A DNA stretch of 64,000 nucleotides, from sequence record OR621298; one strand, 5' to 3'. The DNA is from Escherichia phage vB_EcoD-Elw. Below are positions 1 through 64,000 of the stretch, one piece after another (position 1 is the stretch's first letter; the number at the start of each line of letters is the position of its first letter). The notes beneath the pieces are model-generated. The model worked only from the letters and a program-made list of their open reading frames with translations, did no database searches and had not been told where the DNA came from. The position numbers and the translations under genes are program-made.

Positions 1-230
1 TACAAATATATTATACCAATATATACAGTAAAAAGCAACTACAATTTTAAATAAGCCTATGATATTGCATTTAAATAAAAAATTTGCTTGCTTTTAACGT
101 GAGATGTGTGATACTAGATAATCATTTTATATCGCGTGCACGAGTGCGTGATTATACAATTTTTAATAGAAATTGGCAAATAAAATTTTTTGACTCAGAT
201 CATGTTGCAGAACTTTATAGTAAAATATTG

Positions 231-259
231 TTGACATCCGCCCTCGAATGAGTTATAAT
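231..259 (+). promoter_or_regulatory. sigma70 promoter, TTGACA-17bp-TATAAT, upstream of nrdD
   Basis: TTGACA at 231-236 and TATAAT at 254-259 with 17-bp spacing; GGAG-type RBS before the ATG at 289. Confidence 0.75.
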
Positions 260-288
260 AGTAGTCTTAGTTAGAGAAGGAGAGTGTA

Positions 289-2163
289 ATGAATCGTAAT
301 GAAGAACTAAAATATAAAGAAATGCAGGCGTTAATTAGAAACTGCAAAGAGATTATCGAAGGGTCAGCGGATGAAGAGCTGCTGTTTAATAATGCCAATA
401 AACCCTCAGAACGTTTCCCTACACAGAGGGATATGCTTGCAGGTGAATTGAGTAAGTATCTGATTCTAGAAGAAATGCCAATTCAGATTCGAAATGCTCA
501 TATGATTGGGGATATTCATTTCCATGATGCTGATTATGCTGCATTAGGCATGACTAATTGTTGTCTGGTAGCTCTGGAAGATATGTTGAAGAATGGTATG
601 AAGGTTGGTAATGCTGAAATTAGCACTCCAAACTCTATCACTACTGCAGCGGCTATTACTGCTCAGATTATCACTCAAGTTAGCTCCCATCAGTATGGGG
701 GCACTTCCGTGGATCGCCTTGATGAAGTATTAGCTCCTTATGTTCGTAAATCCTATGACAAAAATCATGCGTTTGCAAAACGTTGGACTAAGGATGAAGC
801 CAAAGCATCAGTAATGGCTACGGAGATGACTGAAAAAGAAGTCTATGACGCTTGTCAGGGTTTAGAATATGAAATCAATACCATGTTCAACTCTAATGGT
901 CAGAGTCCATTTATTACCTTTGGTTTTGGTCTAGGAACTTCTTGGGAAGCACGTCTAGTACAGAAAGCAATATTGAAAGTACGCATGGATGGTTTAGGTA
1001 TCAATAAACGTACAGCTATCTTCCCGAAACTGGTATTTGTACTTCGTGATGGCGTAAATATGAAACCAGGGGATGTTAGTTATGACATCAAGAAGTTAGC
1101 TATGAAATGTACTGCTGAACGTATGTATCCAGATTATATCAGCTATGACAAGGTTGTAGAAGTTACTGGAGACTATAAAGTTTCTATGGGCTGCCGTTCA
1201 TTCCTAGCTGCTACAGAAGATGGTGAAACTGCTGGTCGTAATAACTTAGGTGTTGTTTCTGTAAACTTGCCTAGAATTGCTATCGAAGCTGAAGGAAATA
1301 TTGATCTATTCTTTGATTTGCTTGAGCTACGTGTGGATACAGCGTTAAAAGCATTGGAGTGGAGAGTTGATCGCTTAAAATACATCCAAGCTAAAGCTGC
1401 ACCCATCCTCTATATGTCAGGAGCCTTTGGGTTACGCTTGGAGCCTGATGAATATGTATTCGATCATTTCTATAACCGTGCTTCTGTATCTCTAGGATAT
1501 ATTGGTTGCCATGAAATGCTACAGTTCATGTTTGGCAAAGATGTAGATACAATGTCCGAGACCTGCATCAAGTTTGTTCAGCGTGTGCTGCAGTACATGC
1601 GAGATAGAGTCGATCAGAAGAAGGAGGAGACTAAGTTAGGTTATAGCCTGTATGCTACACCGTCGGAATCCCTATGCGATCGTTTTTGTCGTCTAGACCG
1701 TGAATATTTCCCGGAGCATGAAGATATTCTGTCCAAAGGATACTACACTAACTCTCACCACCTTGATGTGGAACGTAAAGTTGCTCCCAACGTGAAATTT
1801 GATTATGAATCTAACTTTACTCCGATTGCTTCTGGTGGGTGTATTTCCTATGTAGAACTACCGGATATGAAACGATTCCCAGATGCACTAGAATGGGTTA
1901 TTAATTATGCTGCTAGTAAAGTTCATTACTTCGGTATTAATACTCCGGTGGATTCTTGTGGTAAATGTGGATTCTTAGGTGAAACAGTAGCATCCGAAGA
2001 TGGGTTTAAGTGCCCTATCTGTGGTAATCATGACCCCGAAACTCTTGAAGTAACTCGTCGAGTTTGTGGGTATCTTGGAAATCCAGGTGCTCGTCCATTT
2101 AACCCAGGCAAACAGCATGAGGTTATGGGCAGAGTGAAACATCAGGATATTCGAGCTAAATAA
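289..2163 (+). CDS. nrdD: anaerobic ribonucleoside-triphosphate reductase (class III RNR)
   Basis: 624 aa; C-terminal glycyl-radical motif RVCGYLG and Zn-ribbon CGKCGF...CPICG. Confidence 0.85.
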   Translation: MNRNEELKYKEMQALIRNCKEIIEGSADEELLFNNANKPSERFPTQRDMLAGELSKYLILEEMPIQIRNAHMIGDIHFHDADYAALGMTNCCLVALEDMLKNGMKVGNAEISTPNSITTAAAITAQIITQVSSHQYGGTSVDRLDEVLAPYVRKSYDKNHAFAKRWTKDEAKASVMATEMTEKEVYDACQGLEYEINTMFNSNGQSPFITFGFGLGTSWEARLVQKAILKVRMDGLGINKRTAIFPKLVFVLRDGVNMKPGDVSYDIKKLAMKCTAERMYPDYISYDKVVEVTGDYKVSMGCRSFLAATEDGETAGRNNLGVVSVNLPRIAIEAEGNIDLFFDLLELRVDTALKALEWRVDRLKYIQAKAAPILYMSGAFGLRLEPDEYVFDHFYNRASVSLGYIGCHEMLQFMFGKDVDTMSETCIKFVQRVLQYMRDRVDQKKEETKLGYSLYATPSESLCDRFCRLDREYFPEHEDILSKGYYTNSHHLDVERKVAPNVKFDYESNFTPIASGGCISYVELPDMKRFPDALEWVINYAASKVHYFGINTPVDSCGKCGFLGETVASEDGFKCPICGNHDPETLEVTRRVCGYLGNPGARPFNPGKQHEVMGRVKHQDIRAK

Positions 2164-2170
2164 GCTAATC

Positions 2171-2203
2171 AGCCGGGTTGCTAGTCGACCTGGCTTTTAT
2201 TTT
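2171..2203 (+). terminator. rho-independent terminator after nrdD
   Basis: 8-bp stem agccgggt/acctggct (one G-U pair) followed by a T-tract. Confidence 0.6.
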
Positions 2204-2205
2204 AT

Positions 2206-2234
2206 TTGCTTTCAGCCAAAAATTTATATATAAT
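2206..2234 (+). promoter_or_regulatory. early sigma70 promoter with conserved leader
   Basis: TTGCTT 2206-2211 and TATAAT 2229-2234, 17-bp spacer; leader ataaatttgagaggag precedes the ATG. Confidence 0.7.
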
Positions 2235-2262
2235 AGATTTATAAATTTGAGAGGAGAAAGAT

Positions 2263-2643
2263 ATGGAATTAAAGCACTATATAGTTGAATCTACATGTGG
2301 TAGTTTCCATCTGGGTGTAGATGATGTTGCTGAGGCTGTCTTTGCTGCCACAGGTGATTACTCGCATATAGAGGGTGTTGGATACCCTACCATTATTGGC
2401 GATTGGGTGGGAACAAATCTAGATGTATCACCTTATAACCCATATTGCTTGTTTGATGAAGACAGAGATGAAGTAAAATGTAATCTTGAATTTGTGTATA
2501 ATAGAGTGTTAAAAGTATACCAACGTAGCCCCAATGGGTACGAAGATATTACTTGGAGTATTAAACAGTATCTTAAAGATGTGTACTCTAGTTTTTCTGA
2601 CGAAGACCTAGAAACAGTTGCAGTGGAGTTTAATAATGACTAA
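2263..2643 (+). CDS. hypothetical early protein
   Basis: 126-aa ORF directly behind a strong promoter and RBS. Confidence 0.55.
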   Translation: MELKHYIVESTCGSFHLGVDDVAEAVFAATGDYSHIEGVGYPTIIGDWVGTNLDVSPYNPYCLFDEDRDEVKCNLEFVYNRVLKVYQRSPNGYEDITWSIKQYLKDVYSSFSDEDLETVAVEFNND

Positions 2644-2842
2644 GAATGTGAAACACCTTAAATATCGCTTAATTTACAACGGACGTATGGAAACAGAAGA
2701 TCTGGCCCAGTTAGCTATTAATTCTAATGAGGTTACGGTGCGTGCGCTGGCAATTGAAAAGTTGCGTGCTTCTTATGAAAATCGTGTTATGGAACTAGAG
2801 GAGAAACTTTATGGCATTCTCGAAGCCGATGCTACCAGATAA
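2618..2842 (+). CDS. hypothetical small protein
   Basis: 74-aa ORF, start overlaps the upstream stop. Confidence 0.35.
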   Translation: MQWSLIMTKNVKHLKYRLIYNGRMETEDLAQLAINSNEVTVRALAIEKLRASYENRVMELEEKLYGILEADATR

Positions 2843-3032
2843 GGGTTTAAACTCCGCTTTGGAAAACGCATTAATGCAGCACTGGGAAACTGGCTATAAG
2901 GATGGTGTTGAATCCTGCGCTACTATGCTAGAAGTTATTGCTAATACCTTAATGGAGAAAGGCAATAAAGAATTAGCTGAGCTATTAGACAGTATTGGGC
3001 AAAACTTCAGAGAACAGGTGAAAAATGCGTAG
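2811..3032 (+). CDS. hypothetical small protein
   Basis: 73-aa ORF in a tightly packed operon. Confidence 0.35.
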   Translation: MAFSKPMLPDKGLNSALENALMQHWETGYKDGVESCATMLEVIANTLMEKGNKELAELLDSIGQNFREQVKNA

Positions 3033-3849
3033 ATTAATTATTATTAGCGGTGCAGGTTTGAGTGTTGAAAGTGGTGTACGAGCTTTTCGTACTGATACTG
3101 CTAGTGGTAAAGCACTGTGGGATGATTATGATCTAGAAGAAGTATGTAATATTCATGCCTTTCGTGGTAATTTTTATCATAAAACCCATATGTTTTACAA
3201 CAAGCGTCGTGAAGAGCTAAAAACTGTTGAACCTAACCTTGCGCATCTTCGTATTGGTGAGTGGTATAAACAATACCCAGGTCAAGTAGTAAACTTGACT
3301 ACCAATGTTGATGACCTTATTGAACGTGCTGGCGTTCCACATAGTGACATTCTGCACATTCACGGATATTTAAAAGAGGTTGTTGTAGCTGACAGCTACA
3401 ATAGTAGTAATAAACGAATTATTGATGTTGGGTATAACTCTATTGACCCAGATGATTATAAATGGGTTAAACCTAATGTAATCTTCTTTGGTGAGCATGC
3501 TCCAGCATATACAGAAATGTACAATGTTTTTGATGGTATTACCAGTCAAGATATGATCATTGTGGTTGGTTGCTCTAACCAAGTAATTAACTTCTACTGG
3601 GAATTATTTCCTGTTCTTAATTTGACTGCTGCCAAATTAATGGTAGTTAACTACTATGATAGTGCCCTAGCGACAGAGCCGGGCTACCAAGGTATGACTC
3701 GTAGTGAGATGTACCAGCTGGAAGAACGCGGTATCCCTTACTGGAGTAAAGGGGCTGTAGATGCCTTCAGTGACCCTGATTTTATTGCTCGTGTAGAAGC
3801 TCATCTAGAGGGTAGACCTTATATGCCGGGGAAACAAATATGTCCATAA
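3025..3849 (+). CDS. SIR2-like NAD-binding protein without a Zn-ribbon
   Basis: Sirtuin motifs ISGAGLSVESGVRAFR, TTNVDDL, IHGY, KPNVIFFGE, VVGCS; no CxxC...CxxC pair. Confidence 0.6.
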   Translation: MRRLIIISGAGLSVESGVRAFRTDTASGKALWDDYDLEEVCNIHAFRGNFYHKTHMFYNKRREELKTVEPNLAHLRIGEWYKQYPGQVVNLTTNVDDLIERAGVPHSDILHIHGYLKEVVVADSYNSSNKRIIDVGYNSIDPDDYKWVKPNVIFFGEHAPAYTEMYNVFDGITSQDMIIVVGCSNQVINFYWELFPVLNLTAAKLMVVNYYDSALATEPGYQGMTRSEMYQLEERGIPYWSKGAVDAFSDPDFIARVEAHLEGRPYMPGKQICP

Positions 3850-4022
3850 TTAAATCTGTGTATACACACCCTGATGATATATTTGTATGGGCGGACGGTA
3901 GTTGGTGTTATCGCTGTGAGTTGTGGGAAATGGACTATAAATCCGATGACTATGGTGTTATATATGTGGATACGGTTGAGTATGATACGTTCTTAGAAAG
4001 GAACAAAAATGGAAATAAGTAA
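3840..4022 (+). CDS. hypothetical small protein
   Basis: 60-aa ORF, coupled starts. Confidence 0.3.
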   Translation: MSIIKSVYTHPDDIFVWADGSWCYRCELWEMDYKSDDYGVIYVDTVEYDTFLERNKNGNK

Positions 4023-4515
4023 TACTCCAATTATTTTTCTAGACATTGATGGGGTGCTCAATTCGAGCATCTCCCACCATCATGCACCTGATGATGAAAA
4101 GATTTTCTTTGGAAGTGACTGGGTTTTCAAACCACTTCTCAAGGCTTTTCAGGACTTTATTCGTCCTTCTCCGATAATGATTGTTGGAGTATCCTCATGG
4201 TTCTCTGTCAGGAATGAGATGGAGAACGTTCAGATTATGACCGGATTAGGTCTTATCGATCGTTTTCTTGGTACAACGGATTTTACCGGGGGTGGATTAT
4301 CTAGGGGTAATTCTGTTCTTCGCTTCGTTGAAAAGCATAAGCTCAAACATTGGTGTGTGCTGGATGATGCCGGTGCTATGATGTATCAGTATCCAACGGT
4401 TATAGTCAATGGTAGAACAGGAATAAATCTTCAGGATTTAAAAGCTGTTAGCTATATGCTAGAATTTAGCCCAGATCTTGAAATGTGTAAATCCTTACAA
4501 CAATTTAAGGTGTAA
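4009..4515 (+). CDS. HAD-like phosphatase (putative)
   Basis: N-terminal IIFLDIDGVLNS (HAD motif I) and a later LDDAG motif. Confidence 0.45.
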   Translation: MEISNTPIIFLDIDGVLNSSISHHHAPDDEKIFFGSDWVFKPLLKAFQDFIRPSPIMIVGVSSWFSVRNEMENVQIMTGLGLIDRFLGTTDFTGGGLSRGNSVLRFVEKHKLKHWCVLDDAGAMMYQYPTVIVNGRTGINLQDLKAVSYMLEFSPDLEMCKSLQQFKV

Positions 4516-4517
4516 AT

Positions 4518-4946
4518 ATGTTCAATAATGTATTCTCTAAAGAAGCTAACCCAATTTTGGTTAACTTTTGGCGTACTCTCCCGGCTAGCCTGTATAATGA
4601 GGCTATTAACTCCTTGAAAATATGGTGTGAGAATAACGAAATCTCCTTTGCTTTTAAAGATGATATTGATGAGGCCCCCTGTATTGGTCTAGTTGTGCAG
4701 GTAGAGGAGGGTCTTGAAGAGATTGTGGGCTGGAAAGAGTTAGACGAAATGGGCTTAGTTTTTGCGTTAAATTATAAGCTGTTTATGCCTGCTAAGCATC
4801 GCCTAGTTGTTAACTATAAAACTAGTGAATCTCCTGGTTTTCAGGTTAATGAACGTTATGGTTGGTCTTACTCACCGGAAGAAGTAAATGATGGTATCCA
4901 AAAACTTCGTCGTTTTGGTTATCAAATTCCGGGTTTAACCGCCTAA
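4518..4946 (+). CDS. hypothetical protein, tandem paralogue A
   Basis: 142 aa; shares DEAPCIGLVV, ELDEMGLVFALNY and YQIPGLT motifs with the next ORF. Confidence 0.5.
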   Translation: MFNNVFSKEANPILVNFWRTLPASLYNEAINSLKIWCENNEISFAFKDDIDEAPCIGLVVQVEEGLEEIVGWKELDEMGLVFALNYKLFMPAKHRLVVNYKTSESPGFQVNERYGWSYSPEEVNDGIQKLRRFGYQIPGLTA

Positions 4947-4955
4947 GGGGGCATA

Positions 4956-5348
4956 ATGGAACAAGTATATTGGCGTCAGATTGATCCTAGTTTGGTGAAG
5001 CGTGCGGAGAAGCTGCTACAACGTTGGTTGGTGGTAAGACAAGTCTCCTTCACTTTTCCGGAGCAGCAAACGGATGATCCATGCATTGGCGTTTTCCTGT
5101 CTGGATATGCCGGGGAATGGGAATTGGATTGGAATGAATTGTCTGCTATGGGCTTGATTGTTGCCCTAAACTTCTCTATATTCCATCCACGTGGTTTGGC
5201 CATATGTCGTGTGCCTGATGACGGTTGTTCGCCCCATCTTTTACAGGTGGAAGATGATATTTGGGAGTACACTCCAGATATTCTCGCAGAAGCTAAAGAA
5301 CAATTAAATCGTGTTGGGATTTATGTTCCGGGCTTAAATGATGGATGA
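4956..5348 (+). CDS. hypothetical protein, tandem paralogue B
   Basis: 130 aa; DDPCIGVF, ELSAMGLIVALNF and IYVPGLN motifs parallel the preceding ORF. Confidence 0.5.
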   Translation: MEQVYWRQIDPSLVKRAEKLLQRWLVVRQVSFTFPEQQTDDPCIGVFLSGYAGEWELDWNELSAMGLIVALNFSIFHPRGLAICRVPDDGCSPHLLQVEDDIWEYTPDILAEAKEQLNRVGIYVPGLNDG

Positions 5349-5439
5349 TTTTTATTAGCTAAACTCTGATTACCGAGTCATTTTGGCTCGGTTTTATCCG
5401 TACTTAAGACCAATGATAGCACCATCCGGAAAATTTTAC

Positions 5440-5468
5440 TTGCATGATGCCCAAAATCTTGATATAAT
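5440..5468 (+). promoter_or_regulatory. early sigma70 promoter with conserved leader
   Basis: TTGCAT 5440-5445 and TATAAT 5463-5468, 17-bp spacer; leader tatttatattgaattgagag. Confidence 0.6.
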
Positions 5469-5965
5469 ATTTATATTGAATTGAGAGACATTAGTAAAAA
5501 TTGATTTTGCTAATTTTTCTTGTTTACAATCCGCGATACGGAACAGTTAGGCTGCCCCATTAAGGGTTGTTTTAACTATTACTAGTGTTTATATTGCATT
5601 AGTTAATCTTCAATTAAGTGATCTGTGTACCCTGAATTCGGAAAGGTAAATCCAAACCGTGCATATTTAGCTCGTTATATAGGCAGAGTTTTATATGGGG
5701 GTGCGAACGAAAAGAGCAGCGAATGGCGGCACGTACAGTAGTCACCTACCAATAGGATAGTGAGGACAAATAGAATCGGCTTAGCGGCCAATGACCTAGG
5801 TTCTATTCTGTATATGAGCGAAGAGAGCACAGCACTGAGATATGATAACTTATTCATATTGCTTGATGATAATTAATGTTTACGTAAATAGTAGTAATAG
5901 TTGTTCTATTCTTTCTGAATAGTCCTAAAGAAAAGATTTCGATTAACCAACACAGGAGTATTGTT

Positions 5966-8755
5966 GTGTTTTCTATTCTCCAAGGTCACGCCGGATTTTC
6001 TCGTGATTTAGCAACAGGTATTTGGCGAGAAATCAAAGCGGAAGATTATACCTTTGCCAAGCGATTCTCGAAAAAGCATCCAGAAGGTAAACCAGCTTCT
6101 ATGCCCTTCAAATTTGATGTAATAGAAGAGCATGACCCGCAAAGCCTTGCCGAAATGTTACCACTTATGAGACGTTTAACGTCTGACCCTCATATCGTTG
6201 CGGTACGAGGTCGATGTCTTGCACCTAAAAATAACGTGCGACGTAAGAAAGGTAACTTTAATGTATCTAATCCTAGTAATATTATTGCTATGGACGTGGA
6301 TGGTATCCTAGATACCGGTGGGTATGACAAGTTTAACCTTGTTGGTATGGCCCGCCACATTATTAAGATGTTGAATAGTATTAGTGAGGACATGTTCCCT
6401 CTTGATGCAGGCTTTATAGCTCATGCATCGTCTTCGGCTGGGCTTAAACCAGGTATCCGAATGCACTTAATGCTAGAATCTAACGTCAAGGTAACTCAGG
6501 GTCAGTTAAAGTTCTTATTTACATCTATCAACGATAGTAGTAAGCAAAAATTTGGTTTTGATATTGCCGACTTAGCTTATTATTCATCTGTCCAGCTCCA
6601 CTATTTTGCCGACCCCTTATTTAGTGATGGTATTGTTGATCCGTTTAAAGCGGAGAGTAAGCCACGTCTGGTGTATGTTAAAGGTTCGAAAGTAAATTTG
6701 CCCAATAATCTGGTTGACTATGAAACAACTAGAGGGGAGTTTAAGGAAGAGTTTTATTCTTTACTTGATCAAATTAAAGGCAAAAAGATCGCGTCTGATA
6801 AAGTAGAAGAAACCATCAGCGAATTGGAAGAAGCTGAGGATGGGGTGTACCTGCGTATTATCCCCAAACTATACCATAGAGCATTAGAGGATGGTGTTGA
6901 TTTTGCATGGCTAGAACGTGAGATTAAACCCGCTTTATCTGAATATATTGCAACTAAAGATAACAGTCGTAATATTCAAGATTACTTTAATAACGGTCGT
7001 AAGCAGGCTCTCAAAGCGTTTGTTAATAATTCTAAACGTGAGATTCCATTAAATCTGAAAGGTGTTCCGCTCAAGAAGTTAGAAGTGGATTCTCCACCAG
7101 AAGTTCCGTACCTGAAGATTAACATTGTGCCTCCAAAAGGCCATATAACATTTGTTAAGGCAAGTCTTGGTACTGGTAAAACTACGGCAGTAACTAAATG
7201 GCTGGACGCAGGTGTTCTTCCTGGCAACTTTTTAGCAGTTACAAATACTAGAGCACTGGTATCTTCAAACGCTAAGAAATTTAGCGCAGGACAATATGAT
7301 AAGTCTGTAGATATGCTCAACTTTAAACGTGGAGCTATTGATCGTATGTCCACAACTATTCACTCTTTGCATAAGTTCAAAAGTTTTATTGGTCAAATAG
7401 ATACCATTTTTATTGATGAATGTGATGCTGTAATGAATGATCTATTATTCGCACCTGTTGTTAAGCAACGTCGCGAATGTATTCAAGTTCTACGTGACAT
7501 CCTCATGACAGCTAAAACTGTAATTCTATCAGATGGTGATATTAGTGCCGAAACTATTGAAGCATATGGTTCTCTAATTGATTTTGATAAACCAGTAGCA
7601 TTTTATAATCATCACCGTAAGATGCTGTCAAAAGCTCATGCTTATGAGTTCCCGGATGAGTCCAGTATTTGGGTTGCACTTCAGACTTCTCTAGAGATGG
7701 GTGAGAAATCTATCCTAGTATCTGATTGTGGGCCGGATGAACTGAATGAGAAGGGCATGGCGTTGCGTCGTAATACGGGTGCATTAGTTAAGGAAATCCA
7801 CTCAAACTCTACGTCTGATGTAGATATTAGACGTATTCTGGATTACACAACTAATGAGCTAATTGACCAACAAATTGATTGCTTATTATGTAGTCCATCT
7901 GTAACGAGTGGTGTTGACTTTAACTATTTTGATAACGTATTCGTTATCACTAGAACTAGCAACCAAGCGCCAAACATGCGTTTCCAAGCAATCAGGCGCG
8001 ACCGTGGTGCTCAGAATATCTATTATTTTATTGATAAATCCACTAGTGGGTTCTCCGCAGGTTCTGAACAATATAATATTGATGAAGGTTGGCTGGAGTT
8101 AGCACAGCAATTATACGCACGTCGCAGAGAACTAGAATCTAGGAACTATACTAGTACTTTACGTTATTACTTGCTTGATCAGGGTGCAACTATTGATATT
8201 TTCAGCGAAAGCTGGGGAACTATTGAAGGTGCTGGTAAAGAATACACAGAAGAGCGAATCAAAGCTATCCTACATTCAACTCCGGATTACTGTGCACCAC
8301 GTCATGCGGATGCGTATGAGGCTAAACTACTTCTTGTTCGCTATTATCATCTTGAGTCTATTAAAGATGTAACAGTTGAGCATGTTGAACAATATATCAA
8401 AGATAAACCGAATGATCGAGCTGCATTCTTCCATAAGATGCACGAGATGTTCTGGGAAGATATTAAGAAGTGTTCAAATGTGACCATTAAACCATTCATA
8501 GAGGCTCTGAAAGGTAAGAAGAAAGACTTCTTCCTTAAAACAGGTCAGAGTGCTAACCCAAAATATGCTAGAATGTATCTTGGTATGATGGGTATTGGTA
8601 AGGATATGAACACTGAAAATATTGTAGACTGGTACAGAACCTATTGTAAAATCGAGTGTATGCCAATCCCATATAAGTTTATGACTGATGAGGAGAAACA
8701 TATGCATGATGAAGCAATGGCAGAGCTAGGTGCTAGAAATGACAGTGAAGAATAA
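5966..8755 (+). CDS. P-loop NTPase, putative helicase or replication-initiation ATPase
   Basis: 929 aa; Walker A SLGTGKTTAV and DEAD-like IFIDECD; GTG start with AGGAG RBS. Confidence 0.55.
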   Translation: MFSILQGHAGFSRDLATGIWREIKAEDYTFAKRFSKKHPEGKPASMPFKFDVIEEHDPQSLAEMLPLMRRLTSDPHIVAVRGRCLAPKNNVRRKKGNFNVSNPSNIIAMDVDGILDTGGYDKFNLVGMARHIIKMLNSISEDMFPLDAGFIAHASSSAGLKPGIRMHLMLESNVKVTQGQLKFLFTSINDSSKQKFGFDIADLAYYSSVQLHYFADPLFSDGIVDPFKAESKPRLVYVKGSKVNLPNNLVDYETTRGEFKEEFYSLLDQIKGKKIASDKVEETISELEEAEDGVYLRIIPKLYHRALEDGVDFAWLEREIKPALSEYIATKDNSRNIQDYFNNGRKQALKAFVNNSKREIPLNLKGVPLKKLEVDSPPEVPYLKINIVPPKGHITFVKASLGTGKTTAVTKWLDAGVLPGNFLAVTNTRALVSSNAKKFSAGQYDKSVDMLNFKRGAIDRMSTTIHSLHKFKSFIGQIDTIFIDECDAVMNDLLFAPVVKQRRECIQVLRDILMTAKTVILSDGDISAETIEAYGSLIDFDKPVAFYNHHRKMLSKAHAYEFPDESSIWVALQTSLEMGEKSILVSDCGPDELNEKGMALRRNTGALVKEIHSNSTSDVDIRRILDYTTNELIDQQIDCLLCSPSVTSGVDFNYFDNVFVITRTSNQAPNMRFQAIRRDRGAQNIYYFIDKSTSGFSAGSEQYNIDEGWLELAQQLYARRRELESRNYTSTLRYYLLDQGATIDIFSESWGTIEGAGKEYTEERIKAILHSTPDYCAPRHADAYEAKLLLVRYYHLESIKDVTVEHVEQYIKDKPNDRAAFFHKMHEMFWEDIKKCSNVTIKPFIEALKGKKKDFFLKTGQSANPKYARMYLGMMGIGKDMNTENIVDWYRTYCKIECMPIPYKFMTDEEKHMHDEAMAELGARNDSEE

Positions 8756-8972
8756 AAAATGGGAAACAAGGAAGTTCCCAGTAAAAGAACGTAAAGTTCC
8801 TGTTTATGATACTTCGGAAAAGCTATGTAGGGTGGTACCACGTAGATTAGCTGGTATCCCTAACATATCCGAGTGGTTACTTAAACAACGGAAAACAAAC
8901 GTGTCTCTTCGCATCGGCTTTGAATTAGATAAAGTCTATGCTGAACTTGCTTCTTTGCTCAAGGAATCGTAA
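8730..8972 (+). CDS. hypothetical small basic protein
   Basis: 80-aa ORF overlapping the preceding stop. Confidence 0.3.
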   Translation: MLEMTVKNKKWETRKFPVKERKVPVYDTSEKLCRVVPRRLAGIPNISEWLLKQRKTNVSLRIGFELDKVYAELASLLKES

Positions 8973-8980
8973 AAATTTAT

Positions 8981-9009
8981 TTGCTTTCAGGAAAAATTTT
9001 CTGTATAAT
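8981..9009 (+). promoter_or_regulatory. early sigma70 promoter with conserved leader
   Basis: TTGCTT 8981-8986 and TATAAT 9004-9009, 17-bp spacer; leader ataaatttgagagaggag. Confidence 0.7.
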
Positions 9010-9040
9010 AGATTCATAAATTTGAGAGAGGAGTTTAAAT

Positions 9041-9745
9041 ATGGCCGGTTCTCGCAGAAAGAAACATATCCATGAAATCCCGGATGAAGTCTTTAAAAAA
9101 GTTATAGAGCATCTGGAGAACGGTGGTACTAAGAAAGCAGCTTGTGAGATGCTCGGCGTATCATCCAATCCAACTATGGAAAGGATGATTGAAGAGTGGC
9201 AAGACCGCCAGATTCAAGTTGCCGAAATGAAGAAAAAGAAACGTGGCACACTCATTGAAGGTATTGAGTTGGCCAACGTTATTGAACAGTATTTATCTGG
9301 TGATTCTTTTGAAGAGATTGCCGATCGTAATTATCGCTCTGTAGCAATGGTTAAATCTGTTCTGGAACGCTATGGTGCTCTGCTTCGTTTGAACGATATT
9401 GTAGACCCGTTGAATCCTCCTATTATTCCTGATGATGCTGTAGCAGAAGAATTTGAAGTTGGTGAGCTTGTTTGGGTTCCTGGATACCAGTGTATCGGTG
9501 AAATCAAAAAAGCAATGGATAATCCTGTTGGTTGCTACCGTGTATGGCTTCTATCGGAAGGCAAACAACAGAACGTTCATTATATGAATTATGAGCTGGC
9601 TTCTGTTAAACACCTGGAAAAGTTAGGAGTTGATGTAAAATCTCTGGGGTATAAATGGACTCGGGAAGAAGTCATTACGTTGATTAACGAAGCTGTTAAG
9701 GCCGCCTTGAAACTTGATAAAGAAAAAGGAAAACGCCGTGAGTAG
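9041..9745 (+). CDS. putative HTH DNA-binding early protein
   Basis: 234 aa; N-terminal HTH-like segment GGTKKAACEMLGVSSNPTMERM. Confidence 0.45.
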   Translation: MAGSRRKKHIHEIPDEVFKKVIEHLENGGTKKAACEMLGVSSNPTMERMIEEWQDRQIQVAEMKKKKRGTLIEGIELANVIEQYLSGDSFEEIADRNYRSVAMVKSVLERYGALLRLNDIVDPLNPPIIPDDAVAEEFEVGELVWVPGYQCIGEIKKAMDNPVGCYRVWLLSEGKQQNVHYMNYELASVKHLEKLGVDVKSLGYKWTREEVITLINEAVKAALKLDKEKGKRRE

Positions 9746-9989
9746 ACTAACTGATTTACTTAAAGATGGGGAAGTAAAAACACTATATCGTAGAAGCTGG
9801 GGTAACGATAATAACGGCTTAGTATTACTAACTTTAGATGCTGACTCGGATGTAGCTACTCAGCATACCTGGGTAGCCGGTAACTATCCATATAGCGAGG
9901 TTGTTTCATTAACAGTATGCGAAGCTATTGCAGACGATTGGGAGGTTGCCAGCATCGAGGATATGCTCGCTGTTGGCCTGGTGGAGTAA
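9714..9989 (+). CDS. hypothetical protein
   Basis: 91-aa ORF. Confidence 0.4.
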   Translation: MIKKKENAVSRLTDLLKDGEVKTLYRRSWGNDNNGLVLLTLDADSDVATQHTWVAGNYPYSEVVSLTVCEAIADDWEVASIEDMLAVGLVE

Positions 9990-10006
9990 CTACTTAAAAA
10001 TTTCAG

Positions 10007-10035
10007 TTGCTTAATCCTATAATTCTTGATATAAT
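10007..10035 (+). promoter_or_regulatory. early sigma70 promoter
   Basis: TTGCTT 10007-10012 and TATAAT 10030-10035, 17-bp spacer. Confidence 0.6.
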
Positions 10036-10092
10036 ATTCTCATAGTTTGAAAGAACTATTCTGTTTAATTCTTAATTAAGGAAATATAAAAT

Positions 10093-10503
10093 ATGACTAC
10101 TCCAACTCAGTGGACTGATGAACTGTTCGAAAAAATGTCTTCCGAATACGTTGCTCGTATGGAGCAATTCCCAGAGGATGAACGTCCTGGTGTTAGCATG
10201 GAAATTGTTAGCGAAATTGCCCAGGAAAATGGTGTAACTCCGAACGGTTTTCGTATGAAGCTAACTAAAGCAGGTTTGTACATCAAGAAAGCTGCTGGCT
10301 CTGCTTCTAAATCTAGTGCATCTACTGGAGAAAAAGCTTCTGGTGGTTCTCGCACTTCTAAAGCTAAAGCTCATGCCGACCTTCGTTCCGCATTCTCTGA
10401 TGCTGGCCTAGCACCAGATTTTCTGGATGATGCAATTATTGACAAACTGACCGGTAAAGCGGCTGCTCATCTGGCAGAAGCAATCCGAGCTATCACTAAG
10501 TAA
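10093..10503 (+). CDS. hypothetical Ala/Ser-rich early protein
   Basis: 136 aa; host-optimal codons suggest high expression. Confidence 0.5.
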   Translation: MTTPTQWTDELFEKMSSEYVARMEQFPEDERPGVSMEIVSEIAQENGVTPNGFRMKLTKAGLYIKKAAGSASKSSASTGEKASGGSRTSKAKAHADLRSAFSDAGLAPDFLDDAIIDKLTGKAAAHLAEAIRAITK

Positions 10504-10540
10504 TTTTTAGATAAATCCACCAACAAAAGGAACTATAGCT

Positions 10541-10837
10541 ATGACTAAAGCTGAAATTATTGCACAGTGCGAAAAATTTGGTGAGTTTTATCTTCATTAC
10601 GAGAAACTTCGTCAGAAAGGAACCACGTACCTTCAGGGTACGATGGAATTTGATCCAGCCCAAGATAAATATCTGGCTGAGCGTATTAAACGTGAACGTA
10701 TTCGTAAAGCGAAAGATGATGAAATTCTTGTCTTCTCTCGTACTAATGATAGTTTCCGTTTTATTCCTGTCGAGAAAGTCCGTCGTGTGACTAGCCTCCA
10801 ATCAGAGTTAGATCGTGCTTCTCCAGTAGGCCGATAA
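10541..10837 (+). CDS. hypothetical protein
   Basis: 98-aa ORF with an AAGGA RBS. Confidence 0.5.
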   Translation: MTKAEIIAQCEKFGEFYLHYEKLRQKGTTYLQGTMEFDPAQDKYLAERIKRERIRKAKDDEILVFSRTNDSFRFIPVEKVRRVTSLQSELDRASPVGR

Positions 10838-10847
10838 GAAACCAATT

Positions 10848-10870
10848 AGCCCCTATATGGGGCTTTTTGT
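10848..10870 (+). terminator. rho-independent terminator
   Basis: agcccc-tatat-ggggct hairpin followed by ttttt. Confidence 0.7.
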
Positions 10871-10887
10871 GTATTTGGGATATGTAA

Positions 10888-11196
10888 ATGAGCGAACAGG
10901 TAAATCAAAACTATGAAGGACACGTTGATGACCAGTCCATCATACTTTGGGAGAAGGAGGGGGAACAAGTAAGATTAACAGTATCTGAATTTCGTGGGAA
11001 TCTATACATGGGTATTCGTTACTGGCTTCTTGATATTAATGATGAATGGTTTCCAACGAAATCTGGCTTCTCTTTTCCTTACACCCTAGAAACAACATCA
11101 CAGCTTTTCTATGCGTTTACACAGATTCTTAGCGAATCTGAGGTTTTACATGAAGTACAGAAACGAGCTGAAGAACTCAAAGCCAAGAATGCCTAG
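10888..11196 (+). CDS. hypothetical protein
   Basis: 102-aa ORF. Confidence 0.5.
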   Translation: MSEQVNQNYEGHVDDQSIILWEKEGEQVRLTVSEFRGNLYMGIRYWLLDINDEWFPTKSGFSFPYTLETTSQLFYAFTQILSESEVLHEVQKRAEELKAKNA

Positions 11197-11212
11197 TTCT
11201 TGGCTTTTTCTT
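11180..11212 (+). terminator. rho-independent terminator
   Basis: 10-bp stem aagccaagaa/ttcttggctt followed by a T-tract; the stop codon sits in the loop. Confidence 0.7.
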
Positions 11213-11223
11213 TATAAATGTAT

Positions 11224-11252
11224 TTGCTTTCAACTCAGTTTTGTTATATAAT
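11224..11252 (+). promoter_or_regulatory. early sigma70 promoter with conserved leader
   Basis: TTGCTT 11224-11229 and TATAAT 11247-11252, 17-bp spacer; leader tatttatataaattgataag. Confidence 0.7.
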
Positions 11253-11281
11253 ATTTATATAAATTGATAAGAGGATCAATT

Positions 11282-11470
11282 ATGAAAGTAACACTTCCAA
11301 AAATTCAAGCAAAGTTAAATCTAGTATCGAATGCTAGAAATAACTATCTAGATAACTTTGGTGGAATCAACGATAAAGCGTACAAAGATGCGTGGTTGAA
11401 AGAAGCACAAGAGTTAGCCGATCTCATTGCTCAGTATAATAAAGAACTACAGGTAGAAATGAATGACTAA
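11282..11470 (+). CDS. hypothetical small protein
   Basis: ATG at 11282 with AGAGGA RBS; the ORF track begins at an upstream TTG. Confidence 0.45.
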   Translation: MKVTLPKIQAKLNLVSNARNNYLDNFGGINDKAYKDAWLKEAQELADLIAQYNKELQVEMND

Positions 11471-12434
11471 TGTAAAAGACTTTATTAAACGTTGCCAAGA
11501 AGCATATTATCAAGGTATGTCTTTAATCTCTGATGAGGAGTATGATTGCCTGGTAAAACGCTTCCCACTAGAAGAAGAGATCGGGCCTAAGGGCGATATT
11601 CCACATCTGTATCGTATGTATTCTTTACAGAAAGTTTATTATAATCGTGGAGATAAACCCCCATTTAACCCATTAGGTCAGGTAGAAACTGACAAGTTAG
11701 ATGGTTGTGCGATTTCTCTACTATATATTAATGGCGAATTTGTTCAAGCACTAACTCGTGGTAATGGTATTCTAGGGAATGATGTCACAAGCAACGTAAG
11801 ATTGCTGAACATTCCTAAAAAGATTTCCCAAAAAGTACCTACTCAAATCACTGGTGAAGTTCTAATTACAAAAGAAGTAGAAAATAAACGTAACTTTGCC
11901 TCTGGTGCTATTAACCTAAAAGATAGTGATGCTTTCGTACAACGTATCGGGGAAGGTGGTTTAATCTTCGTTGCATACGGTATCCAGTGTTCTGCTGAAT
12001 CTGTAGGTATTACAGAATCATATTTAAAAGATATGCTTTGGCTAGAGAATGAAGACTTCTTAACAGTTGTTAATGTGCGTTCCTTCTTTAGATGGATTCC
12101 GACGGACGGTAAAGTTGTTCGTATTAATGACAACAACAAATTCTTCCGAGAAGGCTGGACTAATAAATTCCCTCGCGGGGCGTTCGCTATTAAAGAGGAT
12201 GAAGAAGGAGAGATTACAACTCTTACTAAAGTTGAATGGCAGGTAGGGGCTTCTGGTAAAGTAACTCCAGTTGGTTATTTCGAACCGGTAATTATTGATG
12301 ATGCTACAATTGTTAAAGCGACTCTTAATAACGTTGATTATATTAACTCTCTCGATCTAGAGATCGGTTGCCAGATTCGAGTGATTCGTGCTGGTGGTGT
12401 AATCCCGTGCATAGTAGAGCGAGTATACTATTAA
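11463..12434 (+). CDS. NAD-dependent DNA ligase, N-terminal adenylation subunit (split ligase)
   Basis: 323 aa; KxDG adenylation motif in TDKLDGCAISLLY; a separate ORF carries the C-terminal ligase domains. Confidence 0.6.
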   Translation: MTNVKDFIKRCQEAYYQGMSLISDEEYDCLVKRFPLEEEIGPKGDIPHLYRMYSLQKVYYNRGDKPPFNPLGQVETDKLDGCAISLLYINGEFVQALTRGNGILGNDVTSNVRLLNIPKKISQKVPTQITGEVLITKEVENKRNFASGAINLKDSDAFVQRIGEGGLIFVAYGIQCSAESVGITESYLKDMLWLENEDFLTVVNVRSFFRWIPTDGKVVRINDNNKFFREGWTNKFPRGAFAIKEDEEGEITTLTKVEWQVGASGKVTPVGYFEPVIIDDATIVKATLNNVDYINSLDLEIGCQIRVIRAGGVIPCIVERVYY

Positions 12435-12484
12435 TACATAACCCTTTGCTACCCATCTACCATATAGGAATTATAAAGTGGTTA

Positions 12485-12513
12485 TTGACATTTTCGCCGC
12501 TTAGGTATATACT
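12485..12513 (+). promoter_or_regulatory. sigma70 promoter in the ligase intergenic region
   Basis: TTGACA 12485-12490 and TATACT 12508-12513, 17-bp spacer. Confidence 0.5.
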
Positions 12514-12577
12514 ATTATCATTCAGTTGAGGGATAGAAAGTTATGGCGAGGGTAAGCAAAGTTAGTTAAAATTGTAG

Positions 12578-12606
12578 TTGCTAAATGCTTAAATACTTGC
12601 TATAAT
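12578..12606 (+). promoter_or_regulatory. early sigma70 promoter with conserved leader
   Basis: TTGCTA 12578-12583 and TGcTATAAT ending at 12606; leader tatttatataaattgataag. Confidence 0.65.
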
Positions 12607-12636
12607 ATTTATATAAATTGATAAGGAAGAAATTTG

Positions 12637-13416
12637 ATGAAAATCGAAATTCCAACACAATGTCCCTCTTGTGGTTCTAAGCTAGATCTTGTCAACGGAC
12701 AATTATTCTGTCGTAATAAGTCCAACTGTCCAGCGCAATCAAGCAAGTTAATTGAGAACTTCTGTTCAAAAATGAAGTTAAAGGGCTTTGGCCCAAAAAC
12801 TATTGAGAAGCTGGAGCTGACGAAGATTTCAGAACTATTTTACCTAACCGAAGAAGATTTGGTTAGAGCCGTGGGTAGCAAGGTTGCCGCTAAGTTAATT
12901 AGCGAATTAAATACTAAAGTTCGCGGAGACATTGACTTTGGTTCAGTTCTCGGTTCTTTAGGAATCCCTCTAATTGGAGAGGTTGCAGCAAAGAAATTAT
13001 CCCAAAATTGCACTAGCTTTCACGATGTGAAGGCTGACGGCAAGGCTGGAGAAAATTACAAAGCCTGGCTAAATTCCCCACAAGGCAAGGATGTTATTAA
13101 ACTACCGTGGAAATTTTCAACTGGTATTAAGGGCACTAAAGCTGACGTCATCATTACAGATGAATTAGTTGCCCAGCCAAATGGAATCGCGGTATGTATT
13201 ACCGGATCTTTGCAAGATTTTGCAAATCGAACGGATGCAACAAACTATTTAGAAGGTCTAGGATATACGGTTAAGAAATCCGTTACCAAAGACGTCAAAT
13301 ACCTAATCTGTGAGGATGAATCAAAACGTTCTTCCTCATCTTATAAGAAAGCCGAAACGAATGGGATAGAAATCCTGTCGATTAAAGAACTATTGGAGAA
13401 AAATAATAATGTCTAA
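12637..13416 (+). CDS. NAD-dependent DNA ligase, C-terminal subunit (Zn-finger/HhH/BRCT-like)
   Basis: Cys4 cluster CPSCGSK...CRNKSNCPAQ near the N-terminus; ATG at 12637 with AAGGAAG RBS. Confidence 0.55.
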   Translation: MKIEIPTQCPSCGSKLDLVNGQLFCRNKSNCPAQSSKLIENFCSKMKLKGFGPKTIEKLELTKISELFYLTEEDLVRAVGSKVAAKLISELNTKVRGDIDFGSVLGSLGIPLIGEVAAKKLSQNCTSFHDVKADGKAGENYKAWLNSPQGKDVIKLPWKFSTGIKGTKADVIITDELVAQPNGIAVCITGSLQDFANRTDATNYLEGLGYTVKKSVTKDVKYLICEDESKRSSSSYKKAETNGIEILSIKELLEKNNNV

Positions 13417-14176
13417 ACTGAACTGGAACGTAGAAGGTGTAACCGAGTCTCTGAAAGCAAAAGCCACTGCTCTGGGTGTTTCTGTAATCTCTCAAGAACA
13501 GGTAGCTGCTATCGCTGCTGAACTGGCTGCTGAAACTGGCAAAGATGTTACTGCTCGCTCTGTTGGCTCTAAACTGCGTAAAGAAGGTTTTGAAGTACAG
13601 AAAGCTAACGAAGTACAGAAATCCCCGTGGACTCCTGAGCAGGAAGCTGAACTGGTTGATTTCCTGAACGCTCATGCTGGTCAGTATACCTATGCTGAAA
13701 TCGCTGCTGCTGTAGCTGGTGGTCAGTTCGGTGCTAAGCAGGTACAGGGTAAGATCCTGAGTCTGGAAATGACCGCTTCTGTTAAACCAACTGAAAAAGC
13801 TGCTGCTGTTCGTTCCTTTACTCCGGATGAAGAAACTGATTTTGTTAATCAGGTTGTTGCTGGTGCTACTATTGAAGCTATCGCTGCTCACTTCGGCCGC
13901 AATATCAAGCAGATCCGTGGTAAAGCTCTGAGCCTGCTTCGTGAAGGTCGTATTGCTGCTATGCCGGTACAGGAAACTTCAAGTGCTAAAACTCGTGAAG
14001 ATCTGTTAGAAGGTCTGGATCTGGTTAACATGACTGTTGCTGAGATCGCTGAGAAAACCGGTAAGTCTGAGCGTGGTGTTAAATCTATGCTGTCTCGTCG
14101 TGGTCTGGTTGCTAAGGACTATGATGGTGCCGCTAAGCGTGCTAAACTGGATGCAAAAGCTGCGGCTGCTGAATAA
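13409..14176 (+). CDS. abundant early protein with four tandem HTH-like repeats
   Basis: 255 aa; repeated E(I/A)A...G(K/R)...(V/I)(K/R)...LS motifs; strongly host-optimal codons. Confidence 0.5.
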   Translation: MSKLNWNVEGVTESLKAKATALGVSVISQEQVAAIAAELAAETGKDVTARSVGSKLRKEGFEVQKANEVQKSPWTPEQEAELVDFLNAHAGQYTYAEIAAAVAGGQFGAKQVQGKILSLEMTASVKPTEKAAAVRSFTPDEETDFVNQVVAGATIEAIAAHFGRNIKQIRGKALSLLREGRIAAMPVQETSSAKTREDLLEGLDLVNMTVAEIAEKTGKSERGVKSMLSRRGLVAKDYDGAAKRAKLDAKAAAAE

Positions 14177-14195
14177 TCTGGTAAATTAAACCTAA

Positions 14196-14226
14196 GGGGA
14201 GGGGGCTATGCTCCTTCCCCTTTTTG
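14196..14226 (+). terminator. rho-independent terminator
   Basis: ggggaggggg-ctatg-ctccttcccc stem (with G-U pairs) followed by ttttt. Confidence 0.65.
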
Positions 14227-14258
14227 CATTTAGAAGGCACGAAAGCGTGCAAAGGAGA

Positions 14259-15731
14259 ATGACCTTGTTTAACGTGCAAGCTGTAGTGTTGAAGATGCTT
14301 CTAGCTTCCGAACAGAAGCAAATAGCATTGGAAACATTCTCAAAACTGCATAAAGATCATTTTAATGACGCTTTCTCCTCAATTTACCAAGCCGTCCAGA
14401 ATTATTATAAAAAATATAACACAATGCCGTCCATTGACGCACTTATGCTTGAAGCTAATAGGAACGCCCGCCTTTCTCAAGCTCTAGTCGTCTTAGCTAA
14501 CACTCAAATTCCAGAAGTGAGCATGGAACAGGCACTTGAAGTCCTAGAAGCCGAATATACACAGGATTTATTCCTGAAGCTTCTAGAAACAGACGTGCTT
14601 CAAGATTTAACAATGCTGGATCAGGGAGAAATTCTCAACCGAGTTGCCTCCCTTCACTTAAAATTAGAAGAGAAAGTAACGAATACTGGAAAAGTATTCA
14701 ACGCAGATAACATGCGTATTTTCCAGAGAGAAGAAGATACCAAACTGAACTTAATCGCTCTTGGTATTTGTAATGAGTTCGACGCTCAAATTGGTTTAGC
14801 TCGCACAGAAACGTTACTGCTTGGTGGTTGGCGTGGTACTGGTAAATCCATTATCTGTTCAAACATACAGGTTCAGCAATATTTGAATGGAGATATTGCT
14901 CCATACTTCTCAATTGAGATGAAAGAACACGAAGTATTTAGACGTAATCTAGCCATGTTAGCTGGTGTATCAGCACTAGCAATGCGTAATAATACTCTAG
15001 AAGGTGCAGCTCTGTTGAGATTAGCCAGAACTAGAGCCAGAATGTTTAATGGTGGTGAAGAGCTTTTTGATAACTTCGTTAAACAGTACACGATGGCTAA
15101 GATGAGTGATTTCTACGATATGGAGAGTAAGCTAATAGAGGGATATGAACTACATACTCCTATGATTATCGTTTATGACCCTGAACTGTCCATTACAACA
15201 GTTGACGTAGAATTAAATAAATTAGTTGCTAGATATGGTGATAAAGTTACAGTAGCTTTACTGGACTATATTAACCAAACCCGACTTCCAGATTCTAAAA
15301 CCATTGATATGTATGACTGGAAAGAACAGATGGTTGTTAGCTCGTCTTTCAAATCTATCTGCCAGAAACATAACGTGGCTGGTGTAGCTCCTTACCAGAT
15401 CGATCAAGATGGTAGAACACGTATGTCAAAGGGGATTCTTGATTCCGCAGACATGGCTGCTAATCTTAATGCTGCAAAAGCTGATAATGGTCAAGGTGCT
15501 ATTATGTTTGACTTCGTTAAGACTCGTTCTTCTGATAGCGTGAAGTTTATGCCTAAGATGAACTGGGAAACTCTGCGAATGGATAATACAACTAACCTAG
15601 CAATGGAAGATATATCTCAAATGGAAGCTGAGTTCGTTATCCCTATTGAGAAGGATAAGCCGGCTCAACCTAAACGTGCTAAGAAAGACAAAACTGAAAA
15701 TTTAACAGGTGAACAGGCCAGCGATATATGA
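14259..15731 (+). CDS. DnaB-like replicative helicase (RecA-fold ATPase)
   Basis: Walker A GGWRGTGKS; start moved to the ATG at 14259 (AAAGGAGA RBS) because the track start lies inside the terminator. Confidence 0.55.
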   Translation: MTLFNVQAVVLKMLLASEQKQIALETFSKLHKDHFNDAFSSIYQAVQNYYKKYNTMPSIDALMLEANRNARLSQALVVLANTQIPEVSMEQALEVLEAEYTQDLFLKLLETDVLQDLTMLDQGEILNRVASLHLKLEEKVTNTGKVFNADNMRIFQREEDTKLNLIALGICNEFDAQIGLARTETLLLGGWRGTGKSIICSNIQVQQYLNGDIAPYFSIEMKEHEVFRRNLAMLAGVSALAMRNNTLEGAALLRLARTRARMFNGGEELFDNFVKQYTMAKMSDFYDMESKLIEGYELHTPMIIVYDPELSITTVDVELNKLVARYGDKVTVALLDYINQTRLPDSKTIDMYDWKEQMVVSSSFKSICQKHNVAGVAPYQIDQDGRTRMSKGILDSADMAANLNAAKADNGQGAIMFDFVKTRSSDSVKFMPKMNWETLRMDNTTNLAMEDISQMEAEFVIPIEKDKPAQPKRAKKDKTENLTGEQASDI

Positions 15732-16618
15732 GTAGAATAACAGAACTACTTGATCTGAAAGGCATTGAATATAAAGACACAGGTGGGGACATCCTCATCT
15801 GTTGTCTCAATCCAGATCATGACGATAAACACCCAAGTTTGCGTATTGATCCTGAAACAGGTATTATGCACTGCTTGAGTTGTGGCTTCGGTAAAGGTAT
15901 ACCGAGCATTTACCATTATTTTAATGAGACTCAGTACCGACAGTCTCCAAGACTATCACAGGTACGTAAAAAGATTTCAGAGATTAGGAATGGATCAACG
16001 AATCTTGCAATTCCTGAATCTGCTTACCTTTTCGAAGGTGATTTCCGAGGTATAAGTTCTAAGACCTTGAAGAAATATTTTGCTTTCCAACACCAAGCAG
16101 ACTGGGAAGGCAGAATTGTATTCCCAATCACAGATGCTGTTGGACGCAATATCCTATTTTTGGGTCGTTCTATAAACAGTTCTGCCCCTCCTAAATACTT
16201 AGTAAAACCAAAACAAGTTTCACCGCCAATTTTTCCTGTACGATATAATACTCCAGTTCTTATTCTAGTTGAAGGCATCTTTGATATGCTGAACCTAGAG
16301 GATAATGGTATAGACTATGCTTCTTGCTGCTTTGGTACACATCAGTTTACTTCGGATAACATTGCAGATAAGTTCAGTCCTTATATTATTGCTGGGGTAA
16401 AAGTTGTTGTTATCTTACTAGATAATGATGCTTCTGGTAATAAAGCTGCACAAGCATTGGCTAAGCTAATTCGTACAAAAACGCGTTTAACACCTGTAGT
16501 TGCTAACTTCCTCCTGCCTGAAGGCAAAGATCCAGGTGATTTAAACAAAGATGAAATTGATATGTTAGCAAAACGTATTGAAATTTTAGTTGCTGAATCG
16601 CTTAAAGATTTGGTATAA
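15728..16618 (+). CDS. DNA primase (DnaG-like, Zn-finger plus TOPRIM)
   Basis: CHC2-type Zn finger CCLNPDHDDKHPS...HCLSCGFGKG; TOPRIM-like VEGIFDMLNLED and LLDNDASG. Confidence 0.7.
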   Translation: MSRITELLDLKGIEYKDTGGDILICCLNPDHDDKHPSLRIDPETGIMHCLSCGFGKGIPSIYHYFNETQYRQSPRLSQVRKKISEIRNGSTNLAIPESAYLFEGDFRGISSKTLKKYFAFQHQADWEGRIVFPITDAVGRNILFLGRSINSSAPPKYLVKPKQVSPPIFPVRYNTPVLILVEGIFDMLNLEDNGIDYASCCFGTHQFTSDNIADKFSPYIIAGVKVVVILLDNDASGNKAAQALAKLIRTKTRLTPVVANFLLPEGKDPGDLNKDEIDMLAKRIEILVAESLKDLV

Positions 16619-16680
16619 TATATTGGTAAGTTAGAGAAGAAACACTGAAGTTATACTTACTTACCAAGAGGAGATTAAAT

Positions 16681-19248
16681 TTGAAAATCGCAGTAGTTGA
16701 TAAAGCTCTAAACAACACTCGTTATGATAAACATTTCCAGCTATACGGCGAGGAAGTTGATGTATTCCATATGTGTAACGAGAAGTTATCTGGTCGTTTG
16801 CTTAAAAAGCACATTACTATTGGAACACCAGAAAACCCATTTGATCCGAATGATTATGATTTTGTTATACTAGTAGGTGCTGAACCTTTCCTGTACTTCG
16901 CAGGTAAGAAAGGCATTGGTGACTATACTGGTAAACGTGTAGAGTATAATGGATATGCTAACTGGATTGCGAGTATCAGCCCAGCCCAGTTACACTTTAA
17001 GCCTGAAATGAAACCAGTCTTTGATGCAACAGTAGAGAATATCCACGATATTATCAATGGTCGTGAGAAGATTGCAAAAGCTGGTGATTACCGTCCTATT
17101 ACTAACCCTGACGAGGCGGAAGAATATATCAAGATGGTGTATAATATGGTTATCGGACCTGTAGCATTCGACTCCGAAACCTCAGCACTATACTGTCGAG
17201 ATGGTTATCTGCTTGGCGTTTCTATGTCTCACCAAGAGTATCAGGGTGTATATATCGATTCTGATTGTCTCACAGAGGTTGCAGTATATTATCTCCAGAA
17301 AATTCTGGATAGTGAAAACCACACTATTGTTTTTCACAACTTGAAGTTTGATATGCACTTTTATAAGTACCATCTGGGACTTACTTTTGATAAAGCACAT
17401 AAAGAACGCAGGCTCCATGATACTATGTTGCAGCATTATGTTCTAGATGAGCGTCGTGGTACTCATGGCTTGAAATCTCTAGCAATGAAGTATACCGATA
17501 TGGGCGACTATGACTTTGAACTAGATAAGTTCAAGGATGATTACTGCAAAGCACATAAAATCAAGAAAGAAGATTTCACATATGATTTAATTCCGTTTGA
17601 TATTATGTGGCCTTACGCTGCAAAAGATACAGATGCTACCATACGTTTGCACAACTTCTTCTTACCAAAAATTGAGAAGAATGAAAAACTTTGCAGTCTG
17701 TATTATGATGTTCTAATGCCTGGTTGTGTATTTCTCCAGCGTGTTGAGGATCGTGGTGTACCTATTTCTATTGATCGTTTAAAAGAAGCTCAGTACCAGT
17801 TAACTCATAATCTGAATAAAGCTCGTGAGAAGCTGTATACTTATCCAGAAGTCGTTCAGCTAGAGAAAGATCAGAACGAAGCGTTTAACCCAAACTCTGT
17901 TAAGCAGCTACGTGTTCTTCTGTTTGATTATGTTGGCTTAACCCCAACAGGTAAATTGACGGATACTGGAGCAGACTCTACAGATGCAGAAGCTCTGAAC
18001 GAATTGTCTACGCAGCATCCAATTGCTAAGACTCTACTAGAGATTCGTAAGCTGACTAAGCTGATCTCTACTTACGTTGAGAAGATTCTTCTGAGCATTG
18101 ATGCTGATGGTTGCATTCGTACTGGCTTCCACGAACACATGACTACTTCTGGTCGTCTGAGTTCTTCTGGTAAACTGAACCTGCAACAGTTACCTCGTGA
18201 TGAATCTATTATCAAGGGTTGTGTGGTTGCACCACCTGGATACCGTGTAATCGCATGGGACTTAACAACTGCGGAAGTTTATTATGCTGCTGTTCTATCT
18301 GGTGATAGAAATATGCAACAGGTATTTATCAACATGAGAAATGAACCTGATAAATACCCTGACTTCCACTCTAACATCGCACACATGGTATTTAAGCTCC
18401 AATGCGAACCTCGTGATGTTAAAAAGTTATTCCCAGCTCTGCGTCAAGCAGCTAAAGCAATCACCTTTGGTATTCTGTATGGTTCTGGCCCAGCTAAAGT
18501 AGCTCATTCTGTTAACGAAGCTCTTCTGGAACAGGCTGCTAAGACAGGCGAACCGTTTGTAGAGTGTACTGTTGCAGATGCTAAAGAGTACATTGAAACT
18601 TACTTCGGTCAGTTCCCGCAGCTTAAGCGTTGGATTGATAAGTGCCACGATCAGATCAAGAATCATGGATTTATCTATAGTCACTTTGGTCGTAAACGTC
18701 GTCTGCATAATATCCACTCCGAAGACCGTGGTGTTCAGGGTGAAGAAATCCGTTCTGGATTTAACGCAATCATTCAGTCTGCTTCTTCTGATAGCCTCCT
18801 TTTAGGTGCGGTAGATGCAGATAATGAGATCATTTCTCTTGGCCTAGAACAAGAGATGAAGATTGTTATGCTGGTTCATGACTCCGTAGTTGCTATTGTT
18901 CGTGAGGATTTGATCGACCAATACAATGAAATCCTGATTCGTAATATTCAGAAAGACCGTGGTATCAGTATCCCTGGCTGTCCGATTGGTATTGATTCTG
19001 ATTCTGAGGCTGGAGGTTCTCGTGACTACTCCTGTGGTAAGATGAAGAAACAGCATCCATCAATCGCTTGTATTGATGATGATGAATATACTCGTTATGT
19101 CAAGGGTGTATTACTTGATGCAGAGTTCGAGTATAAGAAACTAGCTGCAATGGATAAAGAGCATCCAGATCATAGCAAGTACAAGGATGATAAGTTTATT
19201 GCTGTATGTAAAGATCTGGATAACGTGAAAAGGATTCTCGGTGCTTAA
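16681..19248 (+). CDS. family A DNA polymerase with 3'-5' exonuclease domain
   Basis: 855 aa; exo motif FDSETSALY; TTG start with AGAGGAGAT RBS; size matches the T5 polymerase as recalled. Confidence 0.85.
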   Translation: MKIAVVDKALNNTRYDKHFQLYGEEVDVFHMCNEKLSGRLLKKHITIGTPENPFDPNDYDFVILVGAEPFLYFAGKKGIGDYTGKRVEYNGYANWIASISPAQLHFKPEMKPVFDATVENIHDIINGREKIAKAGDYRPITNPDEAEEYIKMVYNMVIGPVAFDSETSALYCRDGYLLGVSMSHQEYQGVYIDSDCLTEVAVYYLQKILDSENHTIVFHNLKFDMHFYKYHLGLTFDKAHKERRLHDTMLQHYVLDERRGTHGLKSLAMKYTDMGDYDFELDKFKDDYCKAHKIKKEDFTYDLIPFDIMWPYAAKDTDATIRLHNFFLPKIEKNEKLCSLYYDVLMPGCVFLQRVEDRGVPISIDRLKEAQYQLTHNLNKAREKLYTYPEVVQLEKDQNEAFNPNSVKQLRVLLFDYVGLTPTGKLTDTGADSTDAEALNELSTQHPIAKTLLEIRKLTKLISTYVEKILLSIDADGCIRTGFHEHMTTSGRLSSSGKLNLQQLPRDESIIKGCVVAPPGYRVIAWDLTTAEVYYAAVLSGDRNMQQVFINMRNEPDKYPDFHSNIAHMVFKLQCEPRDVKKLFPALRQAAKAITFGILYGSGPAKVAHSVNEALLEQAAKTGEPFVECTVADAKEYIETYFGQFPQLKRWIDKCHDQIKNHGFIYSHFGRKRRLHNIHSEDRGVQGEEIRSGFNAIIQSASSDSLLLGAVDADNEIISLGLEQEMKIVMLVHDSVVAIVREDLIDQYNEILIRNIQKDRGISIPGCPIGIDSDSEAGGSRDYSCGKMKKQHPSIACIDDDEYTRYVKGVLLDAEFEYKKLAAMDKEHPDHSKYKDDKFIAVCKDLDNVKRILGA

Positions 19249-19738
19249 TTTCAAATTGCCCGTCTATGCGTTACGGGCATTTGTATCAATTGAGCAAGAA
19301 GGTGATTATTCCGTAATTACAACAAGATATAATAAATATGTGCTAGATAACAGGAAGTTGCCTGGCACGTTTTCTCAACGTAGGCTTATTCTATTTGAGA
19401 AACGGAAAGAATTACCATACAAGCTCTATCCTATTAGGGGTAGAATATCAATGTTGTCTCAATTAGTGGGGTCAAAGCGTAACCAATTTATAGATTCTGA
19501 TGGAAATCTTATTAATTGGAAGAAAACTACGTTCTATGATGTTGTCACCTCTAAAGTTTTGCATTCAGCTAGAATTTATAATGGAAAATACCAATGCTAT
19601 GTGGCTAAAGTTCCATATCCATTTGTATTATCCTATGTTCCAGCTTATATAAGCTATATTCTGGTAAATAATAGCCCTGTTATTTATCAAGTCCATCAAG
19701 AGGAGCCTGAAATTCCTAGACTTAGAATAAAATTATGA
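19241..19738 (+). CDS. hypothetical protein (start uncertain)
   Basis: 165-aa ORF from a GTG that overlaps a terminator hairpin; the true start may be the internal ATG near 19451. Confidence 0.35.
   Translation: MLNFKLPVYALRAFVSIEQEGDYSVITTRYNKYVLDNRKLPGTFSQRRLILFEKRKELPYKLYPIRGRISMLSQLVGSKRNQFIDSDGNLINWKKTTFYDVVTSKVLHSARIYNGKYQCYVAKVPYPFVLSYVPAYISYILVNNSPVIYQVHQEEPEIPRLRIKL
19257..19285 (+). terminator. rho-independent terminator after the polymerase gene
   Basis: tgcccgt-ctatgcgtt-acgggca hairpin followed by tttgtatcaatt. Confidence 0.5.
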
Positions 19739-21087
19739 AAGTTGTTATATCTAATAAAGCCTATTTCAAGCCCGATGATGAACTTTGGGATTATTGTAGT
19801 AAGCAAACCACTTATCACATAGAGACAATGACTAGTAAATACCCTATTATGTACAAGAATAGTGGTGTTGTTGCCAAAGAGATTAAGTGGATTCCTATTA
19901 CGCGTCTGGACTTACTAGATGCTAAAGGAGTAAAATACGAATTAGTAGATAAACGCACATTAGCTCCGGTAGCTATACCAGAACCTAAGTTCAAGCTGCG
20001 TGAAGAAGATCAGCTTCCAATATATGAAGAATGTGACGATACCTGTATTATTAATGGTAAACCTGGATTTGGTAAAACTATCCTAGCCCTTGCACTTGCG
20101 TATAAATTTGGCCAGAAAACTTTGGTAATCTGTACAAATACATCTATTCGTGAGATGTGGGCAGCAGAAGTTCGTAAATGGTTTGGGTTTGAACCAGGCA
20201 TAATAGGTTCTGGGAAATATAACATTGATCCACCAATTGTGGTCAGTAATATTCAAACAGTGAATAAACATGCGAATAATCTTTCTAAAGTATTCGGTAC
20301 TGTTATAGTTGATGAAGTTCACCATTGTGTAGCTACAACTTTCACTAACTTCCTAGAAATATCCTGTGCTCGCTATAAAATTGGACTATCCGGCACATTA
20401 AAACGGAAAGACGGTCTACAAGTTATGTTCAAAGATTTCTTTGGATATAAGATATTTAGTCCGCCGGTTAATAATACTGTTGCACCTACAATCCATAGGT
20501 ACTCCGTACCTGTTGAGTTATCAGGAAACCAAAACGTACCATGGGCATTACGTGCTAACGATGTGTATAATCATCCTGAATATCGAGAAACTATTATAAA
20601 CCTAGCACATTTATATGTGAATATGGGGCATAAAGTACTCATTGTAAGTGATAGAACAGAGTTAATCCAAACAGTACTAGAAGCTCTTGCACAGCGTGGT
20701 GTTACAACATATGAAATTATAGGGGCAACCCACTTGGATGACCGATTAAAAATTCAAGAAGATATAGCAAAAGGTGGTCCTTGTGTACTTGCAGCAGCTC
20801 AAAGTATCTTCTCTGAAGGTATTTCCCTTAATGAGCTATCTTGTTTAATAATGGGAAGCCTCATTAATAATGAATCTCTCATTGAACAGCTTGCAGGCCG
20901 TGTTCAACGTATTGTCGATGGTAAACTCGACCCTATTGTTGTAGATCTAATTATGAAAGGTGGTACTGGGCTAAGACAGGCTTCTGGGCGTATGGCAGTA
21001 TATCGTAATAACGGGTGGAAAACTATTACCATGACTCCTGAGAAAGCAGTTCAATTAGCTAAAATTGCATTTGGCAATAGCTCATAA
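19735..21087 (+). CDS. D10: SF2 DNA helicase (D10-like)
   Basis: 450 aa; Walker A GKPGFGKT and DExH-like VDEVHH; sits right after the polymerase as in T5. Confidence 0.7.
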   Translation: MKVVISNKAYFKPDDELWDYCSKQTTYHIETMTSKYPIMYKNSGVVAKEIKWIPITRLDLLDAKGVKYELVDKRTLAPVAIPEPKFKLREEDQLPIYEECDDTCIINGKPGFGKTILALALAYKFGQKTLVICTNTSIREMWAAEVRKWFGFEPGIIGSGKYNIDPPIVVSNIQTVNKHANNLSKVFGTVIVDEVHHCVATTFTNFLEISCARYKIGLSGTLKRKDGLQVMFKDFFGYKIFSPPVNNTVAPTIHRYSVPVELSGNQNVPWALRANDVYNHPEYRETIINLAHLYVNMGHKVLIVSDRTELIQTVLEALAQRGVTTYEIIGATHLDDRLKIQEDIAKGGPCVLAAAQSIFSEGISLNELSCLIMGSLINNESLIEQLAGRVQRIVDGKLDPIVVDLIMKGGTGLRQASGRMAVYRNNGWKTITMTPEKAVQLAKIAFGNSS

Positions 21088-21099
21088 ATGATGTATAAT
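21071..21099 (+). promoter_or_regulatory. early sigma70 promoter with conserved leader, no adjacent ORF
   Basis: TTGGCA 21071-21076 and TATAAT 21094-21099, 17-bp spacer; leader tatatacataaatttgagagag. Confidence 0.6.
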
Positions 21100-21170
21100 A
21101 TATACATAAATTTGAGAGAGAAAGTTTCGGATTGATAAGAAAGTCCGAAGCAGAAAAATAAAAATTTTAG

Positions 21171-21200
21171 TTGCTAAATTCTCTCGAAATCTAGTATAAT
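21171..21200 (+). promoter_or_regulatory. early sigma70 promoter with conserved leader
   Basis: TTGCTA 21171-21176 and TATAAT 21195-21200, 18-bp spacer; leader tatatacataaattcgaggag. Confidence 0.6.
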
Positions 21201-21307
21201 ATATACATAAATTCGAGGAGAAAACAAAAATTAAATTCTTCGATTATGAAAAGCTATACTTACTAGCTAGAGGAAATTCCGACCTAATTATTAAGCTATT
21301 CAAAAGA

Positions 21308-21592
21308 ATGCTTACAGAGCCTGATGCTCATCAATTATTGGTCGGTTCCTCATTCATTTTGAATGAATCAACAATAGTTGATAATCCAAATAAATTGTCT
21401 AATAGACAACTGGCAGAATATCTAGGAATTTTAAGTCTACGAAATTATGCCGAATACAAGTTTACAAACGATCCTAGTTTGGACATACAATATGTTCCAG
21501 TATGGATACCACGTTTAGTAATCGACACTAACCCACTAATCGCAATTAACAAATCGAAATTAATCTTTAAAGAGGAAATAAAATATGGCTAA
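21308..21592 (+). CDS. hypothetical protein
   Basis: 94-aa ORF with a weak RBS. Confidence 0.35.
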   Translation: MLTEPDAHQLLVGSSFILNESTIVDNPNKLSNRQLAEYLGILSLRNYAEYKFTNDPSLDIQYVPVWIPRLVIDTNPLIAINKSKLIFKEEIKYG

Positions 21593-22355
21593 GTCTTGGG
21601 GCGAAACTACTGGCGGTTCTAACGATAAAATCGAATTCCTGAAGTTCAACAACGGTATCACTCGTGTTCGTATCGTTTCTGGTGTTCTTCCACGTTATGT
21701 CTATTGGCTGACTAATAAAGAGGGTAGCGTAGCTCCTTTCGAATGTCTTCGTTTCAACCGTGACAAAGAGAGCTTTGTTCGTGGTAAAGCCGATCCGGTT
21801 CATGAGATGGGCTTCTTTGAGAAAGAGCTGGATAAAGACGGTAATCGTGTTCCGCTGAAACCGAAGAAAAACTATATCGCTTTTGTTATTGACCGTTCTG
21901 ATAACAAGCTGAAAGTAATGGAAGTCAAGGCTACTATTCTGAAAGGCATCCAGTCTATCATGAAGCAGTTGAACCTGGCAACTCCGTTTGATATTGATAT
22001 TTCTATCGAGAAAAAAGGTAAAGGTTTCGATACTGAGTATGATGTACAGCAGATTGCTGCTATGCAGTTCCAGATTAAGCTGCAAGATCCTAACAGTGCG
22101 GAATCTAAGCAATATGCTGCGGATGTAGATCTGATCGGTGAAGCTATGTGTGATGAAGATGGTGACATCATTAAGTTCGAAAAAGTTCCTTCTCTGGAAC
22201 AAACCTATCCGGTTCCTACCTATGAAGAGCAGAAAGAAGCAATTCAAGCCTTCATGGAAGGTCGTGAGAATAAAGATGATGCCAAATCTGGTAACAGCAA
22301 TGCTGGTTCCCAGAAAGGTATTGACCAAGAAGCTGCAAGCGATCTGGACGACTAA
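21585..22355 (+). CDS. putative ssDNA-binding protein (acidic C-terminal tail)
   Basis: 256 aa; acidic tail ending ...EAASDLDD; host-optimal codons. Confidence 0.4.
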   Translation: MAKSWGETTGGSNDKIEFLKFNNGITRVRIVSGVLPRYVYWLTNKEGSVAPFECLRFNRDKESFVRGKADPVHEMGFFEKELDKDGNRVPLKPKKNYIAFVIDRSDNKLKVMEVKATILKGIQSIMKQLNLATPFDIDISIEKKGKGFDTEYDVQQIAAMQFQIKLQDPNSAESKQYAADVDLIGEAMCDEDGDIIKFEKVPSLEQTYPVPTYEEQKEAIQAFMEGRENKDDAKSGNSNAGSQKGIDQEAASDLDD

Positions 22356-22362
22356 TAAATAG

Positions 22363-22386
22363 AGGGGCTTCGGCCCCTTTCTTTTT
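22363..22386 (+). terminator. rho-independent terminator
   Basis: aggggc-ttcg-gcccct hairpin followed by ttcttttt. Confidence 0.7.
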
Positions 22387-22391
22387 AACCA

Positions 22392-23369
22392 ATGAGAATA
22401 TTATTTAGTGCTGATCATCATATCAAACTAGGACAAGATAAAGTTCCAAAGGAATGGCAGAAGCGTCGCTTCCTGATGCTAGGAGAACGGTTAAATGATA
22501 TATTCCATAATCATAACTGTGATCTTCATATTGCTGGTGGTGATATACTTGATGTTGCCGACCCGTCGTCAGAAGAAATAGAACTGCTTGAACAGTTCAT
22601 GTCAAGACTTGACCATCCAGGCAAAATCTTTACTGGAAATCATGAAATGTTAACTAAAACCATTTCATGTCTATATCATTATGCGGGGGTTATTAATAAA
22701 GTAACGAGTGGTAAGTGGGAAGTAATTACCAAACCATATCGTTCCCCTGAATTTGATATTGTTCCATATGATGAGATCCATAAATCCAAATGGAAACCAT
22801 CTGAATCAAAACTATGTTTCACACATGTTCGTGGTGAAATCCCTCCACATGTAAAACCAGAAATTGATCTAACTAAGTACAACTGTTATGATACTGTAAT
22901 TGCTGGCGATTTACATTCTTATACTAATAGCCAGACTATCGGATCTACTAGACTTCTCTACCCAGGATCCCCATTAACTACATCGTTCCATAGAGAACGC
23001 ACAAAAGGTACAAATGGTTGCTTTATCATTGATACCGACACATTAAAAGTAGAATGGATTGAACTAGGTGATTTACCACAACTGATTCGTAAAACAATCG
23101 GAGCTGGTGAAGAGATGGAACCTAGTGATTATGATCGTGTAGTCTATGAAGTTACTGGTGACGTTGTTCAATTAAAGTCTATCAAAGACTCTGATTTATT
23201 AGATAAGAAGATTAATCATCGAGTCACTAAAGACGCTAAGTTAAATCTTGTTGATCTTGATATGTTAGGTGAACTTGAACTTTACTTCCGTGAAGTCGAG
23301 AAGCTATCTCAAGGCGACATTGATAGAATCTTGGCTAGAGCTGCGAAATATGTCAAAGATTACAATTAA
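22392..23369 (+). CDS. SbcD/Mre11-like metallophosphoesterase nuclease (D12-like)
   Basis: N-terminal RILFSADHH, then GDILD and GNHE motifs. Confidence 0.7.
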   Translation: MRILFSADHHIKLGQDKVPKEWQKRRFLMLGERLNDIFHNHNCDLHIAGGDILDVADPSSEEIELLEQFMSRLDHPGKIFTGNHEMLTKTISCLYHYAGVINKVTSGKWEVITKPYRSPEFDIVPYDEIHKSKWKPSESKLCFTHVRGEIPPHVKPEIDLTKYNCYDTVIAGDLHSYTNSQTIGSTRLLYPGSPLTTSFHRERTKGTNGCFIIDTDTLKVEWIELGDLPQLIRKTIGAGEEMEPSDYDRVVYEVTGDVVQLKSIKDSDLLDKKINHRVTKDAKLNLVDLDMLGELELYFREVEKLSQGDIDRILARAAKYVKDYN

Positions 23370-25188
23370 GACACTAAAATTTAGTAACGTTATGTCTTAT
23401 GGTAAGGACATCGTAATTCATTTCGATAAGAATCCAGTTACTCAACTAATTGGTGGCAATGGACTAGGGAAATCCACCATCGCTACGGTTATTGAAGAAC
23501 TATTTTATAATAAGAACTCACGCGGCATTAAGAAGGATGCTCTGTTCTCTTGGTCTTCTCCGAAGAAAGAGTATGATATGCACGCTTACTTCTCGAAAGA
23601 TGAAGATGAGTACGAACTGCATAAAGTAGTTAAGTCAACTGCTAAAGTAACCCTTATTAAGAATGGAGAAGATATTAGTGGACACACGGCAACCCAAACA
23701 TACAAGATGATTGAAGAAATTATGGGTGGTGACTTCCAAACATTCACCAAACTGATTTATCAATCGGTGGGTTCCAATCTAGATTTTCTAAAAGCAACGG
23801 ATGCAACACGTAAGGCTTTTCTGGTTAACTTGTTCAATCAAGAACAGTATAAAGAAATGTCAGAAACTATTAAGGCTGACCGTAAAGAAATAGCAAATAC
23901 CTTAAATAATTTGCAGGGCCAGATGGCTGTAATTACGAAAATCCTTAATGGGAAAAATAATCTAGGTACTTTGCAGGAACCTGTAGAAGTACCGGAGTTT
24001 GATGAAGAGCCATTAGCACAAGAACTTACTGAATCGAAAATTAAGGCGGCATTAGCCAAGTCTCAAGAGGCTAATATTACTAAATTGCGTAATTTGGACA
24101 AAGCTGTACAAGTTGCTGAACAATCTTTCGAGCCTTTCAAAAATTTACCCGCGCCCACTGACCAAAATGAAGAGATCTCAAGTGTTACGCGTGACCTAAC
24201 GATTGTGACCTCACGTGCGGGCGAAGTTAAGAAACGTTATCAGAAGTTCAAGCAAGAGGCTTCAAATACTGAATGTCCTACCTGTGGTACTCATCTGGAT
24301 ACAACTGCTGCGCAAAAAGCAATGGATATGGCTAGAATAGAATATGACCCTCTGTTCAAAGAGAAGCAATCTCTTGAAGCTAAGCTAGAACAGTTGAAGA
24401 AAGAACAACTTGAGTACGTTGCATATACTAGAGCAAAGGATGCTTTGGATAAGGCAGTAGCAGCTAGAGACGAATTCAAAAATTCAATGAGTGATACTTC
24501 TTTTGAAGAACTCAATGTGCAAAACCTACAGGTGCAAATCCGACAATTAGAACAGGAAATAGCTGATGGCCGTTCTAAGGTTGCAATTGCCAAAGAGCAT
24601 AATGCAAATGTTGAATTAGCCAATGCAAAATATAAAGCGAAACTAGAACAGATTGAGAAAGCTGAGGCAGAAATGTCTGAGATTACTTCTAAACTGGATG
24701 AGGTATCAGAAGCTGTTGCTGATCTCGATATTCTGATCGCTGCATTAAAGAATCTAGTAGGATATAAACTAGAGCATAGTGTGAAAGTATTTGAAGAGCT
24801 TATCAATAAATATCTTTCCATTATGACTGGCGGTAAGTTCGCACTTGGATTTGAACTTGATGAAACAAAATTACAAGTAGTAATTTTCAATGATGGAAAC
24901 CGTACCAGTATGGAGAACTGCTCTACTGGTCAGCAAAGTCGAATCAACCTAGCAACCCTGTTAGCTATTCGAATGCTACTAACATCTATTAGTAAAGTTA
25001 ATATTAATCTTCTATTCCTTGATGAAGTAATTAGCTTTATTGATACTAAAGGACTTGACACTCTTGTTGAACTATTAAATGAGGAAGAAAGTCTAAACTC
25101 TATCATTGTTTCTCATGGGCATACGCATCCTTTAGCTCATAAGATTACTGTCAAAAAAGATGCAGAAGGATTTTCCTACTTAGAATAA
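23350..25188 (+). CDS. SbcC/Rad50-like ATPase (D13-like)
   Basis: Walker A GGNGLGKST, long coiled-coil with central CPTCG hook, C-terminal LLFLDE; start placed at ATG 23350. Confidence 0.7.
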   Translation: MSKITIKTLKFSNVMSYGKDIVIHFDKNPVTQLIGGNGLGKSTIATVIEELFYNKNSRGIKKDALFSWSSPKKEYDMHAYFSKDEDEYELHKVVKSTAKVTLIKNGEDISGHTATQTYKMIEEIMGGDFQTFTKLIYQSVGSNLDFLKATDATRKAFLVNLFNQEQYKEMSETIKADRKEIANTLNNLQGQMAVITKILNGKNNLGTLQEPVEVPEFDEEPLAQELTESKIKAALAKSQEANITKLRNLDKAVQVAEQSFEPFKNLPAPTDQNEEISSVTRDLTIVTSRAGEVKKRYQKFKQEASNTECPTCGTHLDTTAAQKAMDMARIEYDPLFKEKQSLEAKLEQLKKEQLEYVAYTRAKDALDKAVAARDEFKNSMSDTSFEELNVQNLQVQIRQLEQEIADGRSKVAIAKEHNANVELANAKYKAKLEQIEKAEAEMSEITSKLDEVSEAVADLDILIAALKNLVGYKLEHSVKVFEELINKYLSIMTGGKFALGFELDETKLQVVIFNDGNRTSMENCSTGQQSRINLATLLAIRMLLTSISKVNINLLFLDEVISFIDTKGLDTLVELLNEEESLNSIIVSHGHTHPLAHKITVKKDAEGFSYLE

Positions 25189-25191
25189 AAC

Positions 25192-25674
25192 ATGGCTGTA
25201 GATAGTAGAGAGAAGGGTAAACGTGGAGAATATCAAGTAAGAGATATTTTACGCGAACGTACAGGTCTTGAGTGGGAACGTGTTCCAGGCTCTGGTGCTT
25301 TTGGCCAGAGCCATGGACTGAAGGGCGACATCTACCTTCCACCACAAAGCGGACACATTAGTAAATACTGCTTCGAGGTTAAGTGGTATAAAGATGATAA
25401 TATATCAAGTAATTTATTTAATGTTGGTGAATCCACTCTAGAGAAGTGGTGGCAGCAGTGCTCACGTGAAGGTGAGCAGATGAACTCCAAGCCTGCATTA
25501 ATATTCAAAAAAGACAGAGGACAGTGGTTAATAGCTTTGGATAGCTCAGACCCGATGGTTGACAACTTAATGAGTCGTACCCATATGGTGTTAAATAAGA
25601 AAGACATGGAAATCGTAATTGGTTTATTTGAGCCGTGGCTACATCATGCATCTGTTGAGGACTTAATTAAATAA
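25192..25674 (+). CDS. putative Holliday-junction resolvase-like PD-(D/E)xK nuclease (D14 position)
   Basis: 160 aa; GKRGEY...SG...GDIY...FEVK pattern resembling Hjc/RecU-type resolvases. Confidence 0.4.
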   Translation: MAVDSREKGKRGEYQVRDILRERTGLEWERVPGSGAFGQSHGLKGDIYLPPQSGHISKYCFEVKWYKDDNISSNLFNVGESTLEKWWQQCSREGEQMNSKPALIFKKDRGQWLIALDSSDPMVDNLMSRTHMVLNKKDMEIVIGLFEPWLHHASVEDLIK

Positions 25675-26549
25675 TGAGTAAATCCTGGGGAAAATTTATT
25701 GAAGAAGAGGAAGCTGAAATGGCTTCCCGTCGTAACCTAATGATTGTCGATGGAACTAACTTAGGCTTTCGCTTCAAACATAATAATAGTAAAAAACCAT
25801 TTGCCTCAAGTTATGTTTCCACTATTCAATCTCTTGCAAAATCTTATTCTGCTAGAACTACAATAGTTTTAGGAGATAAGGGGAAGTCTGTATTCCGCTT
25901 AGAACATCTCCCCGAGTATAAAGGGAACCGAGATGAGAAATACTCGCAGCGTACGGAAGAGGAGAAAGCGCTAGATGAGCAGTTCTTCGAGTATTTGAGA
26001 GATGCTTTCGAATTATGTGAAACTACATTCCCAACTTTCACCATTCGTGGTGTAGAAGCAGATGATATGGCGGCTTATATTGTTAAACTCATTGGGCATC
26101 TATATGATCATGTTTGGTTAATCTCTACAGACGGTGACTGGGATACTTTACTAACAGATAAAGTTTCTCGCTTCTCTTTCACAACACGTCGTGAATATCA
26201 TCTTCGTGATATGTATGAGCATCATAATGTTGACGATGTAGAGCAGTTCATCTCTCTAAAGGCAATTATGGGTGATTTAGGGGATAATATCCGAGGTGTT
26301 GAAGGTATTGGGGCAAAACGCGGATATAATATTATTCGTGAATTTGGTAACGTTCTGGATATTATTGATCAGCTTCCACTGCCTGGAAAACAGAAATATA
26401 TACAGAATTTAAATGCTTCGGAAGAATTGCTTTATCGAAACCTAATTCTGGTTGATTTACCTACCTACTGTGTGGATGCTATTGCTGCTGTAGGTCAAGA
26501 CGTATTAGATAAGTTTACAAAAGATATTTTGGAGATTGCAGAACAATGA
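25674..26549 (+). CDS. D15: flap endonuclease / 5'-3' exonuclease (D15-like)
   Basis: 291 aa; FEN-family acidic motifs (IVDGTNL, EADD, STDGD); position after SbcCD as in T5. Confidence 0.75.
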   Translation: MSKSWGKFIEEEEAEMASRRNLMIVDGTNLGFRFKHNNSKKPFASSYVSTIQSLAKSYSARTTIVLGDKGKSVFRLEHLPEYKGNRDEKYSQRTEEEKALDEQFFEYLRDAFELCETTFPTFTIRGVEADDMAAYIVKLIGHLYDHVWLISTDGDWDTLLTDKVSRFSFTTRREYHLRDMYEHHNVDDVEQFISLKAIMGDLGDNIRGVEGIGAKRGYNIIREFGNVLDIIDQLPLPGKQKYIQNLNASEELLYRNLILVDLPTYCVDAIAAVGQDVLDKFTKDILEIAEQ

Positions 26550-26992
26550 TTAAAATTAAATTAACTCATCCAGATTGTATGCCTAAGATCGGTTCCGAAG
26601 ATGCCGCAGGTATGGATCTGCGAGCATTCTTTGGTACTAACCCTGCTGCAGATTTACGTGCTATTGCACCAGGCAAATCCTTAATGATTGACACCGGTGT
26701 CGCGGTGGAAATTCCGCGAGGCTGGTTCGGTTTGGTAGTTCCACGTAGTTCTTTAGGTAAACGCCATCTGATGATTGCAAATACCGCAGGGGTGATCGAC
26801 TCAGACTATCGTGGGACTATTAAGATGAACCTGTTCAACTACGGTTCTGAAATTCAAACTCTGGAGAATTTTGAAAGACTTTGTCAGCTAGTAGTAGTAC
26901 CACACTACTCAACTCATAATTTTGAAATCGTTGACGAATTAGGGGAGACTGATCGTGGGGAAGGCGGATTTGGAAGTTCGGGAAGCAAATAA
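26546..26992 (+). CDS. dut: dUTPase
   Basis: 148 aa; dUTPase motifs AAGMDL, RSSLG, GVIDSDYRG and C-terminal GGFGSSG. Confidence 0.85.
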   Translation: MIKIKLTHPDCMPKIGSEDAAGMDLRAFFGTNPAADLRAIAPGKSLMIDTGVAVEIPRGWFGLVVPRSSLGKRHLMIANTAGVIDSDYRGTIKMNLFNYGSEIQTLENFERLCQLVVVPHYSTHNFEIVDELGETDRGEGGFGSSGSK

Positions 26993-27218
26993 TTTTACTG
27001 ATCCTAATATGATCGGTGTTGATACTAGTATGTCAACTTATCAGATTAAAACTGCTGAACCAGAAACGTTGGTGCTAAAAACAGATAAAGAAGGTAATGT
27101 TACTTTCTGGGACCCTGAAGGTTTTGTAGAGCTTTGTACTAATACGGATAATGAGCAGTTAAAATTACTACTAACTATTTATAATCTTGGTGTTATAGAA
27201 GGTTGTAGAAGCAAGTAA
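26955..27218 (+). CDS. hypothetical small protein
   Basis: 87-aa ORF from a GTG with AGGGGA RBS, overlapping the dUTPase 3' end. Confidence 0.35.
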   Translation: MGKADLEVREANNFTDPNMIGVDTSMSTYQIKTAEPETLVLKTDKEGNVTFWDPEGFVELCTNTDNEQLKLLLTIYNLGVIEGCRSK

Positions 27219-27226
27219 TAGAAAAA

Positions 27227-27258
27227 CCCCGGTGGACAAAATCCACCGGGGTTTCTTT
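27227..27258. terminator. bidirectional rho-independent terminator between early and late modules
   Basis: ccccggtgga-caaaat-tccaccgggg stem with A-tract upstream and T-tract downstream, between convergent genes. Confidence 0.8.
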
Positions 27259-27274
27259 GTACTATGTATATGTA

Positions 27275-30043
27275 CTATGAGTTATCTGGCTTAATAAGCT
27301 CGCTAACAAGTTTCTTCAGTTCGGTTAATTCTTGCTCAAGTTTGTTAACTTTATCAGCTTGATAACGAAATGCGCAAGCTAGATCTGCCATAATGACGTT
27401 GTTATCAAGCGCTAATGTGTCATCCGCTTTGTCAACAACAATTTGACGATCTACATACTCTTCACCCTCATCGTTAACACCTATAACATCTGCAAAGATG
27501 TCCCCGCCAGGAATTAATTTTACATATTCCGGATCTATTTTTAGCAGGTCTTGGGCTATTAAGCCGAACCGCTGAATGTCGCTGCCGTTGTATTTAAACA
27601 TTGTTGGCAGCCACTGCATAACTCGGTCATAGCTTTCTTTTCCGTCCGTATAGATGATATCATGTTTTAAGTCTCTGTCAGAGGAAGCAGCCTTTTGAAA
27701 AACGTAGTTACCAGTGGAGGACCATGTTGTTATATCATTTGACGCTGGTTGAAACTGGAAGTTGCAGAAAAACTCACCATCGCCACGAAGCCTTAACGAG
27801 CAAAAAGGCCAATTATTATTACCTTGTGCAATAAGACCCCATGTTGCGCGAAGTGGATATCCACCAGTGGATTGTGTACCCCATGAAAGGCCAGGTGCCC
27901 ATCCACCATCATTGTTAGGAATAATCTCGCCCCAAACAAGAGCATTACCCCAATAGTTAGGATCATCCCATCCCATTTGTTTGGTTTTGCCAGTGTATTG
28001 AGCAGAATGCGTTCTGCCGTCAGGGTAAAACTTGTGCATATAGGACTGTATCCCTGCTTGATACAACTCTATTCCAAAAGATTCAACGTGTGTGTCGCCT
28101 CTTCTGATTAAACCAGCGATAGCGTAATCGTCATACCAGTTGTAACGACTTACACCAGTCCATGTGTTTATTGGTGGATTCATGATTGAAAATAGTTGTG
28201 ACGCATTGCGTTCATTCCCATCTGCATAAATACCAGCCCCAGGAGCTAAGGAAATACTTTTCGCTCCTGAAAAAGTACCATTTTCATTAAACTGATAATA
28301 CTGTGATGCCCCATTATGAAATACGCCTATTGTATGCTTTCCTACGCCTACTTGAGTCTCAAAATAAGACTGAGAAGAACCAATATCTTCGCCTTGTGTA
28401 TTCTTTAATTTTGAATGATATATACCTGCATTTGCAGTAGTTGCATTTTCCGTTTCGTTTTCAACATTAAGACTTAGGAACTTTGGTGCATGTTTCTCAC
28501 CAAGCCCTATATTATTTCTGATACCATTCGCATCCTTAGCACCTGTACCACCAAATTGAATACCTAGTGGTATCCATTGATTGGTTGTAGCATCATAAAC
28601 GCCCCAATGATCCCCCTCATCTGGAATGGTTAGATACTTGTTTTTATTTGGAGAATATAAAACTGTTTCCCCAGAATTCTGAAACAGCCTATCAACTCCT
28701 AAATTATATCTAGCACCTTCAGGAGTATCTGCTCCTGTACCACCAGCCGCAGTTGATAATGGAAGAGTTTCCCATGATATTCCGTCACCTTTTGTATCTC
28801 TCTGAAGTACAATAAGACCATCATCTCTAATAACAAATCTATATAATCTATTATGTGAGTATAGAAAAGTATGAACCCCATCTTGTACAAGTGAGTCTAT
28901 AAGGAGTGTCTGACGAGAAGCATTGATATTTGACAGATCTGAGAGATTATTTTCTTTTAGTAACGATTTACTAATGATACCTTCAGCTTTTCCAGCAGCC
29001 ACTTCTGCGCGTCCGGCATCTGTAAATGCACTTTGTGCGCTACCAGCAGCATTGCCAGCTTGTTGTCCTGCTTCGATAGCGCTATTACTTGCTTGTGCAG
29101 CTGAAGCAGCAGCAGCATCTTTTAGCACTGTAGTTTCTGTTACTGCGCTATCTTTAATACTCTGTGTATCTATTTTTAATTGCTCAACATCAGATTTTAA
29201 AGCCGTTGTTTCACTTATAGTGCTGTCTTTAATTAGTTGAGTATCTGTTTTTAATTGCTCAACATCTGATTTTAAGCCTTGAATAGTAGTTACTGATTGG
29301 CTAGCTGAGGCTGCGGAATGGGCTGCATTAGTCTCACTAGTTTTTGCATTAGTCTCACTAGTTTTAGCATTTGTTTCACTAGTTTTAGCATTTGTTTCCG
29401 AGGTTTTTGCAGCAGATGCTGATGCGCCGGCTTGTGCAGAGAATATCTCCGCCTCATCTCTATAACCTTTAGAATCCGAAGCAGAAGCAGCAGCATTAGT
29501 TTCACTAGATTTTGCCTTATCTTCACTAGCTTTTGCTGCAATAGCAGAAGCAGCAGCATTAGTTTCACTAGATTTTGCCTTATCTTCACTAGCTTTTGCA
29601 TTAGTCTCACTAGTTTTTGCATTAGTCTCACTAGTTTTAGCATTTGTTTCACTAGCCTTTGCCTTATCTTCACTAGTTTTTGCGTTAGTTTCTGATACTT
29701 TAGCTGCTGCGGCTGATTCTGCAGATCTATCAGCTGATGCAGCAGATTGAGTAGCAGATGTAGCGGACTGAGCGGCAGAGGCTTCAGAAGCTCCAGCAGA
29801 AATAGCAGCTTCCTGTTCAGAGTTCTTAGCGTTAAGCTCCGAGGTTTTAGCCGCTATCTCAGAATCTTTTGCAGCAGCAGCAGACTTAGCTGCTGCCTCA
29901 ATAGAAGATACTAATTCACTTGCAGTAATAGAGCTAATAGAATTACCTAGAGTTACTGTATATCTAGGAAACTTACTAGCAGTAGCTTTAGTATCATCAA
30001 TATTTAATATTTGTTGTACAATAATTTTAGTAGTTACTGCCAT
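27275..30043 (-). CDS. ltf: L-shaped tail fibre with C-terminal intramolecular chaperone domain
   Basis: 922 aa; N-terminal Ala/Ser-rich TSETNAK repeats; C-terminal chaperone-like segment DRDLKHDIIYTDGKESYDRVMQWLP...GLIAQDL. Confidence 0.7.
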   Translation of the reverse strand: MAVTTKIIVQQILNIDDTKATASKFPRYTVTLGNSISSITASELVSSIEAAAKSAAAAKDSEIAAKTSELNAKNSEQEAAISAGASEASAAQSATSATQSAASADRSAESAAAAKVSETNAKTSEDKAKASETNAKTSETNAKTSETNAKASEDKAKSSETNAAASAIAAKASEDKAKSSETNAAASASDSKGYRDEAEIFSAQAGASASAAKTSETNAKTSETNAKTSETNAKTSETNAAHSAASASQSVTTIQGLKSDVEQLKTDTQLIKDSTISETTALKSDVEQLKIDTQSIKDSAVTETTVLKDAAAASAAQASNSAIEAGQQAGNAAGSAQSAFTDAGRAEVAAGKAEGIISKSLLKENNLSDLSNINASRQTLLIDSLVQDGVHTFLYSHNRLYRFVIRDDGLIVLQRDTKGDGISWETLPLSTAAGGTGADTPEGARYNLGVDRLFQNSGETVLYSPNKNKYLTIPDEGDHWGVYDATTNQWIPLGIQFGGTGAKDANGIRNNIGLGEKHAPKFLSLNVENETENATTANAGIYHSKLKNTQGEDIGSSQSYFETQVGVGKHTIGVFHNGASQYYQFNENGTFSGAKSISLAPGAGIYADGNERNASQLFSIMNPPINTWTGVSRYNWYDDYAIAGLIRRGDTHVESFGIELYQAGIQSYMHKFYPDGRTHSAQYTGKTKQMGWDDPNYWGNALVWGEIIPNNDGGWAPGLSWGTQSTGGYPLRATWGLIAQGNNNWPFCSLRLRGDGEFFCNFQFQPASNDITTWSSTGNYVFQKAASSDRDLKHDIIYTDGKESYDRVMQWLPTMFKYNGSDIQRFGLIAQDLLKIDPEYVKLIPGGDIFADVIGVNDEGEEYVDRQIVVDKADDTLALDNNVIMADLACAFRYQADKVNKLEQELTELKKLVSELIKPDNS
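29290..29700. repeat. tandem in-frame repeats inside the tail-fibre gene
   Basis: Repeated ~24-nt units (tttgcattagtctcactagtttt variants) encoding (K/A)(T/S)SETNAK. Confidence 0.8.
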
Positions 30044-30465
30044 TATTTAGTTACCCCATCACTGATAAATACTTTACCCTCCATTATACGAAAGGAGCTA
30101 ATTGCAGATCCTATAACATCTCTAGTCATAATTATATCATAGTATCCTGCGAATCGCTGACGAGGGTTATATTTATCTCTATCTTTAGATGCTTTAGCCC
30201 CTATATTTTCCACAGATTCTACTGGCAAACTTATAGCTACAGCCCCTTGAGCAGCATCAATAATTTTAGTAGTAAAAGATGCCAATATCTCCGCATTCTC
30301 ATCTAGACTATTTTTTACAGTACCTCTTAGAGAATATCCAGTTAAGTTAACTGGGGTATCTGTAGACGGGTAAGTACTATCATCAACGTCTAAAAACTGC
30401 ATCATTAAACCATATGGTACATTTTCGTCTATTACTAAGTCTATAACTCTATTTTCAGTACTCAT
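30043..30465 (-). CDS. tail tip collar protein (p132-like)
   Basis: 140 aa; position between fibre and pb4-like gene matches T5 order as recalled. Confidence 0.5.
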
Positions 30466-30468
30466 TAT

Positions 30469-32541
30469 TTACCTTATATGAATATACCCGTTTTGCAGGT
30501 CTATCTTCATTCTGTAATAGGCTTCCGGATTATCAGATAATGCAGCGTTTCTATCATAAATAACGTTAACACCGATCTGAGATAAGAAGGCATTATTTGC
30601 TACAATCTTACTGGCAGTTACCGTACCGTTAACTATCATATCACCATGCAGTACCATTGCTGGATTAATCCAACCGGAACCATTCCATTGACGAGTAAAC
30701 GCAGATTGCGGAGCATTACTATTAAACTCAGTCAATACGTCATATCTAACTGGTGGGCTACCAAAGTTATTCTGGAAGAAGGTATTAGCTTGCCCATCAT
30801 CCCAACCACCAAGACCTGGAATACCTAAGGAATACATGCCAGGACCTCTTTGCCCATCTGCACCGATAGTACCTTCAGTACCACTCCATTGAACTACATC
30901 AGACCAGCTAGTACCCGCAAGTAGCTTATTAGTTACTGGATCAAGCGTGCCTGTAGTCACATAGATATTTTGAGTCATATCTGTGCGATTAGGTGGGGTT
31001 TTAGACCAACCAGGAGGTGGATAATCTTGTTCTAGTGGTTTTGCTGGAAGTGCAGTTGCTAGCTTATAAACAAATACTGTTTGCTTGCCCTGTATACCTG
31101 TTTGGATATCTACATCGCCATTTGGTGTTCCAATTACTACACCACTAGAAATACGCAGAGTAGTACCATCATAACGAATCCATTGTGTAGCGTTACCAAT
31201 GTCTAATTTAGCTTTGGCAGAGGTATTATCCATACCCATCCAAATACCAGAGTTATTATCACCCCAAGATTTACCTTGAGTGTAAATTGCTGGGTTATCC
31301 TTACCAGATAAGTTGGTCATTATAAAATTCGCAGCGTTAATATCTCTAGTAATTACTTTACCATCAACGTTAACAACACGGTTTATAGGATCAAAAGAAA
31401 TAGGTGCTTTTCCCTCTTCATCTAGCAGACCAATGTTAATAGCCCCAGTAGCTGCGTCGATTAAGAATGTCTGTCTCCATATTTCTCCATCTTTCATGCT
31501 GCCCTTAATAAAGGCATAGTTAACATCAATACCCGTCTCATTGACAAAGCTGTTGTCTAGAGGGGTATCTTCATTTAATATAAATGTTACAGGAGCTGAT
31601 TCTGTTATATCTTGTTTATTTGGTCCCCAGGCAATTGACGAAACCTTAAAGGTATGTTCAACTTTCCACGGGAATGATATAATCGTTGCAGCTCTAGCAG
31701 CACCAACGTTTATCTTTTGAGCTTTAGTCCAGCCAGTCTTAGCGTATTCTTCAGAATTTATATAAGTAACCAAGAACTCACGAACATTAGCACCAGCTCC
31801 GCGTTCCCAATCCCACTCAATTCTAACATCATAGCGTTCTTTACCATCAGCAATTCGTGCAGCTTTAAAAACAATATTGATAGGTGCAGTAGGAGGAACA
31901 AAATTATAAGCTACTGTTAAAATATTAGGGAATTCATAGTACCCAGAGGAATCAACTGTAACACCATCAGGCATAGTTACTTGACCGGATATTCTGATCT
32001 TATAATCTCCGATAGGAACTCCACCAAATTTAATAGTAGAACCTAAAGCCCCCATGTAATACTTAGTCCAAGGACTGTCTTCAGTAGCTGTACTTTTTAA
32101 CTCAATAGTACAATAGCTCGCTTCACCAGTTGTTTCTACGACAACTATCGGTGCACCTACCCCAACATCCACAGGTTCTGATTCAGATCTTGCTGCAACA
32201 ATTGTTGGCTTCTCTTTTGTCTTAAAGTTGGTTTCATTAGATAGATTGATACCAATTTTAGCCTCTAGTAATTCAGAATCTATAATAGAATCATAAAAAG
32301 CCCCTTGAATCTCGTAAGAGGTTGAAGGGGTTAGATTATTAATCATTACGAAAAAAGTATCTATACCGGTATAATCACGTCTATCTATACTTTCTCCCCT
32401 CTTTAACCAAAAAGATCTACCAATAACATCATAGTCAGTATATATAGAGTGCTGGACATACGCCATTGTATATCCAGTCATTATACTATTTAAGACCATT
32501 TTGGCTGGTGCATTATTCGAAATCATTAAATGGATGCCCAC
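30469..32541 (-). CDS. central straight fibre / baseplate protein (pb4-like)
   Basis: 690 aa; synteny and size. Confidence 0.55.
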   Translation of the reverse strand: MGIHLMISNNAPAKMVLNSIMTGYTMAYVQHSIYTDYDVIGRSFWLKRGESIDRRDYTGIDTFFVMINNLTPSTSYEIQGAFYDSIIDSELLEAKIGINLSNETNFKTKEKPTIVAARSESEPVDVGVGAPIVVVETTGEASYCTIELKSTATEDSPWTKYYMGALGSTIKFGGVPIGDYKIRISGQVTMPDGVTVDSSGYYEFPNILTVAYNFVPPTAPINIVFKAARIADGKERYDVRIEWDWERGAGANVREFLVTYINSEEYAKTGWTKAQKINVGAARAATIISFPWKVEHTFKVSSIAWGPNKQDITESAPVTFILNEDTPLDNSFVNETGIDVNYAFIKGSMKDGEIWRQTFLIDAATGAINIGLLDEEGKAPISFDPINRVVNVDGKVITRDINAANFIMTNLSGKDNPAIYTQGKSWGDNNSGIWMGMDNTSAKAKLDIGNATQWIRYDGTTLRISSGVVIGTPNGDVDIQTGIQGKQTVFVYKLATALPAKPLEQDYPPPGWSKTPPNRTDMTQNIYVTTGTLDPVTNKLLAGTSWSDVVQWSGTEGTIGADGQRGPGMYSLGIPGLGGWDDGQANTFFQNNFGSPPVRYDVLTEFNSNAPQSAFTRQWNGSGWINPAMVLHGDMIVNGTVTASKIVANNAFLSQIGVNVIYDRNAALSDNPEAYYRMKIDLQNGYIHIR

Positions 32542-35375
32542 TCCACAGACTGTTCTCCATCATCTCCTTCTGCTCTAATACGAAAATATAGTTTTCTATT
32601 GATTCCTAGAGCATCACTATTATGAAGAGCAAAATCTGCCTTATTATACATTAATAAATAGTCATAAGTATACTGATTTTCAATACGTACACTTCTTAGC
32701 ATTCTATTCTGGGAATCATAGATTTCCAGAGTATAGAATATACTTTCTATTATATCTTCTTCGGGTATCCTATCCCAAGCTAGTTTTACATCTGGGCCTA
32801 CAAATTCAGTTACATCCCCAGAAGCCGTATTAGTTACCCTAAAATTAGATACTACGCTTAGGTTTTTAGCAGAGTTAAGTTCTATAGATAATGTTACTGG
32901 AGAGCTTCTTCTACCGTTTATATCCACAGCCCTTATTTCAAATATTGCTAAACCTGCGGGCTCTCCAATTATCTCTTGTATCATGCGTTCATTGGGATTT
33001 GTTTCTAGTTGCTGCACAATATAAGGTTCAGCATGACCGGAATGCACGATAGAGTAATAAACTACGTTATTAGTTAAGCTTGGAAGCCAAGATAACTCAC
33101 CATTTTTTCCTATAGAACCAACTAAACCACCTGGTGTCGGGGTATATTTAAAATCTCTAGGAGGAAGAACGTTGTTACTAATATCTGGTATATCATTACC
33201 ACTATTATCTACTTGATCAGAGTTGATAAATACATCTTCCCCATATTCCTGTAGAGTAACATTTATCTTTCCTTCTCTAGAGTTTTCTACTTCATCTACT
33301 AAAAAGTACTTCTTATCCCATCCGTAACGGTCGTATGTAAATGCAATAGCATCGTTAGGCTCAATACCAATGAATTGATATGGTAAAGAAAATGAGAGGG
33401 TTCTAGAATACCTAGATTTCTTAAGTTCTCTGTCTGCAAAACTTCTAGCAGTATAGTAGTTAGTTATATTTGCAAAAGATAATTGTAATTTTTTGTCTAA
33501 ATTTTTATCTTGTTCTTTATATTTAGAGTTGTAAAAGGTAATAGAGTTAGTTTTCCAGCTAAGAGCTGGGTCTACGATGGATGCTTGAACTGAGTTGAAT
33601 TTATTTCTACCAGTAGTATCTGATAGCTCTAAATCACCATAAGTATCCAGAAAATTAATCTCTAATGGAGTATTAGAATATTTTTCTACAGTAATCCTAT
33701 ATTGACCAGATAAGTTGTTAATAGCCCCACCGTAGGACTCTAGCAAACCTTGCACGTTTTTAAATACTGATTCAGACGTATCTAGAATAGTATTCATTTG
33801 TACTATTTGTCTATTTTCTGCTAATGGATCAGTCCACCCAACATATCTCCAGTATGGCTGCCAGGATACTTGGTAAGATTCATCTATAATATCTAAAATA
33901 GCTGCTTCCTGTATTAATTGCTGAAGGGGGAACTGATCAATGGTAATATTAGCGCCATATCTATCAGAGGTTAAGTAATCAAGTGTTTGCCAAATACCAT
34001 TTAAACTAGTACTATTAGCAGTTACTCTACCATCAGAATGATAGACTTTTACTTTTTTACCTTGAATTTCAGCACTAACTTCAGGAATCTCAGTCCTATT
34101 TTCATTAATAGTGAAACGCACCACTGCGTATGCAGTATCTAGTAGTTTATACCTAGCATCCCAGTACTCCGGTCCATTGCCATTCATATTCTGAAGGTAG
34201 AACCCACGTTCTTTAGCTATATCTACTAGTACTTCAGAAGCCGTTTGGTCAGGTTTTCCATGATACGTCCAAATCCTTATATCACCATTACCATCATTAT
34301 ACTTATATTCCTGACCATGCACAGAAGGACTACTAGAAGATATTCCTGATGCTATTCTTTGCATGGTGTCTCCGGCTACTTTTTTAACACCGAAACAGGT
34401 TCTAGCAGAGCTATCATTAGAGTCCATACAAATCATAGGGTTATCCCCAAAGGAAAAGTCAAGAAAACCGTCTATCTCTCCTTCAGCAAAAGCATATACT
34501 ACGTAAACTATATTAGGATTGTGTAATTCCGTATCCGCAAAAATAGGTATTCCAGGTATTTTCTGTACACCATAAACTACTGGTAGATACTTAGCAGCAA
34601 GGTTAAAGTCTATATCTACTTCTTTAGTAACAGTCTCGTAATACTTTTTAAGACTATAACTTCTAGATAGTCCAAATAGCTTTTTCTTAGACTTTAGCTT
34701 GTATCTTTCTTCCTGTACCTGATACTTTGCTAGAATAGAGATACTTTTATTGGCATGAAAGAAACCGTAGTCTTCTTGGTACTCAAGTCTTTTAGCCCCG
34801 TTAGATGGAAGTAATTGTCCTGCTACAACTTCAAGCCCTCTATGAGAAGCATCATCAGTAAATCTACCATTAACCCTATCAAAATCATAGAATTGGTTAG
34901 AACAATTCCAAGTAATTGTGGAGGTTCCAACTCCCGAAGTGCTAATATTATCCTTAATACCCCCACCAGTAATTCTACCTCTAAAGTATAATAAAGGCCC
35001 ATTTGTGTCTGGGTCTACAGGTAAAATAGAACCATCTTCTGTAATAATTGCTTGGTGAATTGATACTAATCTATCTAAAAAAGACACACCATTCTGCACT
35101 AATTTCAGTACTTCATCATGCGCTGTACCTGTAATAGTAAAAGATAGGCTGCCAATAGATAAATCTCTATTTTGTTTATGTGTGCTAATAGACTTAACTT
35201 TACCGGCCTGGTACAAAATACCATTATATAGTACATCTCTAAAATAGTCAGTTAAGTAAATAAAAGCAGTACTAGTACCAGTAGAGCCGGGTAATTCTAG
35301 AGAAATTAGACTAGCAGTTTTTATTCTGCTATTATTTTTTAAGTAGTTTCTAGCACTATCTAATATTTTTTTCAT
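32526..35375 (-). CDS. baseplate hub protein (pb3-like)
   Basis: 949 aa; synteny and size. Confidence 0.6.
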   Translation of the reverse strand: MKKILDSARNYLKNNSRIKTASLISLELPGSTGTSTAFIYLTDYFRDVLYNGILYQAGKVKSISTHKQNRDLSIGSLSFTITGTAHDEVLKLVQNGVSFLDRLVSIHQAIITEDGSILPVDPDTNGPLLYFRGRITGGGIKDNISTSGVGTSTITWNCSNQFYDFDRVNGRFTDDASHRGLEVVAGQLLPSNGAKRLEYQEDYGFFHANKSISILAKYQVQEERYKLKSKKKLFGLSRSYSLKKYYETVTKEVDIDFNLAAKYLPVVYGVQKIPGIPIFADTELHNPNIVYVVYAFAEGEIDGFLDFSFGDNPMICMDSNDSSARTCFGVKKVAGDTMQRIASGISSSSPSVHGQEYKYNDGNGDIRIWTYHGKPDQTASEVLVDIAKERGFYLQNMNGNGPEYWDARYKLLDTAYAVVRFTINENRTEIPEVSAEIQGKKVKVYHSDGRVTANSTSLNGIWQTLDYLTSDRYGANITIDQFPLQQLIQEAAILDIIDESYQVSWQPYWRYVGWTDPLAENRQIVQMNTILDTSESVFKNVQGLLESYGGAINNLSGQYRITVEKYSNTPLEINFLDTYGDLELSDTTGRNKFNSVQASIVDPALSWKTNSITFYNSKYKEQDKNLDKKLQLSFANITNYYTARSFADRELKKSRYSRTLSFSLPYQFIGIEPNDAIAFTYDRYGWDKKYFLVDEVENSREGKINVTLQEYGEDVFINSDQVDNSGNDIPDISNNVLPPRDFKYTPTPGGLVGSIGKNGELSWLPSLTNNVVYYSIVHSGHAEPYIVQQLETNPNERMIQEIIGEPAGLAIFEIRAVDINGRRSSPVTLSIELNSAKNLSVVSNFRVTNTASGDVTEFVGPDVKLAWDRIPEEDIIESIFYTLEIYDSQNRMLRSVRIENQYTYDYLLMYNKADFALHNSDALGINRKLYFRIRAEGDDGEQSVEWASI

Positions 35376-35986
35376 AGACTTTCCCGTAAATTTAATGAGA
35401 TGTTGGAGTATGTTCCGTTATTATTTAGTGTAGATCCAAAAGCATCACCATTCATGAGTTTTGTTCTAAATAGTATTCCATTAAATACTGGCTTCTCCGC
35501 TCCAGTAGTAGTTATAAATAAATCAGGGTATAAGTTTATAGACCATGTATTACCTGATTTGTTAAATGATGTTATTTTATATACTTTTGGGTGGTTAGAC
35601 AGCTTAAATAGATCCCCCGGTTTTGGAGTACCTGTAAGAAGTCCTTTTGTATCCATAGTTATATTAGAACCCTTCTGTCCAGCAGGTATATTTACTAGAC
35701 TAGTATTACCTCTAACTCTAAAAGCTTCGTATTGGGGTAATATAACATCTATATAACCACCAGTCCTTTTGTATTCTAGAATAAAAGCATCTAGAACACT
35801 ATATTCATCTGGAAATAATTCTGGATAAGAAATATTTATACCCCAGTATTGAGCAGATACCTTAACTTCGTTAACTTTACCATTTGGTAACTCATCACGA
35901 ATTACTGGGTCATTATCAATCAGGTTAACACTTTCGAATCCTAAGCCTGAAAGTTCTGGATTCGTGTATGGGTCTGGTAATCTCAT
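35372..35986 (-). CDS. distal tail protein (pb9-like)
   Basis: 204 aa; immediately downstream of the tape measure gene. Confidence 0.55.
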   Translation of the reverse strand: MRLPDPYTNPELSGLGFESVNLIDNDPVIRDELPNGKVNEVKVSAQYWGINISYPELFPDEYSVLDAFILEYKRTGGYIDVILPQYEAFRVRGNTSLVNIPAGQKGSNITMDTKGLLTGTPKPGDLFKLSNHPKVYKITSFNKSGNTWSINLYPDLFITTTGAEKPVFNGILFRTKLMNGDAFGSTLNNNGTYSNISLNLRESL

Positions 35987-36065
35987 AGTTAATTTCTCCT
36001 CTTTAATAACAATATTATAATAGTATTAGAAAATTTTATCAAGAAATTTTTATTTTTCCATAAAG

Positions 36066-36092
36066 AAAAGGAGGACTCAAAGTCCTCCTCCA
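36066..36092 (-). terminator. rho-independent terminator downstream of the tape measure gene
   Basis: ggaggact/agtcctcc stem; on the minus strand it is followed by a U-tract. Confidence 0.6.
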
Positions 36093-36095
36093 GTT

Positions 36096-39000
36096 TTAAG
36101 AATTTCCTAATGTTTTCAGACTAGCACCGTTCTCATTCAGAGCTAATTCTACTGCGTCTCTTAGAGCACCACTATTACTAGAAGCAAACTCTCTAAAACT
36201 TGCAGCATCCATAGCACTAATATTCAAGATGATAGGTCTTCCTGAAGTTGAGTTAGATGAGGTTTTTAGCTCATCATTAGGCGTAGCTTTCATAGGAACC
36301 ATAGGGGTAACTACTTCTGTACCATGCTCACCCATTTGATAGCTAACCCCAGGGTACATATTACCACCCTCAGCACGAGGAACGAAAGAGTTAGCACCGC
36401 CTATGCCTTTATCACCACGGATATAAGATAATTCACCAGCATTAGCAGACATAGACACATCTATATTCTTCTGACGCTCTCCTAAGGTTAGGTAACTAGT
36501 TGTATCCGCTCCAGAATCAGCAATACTTGACATACCAGATGCAGAAGATGCTTGTGCTAATGCCAATGCACCCGCTAAACCTGCCGCAACCATTAGTGGA
36601 ATAGAGAACGGATATGGAACAGCGGTGGCTGCCTGCATTACAGCTACTGCAGTTTGGATGATAATCTGCTTCTTAGCTGCGTCTTGTTGAATCTTCAGCT
36701 TTTCAGCTTCCAACTTCTTCAACTTAGCTTTAGATGCTTCTGATTTACCATCACGTTTCTGCTCTGCTGCAATAGCCTGATCAATTGCACTAACCTGCTG
36801 GTTGGTACTATACTGTATCATAGAAGATACGGTTTGCATACCAGAAGCAATCAGGGAAGTAGTATCTAAAGACCCCTGGGAGAACTGGATCATGGCATTA
36901 GTTAGATTACCCATACTTTGAGCCACAGCGGTTGCTTCAGAGTTTAGCTCAGATAATTTAGAGATTGCCTGGTCATAAGAAGCCATTCTATTTTGCATAT
37001 CAGCAAAATCTTTATCTTCTCCAGATAGTCCAGTTGTAGGAGTATATACAGCACCTACAGAAGATCCAACAGAAGCTTGCATCTCCGCATTTCTCTGTGC
37101 CCTTAAACCTGCTAGTTGTGCCCTAGTTTCAGCTATCTTTTTATTATACTCCGCTTGTGCCGCAGCATTACCTAATGTTTTCTGCTTTAAGTCTTCATAT
37201 AATTTTAGCTGTTCCTGTAAGCGCTCCGCATTTCCCATTAATGGTTTAGTAGTAAATTGTCTTTGCTGTTCTTCCTCTCTACCAGCAGCCATTGAAGCAA
37301 TCTGATCTTGGCGGAATTTCCAGATTTCACGTTCAATTTGGGCTTGAGCACGTCTAGACTGTTCCGCCTCCTTCTGTTTATCAGCTTGTTTTGTATACCA
37401 TTCGTACTTCTCTTTTTCAATGGTCAATTCAAGATTTAACTGTGCTAGACGATACTGAGTATCTGTCATAGTACGGTTATTTAAGAGAGCTATCTCACGA
37501 TCTACACCCAGGATTTTATCTGTATAATCCTTAACCTTCTTCTGGGCCTCCATACCCTGATTGGTAAGTTTAAGTTTCTCCAGCTGAATTTTTTCAATTT
37601 CTTTCTCAACAGCTTTATTTCCCTGGTTTGTTTGAAGAACACGGCGTAAAGCAGCTTCTTGCTCTTCTAACTGTTGGAGTTCTAAACGCCTACCGGCTTC
37701 CTGTGCTTTTTCTTTATCCTTAGTTTGGTTATATACATCAGCTATCTTCTGTTGAACTGCTAACTGATTTTTAGTTTCATTACCAGTTAGTTTAACATAC
37801 TCAGATAGAGCCTGAGATGCAGTTTTCATTTCAGACAGGGTGTTATAACCCAGATTAAGGTTTTTAACATATTCATCAGCACTCTTACCAGTACCTAGAG
37901 ATAGAGATTCTATGTTTTTTATAGCATCTGCTAAAGTAGCACTAGTTTTAGCAGCAGTATCTGTATTCTGAGCAACGTTCTGTATGTCATTAGCTAAGTC
38001 ACTAGCCGTTTTCTTAGTCTGATTGTACGCTTTCTGCTGCTCAGTTAGTCCTTTTAATACAGTAGAGTTAAAATCGTATACAGCATCAGGATCAGTAGTA
38101 TCTCTCTGTAGATTAATTTGCTTCTGAAACTCTGGACTAGCCTTTGCAGCAGCGGCCCCAGCAGCTTGATACGCTGATTTCCAAGCATTGAGATTCTCTG
38201 TAGAATCCTCTACTTCCTTACCAAGTCTAGTTACTTGTAGACCCATAGCTGCAGTTTCTGCTACAAATTGCTTATTGGCCTCCGAAGCACCTGCTGCTGC
38301 AAGACCAACAGGAATACCTTCACCAACTTGACGTATAGCTAATTTTGTATAGAAATCTGCTTGTTCCATTCGTTTATCGAACTCAGATTTTAGCTTATTA
38401 CGCTTATCAAGAGATTCCTTATACATATCTAGAGCTTTATTATACCCTTCTTCAGAAGCGGCTAAACTTAAAGCAACAGCACCAACGTTGGTAGGATCTA
38501 TCTGTCTATTAGTTTTTTCTTGAGCTCTAGCTGCTTCAGCAGATACAGAAGCCTGAGAAGTATAAAATACTGTGTTGATAGCATCAATTACGGGCCCTAA
38601 GTATTTAGCAGCAGCCTGCTGAATCTTTCTCAGTGCGGCATCAGCATTAGCGGCAAATTGCTCCCACGGAGTAGCACGTAAAACTTCATCTAAGTAGCCA
38701 AAACGTTTAGTAGACTCTGCTATAACAGCATTAGCATACGCCTGCTGTTTCTGGAAAGTAGTAAGGCTGTTAATATTATATGTTATACCTGTGTTTGCAG
38801 CATTTAACTGCTTAACGTAATCAGCATAAGCATCATTAAGACGAATAGTAACACCAAGTTCATCCAGAAGTTCGATTTCTTGTTTAGATACACCCTTAAT
38901 TACACGGTTAAGTGCATCAGTCATATCAACGCCAAGAACAGCAGCAGCACGACGAGCTACTAAACCAAATTTATTAAGTTGTTCGGCGTCAAATCCATAA

Positions 39001-39776
39001 GCGGACGCTGAGGATGCTTGCCTCATAGCTTCTTCAAAAGAGATTGCATAGCCAGCTGCCTCTTGTAGTGATCTAGCAAGGGACTGAACAGGAGTACCTG
39101 TCTGAGTACCTACTATAACACCAAATTTTTCTAGACGATTTAGCTGATCACCTAGTTTAAGTTGTTCAAATGCTGATTGCAAAACGAAGATGTTGGAAGC
39201 AAGAGCTGCGTACATAATAGGTAGACTACCACCGATCTTAGCCATTGCCGCAAAATCACGAGTTGCACCACGTGCTGAACCAGAAGTATTACCAATAGCT
39301 CTAGAAGCTCTACCAGCGGCACCAGCAGTATCATTAAAACCCCTAGCTGTGCCACCTAATGCTCTATTAGTATCATATAATCTATCCTGGACTTTTTCTG
39401 TTGCAGCTGCAACATCATTACCCATTGTTTTAACAGATCTAGAAACTCCATCGAATCCAATTTCTAGTTTATCTGTTACTTCAATAAGCTGGATAGCCAG
39501 GTAGTCTAGCTTATCACCAATACCATCAATGGATTTAGTGATACCAGCCATACCCCTACTAGCTTGCATTTTAGTAAGACTTTTCGCTGCTCTATCTGCT
39601 GCCCTCTCAATGGAATAAAGAGTTCTGGGCATTTTACCTAACTGCTCATTTGTCAGTTCGGAAGCAGCAGCAGCATTTTCCAACGCATCAGATACGTTTT
39701 CAATAGACTTTGCAGTACGAGTTGCCCCCTTCTGTTTAACGTCTATTAGTAATTCTCGTATTAGCTTATCAGTCAT
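36096..39776 (-). CDS. tail tape measure protein (pb2-like)
   Basis: 1226 aa; long Ala/Gln-rich coiled-coil; largest ORF in the tail module. Confidence 0.8.
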   Translation of the reverse strand: MTDKLIRELLIDVKQKGATRTAKSIENVSDALENAAAASELTNEQLGKMPRTLYSIERAADRAAKSLTKMQASRGMAGITKSIDGIGDKLDYLAIQLIEVTDKLEIGFDGVSRSVKTMGNDVAAATEKVQDRLYDTNRALGGTARGFNDTAGAAGRASRAIGNTSGSARGATRDFAAMAKIGGSLPIMYAALASNIFVLQSAFEQLKLGDQLNRLEKFGVIVGTQTGTPVQSLARSLQEAAGYAISFEEAMRQASSASAYGFDAEQLNKFGLVARRAAAVLGVDMTDALNRVIKGVSKQEIELLDELGVTIRLNDAYADYVKQLNAANTGITYNINSLTTFQKQQAYANAVIAESTKRFGYLDEVLRATPWEQFAANADAALRKIQQAAAKYLGPVIDAINTVFYTSQASVSAEAARAQEKTNRQIDPTNVGAVALSLAASEEGYNKALDMYKESLDKRNKLKSEFDKRMEQADFYTKLAIRQVGEGIPVGLAAAGASEANKQFVAETAAMGLQVTRLGKEVEDSTENLNAWKSAYQAAGAAAAKASPEFQKQINLQRDTTDPDAVYDFNSTVLKGLTEQQKAYNQTKKTASDLANDIQNVAQNTDTAAKTSATLADAIKNIESLSLGTGKSADEYVKNLNLGYNTLSEMKTASQALSEYVKLTGNETKNQLAVQQKIADVYNQTKDKEKAQEAGRRLELQQLEEQEAALRRVLQTNQGNKAVEKEIEKIQLEKLKLTNQGMEAQKKVKDYTDKILGVDREIALLNNRTMTDTQYRLAQLNLELTIEKEKYEWYTKQADKQKEAEQSRRAQAQIEREIWKFRQDQIASMAAGREEEQQRQFTTKPLMGNAERLQEQLKLYEDLKQKTLGNAAAQAEYNKKIAETRAQLAGLRAQRNAEMQASVGSSVGAVYTPTTGLSGEDKDFADMQNRMASYDQAISKLSELNSEATAVAQSMGNLTNAMIQFSQGSLDTTSLIASGMQTVSSMIQYSTNQQVSAIDQAIAAEQKRDGKSEASKAKLKKLEAEKLKIQQDAAKKQIIIQTAVAVMQAATAVPYPFSIPLMVAAGLAGALALAQASSASGMSSIADSGADTTSYLTLGERQKNIDVSMSANAGELSYIRGDKGIGGANSFVPRAEGGNMYPGVSYQMGEHGTEVVTPMVPMKATPNDELKTSSNSTSGRPIILNISAMDAASFREFASSNSGALRDAVELALNENGASLKTLGNS

Positions 39777-39778
39777 GT

Positions 39779-39799
39779 TTTATTTTTCCCAATAAAAAA
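39779..39799 (-). promoter_or_regulatory. conserved 21-nt element (copy 1) just upstream of the tape measure start
   Basis: Minus-strand TTTTTTATTGGGAAAAATAAA, identical to the copy at 44795-44815, preceded by a GC hairpin. Confidence 0.5.
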
Positions 39800-39824
39800 G
39801 GCTCTGGGCAAATCACCCAGAGCC
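39787..39824 (-). terminator. terminator-like hairpin immediately upstream of the tape measure gene
   Basis: ggctctgg/ccagagcc stem followed (minus strand) by cttttttatt. Confidence 0.55.
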
Positions 39825-39859
39825 AAGCCTCATCGTGGAACGCCCATTGGAGGAAACTT

Positions 39860-40228
39860 TTACCGTGCACGAGATCTAGCATGTGGCTTAACGTTAGGAA
39901 TCCTTCCGTTTTGCGGTTTATGCTTCTCAGCACGTTTACGTGCAGCATCTACAGCTTTAGCATCAAATATATTGATAATGTGTAGAACAAATTCTTTCTC
40001 TATAGGATCAGTAATCCCATAAATATCAAATAAAACACCTAGAGCAGCCTTATCTTTACCTATAAAGATAGGAAAGTCACCTGGTATGAAGCAGTCAATT
40101 AGACTGTTATAAATATTCATACTAGTAGCTACAATAGGTGGAAAGTCTTCAAGTTCAACAGGCATGGCCTTAGGATCAGGCTCTATACCCATTGATTCAC
40201 AAAGTATTAAATATTGTTGTTTAGTCAT
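39860..40228 (-). CDS. putative tail assembly chaperone (downstream ORF of pair)
   Basis: 122 aa; directly upstream of the tape measure gene; no clear SD; its frame is open upstream into the preceding ORF. Confidence 0.45.
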   Translation of the reverse strand: MTKQQYLILCESMGIEPDPKAMPVELEDFPPIVATSMNIYNSLIDCFIPGDFPIFIGKDKAALGVLFDIYGITDPIEKEFVLHIINIFDAKAVDAARKRAEKHKPQNGRIPNVKPHARSRAR

Positions 40229-40289
40229 TTTAGATGCTGAGCTTTTAATACACTTATCTGCAAAATCAGCAATAGCATCTAGGAGTTCT

Positions 40290-40709
40290 TTACGCTTTTG
40301 GGCTACGAAAAGTGTCTAAGTGGAACACTGTCTGGTTGATCCAAGAATCAAACGCAGCAGAGTTCTGCATGAGCATTACAGCATTATCGCGGCTAAAAGG
40401 AACTTCAGTAGCAGGATCAGCATCTGTTTCAATCAGCATCAGTTTTTCAACGTCACCTACAGTCAAACCGGTCCAACCTTTAATAGCTGCGTCAACGAAG
40501 GCTTCAATGAACTTATCATCATCCTGTACCTGAATCAAAGTACCATTAACCCATTCATCGCGTTTAGCAGAAGAAATAACACGTTTAGAGGTAGCACGAG
40601 ACATATAGTTAAGTTCTAATTTAAAGTTCGGCATACCTGGGTAGGAAAGAGTAATAGTACGAGTATCAAGAGTAATATCTTTTAAATTAATCATTTTTAA
40701 TTTCTCCAA
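40290..40709 (-). CDS. putative tail assembly chaperone (upstream ORF of pair)
   Basis: 139 aa; position between tail tube module and tape measure. Confidence 0.45.
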   Translation of the reverse strand: MEKLKMINLKDITLDTRTITLSYPGMPNFKLELNYMSRATSKRVISSAKRDEWVNGTLIQVQDDDKFIEAFVDAAIKGWTGLTVGDVEKLMLIETDADPATEVPFSRDNAVMLMQNSAAFDSWINQTVFHLDTFRSPKA

Positions 40710-41589
40710 AGAAATCTATTCTCACTGGGTCTGAAGAAGCAGTAGGTATAATATCCCACTCAACTCTATACACATCTGAGAAATCTAGGCGTTTTGTAAT
40801 ACGTGCTGAAGGAAAATCTATAGAAATATTATTATTTCTTATATTTAAAGGTACATCTGTCTCCGGTTCGATATTGTAAACCATATCTCCTGCAAAACGT
40901 TTTAAGTAATATAGAGAAATGGTTGCCGAAGCATTCATTTCATTTACATAAGCTCTTTTATTATTATAAATTTTATTTATATCAAAAACACTCTTATCCT
41001 CTCTCCAGGAGCACTGCTGTTGGAAAGATAAAGAGGCAGAAATAAGACCGGGTAAGATGCTGCCATTAGTAGAAGCTATTACTGGGCTGTAAGACATTAC
41101 TTCACCCTGTATAATAGAAGCTGCTTCTCTATAGGTAGATACTTCTGAGAATTTCCCAGACTCAATACCAACATTAAGAATTGGTATGTTCTTATCTAAA
41201 GAAAAATCTACCGTAGATACATAACAGTTTTCAAAATATGCACAGTTATTATCTTTATTTACTATATAGATATTGAACATAATAGGTTCAATATTACTAC
41301 TATATAGTGGGAGTAAGAAAGTATTACCTTTTCTATCAAAACCTAACCATTCAAAGAAGTTAGCCTCTGTAAGAGTATTACTGAAATTTATTGCTAGAGA
41401 GATAGAAGAGGGGGTTTGAGCATTTATAATAGAGTCTGCATAGTTAGTTCTACGATGAACAGTCCTACGAAGAGTCTTGAATTCCTCGTATGAAGTCTGT
41501 ATATCATAGTTTGATAGGGCATCAAAATGAAATGCCCTACCATCATACTCAACTATAACTTTTGACTCTCGCATTAGAGAGTAGTACAT
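40687..41589 (-). CDS. baseplate tube protein (p140-like)
   Basis: 300 aa; synteny and size. Confidence 0.45.
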   Translation of the reverse strand: MYYSLMRESKVIVEYDGRAFHFDALSNYDIQTSYEEFKTLRRTVHRRTNYADSIINAQTPSSISLAINFSNTLTEANFFEWLGFDRKGNTFLLPLYSSNIEPIMFNIYIVNKDNNCAYFENCYVSTVDFSLDKNIPILNVGIESGKFSEVSTYREAASIIQGEVMSYSPVIASTNGSILPGLISASLSFQQQCSWREDKSVFDINKIYNNKRAYVNEMNASATISLYYLKRFAGDMVYNIEPETDVPLNIRNNNISIDFPSARITKRLDFSDVYRVEWDIIPTASSDPVRIDFFGEIKND

Positions 41590-41593
41590 TTAT

Positions 41594-43000
41594 TTAACCA
41601 CCAGCACTAACTGTGATAGTTTTAGTACCTTCTACACCAGAACCATCTTTAGCTACAGCCTTCACAGTAACTGCACCAGTTTTAGAGGCATCAGCTGTTA
41701 ATAACCCAGATTCTGCATCAATTGTAGCTGCGTTACCACTAGAAATAGACCAAGTTACAGCCTTATTAGTAGCTTCTGAAGGTGTTACCTCAACAGACAT
41801 CTGTAAAGTATTACTATTTGTTACAGAAACAGCCTCACCTGCCGACTTAACTGTAATGGATTTAACGGGAACTGGAGGAGTTTTAGCACCATCCCCCGTA
41901 GCAATCAGATTAGCCACAGTAGTTTTTGTATACTTGTTAGAAAATCCAAGATAACCTTCGTCACCAGTATCCAAATCAGTAGGAATAGCTTTAAACTCTA
42001 CTGAAGTACCAAGTACATCATCAGTCTCAATAGTAGGGATATTAACGTGCGCCTGTTTAGCAACTAACACAGCTGCCGGACGTTCCTCGTCATATTCTCC
42101 ACCCAAAATAAGTGCGATTTCAAAACGGTTAACTACCTTAAGGGTTTTAATCAGATCTTTGTACAGTTCCATAGAACCAAGAGACTTATCATTAAGGTAA
42201 GCTGTCAAAGAACCCGTTAACTCAAACGCACCCGTAAATGAGCCGATTGGAATATTTACACGTGACATAATATTCGGGGTTAGGTACGTGATGTTGTTAT
42301 TAATGGTAAAAGTACCACCAGTAATAGGAATATCATATGCCTTATCAGAATCCATATCCTTAATTTTTAGGATAGTTAACTTGTTCTTAATGTAAGAACT
42401 CTGAATAGTCATATAAGTTTCATCATCAATGCCTAATGCATCAGGGTCAAATGGTTGGCTATCTAACGGAATGAGCTGATTACCGTTACCAGACCAAGTT
42501 ACACGACCAATATCTTCAATATCAACGTTAACTTCTGCCTGGTTGATCTGGCAAGAGTCAATGTAACTCCACGCATTGTCAGTTAGAATGTAAATATGCA
42601 GCATAGCCAGTTCGTGATATGCGTTATCTTTGAAGTTAACCATGAAGTTAGTAGCATTATTATGTGCTCCAGTATCTCCATCAAGGTTAATAGCTTTACC
42701 ACTAGAAAGTGCATGCCATAACATATAGTCAGGAACAATTTGTTTGCTAGTAGTTTTATCCATGTATGGCAGGATATAGGTGGAGAAGCTCCACTCAGCT
42801 GCATTCAAGGAATCGTTAAAACGTTTAGAACCACGAGTAGGACGCGGACCAGCTTCGTTAACAGTAATATCTGTTGAGTTACTGTCCTGACCCCAAGAAA
42901 TATCATCCTGAACTAGAATCTCTTGCGTGTTGGTCTTATCGTGACCAGTCTTAACCGTAGACACGAAGATTCGAGTATTACGTAATAGTTGTAAAGACAT
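41594..43000 (-). CDS. tail tube protein with C-terminal Ig-like domain (pb6-like)
   Basis: 468 aa; C-terminal Ig-like stretch VKSITVKSAGEAVSV...KTITVSAGG. Confidence 0.7.
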   Translation of the reverse strand: MSLQLLRNTRIFVSTVKTGHDKTNTQEILVQDDISWGQDSNSTDITVNEAGPRPTRGSKRFNDSLNAAEWSFSTYILPYMDKTTSKQIVPDYMLWHALSSGKAINLDGDTGAHNNATNFMVNFKDNAYHELAMLHIYILTDNAWSYIDSCQINQAEVNVDIEDIGRVTWSGNGNQLIPLDSQPFDPDALGIDDETYMTIQSSYIKNKLTILKIKDMDSDKAYDIPITGGTFTINNNITYLTPNIMSRVNIPIGSFTGAFELTGSLTAYLNDKSLGSMELYKDLIKTLKVVNRFEIALILGGEYDEERPAAVLVAKQAHVNIPTIETDDVLGTSVEFKAIPTDLDTGDEGYLGFSNKYTKTTVANLIATGDGAKTPPVPVKSITVKSAGEAVSVTNSNTLQMSVEVTPSEATNKAVTWSISSGNAATIDAESGLLTADASKTGAVTVKAVAKDGSGVEGTKTITVSAGG

Positions 43001-43026
43001 TTAATTATTTTCTCCTAATCTGTAAC

Positions 43027-43512
43027 TTATCTGCGAAGTGACCTACGTGGAGGCTGATACCTCACTGTTACATTTATTTCTGCTAAACCATATGGGGCCA
43101 GTAGACCCTCATCTGTACTAACTGATGTAATGCTCATATCAGTCGCCTCACATGGGAAGGTCGATCCATTAGGTTTACTAACAGTATATTCTAAATTTCC
43201 ACCTGTGTCAATAACGGTTTTTATATCCGCTACGAGTTTTTCAAGTTGCTCTTGAATGTCTGTTTTCTCTTTATCATACACCAGGATAGGAAGTTCTAAA
43301 AACATCCACTGTTGACCTGAGGGAAGATACTGCCCAGTTTCAGTTCCGATATGAACTGCAACATAAGGAAACTCTCGTATCTCCTCAAACTTATAAGTTT
43401 GACGTGAGACGTTTCCATACAAGTTATTAAAATATTCATCTGGTTGAGAGCCATCCATTTGTTTGGCTATTCGATCAACCAGAGCTTGTGCTATACTTGT
43501 TCTGTGATCCAT
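43027..43512 (-). CDS. tail terminator protein (p142-like)
   Basis: 161 aa; synteny and size. Confidence 0.5.
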   Translation of the reverse strand: MDHRTSIAQALVDRIAKQMDGSQPDEYFNNLYGNVSRQTYKFEEIREFPYVAVHIGTETGQYLPSGQQWMFLELPILVYDKEKTDIQEQLEKLVADIKTVIDTGGNLEYTVSKPNGSTFPCEATDMSITSVSTDEGLLAPYGLAEINVTVRYQPPRRSLRR

Positions 43513-43515
43513 TTA

Positions 43516-44283
43516 TTAGGTTCCTTGATTAACCTTAATTTTGTATCTGGAGTGAATTAAGTCTCTTGCAGCTTTAGCTATCGCCTCTCCAATTAGTCTT
43601 TGAGGGTTTCTAGCACCTGGGTAGGGTCGTAGTGACAATCTTCGATATGTAGATACTGCAGGATTAAATACTGAATATGGACGTACCATATAATTATATG
43701 TAACGTTTAATTCCGGAGCACCTTTGCTAGTTCCAGCATCTCTAAGCATAACATCTTTAACTTTTAGAGAGTTTGCAAAACGACCTGTTCTAAATTTAAG
43801 TGGAGCTCCTGCTTTTTTCATATCCTTTATTAAGTATTCTTTAGCAACCAACTCCAGAATAACCTTCATATTACTATTTGATACAAAACGACCAGAAGCA
43901 CCTGTTACTGCACCAGAATATCCATCTTCTACGTCTCTAGGATCCCCAAAGTTTACTTGAACTCTACCAGTAGAACGTTTTTTACCTACAGCAGATTTTT
44001 TACCAGCGGTTGCTTGTATTAAATTCTCTAGAGCACCTAAATCTCCTGTTAGATCTAAGCTAGAAGAAACTGCTTTTAGAATAGAAGCGGTCCTAACATT
44101 AAGGAGATCTTGGGATACAGGTTTTGAGAATTTAAAAGATACCTGAGCAACAGTACCATCTCTAGTAGGATCTTTCAGTCCTGTTTCAACAGAATATACA
44201 ACAGTATTCTTATTGTTCTCGGAACGCCCAACATTATCTAGCTGCTCCTTAATAATTTGTGTAGCTAAATCAGAAAGAGACAT
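43516..44283 (-). CDS. tail completion protein (p143-like)
   Basis: 255 aa; synteny and size. Confidence 0.5.
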   Translation of the reverse strand: MSLSDLATQIIKEQLDNVGRSENNKNTVVYSVETGLKDPTRDGTVAQVSFKFSKPVSQDLLNVRTASILKAVSSSLDLTGDLGALENLIQATAGKKSAVGKKRSTGRVQVNFGDPRDVEDGYSGAVTGASGRFVSNSNMKVILELVAKEYLIKDMKKAGAPLKFRTGRFANSLKVKDVMLRDAGTSKGAPELNVTYNYMVRPYSVFNPAVSTYRRLSLRPYPGARNPQRLIGEAIAKAARDLIHSRYKIKVNQGT

Positions 44284-44795
44284 TATACTCTCCTGTAAAC
44301 TTCAATAATAGTACGAATATGCTCTGGAATACCAGACTTAGTATTATTAAAAGTAACTGTTTCTCCGCCAATTGTTTTAGCTTGACGGTAATCCTGTTTA
44401 TGCCAATGATCTACTAGCATACATGCTGCAAGTTTGAGATCCTCAGGTATTGGATTAAATCCACCTTGTGTGTATTCTACATCCATATAACCTTCTGGGG
44501 GATTAAATTTAAGAAGTATAACCCCATCAGAATACAACTTATATTGTTCTGGATCTATCTCCTTGTCGTTAATAGTCATTTTGGTTACTGAAGTAGCCGA
44601 GGGAGAACTTAAGAAGTATTTTTTACGAGTAGGTTTTGTATTGATTAACTGGTCTACCGCATCAGCATCATCCATACCTAAAAGGCTAGTAATCAGCGCA
44701 TTGGCAGCAGTAATCATCATCTCTACTCCAGATTCTAGTTCAGGTCGTTTTAACCCACCATATAATCTATAGTCTTCAGCTGTGATTATTTGCAT
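44283..44795 (-). CDS. head completion protein (p144-like)
   Basis: 170 aa; synteny and size. Confidence 0.5.
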   Translation of the reverse strand: MQIITAEDYRLYGGLKRPELESGVEMMITAANALITSLLGMDDADAVDQLINTKPTRKKYFLSSPSATSVTKMTINDKEIDPEQYKLYSDGVILLKFNPPEGYMDVEYTQGGFNPIPEDLKLAACMLVDHWHKQDYRQAKTIGGETVTFNNTKSGIPEHIRTIIEVYRRV

Positions 44796-44815
44796 TTATT
44801 TTTCCCAATAAAAAA
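44795..44815 (-). promoter_or_regulatory. conserved 21-nt element (copy 2) overlapping the p144-like start codon
   Basis: Minus-strand TTTTTTATTGGGAAAAATAAA, identical to the copy at 39779-39799. Confidence 0.5.
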
Positions 44816-44833
44816 GGAGAGCCGAAGCTCTCC
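44808..44833 (-). terminator. rho-independent terminator downstream of the major capsid gene
   Basis: ggagagc-cgaa-gctctcc hairpin followed (minus strand) by a U-tract. Confidence 0.7.
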
Positions 44834-44854
44834 TTATCGGCTGAAAAGCCTGTA

Positions 44855-46231
44855 TTAAGATGCAGCGTAAGCACCAGATACAACGCCATTTGCAAAGTAA
44901 CGTTGCAGGTTAACACGCTGAGTAACGTAGTATGCGTCACGCTGTTTACCAGCTTGGCGCTCACGTTCAACAGTAACAGCACGCTGGCGTGGCATTACGA
45001 AGTTATCTTTATAAACAATAACTGCGAACTCTGCGGAAGTAGCTTTAGCTGGGAAGTACTCAGAAACTACAACCGGCAGACCATAAATACGACCAACCTG
45101 ACCCTGCAGTTTAACAGCATCATTACCAACTTGGGCAACATCCTGCCATTCTTCATCTTCCAGCAGATCATAGTAAGCATCCATAGATACAATCAGTACC
45201 AGTTTGCTCAGTTTCAGACCATGACGGCCCAGTTTACGACGCAATTTAGAGATAGTTTTAGCAGTTACCAGTACGGAACCATCAGCTTTAGCTTCAGTAA
45301 TAACTTTAGCACTATCTTCACTAGCAAGAGTCAGCAGACCTTTCGGTTTACCGGAACCATCACCAGTCATGAAGGCTTCTTCAATAGAAACAGCGTGTGC
45401 TTCGATCAGACGCTTACGAAGCAGTGGCAGCAGGGAGAAGATTGCATCTTCTTCAGTTTCATCAGTAATGAAGGACTTAGCAGCCAGTTTGTAAGTACTG
45501 AAGTGGATTTCTTTAAGAGCACCTTTAACTTCATCACCAGTAGTTGCATCAGTACCATAAGTAGAAGCAGCAACCCAAGTAGCTTTACCAGCATCCGGTT
45601 CAACCAGCATAGTAAGAATCTTACTGGACATCGGCAGTTCTTCGAACAGTGCGCCAACTACAAGCTCTTTCTGCAGGTCACGGATAATACGCTGAGAGAA
45701 AATAGTTTCATAGCTTTCACTAGAAACTTCTACAGAAGAAGACTGATTCACTGCTTTCAGGTGTTTTTGACCGTGTTCGGTCTCGAATACGCCCTTTTCC
45801 ATTACATAAGATAACAGAACCAGTTTTTCAACTTCATCTTCAAAGTTTTCCTGAGTACCGTATAGTGCTTTAGCAACACTATCACCAACGAAGGAACGAC
45901 CTTCACGAGCTGTCAGCAGAGATTTAATTTCATCCTGAAGACCAACAATAGTTTCCTGTTGTTTTTCTACAGTTTGTGCAAACAGTTCTGCGCTCTTCTT
46001 AGATTTCTCATCCAGAGACTTAACCAGATCCAGAGCCTCTTCCAGACGCTTACGATCTTCGCCAACTGCTTTAGAAACCAGGTCATTCATACGAGCCAGT
46101 TCTTTTTCTTCCTGCTCTTTACGCATACGTTCAGCTTCCTGAGCTTTCTGAGCAGCGGTCAGACCTTCCAGAGATTTAGCCAGATCACCCAGACCAAGTT
46201 CTTCTTTCAGCTTATTAATATCAATAGTCAT
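44855..46231 (-). CDS. major capsid protein (pb8-like, HK97 fold)
   Basis: 458 aa; host-optimal codons; position after protease and decoration genes. Confidence 0.8.
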   Translation of the reverse strand: MTIDINKLKEELGLGDLAKSLEGLTAAQKAQEAERMRKEQEEKELARMNDLVSKAVGEDRKRLEEALDLVKSLDEKSKKSAELFAQTVEKQQETIVGLQDEIKSLLTAREGRSFVGDSVAKALYGTQENFEDEVEKLVLLSYVMEKGVFETEHGQKHLKAVNQSSSVEVSSESYETIFSQRIIRDLQKELVVGALFEELPMSSKILTMLVEPDAGKATWVAASTYGTDATTGDEVKGALKEIHFSTYKLAAKSFITDETEEDAIFSLLPLLRKRLIEAHAVSIEEAFMTGDGSGKPKGLLTLASEDSAKVITEAKADGSVLVTAKTISKLRRKLGRHGLKLSKLVLIVSMDAYYDLLEDEEWQDVAQVGNDAVKLQGQVGRIYGLPVVVSEYFPAKATSAEFAVIVYKDNFVMPRQRAVTVERERQAGKQRDAYYVTQRVNLQRYFANGVVSGAYAAS

Positions 46232-46248
46232 TTTTAAATAATTCTCCG

Positions 46249-46881
46249 TTATTCTTTAACGTAGCCTAAAGCTATCGCAAGTTTTTCTAGTTCAGAAAGA
46301 TTACGTTCTTGAGCTGGGACAGCTTTAGAACTTATTGCAGTAAAAGATTTACGCCATTCAGTATAATCATGACCATTCATGCTCTTAGCGAGATTGAACG
46401 TTGAGTCCTGATTACAAGGTACAGAAACTACCGAAACTTCGTATAGTTCTAAATCTTTAATAATAAATATATCAGTAGCTTCATCCCACTCTGCATCTAG
46501 GCAGCGGAATCCGATACTAAAAGTTTTCAGTACACCGTTTTTAATTAGTGAAAAGATAGCCGGGTCAGAACTTTCATAGATCTCGCATTCGATTTCGAGA
46601 CCCATTTCAGTAGGGTTAAGATCAATACACTTACCGATTGGACGACGATGATCGTGTCCGAAAAGAATAATCGGGTTTTTCATATAGTTAGTAAGTGCAT
46701 TAGATGTTTTCCACGCAGAAGCCGGAATTACATCACCAGCGCGATCTTTACTAATTGTATTAGCGAATCCACGGATTTTTACAACGCCCTCTTTGGATTC
46801 GCTATCAATAGATTTAATATAAGCATCTAAATGAACGGGTGCTGATTTTAACTTGTTATAGTCAATAGCAGCTTGTGTCAT
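46249..46881 (-). CDS. prohead protease (pb11-like)
   Basis: 210 aa; immediately upstream of the capsid gene. Confidence 0.65.
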   Translation of the reverse strand: MTQAAIDYNKLKSAPVHLDAYIKSIDSESKEGVVKIRGFANTISKDRAGDVIPASAWKTSNALTNYMKNPIILFGHDHRRPIGKCIDLNPTEMGLEIECEIYESSDPAIFSLIKNGVLKTFSIGFRCLDAEWDEATDIFIIKDLELYEVSVVSVPCNQDSTFNLAKSMNGHDYTEWRKSFTAISSKAVPAQERNLSELEKLAIALGYVKE

Positions 46882-46884
46882 TTA

Positions 46885-47379
46885 TTAGCCTCCAGGAACA
46901 GTAGGATTAACTGTCACAGCACATGCAGTAGAATCCTTACTTACTTGCTTACTATCTGTTACAGTTACTTTATAAGAGCCGGCATCCTCTGCTGCTGCTG
47001 TAGGCTTAGTATAGGTAGCTCCTGAAGCTTCCGGAATAGGAGAACCATCTTTAGTCCATGCATAAGTATATGGACTAGTACCACCAGTTGCAGTAACAGA
47101 AAGTGTTAATGCTGCTCCCTCTTCAACTGACATGCTCGCAGTTAAATCTTTAGAAAGAGTTAATGGTGGAGCCGGTGGAGCAGGAGGAACTGCTTTACCA
47201 TAAGCCTCTACAAATTTCTTCCATACTTTACGGTTAGTATGCGCAGATGAAAGCCCTAGTTCTCTACGCAGAAAAGCATAGCTAGGAACATATTTATGCG
47301 CAGCAACCGTAGCAAAGAAGATATGAGATTCTGGTAGTTTTTCACCAAAAATGGTCTTTAGACCATTATAATCAATCAT
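46885..47379 (-). CDS. capsid decoration protein with Ig-like domain (pb10-like)
   Basis: 164 aa; Ig-like segment SVTATGGTSPYTYAWTKDGSPIPEASGATYTKP. Confidence 0.65.
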   Translation of the reverse strand: MIDYNGLKTIFGEKLPESHIFFATVAAHKYVPSYAFLRRELGLSSAHTNRKVWKKFVEAYGKAVPPAPPAPPLTLSKDLTASMSVEEGAALTLSVTATGGTSPYTYAWTKDGSPIPEASGATYTKPTAAAEDAGSYKVTVTDSKQVSKDSTACAVTVNPTVPGG

Positions 47380-48593
47380 TCTTTATCTCCCTCGGTGGAA
47401 CCTTGAGGTCTACCACCTTCTTGACCAGATACACCTGTTGCAGAACCAGCAACGTTAGCAGGAATACGAATCCTATCCATCTGCTCATCATCTAAAGGTT
47501 CAAGGTTCAGCTCTAAACGAGCTTCGTTACCAGTCATAATACCATTATTAACCAATGAGGTTAAATGTTTAGCCTCAGCTTCTTTATCTGGTGTTAATGC
47601 AGCTACCTCCTTAGTATTAGGAGTAATCTTATAACCAAAAAAGAAAGTAAGAGAACTAGTCAGTTTGTTCAGCATAGGAATGATAGTCATATAATAGAAC
47701 AATTCGATGTTTGGTCGAATATTCGCGTTATTACCACCATCAAGCAGTACTTGCGGAACTCCAAAGGCTAGACAAATAGATTTATTAAATCCTTCGATGT
47801 CTTCCTTAAAGTCTAGATCTTTAAAAGAGGATATTTGGGAGTACGGTTTAGCTTTCATACCACCATCTAGAATCAGGACAGAAGACTGACCAGTACTAGG
47901 ATTATAATCGAGTTGTAATTCTTCTTGTTTACGCTCACGCAATTTCTTGTTCAGGATTTCATCCGTTTCAAGAATAAGACCAATCACGGTTCCGTTATCG
48001 AGGAATTTCTCTTTAAAGTTAAGCATCTTAGAACGCTTCTCAAGAGAATCAATAACAGTAGCAACACGAGATTGTCCAGAAATTTGAGAATTTGTGCCAC
48101 ACACGTAACTGTTATCCTTTATAAAGATAATCTCATCTACGCGATAGTCTATCTGATTATTAAATATAAATTTTTTGATAAACTTATTGGCATCTGCCTC
48201 GACCTGCATAAGAGCAGCCGGGACGTGGTAAAGCGATGTGCCATCCCAATAGATGTATGCACAACCTTCAAAAAGTAGGTCAGTGACTACAAGTCTACGG
48301 AATGTGCTTATATCCATGAATGGATTAGGTCGTACATTTAAGAGAGTGTCTAGAGTCTTTGTTTTGACGCCATTAGCGTACGTAACAATATTATATTTAT
48401 CTCCGACAGTATAAGAACACTCCGCCGCACTATCTATAACCATATTAGCAGTTCTATTGAGAATCTCAATTTTACTGTAGGCTTGTCCAGTGGTAAAAGG
48501 CTTACGGTTAGTGCGATGACTAACTGGTTCCATGTCTCTTATAATACGTTGACCCGGATTTAGCTTTTCAGTAATCCAGCTTTTAAAACCCAT
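47376..48593 (-). CDS. portal protein (pb7-like)
   Basis: 405 aa; sits between terminase and head genes. Confidence 0.7.
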   Translation of the reverse strand: MGFKSWITEKLNPGQRIIRDMEPVSHRTNRKPFTTGQAYSKIEILNRTANMVIDSAAECSYTVGDKYNIVTYANGVKTKTLDTLLNVRPNPFMDISTFRRLVVTDLLFEGCAYIYWDGTSLYHVPAALMQVEADANKFIKKFIFNNQIDYRVDEIIFIKDNSYVCGTNSQISGQSRVATVIDSLEKRSKMLNFKEKFLDNGTVIGLILETDEILNKKLRERKQEELQLDYNPSTGQSSVLILDGGMKAKPYSQISSFKDLDFKEDIEGFNKSICLAFGVPQVLLDGGNNANIRPNIELFYYMTIIPMLNKLTSSLTFFFGYKITPNTKEVAALTPDKEAEAKHLTSLVNNGIMTGNEARLELNLEPLDDEQMDRIRIPANVAGSATGVSGQEGGRPQGSTEGDKE

Positions 48594-49030
48594 TATAAGA
48601 ACCTTGCGAATCCTGATTTTGTTTCAGTCTTGACTTGTGTCTTTTCTTGAGGATTCTGTAATTTGTCTTTCTGCTTTTGAACCCACACTTTTTGCTTATT
48701 AGCAGAAAATAAAGGAGGTTCTTTTGTGTAAACCTTATGTAATAATTGGTGATGGTGTACACAGAGGGTAACAGTGTCTTCTACTAGCTCATGCCTATAT
48801 CGATCATAGAATGCCGTCCTATTTGAAAGGACTGTTTCTTCGTCAGTGAAATCCAATTGGAGTTCTTTAGCAAATTTTTTAACTAGTAGAGACACCGTAT
48901 GGTAATGATGAAGCTCTAATTCTTCAGCACAACCGCAGATAGCACATTGAGAGTCTTTTTTATATTGACTTTTTATTCCGTCTCTCATAAGGGATATAGC
49001 ATCGCGTTTATATTTTATATTGCTTGCCAT
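48593..49030 (-). CDS. HNH-like zinc-binding endonuclease-family protein
   Basis: CAICGC...ELHHYH...CVHHHQLLH motifs; start placed at the internal ATG with GAGGAG RBS. Confidence 0.45.
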   Translation of the reverse strand: MASNIKYKRDAISLMRDGIKSQYKKDSQCAICGCAEELELHHYHTVSLLVKKFAKELQLDFTDEETVLSNRTAFYDRYRHELVEDTVTLCVHHHQLLHKVYTKEPPLFSANKQKVWVQKQKDKLQNPQEKTQVKTETKSGFARFL

Positions 49031-49144
49031 AGTGTTCTCCTCAACTGTATGAATATAGTATACATAATCGTATCGAATTTGTAAAGGGGATTTTAAAATA
49101 CAGGAATGGGATACCAACTGAGTAGTATCCCATCCTATACTTAT

Positions 49145-50461
49145 TTATTTACCACGGGAAATAGAATAAATTCCATAGCGGAGCGCATCACAAAGGTGAG
49201 AGTTAGCATCATGACGTGGTTTTTCACGTGATAATTTCTCTTCACCTTCTTGGAAGTCCCACTTGTAATTCTGCAATGCATGAATTAAGGAGGAACATGA
49301 GGCATTTACAATAATCTTGCCCTGTTGGAACAGTGCTTGCAGGCATGCTAGGCCATCTAGGACAGATTTTTTAGCTGGAGCTGAGGCAATTTCATGCTCA
49401 TAAGCTAAGTCCTGGCGGAACTGAGCTGCTGCAGAGTCAACAAAAATACGATCAACTTTATAACGATCTATACAGTGCTGAATATAAGCAGCATGCTGAG
49501 CTGTAGTTTTCTCCGCCTGCTGGTACTCTTCTAATACATAGTAAGTATCCGTATCGTAATGATATTTAATAGTAAGAACTGCTGTAGGATCACGATAACC
49601 AACGTCAATACCAAGCAACGTTTCGAATGCTTCATCATCTTTAAAGAAGTGACGCATACCTTTGAGATCTTTAACATGATCGATAGCATTAAAGGTATCA
49701 AATATCTGTCCTTCGAATACAGAGAAGTCAGCTTCGTATTCTTGGCGGAAGTAGTTTTTACTAACCGTACGGCGTGCCTCCTCAATGTCATTCAAATCAG
49801 CACGTGGGTTATCACGATATGTACCATGAATAGACACCCAGTTAGGTAACGTATCATCGAATCCGTAGGCGTAAAACTCTTTAAACCAGTTACCTCCGCG
49901 AGGGGTGGAAATAAATAGAGCCTTAGAATTAGGCTTATCTAGGGTAGGACGCAGCTGAACCCTGAAGGCATCACCACCCACATCGGAAATTGCCGCCTCG
50001 TCAAAGATGATAAAATCATATGAACGTCCAACCGCGGAGTCAGCCTGAGCCGCGGAAGCTAGTTTAAATAGAGAACCATTAGCTAACTCAATCTCTTTAT
50101 CTTTAGCGTTTTCACGTTCGGTTTGTAGGCCGTACTTCTTAATAAGACCACGAATCTGAGACCATCCGATATTAGCTAGTGAATAGTTAGGGGCAACTAC
50201 TAGTACCTTCACATTAGGTTCCAGCAATTTTAGGAACCCAAGTGTATACGCTATAAAAGATTTACCTACACGGCGTGATACACATGCCGTTACAAAACGA
50301 TGTCTAGGGTCTTCTAGGGCATTGATAATTGCTATTTGAGGGCCATTAGGTGTGATACCCTCTTGTGCTAGTATTCCGGAAACGGGTAAACGAAAGAAAC
50401 GCTTATCTATTCCGAAATCAATAACATCTACTGTATTAACATAGGGTCTTGATACTTCCAT
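49145..50461 (-). CDS. terminase large subunit
   Basis: 438 aa; P-loop-like VSRRVGKS in the N-terminal half; synteny. Confidence 0.75.
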   Translation of the reverse strand: MEVSRPYVNTVDVIDFGIDKRFFRLPVSGILAQEGITPNGPQIAIINALEDPRHRFVTACVSRRVGKSFIAYTLGFLKLLEPNVKVLVVAPNYSLANIGWSQIRGLIKKYGLQTERENAKDKEIELANGSLFKLASAAQADSAVGRSYDFIIFDEAAISDVGGDAFRVQLRPTLDKPNSKALFISTPRGGNWFKEFYAYGFDDTLPNWVSIHGTYRDNPRADLNDIEEARRTVSKNYFRQEYEADFSVFEGQIFDTFNAIDHVKDLKGMRHFFKDDEAFETLLGIDVGYRDPTAVLTIKYHYDTDTYYVLEEYQQAEKTTAQHAAYIQHCIDRYKVDRIFVDSAAAQFRQDLAYEHEIASAPAKKSVLDGLACLQALFQQGKIIVNASCSSLIHALQNYKWDFQEGEEKLSREKPRHDANSHLCDALRYGIYSISRGK

Positions 50462-50943
50462 TACTTCTTACCTCCAGTAGCTAGGGAAGTAATTAAATCC
50501 ATGTAGTTTTGATCCCCGGCTCCAGCAATAATGTTATTCTGGATATTAGTCTGATTAGCAGGAGCTCGGACGGCAGCTTTAGCTTTTTCTAACTCCACCA
50601 TCATCTTCATTTCTTCCATCTTCATTTTGTGTGCTTTCCAGAGAATATCCATAATATCCTGGTCAGAACCCATGCCAGTTTCTTCTAGTTCCTCCAGCTT
50701 ACGCTTAATAACTTCATCCAGAACACCAAATAAACGATCCCTATTACGGAAACCACTCTCCATAAAAATATCATTTAAGTAGTTCTTAACCTCACTACGA
50801 TTCATAATATCTCGGAAAGCAATTTCGGACATTCCAAGACTACGTGCGGCAGAAGGCACATCGCTGCCGCACTGTAAATAAGCTTCAATTACATCCATCC
50901 CTTCAGGGGACATAAGATCTGGTACTAATACATCATTTGCCAT
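50461..50943 (-). CDS. putative terminase small subunit
   Basis: 160 aa; upstream of and coupled to the large-subunit gene; AGGAGG RBS. Confidence 0.45.
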
Positions 50944-50953
50944 ATTTCCTCCT

Positions 50954-52876
50954 TTAGGTAAGGCGTTGAATTATAAGTTTAATATTTGGTAAGCATGCTT
51001 TCATGCCAATTATATTGCTCATAGAGGATTCTAACCAAATAGAGATATTATTATTTCCATCATTTCTCATATAGTATGTTAGAGTATAGTAACCCGTTTG
51101 ACCTACGGATCCTGGCAACCCAGATACCCAGTACGGAGTTGGAGTATACCCAGCAGCCTGTAATTTACAAGCATTTACTACAGTACCTTTAATAGTAAAA
51201 AATGGTACATATTCTCCTGCAGGTAGGGACAATATTTGGTGAAGTTTTTTATCAATAGTATTGCCACCCATTCTAAACCTACTATCGCCATATTCAGCGC
51301 CTTTAGATAGCATTTCCGTAGGATTAAAGCAGCCAATACCTCCTGCAGACAACCATGTGTCATCTAGGAACTCCATAGTACATACAATTGCACCATTTCT
51401 ACTACTATTAAGATCTAGTCCCACGGTACCAACATGCACGGAACCATTACCCTGAAATACTATGTTACCAGATAGTACAGTACTTCCGCTACCACCTAGA
51501 AGTCTTAAAGGTAGAAGATTTTCACTCCAAACGTCCCCATAATTACTCCCTATTTTTGGAGGATTACTAGAAACATACCAAGATGCTGAAGGTAAAAAGT
51601 TATAAATACTAACTACATTAGTATTTAAACCACCAACGTTACCACCCTTAATACTTGGTGCGTTATTGCTTTCTGTGGTTGGTAGTCCAAATGTTGCTAT
51701 GCCAGAGATCCCAGTAGAGGGGCCACCCATACTCAAGTTACACCCAACATCACGAAAATCAGCTCTGCTCCCTACATTAAAGTTTTTCTCAACAAAGTTG
51801 ATAAACTTCCAAGATGTATTATTAACGTTAATACCTTTAATAATAAATTCAGTGGGGCTTAATTTTATATCATTACCTGTAAATAATCCAGCATCAATAC
51901 TATAACCTGAACCATTATACACTAAGTTAGTAACATACCAGGTAATTTTAGATGGATAAATACCGAGGTGCTCACTATATATACCTATGGGCCCATTAGC
52001 AGCATCATTCGGATCACCCATACTTTCCCAATACGCATAGTTAGTGGGATCAGCACGTGCGAAACCTACAGAGTACTTAGGAGCCGAGGGATTGCTAGGA
52101 TTAGACATAAAGTTAAGAGCCCCTGAACTCGACGCCCCATGTACAGCTCCAGCAGTGGTGTAGTTGGGCCCTTCCATACCATAAAGAACTCTATTACAAG
52201 ACCTACCACGAACATATATGGCGTTAAATCCAAAGTTTCTAGCTCCGGGATGCCTAACGTAGTCGCTAGGGATAGTTAGAGTTCCTGAATCCGGCACTAC
52301 ATATCCTGAACCATCCCAGGCAGACTTATAAAGAGCGGCACCCCCTAAATACATTGCACTAGATGCAAACCCTCTACGCCCACTAAAGGCGCCAAACATA
52401 TGCTGACATCCAGTACCGTCTCTTAATTTCTGGGGGATCGTACCGCTAGTACCACTATTAAAATAGCCTACATCAAGAGATAGATCAGCACTAGCTGTTA
52501 TTTGTGTTTTTAAACCACCTTGAGACATGACCTGCGGATTTATAATTCCATACGCTTTAGCTCCTACCCCCATAGACATGCCAGATAGCATATGTCTAGA
52601 GCCATCTGAGAACTCAATCTCTGTCAGCACAACCCTATTAGGATCATTATTATGTAACTGGGTAATTCTGCTAGGCATATCAGACCAGTAGTAATCTCCA
52701 GCACCTTGATCTAGCCTCAACCCTGTGGAGTGAGTTTCTGTTATGATAACATGGGGCATATCTGAATGGAATATGGTCTGAGAGTCAGGATTAATATGTT
52801 GATTAGTATCTCCGCCACTACCCCTGCGTAGAGAGAGTATAGATTTGTTATTTAGCTTGCCAGCGAAAAAACTCAT
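50954..52876 (-). CDS. oad: receptor-binding tail protein (pb5-like)
   Basis: 640 aa; Gly/Ser/Asn-rich beta-type sequence; last late gene, beside an llp-like lipoprotein gene as in T5. Confidence 0.7.
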
Positions 52877-52895
52877 AAGTTCTCCAAAAATTTAA

Positions 52896-52924
52896 TTGCT
52901 TATGTTGCTATAATTCTGTATAAT
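52896..52924 (+). promoter_or_regulatory. sigma70 promoter for the llp-like gene
   Basis: TTGCTT 52896-52901 and TATAAT 52919-52924, 17-bp spacer; leader ataaattaaacagaggag. Confidence 0.65.
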
Positions 52925-52955
52925 AGTATTATAAATTAAACAGAGGAGAATGTAA

Positions 52956-53189
52956 ATGAAAAAATTATTTTTAGCTATGGCAGTGGTACTTCTTTCGGCT
53001 TGCTCTACTTTTGGGCCTAAAGATATTAAATGTGAGGCCTACTATGTACAAGATCATGTGAAATATAAGGCTAATGTTTTTGATAGAAAAGGGGATATGT
53101 TCCTGGTGGCACCAATCATGGCCTATGGATCTTTCTGGGCTCCAGTAAGCTACTTTACCGAGGGGAATACATGTGAAGGAGTTTTCTGA
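52956..53189 (+). CDS. llp: lipoprotein Llp-like (receptor-blocking superinfection exclusion)
   Basis: 77 aa; lipobox LLSAC; convergent with the receptor-binding gene. Confidence 0.75.
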   Translation: MKKLFLAMAVVLLSACSTFGPKDIKCEAYYVQDHVKYKANVFDRKGDMFLVAPIMAYGSFWAPVSYFTEGNTCEGVF

Positions 53190-53301
53190 GGAGAATCCCT
53201 CCCATAAACCCATGCCACTTAGGGTGGATCCTAGGTCAAAACTAGTTCACAATGCAATTGAGGTCATTCAGAACACCATATAAGATAAAATGTTATGACT
53301 T

Positions 53302-53487
53302 GTGCAATTGCTAGAATATTCCAAATACCACATTTACGGGAGTATGAAAGACATGTCAAACGGCAACAAAAGAAAGAACAGACGTGGAGAAGTGTACGAT
53401 AGCTGGATTAATAGCTTTGGGTTCGGAACTATTCTATTCTTTATTTTCGTAGGTTTTTGGTTAGCAGCTATGGCGGGGTGGATCTAA
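53302..53487 (+). CDS. small membrane protein (start uncertain)
   Basis: 61 aa with a C-terminal hydrophobic helix; internal ATG at 53344 is an alternative start. Confidence 0.4.
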   Translation: MQLLEYSKYHIYGSMKDMSNGNKRKNRRGEVYDSWINSFGFGTILFFIFVGFWLAAMAGWI

Positions 53488-53594
53488 TGGACTGGGTAAT
53501 TATTGCACTACTGGGGATTGTGATTATTGGGCAATGTATCTTAGATAATCACTTAGCTAGAATCGAAACCTTACTATCGGAGAAACGTAAATGA
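53487..53594 (+). CDS. small membrane protein, 35 aa (not in ORF track)
   Basis: ATG 53487 overlaps the upstream TAA; encodes MDWVIIALLGIVIIGQCILDNHLARIETLLSEKRK. Confidence 0.35.
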   Translation: MDWVIIALLGIVIIGQCILDNHLARIETLLSEKRK

Positions 53595-53785
53595 TGGAAG
53601 TGGCAATTACACTAATGGTAATATTAGTCTGGGCAGTTTTCATTATTTATTACACCGTGTACGTTCGCCTAAAAACGCTAGAAGCTCAAGTGAAGCAACA
53701 GCAATTTGCTATAGAAAAACTATCAGAATTGCAACGTTGTGATAGTACCCGTATTCTGCAAATTGGGAGGGAATTAGATGTTTAG
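53591..53785 (+). CDS. small membrane protein
   Basis: 64 aa; N-terminal TM helix; ATGA overlap with the upstream stop. Confidence 0.4.
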   Translation: MMEVAITLMVILVWAVFIIYYTVYVRLKTLEAQVKQQQFAIEKLSELQRCDSTRILQIGRELDV

Positions 53786-54023
53786 TATTGTAATTGCTTT
53801 TATTATCGGGATACTCGCGGGGGTTTTCGGGACAACTGCGGCAATCAACAAGCATCGTAAATATATTGCGGGAGTGACGCGGGAGATTGCGGAAAGGGAG
53901 CGGAAGTTTGACGAGAAACGTGCGGAGTTTGAGCGAGAATGGTCGGATGGATCTCGGGCGTCGCGGAAGAGATTTCGTGAGTTTAGACCTGAACATCTGT
54001 TTGATGACCCTTCTATGCGCTAA
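53778..54023 (+). CDS. small membrane protein with charged C-terminus
   Basis: 81 aa; N-terminal TM helix and Arg/Glu-rich tail; may straddle a terminal-repeat boundary. Confidence 0.35.
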   Translation: MFSIVIAFIIGILAGVFGTTAAINKHRKYIAGVTREIAERERKFDEKRAEFEREWSDGSRASRKRFREFRPEHLFDDPSMR

Positions 54024-54174
54024 TTTGACTTTTGCCAAATTTCATAAGATTACACATGGAGGTGTGTCCACTGGCTGGCTAGATGAGAATGAGTCTCATT
54101 ACCGCCCGGTACTTAGCAGGCTAATAGTCACGGCATGTTATCATTACACACCGTGACTATTTCAACTTTAATTA

Positions 54175-54909
54175 TTACGCAACTTTTAATTTCTCAATAT
54201 ATTGTTGCGGGCTGCAACTATATTCTGCGCGTTCTTCCTCGGTCATACTTTCCCAACATAATTGCAGGCGGTCGGCTAGGAACTGATAATCATTATCATC
54301 CTCAAGAGATTCATCAATAAAGGTTTCACCTATCAATGTAACCCCAATCGATAGAATATCGTTAACGGCTTGCGCGTCCAGCGTTTTAAATCCGTATGAT
54401 GCCGCCGCTGATAGCACGCCTTTATGATCATCAATCATCGTGAAATCAGCGTTCGGATATAATTGTTTAAATAACTCAAAGTAATGGCTTTTATAAATAG
54501 CGTCTTTGCTGTGGTATATCTCGCTAACTTTATCAGCCTCAAAATATTTGTGTAGTGTATCGCGGGAAAATACACGGATATTACTATCCCCACGCCCTCG
54601 CAATCCTTGTTTGCGCAAATAATAATAATCCGACTTGCTCATTAGTCGAGCGGTGCAAATAATGTTTAACGTGTTAACGTCATTCATACATTGGCGCATA
54701 TATGTAACAAGGGGCAATAGTGTATCTTGCATTATTAAATCATGTTTGCAGGCTTCATTTTTATACTTATTTAAATCTAAATTGCCCTCGCTATCAAAGC
54801 AAGGCGCTACGCGATGGAAAGAATTAATGATAGTGCCGTCCAGATCCCAAATCATGACGCGGGAAATATGCGGGAAATTACGGGTAATATTCGTTTTAAC
54901 TTGATTCAT
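54175..54909 (-). CDS. dmp: HAD-family 5'-deoxyribonucleotidase (dmp-like)
   Basis: 244 aa; HAD motif I WDLDGTII and C-terminal MIDDHKG; first gene of the pre-early block. Confidence 0.7.
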   Translation of the reverse strand: MNQVKTNITRNFPHISRVMIWDLDGTIINSFHRVAPCFDSEGNLDLNKYKNEACKHDLIMQDTLLPLVTYMRQCMNDVNTLNIICTARLMSKSDYYYLRKQGLRGRGDSNIRVFSRDTLHKYFEADKVSEIYHSKDAIYKSHYFELFKQLYPNADFTMIDDHKGVLSAAASYGFKTLDAQAVNDILSIGVTLIGETFIDESLEDDNDYQFLADRLQLCWESMTEEERAEYSCSPQQYIEKLKVA

Positions 54910-54989
54910 TTTGTTACGTTCTCCATTTAAGGGATTAGATTAATTCAGCATTACCCGCTATTTATAAGCGGGTAATAATAAATTAACTA

Positions 54990-55382
54990 TTAAAGACCAT
55001 ACGCCAACGCATCAGCAATAAAACTAATATCTTCACCAGATACACCGGAACGAATGCCCGCGCAGGTATATACCTTTGCGCTGGTCAATTGATCATCGAG
55101 GCAAGCGGGGCAAGGCGCGACAACTGCAAAGGCTAGGCCGGATTTTACGGCGTCGATGATAATCGTTTCTTGTTTCACAGTGTCAACATAAACACCTTTT
55201 GCTTTAATATGGCTAGTTAGTTTACCTTGCGTATAGGCAAAGGTAGTAACCTGCAAAGCGTCGTTAAAGTCCAATAGCTCATCAATAACGTGCCCCGCCT
55301 CGACGTGGTAACGTTCACCATTAGAATAAACCAGAACAATGGAAGATTGAGCGCGATCGAATGGGATATTTTGCTTTTTCAT
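54990..55382 (-). CDS. hypothetical pre-early protein
   Basis: 130-aa ORF. Confidence 0.45.
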   Translation of the reverse strand: MKKQNIPFDRAQSSIVLVYSNGERYHVEAGHVIDELLDFNDALQVTTFAYTQGKLTSHIKAKGVYVDTVKQETIIIDAVKSGLAFAVVAPCPACLDDQLTSAKVYTCAGIRSGVSGEDISFIADALAYGL

Positions 55383-55422
55383 ATTTATAAAACTCCAATT
55401 AATTTAATAAAGGGTATTTAAT

Positions 55423-55680
55423 TTACTTGATAATAATCTGCATTTGATACGGCGTTAATTCACCATTTACGGGTAAATTATTATCGCTTAGCCACTCATA
55501 AAAAGCGTCATCATCGTCAAAAGGGATAATATCATTATCACGATAATCGACCGTAATAATCCCATCCGTATTAGTTTTGGCGGCTAGGATAGGCCCGAAG
55601 CTGTAAACTTTATCGGATTCCATTTCATCCGGTGAAATAAATGCTTTTTCGTCCAGCGTTTTGGGTAATGTAACTTTCAT
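55423..55680 (-). CDS. hypothetical acidic pre-early protein
   Basis: 85-aa ORF. Confidence 0.45.
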   Translation of the reverse strand: MKVTLPKTLDEKAFISPDEMESDKVYSFGPILAAKTNTDGIITVDYRDNDIIPFDDDDAFYEWLSDNNLPVNGELTPYQMQIIIK

Positions 55681-55736
55681 TCTAATTTAGCTCCTATAAT
55701 AGCGGCTATATTTCAAGCCGCTAGGGTATTAATTAT

Positions 55737-57401
55737 TTACGCAAAAAATTTACCGTTCTTAAAATCGATCAAAGTACGCTGACCATTTGCATAGGTAATT
55801 AAATGCGTTTGTGTCCAGCTTGACGCGCCAACGTTGTAACCCATGTCCAGACTACCAGCCACGCCAGCGGTATATACCCCGCCGTAAATGCTGGCGGTAT
55901 GAGTGTGCCCCGTGTTTAATTTGCCCAATTTCTTAAACTGTTTCGGATTGCCACGGCTGCCGTTTATGCCATTGTGACCGTGTACGCCGCATTCAATGCC
56001 TGCAATTTTAAATGATTGGTCAGTCGTTAGGAAAATGGCGTTAAACTCGCAACCTGCAACCTTACGCAGCGCATAATCTAGCACGTTGAAAGTATCGTCT
56101 TTTTCTGCAATAGCTCCGTAAATCGCGGCATTCAGGCGGTGATATAGTTCCGCGTTCGCTGGGTCGTCTTTAATGTTAGCATTACGATCATCAAGCCAAC
56201 GGGATAGCGCCAAATCGTGATTCGATTCAACAATGATTGTTTGCGAGAAATCGCGCTCCATTGATTCCAGTACGCGCCCCGTATCGATGAGATCATCCAG
56301 AACTTTATCACGTCCGGCGGCGTATTGTTTTGCTAGGAATACACCCGAAGCGCGGTTGTGATGGTTGCGTGATGTAAAATCGTGAACGTCATGGATAAAC
56401 TGATATTTTGGTTTAAGAATATCAAGCAAGCTATTTTCGCCAGCCCATGACGCAATGGCACAATCATCATCAAGTTTTTCGGCGTGTATGTCGCCATATT
56501 GCAAGCCTAAAACATGCCCCGATGTTTCATAGCATCCGGCGGGAGTAGCGCAAACATTCAGATCATAAAACACCCCGCTTTCGTCCATTGTTTCAAGCTG
56601 GCGAACAAAAAACTCACCGTCTTCGTCGAACTCAACAATCAGCGCACCGAAGTTATGCAGTGCTTCCGCTTTCTGTCCTGCTTTCTGCTGGATGTAATTT
56701 TTAAGCGTTGCCGTGCCAGTTGAATACATGCGGCGCACTACTTCACCTTTTAAAGCTGGCACGCTTTCGGCGGTGATTTTAGCGTGACCAATTGCCAGAC
56801 CTTCCAGATTAAGCGCGGTTGCAGTTTCAGCGAATCCAGAAAGCGGATAATCTGCGGTGGGCAAAACATTAATTTCAGCCATGAAAGCAAAACGGCGATT
56901 ATTCAAAAACACGTTTTTGCTGCAAATATATTTATCGAACGCGGAATCATATTTTATTCCATCCGCGCCCTCGCCATTTTGGAATCCGTTTTTATTATAA
57001 ATATACTTGCTAACCAGCAAATCAGCGCCGATATATTTAGCAAATTGCTCCAGTGAGGCTAAAAAGTTTTTATGCGGGAACGTATTATTCTGAATCGATG
57101 TAATAATAAAGCGTTTGCCTTGTTTTACTTCCCAGCTTTCCACCGTGCTAGAAACAATCCCCGCCGCTTCTGGGCGCTCATCGTTTTTAATGGCTTTTGC
57201 TACTTTCGCCGCTTTCGGTTTCGCTGGTTTATTTGCTTCCAGCCAATCACAAATAGCGGTGGAATGTTTTGGAGTATCGTAAACCGCTTTTGATATATCG
57301 TCACAAACTTCCAATTTAGTGGCGCGCAGGCGTTTACCGTAGAAATTAAAGTCAGCGGCCATTTTCAGGATAACGGTTTGTTTTTCTGCGGAAATAATCA
57401 T
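55737..57401 (-). CDS. A1: A1-like pre-early protein, metallophosphoesterase-fold nuclease
   Basis: 554 aa; calcineurin-like motifs GDIH, ESNHD, HGH, GHTH; size close to the 556 aa I recall for T5 A1. Confidence 0.7.
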   Translation of the reverse strand: MIISAEKQTVILKMAADFNFYGKRLRATKLEVCDDISKAVYDTPKHSTAICDWLEANKPAKPKAAKVAKAIKNDERPEAAGIVSSTVESWEVKQGKRFIITSIQNNTFPHKNFLASLEQFAKYIGADLLVSKYIYNKNGFQNGEGADGIKYDSAFDKYICSKNVFLNNRRFAFMAEINVLPTADYPLSGFAETATALNLEGLAIGHAKITAESVPALKGEVVRRMYSTGTATLKNYIQQKAGQKAEALHNFGALIVEFDEDGEFFVRQLETMDESGVFYDLNVCATPAGCYETSGHVLGLQYGDIHAEKLDDDCAIASWAGENSLLDILKPKYQFIHDVHDFTSRNHHNRASGVFLAKQYAAGRDKVLDDLIDTGRVLESMERDFSQTIIVESNHDLALSRWLDDRNANIKDDPANAELYHRLNAAIYGAIAEKDDTFNVLDYALRKVAGCEFNAIFLTTDQSFKIAGIECGVHGHNGINGSRGNPKQFKKLGKLNTGHTHTASIYGGVYTAGVAGSLDMGYNVGASSWTQTHLITYANGQRTLIDFKNGKFFA

Positions 57402-57442
57402 AGTAATAAAACTCCATTAAAGGGATTAAAAAACGTTTGTTA

Positions 57443-57486
57443 TTGGCAAATATTGCCAAATATAACGCCTATTATTTGAGGCGTTA
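57443..57486. promoter_or_regulatory. two palindromes upstream of the A1-like gene
   Basis: ttggcaa-ata-ttgccaa (57443-57459) and taacgcct-8nt-aggcgtta (57463-57486). Confidence 0.4.
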
Positions 57487-57498
57487 TAATTTGCAACA

Positions 57499-57744
57499 TT
57501 AATTTAAAGGCATAAGGCTAGAACTAACACCACAAACAACGGCGGCAATAAAACAAATCAGACCTAAACGCTTTGCTAACTTAGATTTACGTTTAAAATA
57601 ATATGAATCTAAATCATTTTGAAAATAAGCGAATAGTAATGAGGCCGCCATAATAAATAAGCCTAGAATTAAGGATTCAGTAGGGTAAAAGATCATTTTA
57701 ATAACTCCAGTCAAAGGGAAATTATAGTGGGGAATATTCCCCAC
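57499..57744 (-). CDS. small two-helix membrane protein
   Basis: 81 aa with two hydrophobic segments. Confidence 0.45.
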   Translation of the reverse strand: MGNIPHYNFPLTGVIKMIFYPTESLILGLFIMAASLLFAYFQNDLDSYYFKRKSKLAKRLGLICFIAAVVCGVSSSLMPLN

Positions 57745-57753
57745 TAATTAAAT

Positions 57754-58170
57754 TTATTCGCCTGCGGCTTGTTTCACTTCATCGGCAACGCCTAACAGTT
57801 GCGCCACGGCGTCCAGCGTTTCCAGTTTTGCGCTTTCCAGTGATGCCAGATCGTCGGCGTCTTTGATAATGCCGGAATCGATAGCGTGTTTTGCAATAAC
57901 GCGCACATAATGCGCTTTGCGGATTGAGCTACCGCCGCCAACTTTGCGCGGCTTATCGCTTTTCTGATACGCTTTTGCGCTGGTCAATTTTGAGCGAACG
58001 GACACGGGGGAGGCCGCGCCAACTGCTTTTGCAATCTCTTTCAGGCCGTCGCTATTTGCGAAATCTAAACCGTTTTCATTAATTAACTGCTGGTACATGG
58101 TAACAGCTTTTTGGGTGTTTTCTTCATTCCATGCAAATTTTGCGGATTTTTCGGTTTTAACGTTAGCCAT
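57754..58170 (-). CDS. A2-like pre-early protein (putative)
   Basis: 138 aa; position directly upstream of A1; assignment by synteny only. Confidence 0.4.
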   Translation of the reverse strand: MANVKTEKSAKFAWNEENTQKAVTMYQQLINENGLDFANSDGLKEIAKAVGAASPVSVRSKLTSAKAYQKSDKPRKVGGGSSIRKAHYVRVIAKHAIDSGIIKDADDLASLESAKLETLDAVAQLLGVADEVKQAAGE

Positions 58171-58269
58171 GATTGTAGCTCCTATTAGTTTAATTTAAGG
58201 GATAAGATTAACATAATGTTAATCGTTATATCCCCCGAACTACTAGGGGGATATAAAGTTAACACTAAA

Positions 58270-58521
58270 TTATAAAACAGCTTCCCATTTTTCGTTACGC
58301 TGGACAACCTTTACAACGTCGCCGGATTTAACGCGAACGCTAAAAACGGTTTTGCCGTTGTTACTCCGTTCCGTTTCAGCGTATACCGCGTCGATTGTAT
58401 CGAACGGCATAAGCGCCGCGCCTTTAATGCGTTCGGCCTTTCCGGTTAATTCATCCGTTTTAGTAACGAAAGGAATAAAAACGGATTGACCAACTTTCGG
58501 CGCGGTAATAACGTTTTGCAT
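58270..58521 (-). CDS. hypothetical pre-early protein
   Basis: 83-aa ORF with AGGAG RBS. Confidence 0.45.
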   Translation of the reverse strand: MQNVITAPKVGQSVFIPFVTKTDELTGKAERIKGAALMPFDTIDAVYAETERSNNGKTVFSVRVKSGDVVKVVQRNEKWEAVL

Positions 58522-58556
58522 AATATAAACTCCTAGTTATTTGGGGATTGTTCCGC

Positions 58557-58586
58557 ATTACCTGCTAGAAAGTAACAGCAGGTAAT
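58557..58586. promoter_or_regulatory. palindrome upstream of the 83-aa ORF
   Basis: attacctgct-agaaagtaac-agcaggtaat, perfect 10-bp arms, no U-tract. Confidence 0.4.
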
Positions 58587-58719
58587 AAGTAACAATCCGC
58601 TCGCCAATATAATCAATTTAAAGAACTCCACGCAGGCCGCTATATCCCAGTTAGGGGGCGGGGCACATTATGGTAAGTGCCGACCGTCAAATTTTATCAA
58701 GTTATCGCTCTTATCGAAC

Positions 58720-58744
58720 TGGGTACATCTTAAAGCCTATCGGC
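58720..58744. repeat. 25-bp perfect inverted repeat, copy A
   Basis: tgggtacatcttaaagcctatcggc; exact reverse complement of 58988-59012. Confidence 0.85.
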
Positions 58745-58751
58745 TAGGGTG

Positions 58752-58955
58752 TCAAACAATTTTTTGCAGTTTTTTATGATTTTCTTTTAAGTCAATCATA
58801 ATATTACGCCAGATCATTTCCAGACCTTGCTGGCGGCCTTTCTTGTACTGCTTAAATCGATATTTTACCGATCTTTGCGCTACTGTCAACAAATTTTTTG
58901 TTTTGCTGTCCAGTGCCTTGCTAGGTTTACCAGTGATCAATAAAGTTTGTTTCAT
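58752..58955 (-). CDS. small basic protein enclosed by the 25-bp inverted repeats
   Basis: 67 aa, Lys/Arg-rich; ATGA-type overlap with the upstream ORF. Confidence 0.4.
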   Translation of the reverse strand: MKQTLLITGKPSKALDSKTKNLLTVAQRSVKYRFKQYKKGRQQGLEMIWRNIMIDLKENHKKLQKIV

Positions 58956-59242
58956 ATCGTCGATTCCTTATAATGTATAAGTTTACCGCCGATAGGCTTT
59001 AAGATGTACCCAATTTTTAAAGAGCGCGGCGGTAAACTTCCCGCCGTGTAGTTCGTCATTGCCGCCCTACGAGATAAATAATAGGGGATTCCCGAAAATG
59101 GCGCAACCTTATTTTTGTAAAGAAATGTAAAGACAAACGCCACCGGACACCATGCGGCGACCGGGGCGCGGCGCATTAAAATTAAAAGAAACGGGCGCGC
59201 GAATACCATAAAACCCAGCAGGTTGGCAAGTAATTTTTTCAT
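58952..59242 (-). CDS. hypothetical protein with N-terminal hydrophobic segment (doubtful)
   Basis: 96-aa ORF; weak RBS; its coding sequence contains inverted-repeat copy B. Confidence 0.3.
   Translation of the reverse strand: MKKLLANLLGFMVFARPFLLILMRRAPVAAWCPVAFVFTFLYKNKVAPFSGIPYYLSRRAAMTNYTAGSLPPRSLKIGYILKPIGGKLIHYKESTI
58988..59012. repeat. 25-bp perfect inverted repeat, copy B, with nested local stem
   Basis: gccgataggctttaagatgtaccca; flanked by gtttaccgcc (58981-58990) and ggcggtaaac (59028-59037). Confidence 0.85.
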
Positions 59243-59411
59243 TTATATTTGCCTTGCCCTACTTGACAAAACTTAAAAAGCTCGTGGTAGCGATAAACGA
59301 GGGTAGGCAATGCAATGGCATGGCTAAAACTTTCATCGCGTTCTAGGGCGTTTTAGGCGCATTCTAGCCTTGTTGATAACTTATCCCCAAAAGCAAAAAT
59401 GAAATTTTCCT

Positions 59412-59448
59412 AGTTATCCACTTGACTTTTATTTTCCAGTGGATAACT
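59412..59448. promoter_or_regulatory. inverted pair of DnaA-box-like sites
   Basis: agttatccac-17bp-gtggataact; each half is TTATCCACt, one mismatch from the consensus TTATCCACA. Confidence 0.5.
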
Positions 59449-59594
59449 ACTTATTTTATGAAATAAATTAATTGACTTTTATTTGTTAGTATGCATCGGA
59501 AGAATAGCAGACTAATAATTACTAGAATAATAATCATGCTGGTGGATTGTAACGGCCTAAACTATCAGCAGACTATTAATCACGAAAAATCTCG

Positions 59595-59625
59595 TTAGCT
59601 AACTAACTATTTCATGATGTATAAT
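59595..59625 (+). promoter_or_regulatory. candidate sigma70 promoter with early-type leader
   Basis: TATAAT at 59620-59625 followed by atacatataaatt, as in the early promoters; -35 weak. Confidence 0.35.
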
Positions 59626-59741
59626 ATACATATAAATTAATGAGAAATAATAATTATAATAAATAATAACTACAGTAAATAATAACTATAAGAAACTATC
59701 GGCCTAAGTGAGAACCACTATCATTTAAGTTATACACAAAG

Positions 59742-59811
59742 TTATCCACAGCACTTTTTGACTTTACACGATAGGCGGCGATATAAGGACTTTTACACAG
59801 ACTTATCCACA
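59742..59811 (+). promoter_or_regulatory. two consensus DnaA boxes bracketing a candidate promoter
   Basis: TTATCCACA at 59742-59750 and 59803-59811; TTGACT 59758-59763 and TATAAG 59782-59787 lie between them. Confidence 0.5.
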
Positions 59812-60104
59812 GGTTATTCCACTGTATAAATATACAGGGTAAAAAGGTAGTGTTAACAACTGCAATCAATTTTAAGCGGCTTAAATCGCATTCTAACGAG
59901 CTAAACGCTGCGGGGTAATATTAAAGTAAAGCCTTAATGCGTCACCCTGGTGGCTTCGCCGTGGTTTGCTCTTTATTGCACCGCTGCGCGGTTAGCATAA
60001 AAATAGGCGCTAGGCAAGGAAAATAAAAAGGTAAAATAATATTTGCCTATGCTAGAAATTTACCTTTATCATTCACTCACCGATTAACGAGGGAGGCCGA
60101 ACAA

Positions 60105-61115
60105 ATGAGGCTTTATAAACCTGATAATGCCACCGTTTTAAAAGGTGCATTGCGCAACCTGCTGGATGGTAGCAAGTCAACCAGCATTAAACATTTTATT
60201 AACAAGATTGAAACTATTCATCAAAACTTTTTTGATGATTATGACGCTTATGATATGGATAGTTTTCTACCCTTATATAGACAAGGGGCAACGCTAGTTT
60301 TATATAATCGGGATTGCCATATCTTTACAGGCAGGGGAGCGGGGCCGGATACCGATTTTATTGTTGCGCAGGGTAATAATATTGTTGCGTATCATAGCAA
60401 TTCAGGCCGTCAATCATTTAATATAAATAGTTTTGAGCTTATTGGACTTGATCTGATAAATGGACTTTCTAGCATTGAGGGATTTTTAGATGTTATCTGG
60501 AAGTATTTACCCGCTGGATGGCATAAGCCGGATAACGACGGATCTCAATATACCGGTATAATGGCTTTTGATGGCGACGGTAATTTTTTGTTACCACGGG
60601 AGCTATACCCATATATTTATGATGGGGATATAGAAAGCGCTGGTTTTTCTTTCTGGAAAGATGAAGATCAGATTATTGACAGCGTAGAAAACCATGCTGT
60701 AAATTCTAACACTCAAAGCGTTAACACTCAAACTACTGAAAACAAAGGAAAAAACACTATGACCAAGATTGCTAACATCGTTGCCGCTAATAAATCCGCC
60801 GTTGTAAATGCTGCAAAACTGGAAGCGGGTAAAATTGCACTGACTCAAATTACGAAAGTAGCGGCTAAAAAAGCACCGTTTATGATTAAAGGTTATATTG
60901 ATACACCTATCGGTCGAGTAGTGATTGCCAACCTGCTGGGCGTAGCGGTTGACCAGTACGCCACAAGTAACCAAAAGGCGAAAGCGGTGGCAGGTGCAGC
61001 TATGGAAGCGGCTATGTTAGAAATGGTGCAAAGTTTTAACATCGCTGAGATGATTGATGAAATGGTAAAAGGTATTGATATTTCTACTTTTACCACTAGC
61101 ACCGAAAGCGAGTAA
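60105..61115 (+). CDS. hypothetical pre-early protein
   Basis: 336 aa; first gene of the rightward cassette; GGGAGG RBS. Confidence 0.55.
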   Translation: MRLYKPDNATVLKGALRNLLDGSKSTSIKHFINKIETIHQNFFDDYDAYDMDSFLPLYRQGATLVLYNRDCHIFTGRGAGPDTDFIVAQGNNIVAYHSNSGRQSFNINSFELIGLDLINGLSSIEGFLDVIWKYLPAGWHKPDNDGSQYTGIMAFDGDGNFLLPRELYPYIYDGDIESAGFSFWKDEDQIIDSVENHAVNSNTQSVNTQTTENKGKNTMTKIANIVAANKSAVVNAAKLEAGKIALTQITKVAAKKAPFMIKGYIDTPIGRVVIANLLGVAVDQYATSNQKAKAVAGAAMEAAMLEMVQSFNIAEMIDEMVKGIDISTFTTSTESE

Positions 61116-61180
61116 TAATATTAAGCGGGGATTGTTACCCCGCTTTACTATTCCCTTGTTAACTAATAGGAGGCTAATAA

Positions 61181-61675
61181 ATGGCTGATGAAAAATATGG
61201 CTTCTCACTGGGAGAAGTGAGCACGGCAAAACATGATATGATCATTTTGGTCGATTGTCATACTGGCTATTGCGGGGAAGGGAACACCGAGGAATATTTT
61301 GTTCCTGCTGGTACGGATCTGGACGCTTTCGCTCAGGAAATGGCTATTGATAATGCTTCTCGTTTTGGTAGCGATGGTTACGAAGACGAAGAAACTGGCG
61401 AATGGTATGAAAATGAAAACGTATATGCAAGCCTTTATCATTATCAATTAAGTAAATCCGGCACATATGTAAACGGCGGCGATCCTATTAATTCCGTCAT
61501 GAGATTAATTATTAAATATGGCGGCGTCGAGATAGTTGGTAACAAAGCGGTAATATACGCAAATCGATTAAAACAGCTTGTTTATATTCCTGATAGTACC
61601 CGATGGGATGAATATGCTGTTTTGCATGACGAATTGAAACGATGTTTCAATATTGAATCCTTACAAGTAGTCTAA
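61181..61675 (+). CDS. hypothetical strongly acidic pre-early protein
   Basis: 164 aa, about 29 Asp+Glu versus 11 Lys+Arg; AGGAGG RBS. Confidence 0.55.
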   Translation: MADEKYGFSLGEVSTAKHDMIILVDCHTGYCGEGNTEEYFVPAGTDLDAFAQEMAIDNASRFGSDGYEDEETGEWYENENVYASLYHYQLSKSGTYVNGGDPINSVMRLIIKYGGVEIVGNKAVIYANRLKQLVYIPDSTRWDEYAVLHDELKRCFNIESLQVV

Positions 61676-61780
61676 TGTAAAGTTTTGTAAAGGTCGCCTT
61701 TTATGGTGGCCTTTTTTGTTATAATGCCTTTACACCGTTTGAGGACGGTTGAAAATTTTCCCAAAAATTGGAGGCTTAAA

Positions 61781-62011
61781 ATGGTTGCTTATTCTTCTGC
61801 TAGTCATCTGTTCACCGCTCAAGGCTGGGTATCTAACCGCGTTATTATTCACGAAATGGTGCAAGAATATGGCATTGCTAAAACATACAATACCATTCAG
61901 GCGCTTTATGATAATGATCAAATCGATCAGCAAACGGCGGGCTTTTTGCTGGATACCCTGAAAGCAGAACATTGCACCAAAAAACAAGCGGCTAAAATTG
62001 TTTTAATGTAA
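61781..62011 (+). CDS. hypothetical small protein
   Basis: ATG at 61781 with GGAGG RBS; the ORF track starts further upstream. Confidence 0.45.
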   Translation: MVAYSSASHLFTAQGWVSNRVIIHEMVQEYGIAKTYNTIQALYDNDQIDQQTAGFLLDTLKAEHCTKKQAAKIVLM

Positions 62012-62052
62012 TTAATAACGGGGCGTTATTTTCGCCCCACTAACTAGGGGGA

Positions 62053-62208
62053 ATGAAAATGGTTATTTTTCGAGCTATTTTAGCGGGTATCTTGGGCGCT
62101 ATTTTATCGTTGTTTGCAATAGCTTTCGGCGTTCACGCGGTTATTATTGGCGCGGGTATCGCTGCATTTTCTTATCTGCTGGGCTGCATGACTAGTAAAG
62201 GAGAATAA
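62053..62208 (+). CDS. small hydrophobic membrane protein, 51 aa (not in ORF track)
   Basis: ATG 62053; MKMVIFRAILAGILGAILSLFAIAFGVHAVIIGAGIAAFSYLLGCMTSKGE. Confidence 0.4.
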   Translation: MKMVIFRAILAGILGAILSLFAIAFGVHAVIIGAGIAAFSYLLGCMTSKGE

Positions 62209-62210
62209 AA

Positions 62211-62423
62211 ATGATCCGCAATGTTTCCCTTGCCCGTTCGAAAGGCTTTAAGCTGGTGGATGTTAACACGTTCGAGCGTGAAGATTGTAAAATCGAATAT
62301 GTAGCACGTAATAAGAATGCCTTTCGTGTTACAGAAAAGAAATTTGACAAGCGCGGCAACGTGATCGCTGAAACGGTTAAACACTTTGCCACCTTTTACG
62401 CTGCGTTTCGTGGGGTGTTATAA
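62211..62423 (+). CDS. hypothetical small protein
   Basis: 70 aa; AAAGGAGAA RBS. Confidence 0.5.
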   Translation: MIRNVSLARSKGFKLVDVNTFEREDCKIEYVARNKNAFRVTEKKFDKRGNVIAETVKHFATFYAAFRGVL

Positions 62424-62424
62424 A

Positions 62425-62769
62425 ATGGTTATTTATGAGGGCAACCGCTTTGTTGCTAATTGCCGCCCTGCATTGCTAGCAAATTACTTAAATCAGCTTT
62501 CACCAGCTTATAAGGGCGTTATTAATATTTATGAAGGCAAGGCGCATTATAAAATCAATGCGGTCGTTGCCCGTGAACTAGCGTTTCAATTTTTGACCTT
62601 TGCATCTTGTGACGTTCAGGTCATGGGTGAAGCGTTAATTGCAGAAAATGAAGATGATTTTATTAATATTTTTCGCAAGATATGCACCGAGCGCCTGATA
62701 ATGAAAGGCGCTTATATTCAATCCACTGCGGATAGTATTGAAACAGCGTTTCGAAAGGTGGCGCAATGA
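62425..62769 (+). CDS. hypothetical protein
   Basis: Start placed at ATG 62425, just after the upstream stop. Confidence 0.45.
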   Translation: MVIYEGNRFVANCRPALLANYLNQLSPAYKGVINIYEGKAHYKINAVVARELAFQFLTFASCDVQVMGEALIAENEDDFINIFRKICTERLIMKGAYIQSTADSIETAFRKVAQ

Positions 62770-62969
62770 GCAATAAAATTGTTGTAACCAAAATCAGTAC
62801 AATGGTTGATGTTTTTTACGTGCCCGATACGCCGGAAAACCGGCAAGCGGTCGAGCGTGGCGAGTATGATAAAGTGATTTATGATCACGATGGTTATTAT
62901 CAGCATTTGGTCGATTCCTATGGGGAAGAGGAAAAGATCACGCATCAATTACCGGAGGATGGTTTATGA
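62766..62969 (+). CDS. hypothetical small acidic protein
   Basis: 67 aa; overlapping start and stop. Confidence 0.45.
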   Translation: MSNKIVVTKISTMVDVFYVPDTPENRQAVERGEYDKVIYDHDGYYQHLVDSYGEEEKITHQLPEDGL

Positions 62970-63221
62970 AACGATGGTTTAATCACTGGTATAAGCGGTT
63001 TTTAGTACGCCGTCGCAAATCTAGACATCAAGATGAGTGGCGGGAGTGGGCAAAGCGTAACGGTTGCCCGCTACTCTGAGAACGACGGGGATTAGCTCCC
63101 CGTTTTTCCATGCCTCCAGTTAAATACCCCCTTGTTTTAGTATCCCCACCAAAATTAAACGCGTTAGAATGCGATCTAGGACGTTTTAGCGGTATATTAG
63201 AATTATTCACTACATAGGAAT

Positions 63222-63332
63222 ACTGTATATTTATACAGTAGGATAAGCTGTGGATAAGTCTGTTAATAACGCCTCAAAATGGCTAGGATTCTGTCAAGTC
63301 AAATCGTGCTGTTAATAAGTCTGTGGATAACT
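63222..63332. promoter_or_regulatory. DnaA boxes (inverted orientation) and palindrome
   Basis: TGTGGATAA at 63249-63257 and 63322-63330; palindrome actgtata-tt-tatacagt at 63222-63239. Confidence 0.55.
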
Positions 63333-63344
63333 TAAATAATAGTG

Positions 63345-63506
63345 TTTCTCACTTCCATTCTTAAATGCAAATCATTATCATTCGCATTTCACTTTCTAAA
63401 TGAGAATCATTTCACTTCTTGAATAGTTCTCATTTCACTTTTTAAATGCGAATTATTATCATTCTCATTTCGCTTTTTAAATGATTCTTATTATCATTCG
63501 CATTCA
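63345..63506. repeat. five degenerate ~30-bp direct repeats
   Basis: Units of form tt(t/c)tTAAATG(c/a)gAAT(t/c)ATTATCATTCGCATTTCAC, imperfect, no unique spacers. Confidence 0.7.
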
Positions 63507-63509
63507 GGC

Positions 63510-63536
63510 GCGCAGGGCAATTGCCCTGCGCTTTTG
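63510..63536 (+). terminator. GC-rich palindrome with T-tract
   Basis: gcgcagggc-aatt-gccctgcgc followed by tttt. Confidence 0.45.
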
Positions 63537-63757
63537 TGCAAATCCGACATTGCTCCACGGGTGTTACGTGCGGGCGTGTATGTGCGAATCCGACAATTTT
63601 TGGTAGTGTGCAAATCCGACCCGAAAAATTTTTATAGTGTGCAAATCCGACAATGAATTTTCCCAAAAACTCCAGCAATCCGATGCTGCGCATCAATCCT
63701 GTGGAATTAGCTAGAATATGTGCAAATCCGACATGGGTTTATTTGTGCGAATCCGAC
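63536..63757. repeat. six direct 13-bp iterons GTGC(A/G)AATCCGAC
   Basis: Copies at 63536, 63582, 63608, 63639, 63720 and 63745, same orientation; degenerate copy near 63674. Confidence 0.75.
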
Positions 63758-64000
63758 AAGATTTTTGTGACTTTGATTGGAGGGTGTGTGATTGTATGGG
63801 TTTGAGGAGAAGATGAGAGAGCGAGAAAAATTTGAGGGAACTGTGAGAGGGGCGCAGGATTGGTGCGGAGCACCTGATTTGCGGGGATTTTGGGGAAGAG
63901 TTGAGATAATTTGGGAAGATTTGGGATAGGTGCAGATAAAGTAAAATTTTATTAGCAAAACGAGGCAAAATAGCTTGACAAGTGAAAATTTCTGTGGCTC

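What the first reader, a model, noticed from the sequence alone, without database searches (positions are those of the whole stretch)
13409..14176. Highly expressed early protein built from four tandem HTH-like repeats
Four ~55-aa repeats each end in an HTH-like motif (EIA..G.S...VKS.LSRRG), and the codon usage is strongly host-optimal. This looks like an abundant DNA-binding or RNAP-binding factor, a candidate for transcription-switching functions.
Basis: inference. Interest (0 to 1): 0.4.

Follow-up and report, generated by a model that had tools for sequence, protein, structure and literature searches.

The report
Phage T5 D5 DNA-binding protein
This gene is the long-known D5 gene of T5-like phages, an abundant early double-stranded-DNA-binding protein needed for phage DNA replication and the early-to-late switch; it is indeed built from four tandem helix-turn-helix modules, so the finding is correct but already known.

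Summary
The ORF at 13409..14176 (+) is real. It is the orthologue of bacteriophage T5 gene D5 (T5.118): 254 of 255 residues are identical, and it matches PHROG 323 'transcriptional regulator, D5-like' at E 1.4e-71. The T5 RefSeq record annotates D5 as a DNA-binding protein required for DNA replication and late transcription.

Both parts of the observation hold.
- Repeats: an AlphaFold2 model (pLDDT 92) shows four consecutive small helical HTH units. A self-alignment of the family profile gives a shift-by-one-repeat match (residues 71-225 onto 3-170, probability 96%, E 5.6e-9).
- Codon usage: the gene has the highest E. coli codon adaptation index of 57 ORFs in the window (0.73, median 0.26), above the major head protein.

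The gene sits in a ligB-D5 unit behind the strong early promoters P-K28b/a and ahead of an intrinsic terminator.

Novelty: already known. The four-module, GcrA-like architecture is a modest refinement.

The parts
13409..14176 (+). Gene D5 (255 aa plus stop): abundant early dsDNA-binding protein of T5-like phages
   Evidence: ORF. 254/255 aa identical to T5 D5/T5.118. PHROG 323 'D5-like' at E 1.4e-71. 513 phage records match by megablast; the best is Salmonella phage EH7 at 99.6%.
13409..13618 (+). Repeat 1 (aa 1-70). Helices 11-22, 29-43, 49-58. Recognition-helix motif TARSVGSKLRK. W6, R50, K55, L56 and R57 are invariant in the family.
   Evidence: AF2 model; family alignment A1; shift-by-one self-alignment.
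13619..13810 (+). Repeat 2 (aa 71-134). Helices 76-88, 95-101, 109-118. Motif AKQVQGKILSL. Q113, G114, K115 and L117 are invariant.
   Evidence: R2-R3 probability 96%. Sub-threshold Pfam Myb match at aa 71-100.
13811..13975 (+). Repeat 3 (aa 135-189). Helices 139-150, 155-162, 166-178. Motif IKQIRGKALSL. G171 and K172 are invariant. This is the repeat most like the GcrA DNA-binding domain.
   Evidence: hhalign of R3 against the GcrA DBD gives 86.9%. Pfam HTH_23 matches aa 151-184 below threshold.
13976..14125 (+). Repeat 4 (aa 190-239). The first helix is weak or absent. The HTH is helices 210-217 and 221-231. Motif ERGVKSMLSRRG. G223, L228, R230 and R231 are invariant. This is the most basic repeat.
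   Evidence: Pfam Sigma70_r4_2 at aa 204-230, 28.8 bits against a cut-off of 25.7. Model. pI 9.1 for aa 190-255.
14126..14173 (+). C-terminal Ala/Lys-rich helix (aa 240-255)
   Evidence: AF2 helix 240-254. D237 and G240 just before it are invariant.
13395..13398 (+). Shine-Dalgarno-like GGAG, 10 nt before the ATG. The D5 start overlaps the ligB stop by 8 nt (13409-13416).
   Evidence: Read directly from the sequence. A ligB/D5 overlap is also present in a 53%-identical metagenomic relative.
12485..12513 (+). Sigma-70 promoter (TTGACA-17-TATACT, 11/12). It lies where T5 annotates early promoter P-K28b.
   Evidence: Scan. T5 annotation at 66366-66440, which is window 12465-12539 at the offset that maps T5 D5 onto 13409.
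12578..12606 (+). Sigma-70 promoter (TTGCTA-17-TATAAT with TG, 10/12). It lies where T5 annotates early promoter P-K28a.
   Evidence: Scan. T5 annotation at 66459-66533, which is window 12558-12632.
12637..13416 (+). ligB (second half of the split NAD-dependent DNA ligase), co-transcribed upstream partner of D5
   Evidence: ORF. T5.117 annotation.
14194..14227 (+). Intrinsic-terminator-like hairpin (13 pairs, 8 G-C, loop 3) followed by a T-run, 18 nt after the D5 stop
   Evidence: Scan. RNA fold: -24.6 kcal/mol, z -2.7.

Best explanation
This is the D5 gene of a T5-like phage (Demerecviridae). It encodes a 27-kDa, cysteine-free, near-neutral protein made of four tandem three-helix HTH modules. 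The modules are of the GcrA-DBD / Myb-like (homeodomain-like) kind.

In each module the third helix carries the family-invariant residues: R-S-V-G-S-K-L-R, Q-G-K-x-L, R-G-K-x-L-S-L and R-G-x-x-x-x-L-x-R-R. That helix is the probable DNA-contacting helix.

Expression: the gene is transcribed early, together with ligB, from the strong promoters P-K28b/a, and transcription ends at a terminator just after the gene. Its extreme codon adaptation points to very large amounts of protein.

Proposed mechanism:
- The four-module array lies along double-stranded DNA. It contacts the DNA mainly through the backbone and with low sequence specificity, and it coats the phage DNA.
- This changes the template rather than the polymerase. 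Replication can proceed, early transcription is shut off, and late transcription by the unchanged host sigma-70 RNAP becomes possible.

Status of each step:
- Shown here: gene identity, the repeats, the predicted HTH fold, the codon bias and the operon anatomy.
- Taken from the record and the literature: DNA binding, the requirement for replication and late transcription, the monomeric state, and binding to retron DNA.
- Inferred: array-on-DNA binding, low specificity, and action at the template level.
For: Identity.

Contact residues: GcrA's phosphate-contacting W3 and K39 and its base-contacting G38 align with the conserved W/F and invariant G-K of the D5 repeats. Its other base-reading residues, H41 and R42, align with L and S. 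This fits backbone-dominated binding.

Abundance: CAI 0.728, the top of 57 ORFs and above the capsid protein. The D5 homologue is among the most abundant proteins in Yersinia phage phiR2-01 virion preparations (PMC8624392).

Function: the RefSeq note on T5.118. PMC12630848, citing McCorquodale 1979, describes D5 as implicated in phage genome replication and in suppression of early gene expression. T5 D5 is a 26-kDa monomer, is toxic when expressed alone, and triggers retron-Kva2; the authors model it (AlphaFold3) engaging the retron msdDNA through an HTH (bioRxiv 10.64898/2026.07.11.737809).

Context: the order PC4-like, ligA, ligB, D5, DnaB helicase, primase, PolA is kept in a 53%-identical relative.

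Own knowledge, not checked here: Rice et al. 1979 (J Biol Chem) and Fujimura & Roop 1983 (J Virol) reported cooperative binding of purified D5 protein to duplex DNA.
Against: - No DNA-binding experiment can be run here, and the classical papers could not be read (PMC353123 is not held).
- The inter-domain arrangement is uncertain (pTM 0.49), so the 'array along DNA' geometry is not modelled.
- Overall pI is 6.8 and repeat R2 is acidic (pI 5.1). That is unusual for a DNA-coating protein and leaves room for protein-protein contacts by some repeats.
- The similarity of R1 and R4 to the other repeats is weak when taken pair by pair.
- The retron-Kva2 result suggests D5 can recognise a particular DNA stem-loop, so some structure or sequence preference may exist.
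Confidence: 0.75

Rival explanations
1. D5 is an RNA-polymerase-binding factor, a sigma-like or GcrA-like appropriator. It would dock on host sigma-70 holoenzyme and redirect it from early to late promoters.
For: - R4 passes the Pfam Sigma70_r4_2 threshold (28.8 against 25.7 bits) and gives a weak Sigma70_r3 hit.
- The closest solved structure is GcrA, a factor that travels with sigma-70.
- D5 is needed for late transcription, and the T5 early-to-late switch mechanism is still unknown.
- Own knowledge, not checked here: Ficht & Moyer 1980 reported D5 protein in a replication-transcription complex.
Against: - There is no sigma region 2.
- GcrA binds sigma through a C-terminal CCCH zinc finger. 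D5 has no Cys and no such domain.
- RNAP purified from T5-infected cells at 3, 15 and 25 min carried only gpA1, a pb8 fragment and gpT5.026 as phage-specific bands. D5 was not seen, despite the high abundance its codon bias implies.
- An abundance above that of the capsid protein is far more than a stoichiometric RNAP partner needs.
Confidence: 0.1
2. D5 is a conventional sequence-specific transcription factor. Its four HTH modules would read a composite operator, repressing early promoters and/or activating late ones.
For: - HTH modules are typical of specific regulators.
- Many records annotate the gene as 'putative transcription factor' or 'transcriptional regulator'.
- T5 early promoters share a distinctive discriminator, ATATT, that could be a target.
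- The retron msdDNA result hints at some specificity.
Against: - The codon bias implies huge copy numbers, which a regulator of a few dozen promoters does not need.
- The protein is monomeric.
- GcrA's base-reading residues H41 and R42 are not conserved.
- The replication defect of D5 mutants is not explained by this model.
- Classical reports of cooperative binding to duplex DNA (own knowledge, not checked here) fit coating better than operator binding.
Confidence: 0.1
3. D5 is primarily a replisome or fork accessory protein, for example a duplex-DNA clamp or helicase-loading adaptor. Its transcription phenotypes would then be secondary to failed replication, as in phages where late transcription depends on replication.
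For: - The position between the ligase and the DnaB-type helicase, primase and PolA is conserved in distant relatives.
- D5 is required for DNA replication.
- A tandem HTH DNA-binding domain of the replisome protein Timeless appears among the structural hits (6taz/6t9q).
- Own knowledge, not checked here: D5 protein modulates T5 DNA polymerase on duplex templates in vitro (Fujimura & Roop 1983).
Against: - There is no detectable enzymatic or known protein-interaction domain.
- The abundance is much higher than that of the replisome enzymes encoded beside it.
- The shutoff of early genes attributed to D5 is not an obvious consequence of replication failure.
Confidence: 0.05

Closest known systems
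Bacteriophage T5 gene D5 protein (T5.118, YP_006946; PHROG 323 'transcriptional regulator, D5-like')
   Same: 254 of 255 residues are identical, with the same length. The neighbours are the same (ligA, P-K28b/a, ligB, D5, D6 helicase, primase, pol), as is the 8-nt overlap with ligB.
   Different: One substitution (S25 here, D25 in T5). The window lacks the hegJ HNH endonuclease gene that T5 has between the helicase and the primase.
Caulobacter crescentus GcrA DNA-binding domain (PDB 5YIU/5YIV; Pfam PF07750)
   Different: - D5 has four such modules where GcrA has one.
- D5 has no linker and no CCCH zinc-finger sigma-70-interacting domain (0 Cys).
- The Pfam GcrA model does not hit D5.
- GcrA's base-reading H41 and R42 are not conserved.
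Myb/SANT repeat arrays (c-Myb R2R3, SNAPC4, Cdc5/Cef1)
   Same: They are tandem arrays of three-helix HTH modules of about 50 aa that begin W-[ST]-x-E-E. There are weak profile hits: SNAPC4 E 2.6e-5 summed over repeats, c-Myb E 0.0025, hhalign 37-59%.
   Different: The three regularly spaced tryptophans of Myb are absent; only the first aromatic residue is kept. The Pfam Myb score is below threshold (17.6 against 24.4 bits). Myb arrays read specific sequences.
Sigma-70 region 4 / LuxR-GerE type HTH
   Same: R4 passes the Pfam Sigma70_r4_2 threshold. TraR, DevR and EvgA appear among the structural hits.
   Different: D5 has no sigma region 2 or 3 architecture and no receiver or ligand domain. 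The match covers only 27 residues.
WH protein of the type IX retron-Kva2
   Same: According to bioRxiv 10.64898/2026.07.11.737809, a D5 HTH superposes on the retron WH protein at 1.3 A and is predicted to bind the same msdDNA stem-loop, which triggers the defence.
   Different: This is a case of mimicry or recognition by host immunity. It is not the phage function of D5, and it was not examined here.

Membership tests
T5 D5 protein family (PHROG 323) | Full-length sequence homology to T5 D5 | tested here: met
   254/255 identity. PHROG 323 at E 1.4e-71, covering aa 1-253.
T5 D5 protein family (PHROG 323) | Position in the early replication module, between ligB and the DnaB-type helicase | tested here: met
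   Window ORFs. T5 annotation. Same order in a distant metagenomic relative.
T5 D5 protein family (PHROG 323) | Binding of double-stranded DNA by the purified protein | not testable with these tools
   Supported only by the RefSeq note, a predicted HTH fold and cited literature.
T5 D5 protein family (PHROG 323) | Genetic requirement for DNA replication, early shutoff and late transcription | not testable with these tools
   RefSeq note on T5.118. PMC12630848 citing McCorquodale 1979.
GcrA (Pfam PF07750) | GcrA-type N-terminal DNA-binding fold | tested here: met
GcrA (Pfam PF07750) | Match to the Pfam GcrA model at or above its gathering score | tested here: not met
   GcrA is absent from the Pfam hits of the whole protein at E up to 10, and of repeats R1-R3 scanned alone at E up to 1.
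GcrA (Pfam PF07750) | C-terminal CCCH zinc-finger sigma-70-interacting domain | tested here: not met
   D5 has no cysteine. The domain is defined in PMC5887438.
Sigma-70 family | Region 4 HTH | tested here: met
   PF08281 at aa 204-230, 28.8 bits against a cut-off of 25.7.
Sigma-70 family | Region 2 (core binding and -10 recognition) | tested here: not met
   No Sigma70_r2 hit at E up to 10. Aa 1-190 is occupied by three further HTH modules.
Myb/SANT repeats | Pfam Myb_DNA-binding at threshold, with three spaced Trp per repeat | tested here: not met
   17.6 bits against a cut-off of 24.4. Only the first aromatic residue is conserved (W6, W74, F137).

The most novel reading that the evidence does not exclude
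D5 may be a phage 'chromatin' protein: a four-HTH array derived from a GcrA-like DNA-binding module. It would polymerise on newly replicated phage DNA and so mark the template for late transcription by unmodified sigma-70 RNAP. That would couple late gene expression to replication without any dedicated sigma or RNAP-binding factor. The same DNA-coating surface would be what type IX retrons have evolved to sense.
Probability: 0.25. Interest if true: 0.5.

Novelty: already known. Interest (0 to 1): 0.2.

Why it matters
The gene is a textbook T5 early gene, so nothing new is discovered by finding it. Three things add modest value.

1. The first-stage reading (repeats, HTH, high expression, transcription switch) was accurate from raw sequence alone.
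2. D5 can now be described as four tandem GcrA-DBD-like modules with an invariant G-K or basic motif in each third helix. That gives concrete residues to mutate in a protein whose mechanism is still undefined. The T5 early-to-late switch also remains unexplained (PMC7472727).
3. D5 has recently been reported as the trigger of a type IX retron. Knowing that it offers four similar DNA-binding surfaces, not one HTH, bears on how that sensing works.

Tried and rejected
- BLASTP of the protein against itself gave only the diagonal. Single-sequence Smith-Waterman with shuffles supported only R2-R3, so family profiles were needed.
- Profiles of the family and of the repeats against PDB sequences found no solved D5 relative. 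The GcrA DBD reached only E 0.81 by HMMER.
- A DNA-level repeat search found only GCT-rich chance matches. Rfam found nothing in 11000-16000.
- The DRT4 paper on a 'phage-encoded DNA binding protein' of T5 concerns ORF55, not D5.
- The primary 1979 J Virol paper on D5 (PMC353123) is not held. Classical biochemistry is therefore cited only from memory or second hand.
- Distant multi-repeat hits from the representative search (P0267, P0251, P0261; 6-9 stretches) turned out to be generic HTH_7/HTH_23/Myb arrays by Pfam. I do not count them as D5 family members.
- The antisense ORF 13382..13891 (169 aa, Ser-rich) was judged a by-product of the codon-biased sense strand. No evidence for it was sought beyond its composition.

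Full report
WHAT IS THERE

The window carries an ATG-to-TAA ORF of 255 codons at 13409..14176 on the + strand. Megablast finds it in 513 phage records, nearly all T5-like phages of Salmonella, Escherichia and Klebsiella. The best match is Salmonella phage EH7 at 99.6%, annotated 'putative transcription factor D5'. The protein matches PHROG 323 'transcriptional regulator, D5-like' at E 1.4e-71 over its full length.

In the T5 RefSeq record the collinear gene is D5 (T5.118, 67310-68077). Its note reads 'DNA-binding protein; required for DNA replication and late transcription; also is involved in shutoff of expression of ...'. The two proteins differ at one residue out of 255. The finding is therefore the classical T5 gene D5.

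CHECKING THE OBSERVATION: REPEATS

Within the single sequence only one pair is clearly related. R2 (aa 71-134) and R3 (aa 135-189) score z 7.4 against shuffles, and the other pairs are marginal.

I collected homologues (759 at E <= 1e-3, down to about 47% identity) and aligned 32 diverse ones (A1). Sub-alignments of the four units compared by hhalign give R2-R3 96% (E 2.5e-9), R3-R4 70% and R1-R4 47%.

The clearest test is aligning the family profile to itself. The best off-diagonal alignment places residues 71-225 on residues 3-170, over 152 columns, with probability 95.9% and E 5.6e-9. That superposes three consecutive units on the three preceding ones, in register. This is the signature of a tandem repeat protein.

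An AlphaFold2 model built on A1 has mean pLDDT 92.1. It shows four consecutive small helical units (helices 11-22/29-43/49-58; 76-88/95-101/109-118; 139-150/155-162/166-178; 210-217/221-231) and a C-terminal helix at 240-254. The pTM of 0.49 shows that the relative orientation of the units is not defined.

Family-invariant residues cluster in the third helix of every unit: R50, K55, L56, R57; Q113, G114, K115, L117; G171, K172; G223, L228, R230, R231.

- The period is 55-68 residues.
- The literal motif quoted fits only the fourth unit.
- The fourth unit lacks a confident first helix.
- The repeats leave no trace at the DNA level.

CHECKING THE OBSERVATION: CODON USAGE

The gene has CAI 0.728, the highest of the 57 ATG-ORFs of at least 100 aa in the window (median 0.261). 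The next highest are, by PHROG:
- the major head protein (0.649);
- the single-strand DNA-binding protein (0.564);
- two PC4-like DNA-binding proteins (0.538 and 0.471).

The claim of strongly host-optimal codons is confirmed. By this measure D5 is predicted to be made in at least capsid-like amounts. Independent support comes from Yersinia phage phiR2-01, where the D5 homologue was among the most abundant proteins in virion preparations (PMC8624392).

SURROUNDINGS

Upstream lie the two halves of a split NAD-dependent ligase: ligA at 11463-12434 and ligB at 12637-13416. In the gap between them are two strong sigma-70 promoter matches, at 12485-12513 and 12578-12606. They fall inside the segments that T5 annotates as promoters P-K28b and P-K28a.

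The D5 ATG overlaps the ligB stop by 8 nt and is preceded by GGAG. Eighteen bases after the D5 stop there is a 13-pair G+C-rich hairpin followed by a T-run. The unit is therefore P-K28b/a, ligB, D5, terminator.

Downstream come the DnaB-type helicase and the primase; in T5 the DNA polymerase follows. The same order (PC4-like, ligA, ligB, D5, DnaB, primase, PolA), again with a ligB/D5 overlap, is found in a 53%-identical metagenomic relative. D5 is thus a core member of this replication module.

No Rfam family matches the region. The 169-codon antisense ORF inside D5 is Ser-rich and is best explained by the biased sense strand.

WHAT KIND OF MODULE IT IS

Pfam places R4 in Sigma70_r4_2, just above threshold (28.8 against 25.7 bits). 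It gives sub-threshold HTH_23, HTH_28, Myb and HTH_33 hits to the other units.

Whole-chain Foldseek against the PDB is not significant. Its list consists mainly of multi-HTH proteins such as SelB, Cdc5, POU, sigma factors, Tc3/Mos1, TnsB and TraR.

An independent sequence test agrees. A profile of 63 R2 and R3 segments (A2) aligns to the GcrA DBD over 46-47 of its 49 residues, without gaps, at 93-95% probability. As specificity controls, the same profile gives:
- 58.8% for c-Myb R2;
- 37.5% for c-Myb R3;
- 9.5% for sigma-70 region 4;
- 1.6-4.0% for NarL, Tc3, Hin and engrailed.

The GcrA-DNA crystal structure paper (PMC5887438) lists W3 and K39 among the phosphate contacts, and R33, N34, I37, G38, H41 and R42 as the base contacts. 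In the alignment, W3, G38 and K39 correspond to the conserved W/F and the invariant G-K of the D5 units. H41 and R42 correspond to L and S. This fits binding dominated by backbone contacts.

D5 is not a GcrA family member. The Pfam GcrA model does not hit it. GcrA's defining sigma-70-interacting CCCH zinc finger is absent, and D5 has no cysteine at all.

HOW IT MOST LIKELY WORKS

I propose that the four-module array lies along duplex DNA and coats phage DNA in large amounts. It would act on the template rather than on the polymerase. That would account for the three phenotypes attached to the gene: no replication, no early shutoff and no late transcription.

Supporting points from the literature held here:
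- D5 is a 26-kDa monomer.
- It is toxic when expressed alone.
- It triggers the type IX retron-Kva2. The authors model it (AlphaFold3) as binding the retron's msdDNA through an HTH that mimics the retron's own WH protein (bioRxiv 10.64898/2026.07.11.737809).

The escape mutations reported there fall at G53, W74 and G232. In my alignment G53 and W74 are nearly invariant repeat positions, and G232 is the final G of R4's conserved RRG motif.

From my own knowledge, not checked here: Rice et al. 1979 and Fujimura & Roop 1983 described cooperative duplex-DNA binding by purified D5 protein and effects on T5 DNA polymerase.

RIVALS

The RNAP-binding reading has three points in its favour: the sigma region 4 match, the GcrA resemblance and the late-transcription phenotype. 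Against it:
- D5 lacks sigma region 2 and the GcrA sigma-binding domain.
- RNAP purified from T5-infected cells at three time points carried only gpA1, a capsid fragment and gpT5.026 as phage-specific bands (PMC7472727).

A sequence-specific regulator is hard to square with the abundance implied by the codon bias, the monomeric state and the non-conserved base-reading residues.

A purely replisomal role fits the synteny. It does not explain the abundance or the early shutoff.

FAMILY BREADTH

A full scan of 1.84 billion representative proteins finds 477 clusters at E <= 1e-3 and 75 at E <= 1e-30. Most full-length members in the top of the list are 231-262 aa, so the four-unit plan is conserved. 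One relative (P0121, 309 aa) has five units, through duplication of R2.

More distant hits with 6-9 matched stretches are generic HTH_7/HTH_23/Myb arrays. I do not count them as family members.

VERDICT

The object is already known: it is T5 D5. The refinement offered here is the description of D5 as four tandem GcrA-DBD-like modules with defined invariant third-helix residues, placed in a ligB-D5 early transcription unit. Interest is low (0.2).

Noticed in passing
window 11463-12434 and 12637-13416, gap 12435-12636: The NAD-dependent DNA ligase is split into two genes (ligA, ligB). Two strong sigma-70 promoters (T5 P-K28b/a) sit in the 200-bp gap between them. ligB and D5 are therefore transcribed from promoters that lie inside the ligase.
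   Followed up: partly
window 14208 (annotated helicase start) within hairpin 14194-14222: The longest-ORF start of the DnaB-type helicase, which is also the T5 RefSeq start for D6, lies in the loop of the D5 terminator hairpin. In-frame GTG 14247 or ATG 14259 may be the real start.
   Followed up: no
window 15728-15731 compared with T5 69614-70147 (L001 9615-10148): T5 carries an HNH homing endonuclease gene (hegJ) between the helicase and the primase. In this window the helicase stop overlaps the primase start directly, so that endonuclease is absent.
   Followed up: no
window 10093-10503 (+) and 57754-58170 (-): Two paralogous PC4-like 'DNA binding protein' genes (both PHROG 1725) lie on opposite strands. 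Both have high codon adaptation (0.54 and 0.47). Together with D5 and the SSB (21585-22355, 0.56) and the major head protein, the DNA-binding proteins are the most codon-optimised genes in the window.
   Followed up: partly
window 13382-13891 (-): A 169-codon, Ser-rich antisense ORF lies inside D5. It is most likely a by-product of the GCT/CTG-rich sense strand and not a gene.
   Followed up: no
P0121 (309 aa), P0247 (569 aa) and P0254 (506 aa): One D5 relative has five repeats (R2 duplicated). Two distant proteins join a sigma/LuxR-like N-terminal part to several D5-like HTH repeats. Their genomic context is unknown.
   Followed up: partly
Literature: PMC8624392; bioRxiv 10.64898/2026.07.11.737809: The D5 homologue was among the most abundant proteins in phiR2-01 virion preparations, although it is not a known T5 virion protein. 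A T5 retron-escape mutant was reported with a premature stop (W74*) in D5, which is odd for a gene annotated as required for DNA replication.
   Followed up: no

Follow-up and report, generated by a model that had tools for sequence, protein, structure and literature searches.

The ltf gene of Escherichia phage vB_EcoD-Elw likely encodes a homotrimeric lateral tail fibre precursor, with a heptad-based shaft that varies by whole units and a tip that is predicted to be processed by a Peptidase_S74 domain. This reading was built on the observed open reading frame (ORF), its domain content and repeat structure, copy-number differences among relatives, concerted evolution of the repeat copies and the sharing of modules with other fibres. 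The gene occupies positions 27275..30043 of the window (the whole 64,000-nucleotide stretch of DNA that was analysed) on the minus strand, starts with ATG, specifies 922 aa and ends with a stop codon at 27275-27277.

The ltf product was found to be 100% identical to the "putative tail tip protein" (P0001) of vB_EcoD-Elw, a Tequintavirus for which a literature search returned nothing relevant, and annotated orthologues were identified in MM-1, T5_ev212, OSYSP and VEc33. PHROG tail-fibre families were matched, including the 1396-aa T5 pb1 profile (over aa 3-198), and the N-terminal 210 aa matched DT57C LtfA. These matches and the synteny agree with the original prediction, made from the DNA alone, which had called the gene a tail fibre and had correctly judged it to be shorter than that of T5 (922 aa compared to 1396 aa for pb1). 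By sequence homology, the 922-aa product is a side tail fibre of the L-shaped, lateral type of a T5-like coliphage and a homologue of pb1/LtfA.

The genomic neighbourhood was that of a T5-like tail-tip operon (pb3-pb4-p132-ltf). Directly upstream of ltf lies the gene for the 140-aa LtfC/p132 collar protein (30043..30465, minus strand; Pfam LtfC, E=1.8e-14), the TAA stop of which shares 1 nt with the ltf ATG (TAATG; junction sequence CTAAATAATGGCAGT). LtfC and PB4 domains were detected by Pfam in the ORFs adjoining ltf, and a 949-aa ORF farther along was taken to be pb3 based on its length and its position, which matches that of T5 D16 "tail protein Pb3" and MM-1 "central tail fiber J". This gene order is common to T5, MM-1, T5_ev212, OSYSP and VEc33. 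A bidirectional intrinsic terminator was predicted where ltf converges with the dut-side genes (27222..27256, not assigned to either strand), in the form of a GC-rich hairpin that has a U-tract on each strand; the terminator scan gave two hits compared to 0.2 expected, and T5 has an annotated bidirectional terminator in the same position. Three further ORFs, at 29290..29673 (minus strand), 29432..29695 (plus strand) and 28923..29240 (plus strand), were rejected as frame artefacts of the repeats with translations that are low-complexity echoes, and no ORF inside or antisense to the repeat region is annotated in MM-1, T5_ev212, OSYSP or VEc33. All components of ltf are of known kinds, and the gene is an ordinary representative of a family that is well studied.

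The N-terminal anchor of the fibre (aa 1-39; 29927..30043, minus strand) is homologous to residues 1-40 of LtfA/pb1 and near-identical to those of DT57C LtfA (phmmer against 8hqz_d, E=3e-35 over aa 1-210), and is thereby predicted to insert into the LtfC/p132 collar. Two short strands were modelled in the anchor by AF2 (5-9 and 28-32), as likewise described at the N-terminus of DT57C LtfA by cryo-EM (PMC10713586). The anchor is followed by coiled-coil shaft segment 1 (aa 40-187; 29483..29926, minus strand), which has an unbroken xSExxAK heptad register and an AF2 helix at 41-187, and by segment 2 (aa 196-359; 28967..29458, minus strand), which was modelled as a helix over its full length with pLDDT up to 94. 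A putative hinge separates the two (aa 188-195, ASDSKGYR; 29459..29482, minus strand), where the AF2 helix is broken with pLDDT below 50 over 186-197 and where the only Gly/Tyr-containing break in the heptad pattern is found. Thirty heptads share a single register, with Ser at position 2 in 28 and Ala at position 6 in 24 of them, and Pro is absent from aa 40-355. The predicted helices, lack of proline, small residues at a/d positions and heptad periodicity all fit a trimeric coiled coil that starts at about residue 40. In DT57C LtfA, the helix from T40 forms a three-helix coiled coil, and the trimer can be seen only where this helix begins (PMC10713586); T40 is conserved in the 922-aa fibre, the predicted helical heptad run continues this helix, and a trimeric coiled coil may extend over the whole shaft. 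A one-residue deletion (A198) in the shaft of DT57C LtfA abolishes adsorption (PMC4728585), which fits a register constraint on the shaft. The similar SExxAK heptads of Klebsiella depolymerases (7VZ3, 7VYV and 7LZJ) were rejected as structural proof, as the cryo-EM map does not show the helix-bundle region of the depolymerase (PMC10581125).

Tandem repeats were found within 29290-29700, where the original prediction had placed them, in the N-terminal third of the fibre (aa ~115-251). The prediction held for the ORF, repeat location, length variation and chaperone domain but failed for the size of the repeat unit, which it had given as ~24 nt. The true unit is 21 nt (7 aa, xSExxAK), with TRF periods of 21, 42 and 63. 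Self-identity at a lag of 21 nt over aa 109-248 was 0.594 compared to 0.381 +/- 0.023 (maximum 0.456) in 2000 codon shuffles, and the ~24-nt period was rejected because self-identity at a lag of 24 nt (0.298) was at background. The units form two heptad arrays on the minus strand with the non-repeat hinge between them. Array 1 (aa 116-185; 29489..29698) consists of ten 21-nt units of the types (T/A/V/S)SETNA(K/A), xSEDKAK and ASAIAAK, was reported by TRF as a 63-nt unit in 1.9 copies of 100% identity, and includes most of a perfect 57-nt duplication (29480-29536 and 29543-29599) that extends 9 nt beyond the low-coordinate end of the array. Array 2 (aa 214-241; 29321..29404) consists of four TSETNA(K/A) units (4.2 copies at 29324-29411 by TRF), and 59 nt of this array (29324-29382) are identical to 29597-29655 of array 1 at a spacing of 273 nt, or 13 heptads. 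Overall, exact direct repeats of 59, 57 and 24 nt were spaced by 273, 63, 21 and 252 nt, each of them a multiple of 21, and periodicity was exact at 21 nt over 45 nt and at 63 nt over a 120-nt stretch. Farther along the shaft, two 25-aa (75-nt) repeats of the form KSDVEQLKxDTQxIKDSxxxETTxL were detected (aa 258-307; 29110..29272, minus strand; repeat search family D5, 72% identity).

Repeat number was found to differ between relatives, as anticipated by the original prediction that shaft length may vary. The conserved SVTTIQGLK anchor lies beyond the arrays, and across 58 clusters of related proteins its position was 165, 200, 214, 235, 242, 245, 249, 251, 252 or 256, with a mode at 249 in 26 clusters; in one IMG/VR locus it was 151. 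Offsets from this mode were -98, -84, -49, -35, -14, -7 and +7, with only -4, +2 and +3 not multiples of 7; the corresponding array indels were 7, 14, 35, 49, 84 and 98 aa. The 25-aa repeat unit and an 11-aa unit (AVSETQAIKDA) were also gained or lost, with indels of 11, 25 and 36 aa in OSYSP, VEc33, P0027, P0070 and P0097. Two pairs of near-identical genes differed in copy number. In the first, 3 of 2802 nt and exactly one 21-nt unit separated VEc33 from a contig of the E. coli assembly GCA_012558145.2. In the second, 5 of 2622 nt and a 147-nt deletion with a 32-nt direct repeat at its ends separated MM-1 from a Logan contig of ERR11439706; this deletion is known from an automated k=31 assembly in which the 32-nt repeat could have been short-circuited. 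The IMG/VR scan returned mostly the same isolate genomes again, and no relevant paper on variation of the repeats in T5-like fibres was found in the literature searched.

The repeat copies within a genome evolve in concert among relatives. Paralogous 57-nt copies were 100% (vB_EcoD-Elw), 96.5% and 89.5% identical within genomes compared to 79-93% for orthologues between lineages, and lineage-specific bases were common to both copies at 6 of 13 variable sites.

These results bear on whether the repeats are dynamic. The heptads could instead be a static scaffold, repetitive only as an Ala/Ser-cored coiled coil demands, with copy-number differences that are rare neutral accidents and leave adsorption and host range unaffected, in which case the locus would not be expandable in a functional sense. 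This account is possible, although we are inclined to doubt it. It agrees with a dominant modal array length and with an ltf length of exactly 2769 nt in all nine closest complete genomes (93-95% nucleotide identity), and the presence of the AKTSETN motif in T5 pb1 and other fibres, together with matches to depolymerase helix-bundle regions, suggests a generic structural solution. It does not account well for homogenisation of the DNA beyond protein constraint, as the perfect 57-nt duplicate and 59-nt exact repeat include synonymous sites, nor for indels between genes only 3-5 substitutions apart, which imply that in those lineages the indels are, per event, at least as frequent as point changes. 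The single length in the nine closest isolates nevertheless argues against very high rates of length change; with the mode in 26 of 58 clusters, it points to an array that is mostly stable, with no evidence for a high mutation rate and with turnover that is evolutionary and not demonstrably rapid.

We consider it rather unlikely that the repetitive shaft DNA serves mainly as a homology bridge for swaps of receptor-binding modules between unrelated phages, with copy-number change as a by-product. Several module boundaries fit this account, as similarity to other fibre classes starts or ends within the shaft or at its edge (~aa 198, ~250 and ~354). Residues 1-354 are common to T5-like fibres without S74, and shaft segment 2 is 75-84% identical to that of T5-like fibres bearing different tips. 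About aa 198-922 are common to Seuratvirus fibres with a PF08400 N-terminus; in the Seuratvirus alignment, the repeat part is low-complexity and close identity begins from the SVTTIQGLK anchor at about aa 250. Three siphovirus lineages also share the same tip, with aa identities of 83-96%. By contrast, the near-isogenic indel pairs are pure intra-array events in which the tip was not exchanged, and the junctions have been placed with a precision no better than tens of residues. A bridging role is, moreover, compatible with a processed fibre that varies by whole heptads.

A contingency locus, in which high-frequency slippage would yield mixed shaft lengths per lysate as bet-hedging, is very unlikely. 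The perfect tandem units (45 nt at a 21-nt period and the 120-nt stretch at a 63-nt period) and the single-unit difference between otherwise almost identical genes would suit such a locus, and different copy number in near-identical genes, a feature of these loci, was seen in the two pairs described above. However, the 2-4 identical tandem units are far below those of classical contingency loci, independently isolated close relatives have one length, and the observed indels were all in frame with no switching of expression or reading frame found; with a unit that is a multiple of 3, on/off switching is not possible. That the copy-number differences are short-read assembly artefacts in repeats is more improbable still: an 873-aa variant does come from a Logan (k=31) contig with a repeat-flanked deletion, but the arrays are shorter than typical reads, fibre length varies among many phage genomes that were finished independently (VEc33, 940 aa; OSYSP, 969 aa; others, 695 to 986 aa), and the indels are in frame and in heptad register (anchor offsets of -4, +2 and +3 aside).

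Distal to the coiled coil, aa 360-519 (28487..28966, minus strand) were modelled by AF2 as beta-rich domains of the distal shaft (pLDDT ~75-85). This region has two GGTGA...AR.NLG motifs (aa 434-438 and 498-502), the columns of which are nearly invariant in alignment A3. A putative receptor-binding tip was assigned to aa 520-787 (27683..28486, minus strand) by conservation of the cassette and by Foldseek. The cassette was detected at aa identities of at least 80% in 33 phage records, from Tequintavirus, Hanrivervirus (slyngel, 95.6%) and Seuratvirus (SD04, 82.7%). The best Foldseek match was the T5 pb1 tip plus intramolecular chaperone (IMC; 4uw8) with a probability of 1.0 and E=1.6e-4 but a low TM-score, and no match at E<=0.01 was obtained when the tip/IMC was compared to T5 pb1 in the PDB by direct sequence search. 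A monomer AF2 model of the tip matched only generic beta-sheet folds (such as porins and beta-propellers), and for this reason no fold is named. Lateral fibres of the T5 type bind surface polysaccharide reversibly and speed adsorption, and the tip of the 922-aa fibre probably binds a surface glycan. The literature searched, including papers on OSYSP and other relatives, named no receptor for this tip type.

The C-terminus (aa 788-922; 27278..27682, minus strand) was assigned as a Peptidase_S74 IMC, in accord with the chaperone domain that had been proposed there. Pfam PF13884 was matched over aa 788-842 (34.3 bits compared to a gathering cut-off of 22; E=3e-8), S788 and K793 of SSDRDLKHD, at the domain boundary, were each at least 90% conserved across 35 homologues, and the model had the IMC fold, in which a mixed alpha/beta body leads into a long C-terminal helix. 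Fold matches likewise supported the assignment. When the C-terminal 156 aa were used as query, only DT57C LtfA (E=0.0047) and a sub-threshold S16 gp37 were recovered. From the conserved Ser/Lys dyad, the domain is predicted to autocleave at Ser787|Ser788 with Lys793 as general base.

Taken together, the preferred reading of ltf as a processed fibre with a heptad shaft would operate as follows. Residues 1-39 would be threaded through the tail-tip collar made of LtfC/p132, and residues 40-359 would assemble as an extended three-stranded alpha-helical coiled coil, about 47 nm in length and with an Ala/Ser core, that is built from xSExxAK heptads in two segments with a hinge at 188-195. Beta-rich distal domains would follow and then the receptor-binding tip (520-787). 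The S74 domain (788-922) would chaperone folding of the trimer and then cut itself off at Ser787|Ser788 to leave a 787-aa mature fibre. Slippage in replication or homologous recombination between near-identical 21-nt units is the probable route of the indels, and, since exact repeats of 24-59 nt are always separated by a multiple of 21 nt, whole heptads would be gained or lost. Such events would leave the reading frame and the register of the coiled coil intact and would change shaft length by ~1 nm per heptad, gene conversion would homogenise the copies, and the low-complexity shaft sequence may double as a crossover zone for fibre-tip swaps between phage families. Shaft length may have an effect on fitness. 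A stronger proposal, that the arrays are an evolvable length rheostat in which ~1-nm units, gained and lost in register through exact repeats kept uniform by gene conversion, set the reach of a glycan-binding tip relative to the pb5 tail tip, matched to O-antigen or capsule thickness, with selection maintaining the repetitiveness of the DNA, appears improbable.

The result mainly confirms a correct annotation for a protein that GenBank already lists, with a vague product name. Heptad turnover, homogenised paralogous repeats and register-keeping spacings mark safe sites for engineering of shaft length or grafting of tips in T5-like therapeutic phages, which is of modest practical value, and a long-read check of the repeat stretch is advisable in assemblies of T5-like ltf genes. 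If it is true that shaft length affects adsorption across surface-glycan layers, shaft length would provide a simple axis of host-range evolution beside tip swapping.

Among known systems, T5 pb1 (Ltf; 4UW7/4UW8) is encoded in the same place, in convergent orientation to dut and after the p132/LtfC, pb4 and pb3 genes. It has a homologous N-terminal anchor followed by AKTSETN-type heptads, as in the 922-aa fibre, and a C-terminal S74 domain with a Ser...Lys(+5) dyad (Ser1264 and Lys1269) that is cleaved at Thr1263|Ser1264. DT57C LtfA (cryo-EM, 8HQZ) is almost identical to the 922-aa fibre over the first ~100 aa and weakly similar in the IMC, but its distal parts are unrelated and the DT57C fibre is branched with a second protein, LtfB, whereas the vB_EcoD-Elw locus has a single ltf gene. 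The S74 domain resembles endosialidase-type IMCs (Peptidase_S74: K1F endoNF, 3GW6; phi29 gp12, 3GUD; S16 gp37; MyRF ICA, 7DC3), from which it differs in its location on a fibre tip compared to the beta-helical tailspike of endosialidase-type systems and in that autoprocessing is here only predicted. The coiled-coil length of T4 fibritin (gpwac) is said to vary among T4-type phages, a finding attributed to Letarov et al. 2005. The segmented coiled coil of fibritin and the proximal coiled coil of Ur-lambda Stf, the latter modelled as residues 102-393 (PMC12617516), are likewise long trimeric alpha-helical shafts with a distal binding module, but their attachment domains and tips differ from those of the 922-aa fibre.

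The lateral (L-shaped) tail fibre gene, ltf, was found as an ATG-to-stop frame of 922 aa at 27275..30043 on the minus strand, in agreement with the original prediction, whose length of ~1400 aa for the T5 fibre also matches T5 pb1 (1396 aa). Its product matches the "putative tail tip protein" of Escherichia phage vB_EcoD-Elw, encoded on a 118-kb contig, at 100% identity. The best nucleotide matches were Tequintavirus genomes (93-95% identity), in which the orthologues are annotated as tail fibre and adjoin a "collar tail protein for L-shaped tail fibre attachment". The corresponding collar gene (LtfC/p132, 140 aa, 30043-30465) was detected directly upstream of ltf as one intact ORF, the stop codon of which shares one base with the ltf start (TAATG at 30041-30045); this overlap suggests that collar and fibre may be translationally coupled. 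By contrast, the collar gene of the T5 reference NC_005859 (locus L005, 8056-8480) is split into two short ORFs, T5.135 and T5.136, which Ayala et al. 2023 put down to an erroneous frameshift in the T5 sequence. Upstream past LtfC/p132 are pb4 (four PB4 Pfam domains) and then a 949-aa pb3-like ORF. At the other end, a 13-16-bp GC-rich hairpin with flanking T-runs on each strand (27222-27256) starts 19 nt past the end of ltf, where ltf and the dut-side genes converge. This candidate bidirectional terminator scored positive in both directions (both strands), and a bidirectional terminator is annotated at the equivalent site of T5. A GTG-initiated 87-aa ORF (26955-27218, plus strand) was also observed, overlapping the dUTPase gene at that gene's 3' end; it matches phrog_5592 (E=1e-45), has orthologues with PF24084/DUF7369 and has a conserved T5 counterpart, T5.132.

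The first 100 residues of the fibre are almost identical to DT57C LtfA (8hqz_d, E=3e-35 across aa 1-210). By cryo-EM, the N-terminus of DT57C LtfA forms two short strands that augment the LtfC sheets, followed by a three-helix coiled coil from a long helix starting at T40 (PMC10713586). T40 is kept in the vB_EcoD-Elw fibre, and an AF2 monomer model of aa 1-360 (built with a 34-sequence alignment) predicted strands at 5-9 and 28-32 together with two helices, 41-187 and 196-359. By analogy with pb1/LtfA, the fibre would attach to the collar and a trimeric coiled coil would run along the whole shaft. Proline is absent from aa 40-355, and aa 46-255 comprise 30 successive heptads in one register with Ser at position 2 in 28 and Ala at position 6 in 24, the 3-4 spacing expected for coiled-coil core positions. 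If one continuous coiled coil, the shaft would span ~47 nm at ~1.04 nm per heptad. The sole break across ~320 residues of predicted helix is a low-confidence segment, ASDSKGYR (aa 188-195, 29459-29482), where the fibre may kink or hinge. In P0097 and L008, relatives with a loss of 84-98 aa, this break also appears to be gone, apparently because arrays 1 and 2 (described below) recombined with each other.

The repeats of the shaft had been described as ~24-nt units; instead, a period of 21 nt was found by both lag self-identity and Tandem Repeats Finder. Self-identity over aa 109-248 was 0.594 at lag 21, compared to 0.381 +/- 0.023 (maximum 0.456) for 2000 codon shuffles, while lags 18 and 24 were at background (0.28-0.30). 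Tandem Repeats Finder placed 4.2 copies of period 21 at 29324-29411 (array 2, 29321-29404), periods of 21/42/63 at 29493-29692 (array 1, 29489-29698), and 1.9 copies of a 63-nt unit at 100% identity at 29480-29599. All exact direct repeats in this region are spaced by multiples of 21, namely those of 59 nt (29324-29382 / 29597-29655, 273 nt apart), 57 nt (29480-29536 / 29543-29599, 63 nt apart) and two of 24 nt (21 and 252 nt apart). The distal half of the shaft carries a second repeat system, which includes a unit of 75 nt, or 25 aa (KSDVEQLKxDTQxIKDS..ETTxL), at about 29110-29272.

Repeat number was gauged in 58 related protein clusters by the position of a conserved SVTTIQGLK anchor 3' of the arrays. 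The anchor was at 165, 200, 214, 235, 242, 245, 249 (26 clusters, the mode), 251, 252 (18 clusters) or 256, and at 151 in one IMG/VR locus, which bears out the proposed variation in repeat number. Seven of the 10 distinct offsets from the mode are divisible by 7 (-98, -84, -49, -35, -14, -7 and +7), and the binomial chance of at least 7 of 10 with random lengths is ~1e-4, a rough guide as offsets are not phylogenetically independent. In alignment A2, gaps fall inside arrays 1 and 2, and the second helical segment holds 0-3 copies of an 11-aa unit (AVSETQAIKDA) and has the 25-aa unit present or absent by relative, giving indels of 11, 25 and 36 aa (relatives L003, L004, P0027, P0070 and P0097). 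Units of 7, 11 and 25 (=7+7+11) residues would all fit coiled-coil periodicities. Two near-isogenic pairs were the most informative. VEc33 and a contig of E. coli assembly GCA_012558145.2 have 3 differences in 2802 nt and are otherwise set apart by precisely one 21-nt unit. Between MM-1 and Logan contig ERR11439706 there are 5 differences in 2622 nt and a deletion of 147 nt (7 heptads), the ends of which fall in a 32-nt direct repeat; for this second pair an assembly caveat applies, as a loop with 32-nt repeats at its borders could be skipped in a k=31 graph. The heptads thus display register-preserving copy-number polymorphism. The repeat geometry suggests that repeats phased at 21 nt give rise to the indels, by slippage or by homologous recombination with each other. 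The ltf gene is 2769 nt in all nine closest complete genomes, which argues against a fast clock and for array turnover visible on evolutionary scales. Within the library searched, no publication addressing changes in heptad number among T5-like fibres turned up.

Homogenization was evident between the 57-nt copies, which encode AKASEDKAKxSETNAAASA. The two copies are 100% identical within vB_EcoD-Elw, 96.5% within MM-1 and T5_ev212, and 89.5% within OSYSP and VEc33, whereas orthologous copies across these lineages are only 79-93% identical. Both copies have lineage-specific bases in common at 6 of 13 variable sites; for example, codons 158/179 are TCT/TCT in vB_EcoD-Elw, GCT/GCT in MM-1 and ATC/ATC in OSYSP. 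Such a pattern is the hallmark of gene conversion or of re-duplication inside the array.

Beyond the helical region are a beta-rich distal shaft with two GGTGA...AR.NLG motifs (aa 360-519), a putative binding tip (aa 520-787, 27683-28486) and the S74 domain (aa 788-922). T5-like fibres with other tips and no S74 match the vB_EcoD-Elw fibre over aa 1-354 at 75-84% identity and then diverge, while Seuratvirus (~60-kb) fibres with a PF08400 N-terminus align with it over roughly aa 198-922 (81-84%). In 33 phage records the tip (aa 520-790) reaches >=80% aa identity, and it spans Tequintavirus, Seuratvirus and Hanrivervirus (Drexlerviridae) genomes at 83-96%, including Salmonella phage slyngel (95.6%). 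Thus, the shaft also marks a zone of fibre-module exchange. Judged by sequence, the tip cassette is widespread and uncharacterized; its fold was not resolved in the AF2 monomer model, and by analogy it would bind glycan. Records labelled Campylobacter phage (E6, A143, C4 and others) or Aeromonas phage SD04 also carry this tip; their host labels look doubtful for an enterobacterial-type fibre.

The predicted C-terminal intramolecular chaperone was supported by a Peptidase_S74 match (PF13884, aa 788-842), a Ser/Lys dyad and fold matches. The boundary sequence AAS-SDRDLKHD contains S788 and K793, each >=90% conserved in 35 homologues and spaced Ser/Lys(+5) as are Ser1264/Lys1269 of T5, where cleavage falls between Thr1263 and Ser1264 and processing is blocked by S1264A (PMC4690869). 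Foldseek with an AF2 model of aa 356-922 (pLDDT 73) returned 4uw8 (T5 pb1 tip plus chaperone; prob 1.0, E=1.6e-4) and 7dc3 (MyRF ICA; prob 1.0). By analogy, autocleavage would leave a mature fibre of 787 aa.

T5 pb1 likewise has AKTSETN heptads (aa ~50-205), and 4-18 xSExxA(K/A) units occur in many T5-like fibres; the TSETNAK motif is, on this distribution, a family trait and not peculiar to vB_EcoD-Elw. Heptad-number variation is an incremental comparative point and no new kind of system, and the vB_EcoD-Elw fibre, with its S74 chaperone, belongs to the T5 pb1 / DT57C LtfA family.

Follow-up and report, generated by a model that had tools for sequence, protein, structure and literature searches.

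Identical leaders at two probable terminator/ribosome binding site junctions among the late genes of a T5-like phage

The window analyzed here, the entire 64,000-nt stretch of Escherichia phage vB_EcoD-Elw DNA (sequence record OR621298), is that of a T5-like phage with 99% identity to phiLLS. On its minus strand, where all of the features described below are located, it contains two exact copies of the 21-mer TTTTTTATTGGGAAAAATAAA, at 44815-44795 and 39799-39779. No further matches with up to three mismatches were detected in the 64-kb window, and none of 100 dinucleotide-preserving shuffles gave a match, indicating that essentially none would be expected by chance. The stretch shared by both sites is in fact 23 nt long, consisting of CC followed by the 21-mer, which itself is composed of the U-tract TTTTTTATT, a weak Shine-Dalgarno (SD) sequence, GGGA, and an A-rich spacer that ends at or near an ATG. 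The copies mark two junctions, J1 between the major capsid gene and a head-completion/adaptor gene, and J2 between the T part of the tail assembly chaperone and the tape-measure gene.

At J1, the cassette is preceded by the stop codon of the gene for the 458-aa, pb8-like major capsid protein (44855-46231), a high-copy product that in both phiLLS and T5 is annotated as the precursor of the major head protein. A small upstream hairpin, GGCU-UUUC-AGCC (44839-44850) with GAUAA behind it, is present in the MFE structure; its GGC..GCCGA is kept in enterobacterial relatives, where GGC-loop-GCCGAYAA recurs. Downstream of it lies a putative intrinsic-terminator stem-loop, GGAGAGC-UUCG-GCUCUCC (44816-44833), with a 7-bp stem, extendable by two A-U pairs to 44835-44814, and a UUCG tetraloop, a folding energy of -12.0 kcal/mol, and a z-score of -3.9 relative to shuffled sequences. 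The 21-mer opens with the 9-nt U-tract TTTTTTATT (44807-44815), which begins immediately behind the stem and falls inside a terminator feature annotated in Klebsiella phage Spivey. The leader that follows (44796-44806) consists of GGGA (44806-44803) and the spacer AAAATAA (44802-44796). The final A of the 21-mer doubles as the first base of the ATG (44795) of a 170-aa, p144-like head-completion or head-tail adaptor gene (44283-44795; PHROG 442 head-tail adaptor, E = 4.7e-50).

At J2, the stop codon of the 122-aa chaperone T part (39860-40228; PHROG 3914, and positions 170-258 of the PHROG 313 profile) precedes the cassette. Two conserved non-coding boxes, A (TTTCCTCC, 39856-39849) and B (GGGCGTTCCACGA, 39845-39833), occupy 39833-39856, upstream of the terminator. 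CCTC in these boxes is invariant in a 15-sequence alignment, and in a separate comparison, it is replaced by TCTCC in two relatives that are among the most distant. A coding role for boxes A and B is excluded by indels of 1-2 nt, covariation analysis gave no support for structure in them, and a test for SD sequestration by them was negative. The putative intrinsic-terminator stem-loop, GGCUCUGGGU-GAUUU-GCCCAGAGCC (39800-39824), has a 10-bp stem, a folding energy of -19.1 kcal/mol, and a z-score of -4.6 relative to shuffles. RNAalifold recovered nine pairs of this stem, of which six show compensatory changes; 91.9% of cells were paired, compared to 30-57% in slid controls. Here too, the 9-nt U-tract TTTTTTATT (39791-39799) that opens the 21-mer adjoins the stem with no intervening base and leads into a leader (39777-39790) composed of GGGA (39790-39787) and the A-rich spacer AAAATAAAAC (39786-39777). 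Two nucleotides (AC) separate the end of the 21-mer from the ATG (39776) of the 1226-aa, pb2-like gene for the tape-measure/pore-forming tail tip protein (36096-39776). The Epseptimavirus J2 spacer lacks AAC and is thereby identical to that of J1 up to the ATG. A reading of this DNA from sequence only had described a duplicated 21-mer and hairpin directly before two late genes. Both exact minus-strand copies, and the GC-rich terminator-like hairpin ahead of each, were confirmed, and its statement that the copies abut start codons requires adjustment, as the J1 copy overlaps the ATG and the J2 copy stops 2 nt before it. The hairpins, on the other hand, are not duplicated, as those of J1 and J2 are unrelated in sequence.

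The two sites share the sequence hallmarks of an intrinsic terminator, with a GC-rich stem-loop, an adjoining U-tract, and compensatory stem changes, and those of an SD sequence that is purine-rich, complementary to 16S rRNA, and located 7 nt (J1) or 10 nt (J2) before the ATG, inside the usual range of 5-10 nt. A search of the Rfam 15 covariance models returned two chance-level matches only (E = 5.1 and 7.5), far below gathering scores. The anti-SD duplex energy is -4.2 kcal/mol for both leaders, among the weakest of 16 late leaders, with just 2 of the other 14 weaker still (portal, -4.1 kcal/mol; chaperone T, -0.1 kcal/mol). The sequence-only reading had held that other late genes use GGAG-type leaders; this is mostly right, 11 of 16 leaders having energies of -5.4 to -10.6 kcal/mol, but the portal and pb3 (-4.3 kcal/mol) leaders are similarly weak. 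Its suggestion of a terminator fused to a translation-initiation element is upheld, with the U-tract running straight into the weak SD of the next gene. We consider it probable that the 21-mers represent terminator/ribosome binding site (RBS) junctions and not an independent mobile or regulatory repeat.

The layout is not peculiar to the two copies in the window. Both junctions display the same order of hairpin, T-run, SD, and ATG across the Demerecviridae, including relatives whose capsid identity is as low as about 35-45%, and the distance from the start of the T-run to the ATG in relatives is mostly 16-24 nt, about 20. Phage records with the J1 cassette numbered 508 and those with the J2 cassette 425; the check proposed earlier, in which lack of conservation in relatives would have counted against the element, comes out in its favor. 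In distant relatives, the GGGA slot is occupied by GGAG, GAGG, GGAGG, AGGAG, or AAGGA, and at J1 also by AGAGG. There are 20 distinct complementary stems at the same position for J1 and 16 for J2, with up to six pair types per position, and every one of these stems is canonical at pairs 1-6, a regularity that is partly by construction since the hairpins in these tables were chosen by folding. The 40-nt J1 core is 82-100% identical to that of other genera, compared to 59-80% for the flanking coding DNA, and 90 nt at J2 are 71-83% identical, compared to 53-74% for the flanks. With a 6.5-kb megablast query, the sole match in Providencia phage PSTCR5 was the 49-nt J1 element, which is identical despite a capsid identity of 52%. 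The junctions also change independently, with J1 variants beside an unchanged J2, and vice versa, in the genomes of relatives. Generic RBS needs do not fully account for the 23/23 identity between J1 and J2, nor for leader conservation above that of neighboring coding DNA. The identity of the leaders most likely stems from a shared family design, T6-ATT-GGRG-A-rich-ATG, under strong purifying selection and not from recent copying. The identity itself is a minor curiosity, and the arrangement is ordinary and already known in kind.

Two strong promoters, each downstream of one of the cassettes, and a further terminator lie elsewhere in the late region. A sigma-70 promoter, TTGACA-17-TATACT (43183-43211), the equivalent of T5 P-J5, matches 11 of 12 consensus positions and is located inside the tail-terminator gene, ahead of the tail-tube gene. 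A second promoter, TTGATA-17-TATAAT (36014-36042), the equivalent of T5 P-G25, follows a third late terminator (36091-36067); terminator, flank TTTTCTTTATGGAAAAATAAAAA, and promoter together occupy 36014-36091. The third terminator is predicted to end the pb2 transcription unit and the P-G25 equivalent to restart transcription of the tail-tip genes. A related, gapped form of the motif, ATGGAAAAATAAAAA, is present after the third terminator, just upstream of the promoter -35 box and with no start codon nearby. Because it recurs in this setting, the A-rich block may have a role other than translation.

We favor, with reasonable confidence, the explanation that the cassette is an internal attenuator combined with a weak RBS ahead of genes for low-copy proteins. 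The hairpin, U-tract, and weak RBS would together step expression down within the late operons through partial termination. J1 would lower expression of the head completion, tail completion, and tail terminator genes after the major capsid gene, the P-J5 equivalent would bring transcription back up before the tail-tube gene, J2 would step down the tape measure after the tail-tube, minor-tail, and chaperone block, and the P-G25 equivalent would step expression up again ahead of the tail-tip genes. The A-rich spacer, AAAATAA(AAC), would provide an unstructured run up to the ATG. The hairpin-to-ATG gap is 20 nt or 23 nt from the start of the T-run, and since no promoter fits in it, the downstream genes would be expressed only by read-through. 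A point against this explanation is that each terminator has the look of a strong one, with a perfect stem and 8 of 9 U in the tract, yet essential promoterless genes lie behind them, which would require substantial read-through or phage-induced antitermination. The downstream products are low-copy, with TrP a hexamer, TCP present in about one copy, and TMP a trimer (PMC11784142). This much agrees with the earlier proposal that the cassette sets the low stoichiometry of these proteins, and the role itself is plausible. The searchable literature yielded neither mapped transcript 3' ends nor termination efficiencies for J1 or J2, and partial termination in vivo and a stoichiometric role are thus likely but inferred.

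Other functions for the hairpins or the 21-mer were also considered. It is conceivable, but unlikely, that the hairpins serve mainly as RNA stability or processing elements, offering 3' protection to the abundant capsid and tube mRNAs or a 5' barrier for the downstream mRNA, with differential decay setting stoichiometry. The great stability of the hairpins, including the C(UUCG)G tetraloop, their conservation along with small upstream hairpins or boxes, and the abundant read-through needed by essential downstream genes would all be consistent with such a role. However, an uninterrupted U-tract after the stem, superfluous for a pure stability hairpin, is kept family-wide at both sites, and stability is compatible with termination, the two not being mutually exclusive. 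The 21-mer could also form an A-U hairpin of its own, UUUAUU-GGGAAA-AAUAAA, with the SD in the loop tuning initiation. This perfect 6-bp inverted repeat is part of the MFE structure at each site, but it contributes only -0.9 kcal/mol, 21 of 200 shuffles fold as well, and it is not kept in relatives with different leaders, making this function highly improbable. The possibility raised from sequence only of a promoter element, considered here with GGGAAAAATAAA as a promoter UP-element or -35 region and the cassette as a terminator followed by a promoter, did not survive. TTGGGA does resemble a -35 hexamer, and a similar block after the pb2 terminator sits just upstream of the P-G25 -35, but with the ATG within 0-2 nt, any transcription start would fall inside the gene. 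The 20-23 nt gap contains no -35/-10 pair, a -10 hexamer is absent at the correct spacing of 16-18 nt, a consensus scan was empty at both sites, the best candidates found by hand match only 7 of 12 consensus positions, and distant relatives have SD sequences at the same position; a promoter here is thus extremely improbable.

The exact identity of the two sites, conservation above that of flanking coding DNA, the PSTCR5 J1 element, and the related GGAAAAATAAA block behind the third late terminator could instead point to an operator that both sites share and through which a phage factor acting in trans (a translational repressor resembling T4 RegA, an antiterminator, or a small RNA) would co-regulate head-completion and tape-measure expression. 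We regard this as very unlikely, given that the 21-mer is present in two copies per genome in ~30 genomes, with no more near-copies in the window, that distant relatives swap the leader for ordinary strong SDs while keeping the terminator, that T5 proper has a split J2 element yet is a fully viable model phage, and that there is no known candidate factor and no complementary sequence elsewhere in the window. The split in T5 proper is due to a 250-aa nuclease gene, T5.141, inserted at J2 between TTTTTTATT and GGAAAA (between ATT and GG), with loss of the contiguous second copy found in the window; because this gene separates them, the terminator half and the RBS half are independent modules. 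Paralogous nuclease genes (PHROG 681, 37% mutual identity) occupy J1 in several relatives and, in T5, interrupt the J2 21-mer, and all seven nuclease-carrying genomes examined have variant J1 21-mers, reflecting only two to three independent events. These genes would be in line with a historical origin of the leader identity, through duplication, gene conversion between J1 and J2, or spread by homing-nuclease genes. Against this, the unrelated sequences of the adjoining hairpins imply that there is no larger duplicated block, J1 and J2 vary independently among genomes, both sites hold to the same consensus in Vibrio phages and in genomes from several genera that lack the nuclease, and 23 nt is very short for recombination, leaving such an origin distinctly unlikely. 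We likewise give little credence to the combined possibility that the shared 23 nt is a recognition element jointly gating the head-completion and tape-measure genes at the level of read-through or translation and also a homing target of the paralogous nucleases; if true, gating would be exerted by a phage-encoded factor or by an RNA released from the conserved J2 3'-UTR with the CCUCC box.

Several components of the attenuator and weak RBS arrangement favored here are already annotated in relatives. In T5 (AY543070), putative rho-independent terminators are annotated after the major head gene (101563-101586), where the hairpin is identical to that at J1 in the window, and before pb2 (96553-96587), where the hairpin differs from that at J2 by one loop base; the U-tract is the same. 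In Spivey (MK630230), which has a near-identical J1 string, the annotation labels GGAGAGCTTCGGCTCTCCTTTTTTATT as a terminator and the GGGT immediately behind it as an RBS, the same split as described here: TTTTTTATT closes the terminator and GGG opens the RBS. The terminators and the terminator/RBS split are therefore not new. Neither the leader identity nor the spacing rule that holds across the family is marked by a feature in the 12 annotation tables covered here.

The cassettes can be compared with several known systems. T-even phages carry free-standing GIY-YIG homing endonuclease genes, encoding the Seg and Mob proteins. The nuclease genes of relatives are similarly inserted in these intergenic cassettes, with the flanking sequence altered in those alleles, whereas the window has no nuclease gene at J1 or J2. 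The T4 RegA operators are short A/U-rich sequences over the initiation regions of many mRNAs and have a known repressor; the overlap with initiation regions is similar here, but there are only two copies, and plain SDs replace the sequence in relatives. In T7, the terminator T-phi is reportedly located downstream of the major capsid gene 10 and is an incomplete terminator right behind the most abundant structural gene, with tail genes expressed by read-through, as proposed here for J1. T-phi acts on T7 RNA polymerase. By contrast, the polymerase here is the host sigma-70 RNAP (PMC7472727), and the RBS of the next gene begins 3 nt after the U-tract. The E. coli rplL-rpoB attenuator is a partial intrinsic terminator within an operon that separates high-copy proximal from low-copy distal mRNA levels. 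For E. coli attenuators, termination efficiency has been measured, whereas here it is inferred, and the cassettes described here differ in belonging to phage late operons and in having the RBS fused directly to the terminator.

The 21-mer TTTTTTATTGGGAAAAATAAA is present in two exact copies on the minus strand of the window, at 39799-39779 and 44815-44795. No further copy with three or fewer mismatches was found elsewhere in the 64-kb window, and 0 of 100 dinucleotide-preserving shuffles contained a match, in agreement with the sequence-only reading, which had reported two identical 21-nt elements. CC precedes both copies, extending the shared stretch to 23 nt. The window derives from a T5-like phage (Tequintavirus; 99.2% identity to phiLLS over the region), and both copies, as well as all neighboring genes treated here, lie on the minus strand. 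One copy is located at junction J1, where the major capsid gene (44855-46231) is followed by a gene for a 170-aa head-completion or head-tail adaptor protein (PHROG 442). The other is at junction J2, where the T part of the tail assembly chaperone (39860-40228; PHROG 3914/313) precedes the gene for the 1226-aa tape-measure protein pb2. At J1, the final A of the 21-mer, at 44795, is also the A of the ATG, whereas at J2, AC separates the 21-mer from the ATG at 39776. In the phiLLS annotation (L001), a distal-tail-protein homologue (4373-4987) is named 'DNA polymerase I' and a small gene beside the portal gene (15886-16380) 'tail fibers protein'; both are likely annotation errors, and close relatives carry them as well.

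A GC-rich hairpin precedes each copy, as had been proposed, with the structure GGAGAGC-UUCG-GCUCUCC at J1 (44833-44816, -12.0 kcal/mol) and GGCUCUGGGU-GAUUU-GCCCAGAGCC at J2 (39824-39800, -19.1 kcal/mol). The hairpin itself, however, is not duplicated as the sequence-only reading had it: the two stems are unrelated in sequence, and the duplicated part is their 3' flank, the first part of which, TTTTTTATT, is the terminator U-tract. Relatives showed 20 different stem sequences at J1 and 16 at J2, with pairs 1-6 canonical in every one, a result that is partly by construction given that the hairpins were chosen by folding. In an alignment-based test of J2, 6 of 9 consensus pairs displayed compensatory changes, and 91.9% of alignment cells were paired, versus 30-57% with slid partners. 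RNAalifold returned no consensus from a MAFFT alignment of the very divergent J1 cassettes because stem lengths differ, and J1 stems were instead assessed by base-anchored pair counts. An Rfam search of 39600-45000 gave chance-level matches only, and a literature search for mapped T5 late terminators, transcript ends, and termination efficiencies gave predictions only. Both terminators are strong-looking, yet the essential genes behind them depend on read-through. An intrinsic A-U hairpin inside the 21-mer (-0.9 kcal/mol, with shuffles as good) was rejected as a driver, being energetically negligible. Downstream of the capsid stop codon and ahead of the J1 terminator, a separate small hairpin (44839-44850, minus strand) has the sequence GGCU-UUUC-AGCC, with GAUAA after it, and GGC-loop-GCCGAYAA is recurrent in enterobacterial relatives.

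In the second half of the 21-mer, GGGA precedes the ATG by 7 nt at J1 and by 10 nt at J2, with AAAATAA(AAC) as the spacer. It was identified as the Shine-Dalgarno (SD) sequence because distant relatives carry ordinary SDs there (GGAG, GAGG, GGAGG, AGGAG, or AAGGA). The duplex with the anti-SD amounts to -4.2 kcal/mol at both junctions, and only 2 of 14 other late leaders, those of the portal (-4.1) and chaperone T (-0.1) genes, are weaker. Most late leaders are of the GGAG or GAGG type (-5.4 to -10.6 kcal/mol), so that the earlier contrast with ordinary GGAG-type leaders holds for most late genes. The combination of a U-tract and an SD supports the proposed fusion of a terminator to a translation-initiation element.

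Conservation of the 21-mer in related genomes had been suggested as a check, and it was found to extend well beyond the closest relatives. Both cassettes, each comprising hairpin, T-run, and leader, are nearly invariant in approximately 30 genomes of Tequintavirus and Epseptimavirus; AAC is missing from the J2 spacer of Epseptimavirus, making J1 and J2 the same up to the ATG. The 53-nt J1 cassette was detected in 508 GenBank phage records (336 at no less than 99% identity) and the 59-nt J2 cassette in 425, all at 90% identity or above, while 47 stretches of IMG/VR contigs carry the 21-mer without mismatch, with at most two copies per genome. A wider set comprised Klebsiella, Enterobacter, Pectobacterium, Providencia, and Vibrio phages together with 79 IMG/VR loci with capsid proteins of 34-100% identity; the related loci were gathered with the capsid alignment, since the adaptor-protein alignment lacked a conserved stretch. 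Gene order is kept across this set, and in nearly every genome, both junctions have the same layout, consisting of a GC-rich hairpin, 5-7 T (very often TTTTTTATT), a purine block, and an ATG mostly 16-24 nt from the start of the T-run. Both cassettes are conserved beyond the surrounding coding DNA, with 82-100% identity in the J1 core versus 59-80% in its flanks, and 71-83% in the J2 cassette versus 53-74%. In Providencia phage PSTCR5, the J1 element is the sole megablast match within 6.5 kb. Some genomes carry a variant at one junction with the other unchanged, so the two junctions do not evolve in concert. In one locus of a chee24-like phage (L086, IMG/VR 2974619798), the J1 U-tract has 13 T's rather than 6 in an otherwise identical genome, representing either a natural variant that should alter termination efficiency or a homopolymer sequencing error. 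Four Corynebacterium- or Listeria-named records (H23, H24, H146, and H191) are 83-98% identical to the T5-like late region, and Campylobacter-named records appeared only in organism-name tallies; the records under all three names are probably mislabelled or contaminant.

Genes inserted at the junctions bear on how the 21-mer is built. In T5 proper, T5.141, a 250-aa nuclease gene (L078, 7778-8530), is inserted at J2 between TTTTTTATT and GGAAAA (ATT|GG), leaving the terminator half with the hairpin and the purine/A-rich half with the pb2 start; T5 has only one intact 21-mer because the J2 copy is split. The two halves are thus modules that can be separated, which is what a terminator joined to a ribosome-binding site (RBS) would predict. 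Genes of 189-190 aa are inserted at J1 in other genomes (L091, 7965-8534; L106, 7967-8539; L137; L165, 420-989; L171, 603-1172; L172, 498-1067; and L173, 477-1046), annotated in JLBYU43 as GIY-YIG nuclease. They form one family with T5.141 (37% identical), sharing PHROG 681, Pfam CapR, and a treble-clef zinc finger. All seven genomes with a J1 nuclease, from two genera, carry variant J1 alleles, ATT-ATTA-GGAAAAATAA or ATT-GGAAAAATAA, and keep the canonical J2. Both variants, like the T5.141 insertion, change the ATT/GGG step. This pairing, which represents only two to three independent events, suggests a homing-site relationship or co-conversion.

Strongly conserved sequence was also observed upstream of the J2 terminator, where two boxes, TTTCCTCC and GGGCGTTCCACGA, lie directly 3' of the chaperone-T stop codon (39833-39856, minus strand). 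The first, (T)TTCCTCC(A), contains an anti-SD-like CCUCC, with CCTC invariant in a 15-sequence alignment; TCTCC is found instead in two relatives that are among the most distant. The second, GGGCGTTCCACGA, follows the CCTCC box in many relatives. A 59-aa ORF running through the J2 hairpin (39769-39948) was rejected as the cause of this conservation, as relatives have indels of 1-2 nt with the frame unrestored; because these are not multiples of three, the boxes are non-coding. An upstream hairpin pairing the first box with GAGGCUU had 70-80% of cells paired, with almost no covariation. We also considered whether the boxes sequester the pb2 SD until opened by ribosomes finishing the chaperone gene, setting the SD pairing probability in each of 17 homologues against 100 shuffled versions of the upstream segment, and found no support for this idea (mean z 0.26). 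One possibility is that the boxes seed an RNA derived from the 3' UTR, with its end at the J2 terminator. As for the chaperone genes themselves (stretch 40199-40348, minus strand), the two ORFs, of 139 aa and 122 aa, each correspond to one half of a single PHROG 313 profile. The T ORF essentially lacks an SD (-0.1 kcal/mol), and its frame is open for approximately 90 nt upstream, where it overlaps the last part of G in the +1 frame. A -1 shift at a CCCAAAA run in G would yield only a short product, and a GT fusion, if made, would require a +1 or -2 shift.

The late region contains two more terminator-like hairpins, one behind the large terminase gene and one behind pb2; in both cases a good sigma-70 promoter comes next, and then a strong GAGGAG leader. 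J1 and J2 are unlike these: their ATGs lie 20 or 23 nt downstream of where the T-run begins, too close for a promoter to fit. Scanning for the sigma-70 consensus gave no site in the hairpin-to-ATG interval of either junction, and candidates picked by eye matched 7 of 12 consensus positions at most. The suggestion that the cassette includes a promoter element, which also fails on spacing, was consequently dropped. Strong promoters on the minus strand do lie ahead of the tube gene (43211-43183, equivalent to T5 P-J5) and after the pb2 terminator (36042-36014, equivalent to T5 P-G25). A gapped relative of the 21-mer, ATGGAAAAATAAAAA (also given as TTTTCTTTATGGAAAAATAAAAA), follows the pb2 terminator (36014-36091, minus strand), directly upstream of the -35 element TTGATA of P-G25, in the position of an UP element and with no start codon nearby. 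This resemblance is confined to close relatives, being absent from the phages of Klebsiella, Pectobacterium, Providencia, and Vibrio.

For transcription of its late genes, T5 uses host sigma-70 RNAP (PMC7472727), and the genes after J1 encode low-copy proteins, namely a tail terminator hexamer and about one tail-completion protein, while pb2 is a trimer (PMC11784142). J1 and J2 would be partial terminators, with the read-through transcripts relying on a weak RBS for translation; jointly, the two effects would step down expression after the capsid gene and after the tube/chaperone block, and internal promoters would step it up again. The result is a coherent map of how T5-like phages control their late operons, leading from the capsid gene through a terminator and weak RBS to low-copy head/neck genes, then from a promoter to the tube gene and chaperones, through a second terminator and weak RBS to the tape measure, and finally through a terminator and promoter to the tail tip. 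This map is of use for annotation and engineering of T5-like phages, in which inserts should be placed so as to spare the cassettes; these could also be reusable as compact "step-down" parts.

The 23/23 identity of the two leaders is beyond what RBS requirements alone explain, and the leader is held tighter than an ordinary RBS. This identity is best explained by both sites retaining a family-wide design, approximately T6-ATT-GGRG-A-rich-ATG, under strong selection. A shared operator, with a trans-acting factor bound at both 21-mers, is disfavored by the presence of only two copies, by the exchange of the leader for ordinary SDs in relatives, and by the split site in T5. A historical origin of the identity through duplication or gene conversion is likewise disfavored, given that the J1 and J2 hairpins are unrelated and that changes at the two junctions are independent. 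It is also conceivable that the hairpins act purely as RNA-stability elements; this would leave the conserved U-tract unexplained, although such a role may coexist with termination.

The repeat at J1 and J2 is real and conserved, but it belongs to two ordinary intrinsic terminators, each fused to a weak RBS, and reveals no new mechanism. Its nature is already known from reference genomes of the same phage group. In T5 (AY543070), GGAGAGCTTCGGCTCTCCTTTTTT and GGCTCTGGGTGATATGCCCAGAGCCTTTTTTATTT are annotated as putative rho-independent terminators, and in Klebsiella phage Spivey, GGAGAGCTTCGGCTCTCCTTTTTTATT is annotated as a terminator, with the GGGT that comes directly after it labelled as an RBS, so that two independent sources divide the 21-mer as we do here.
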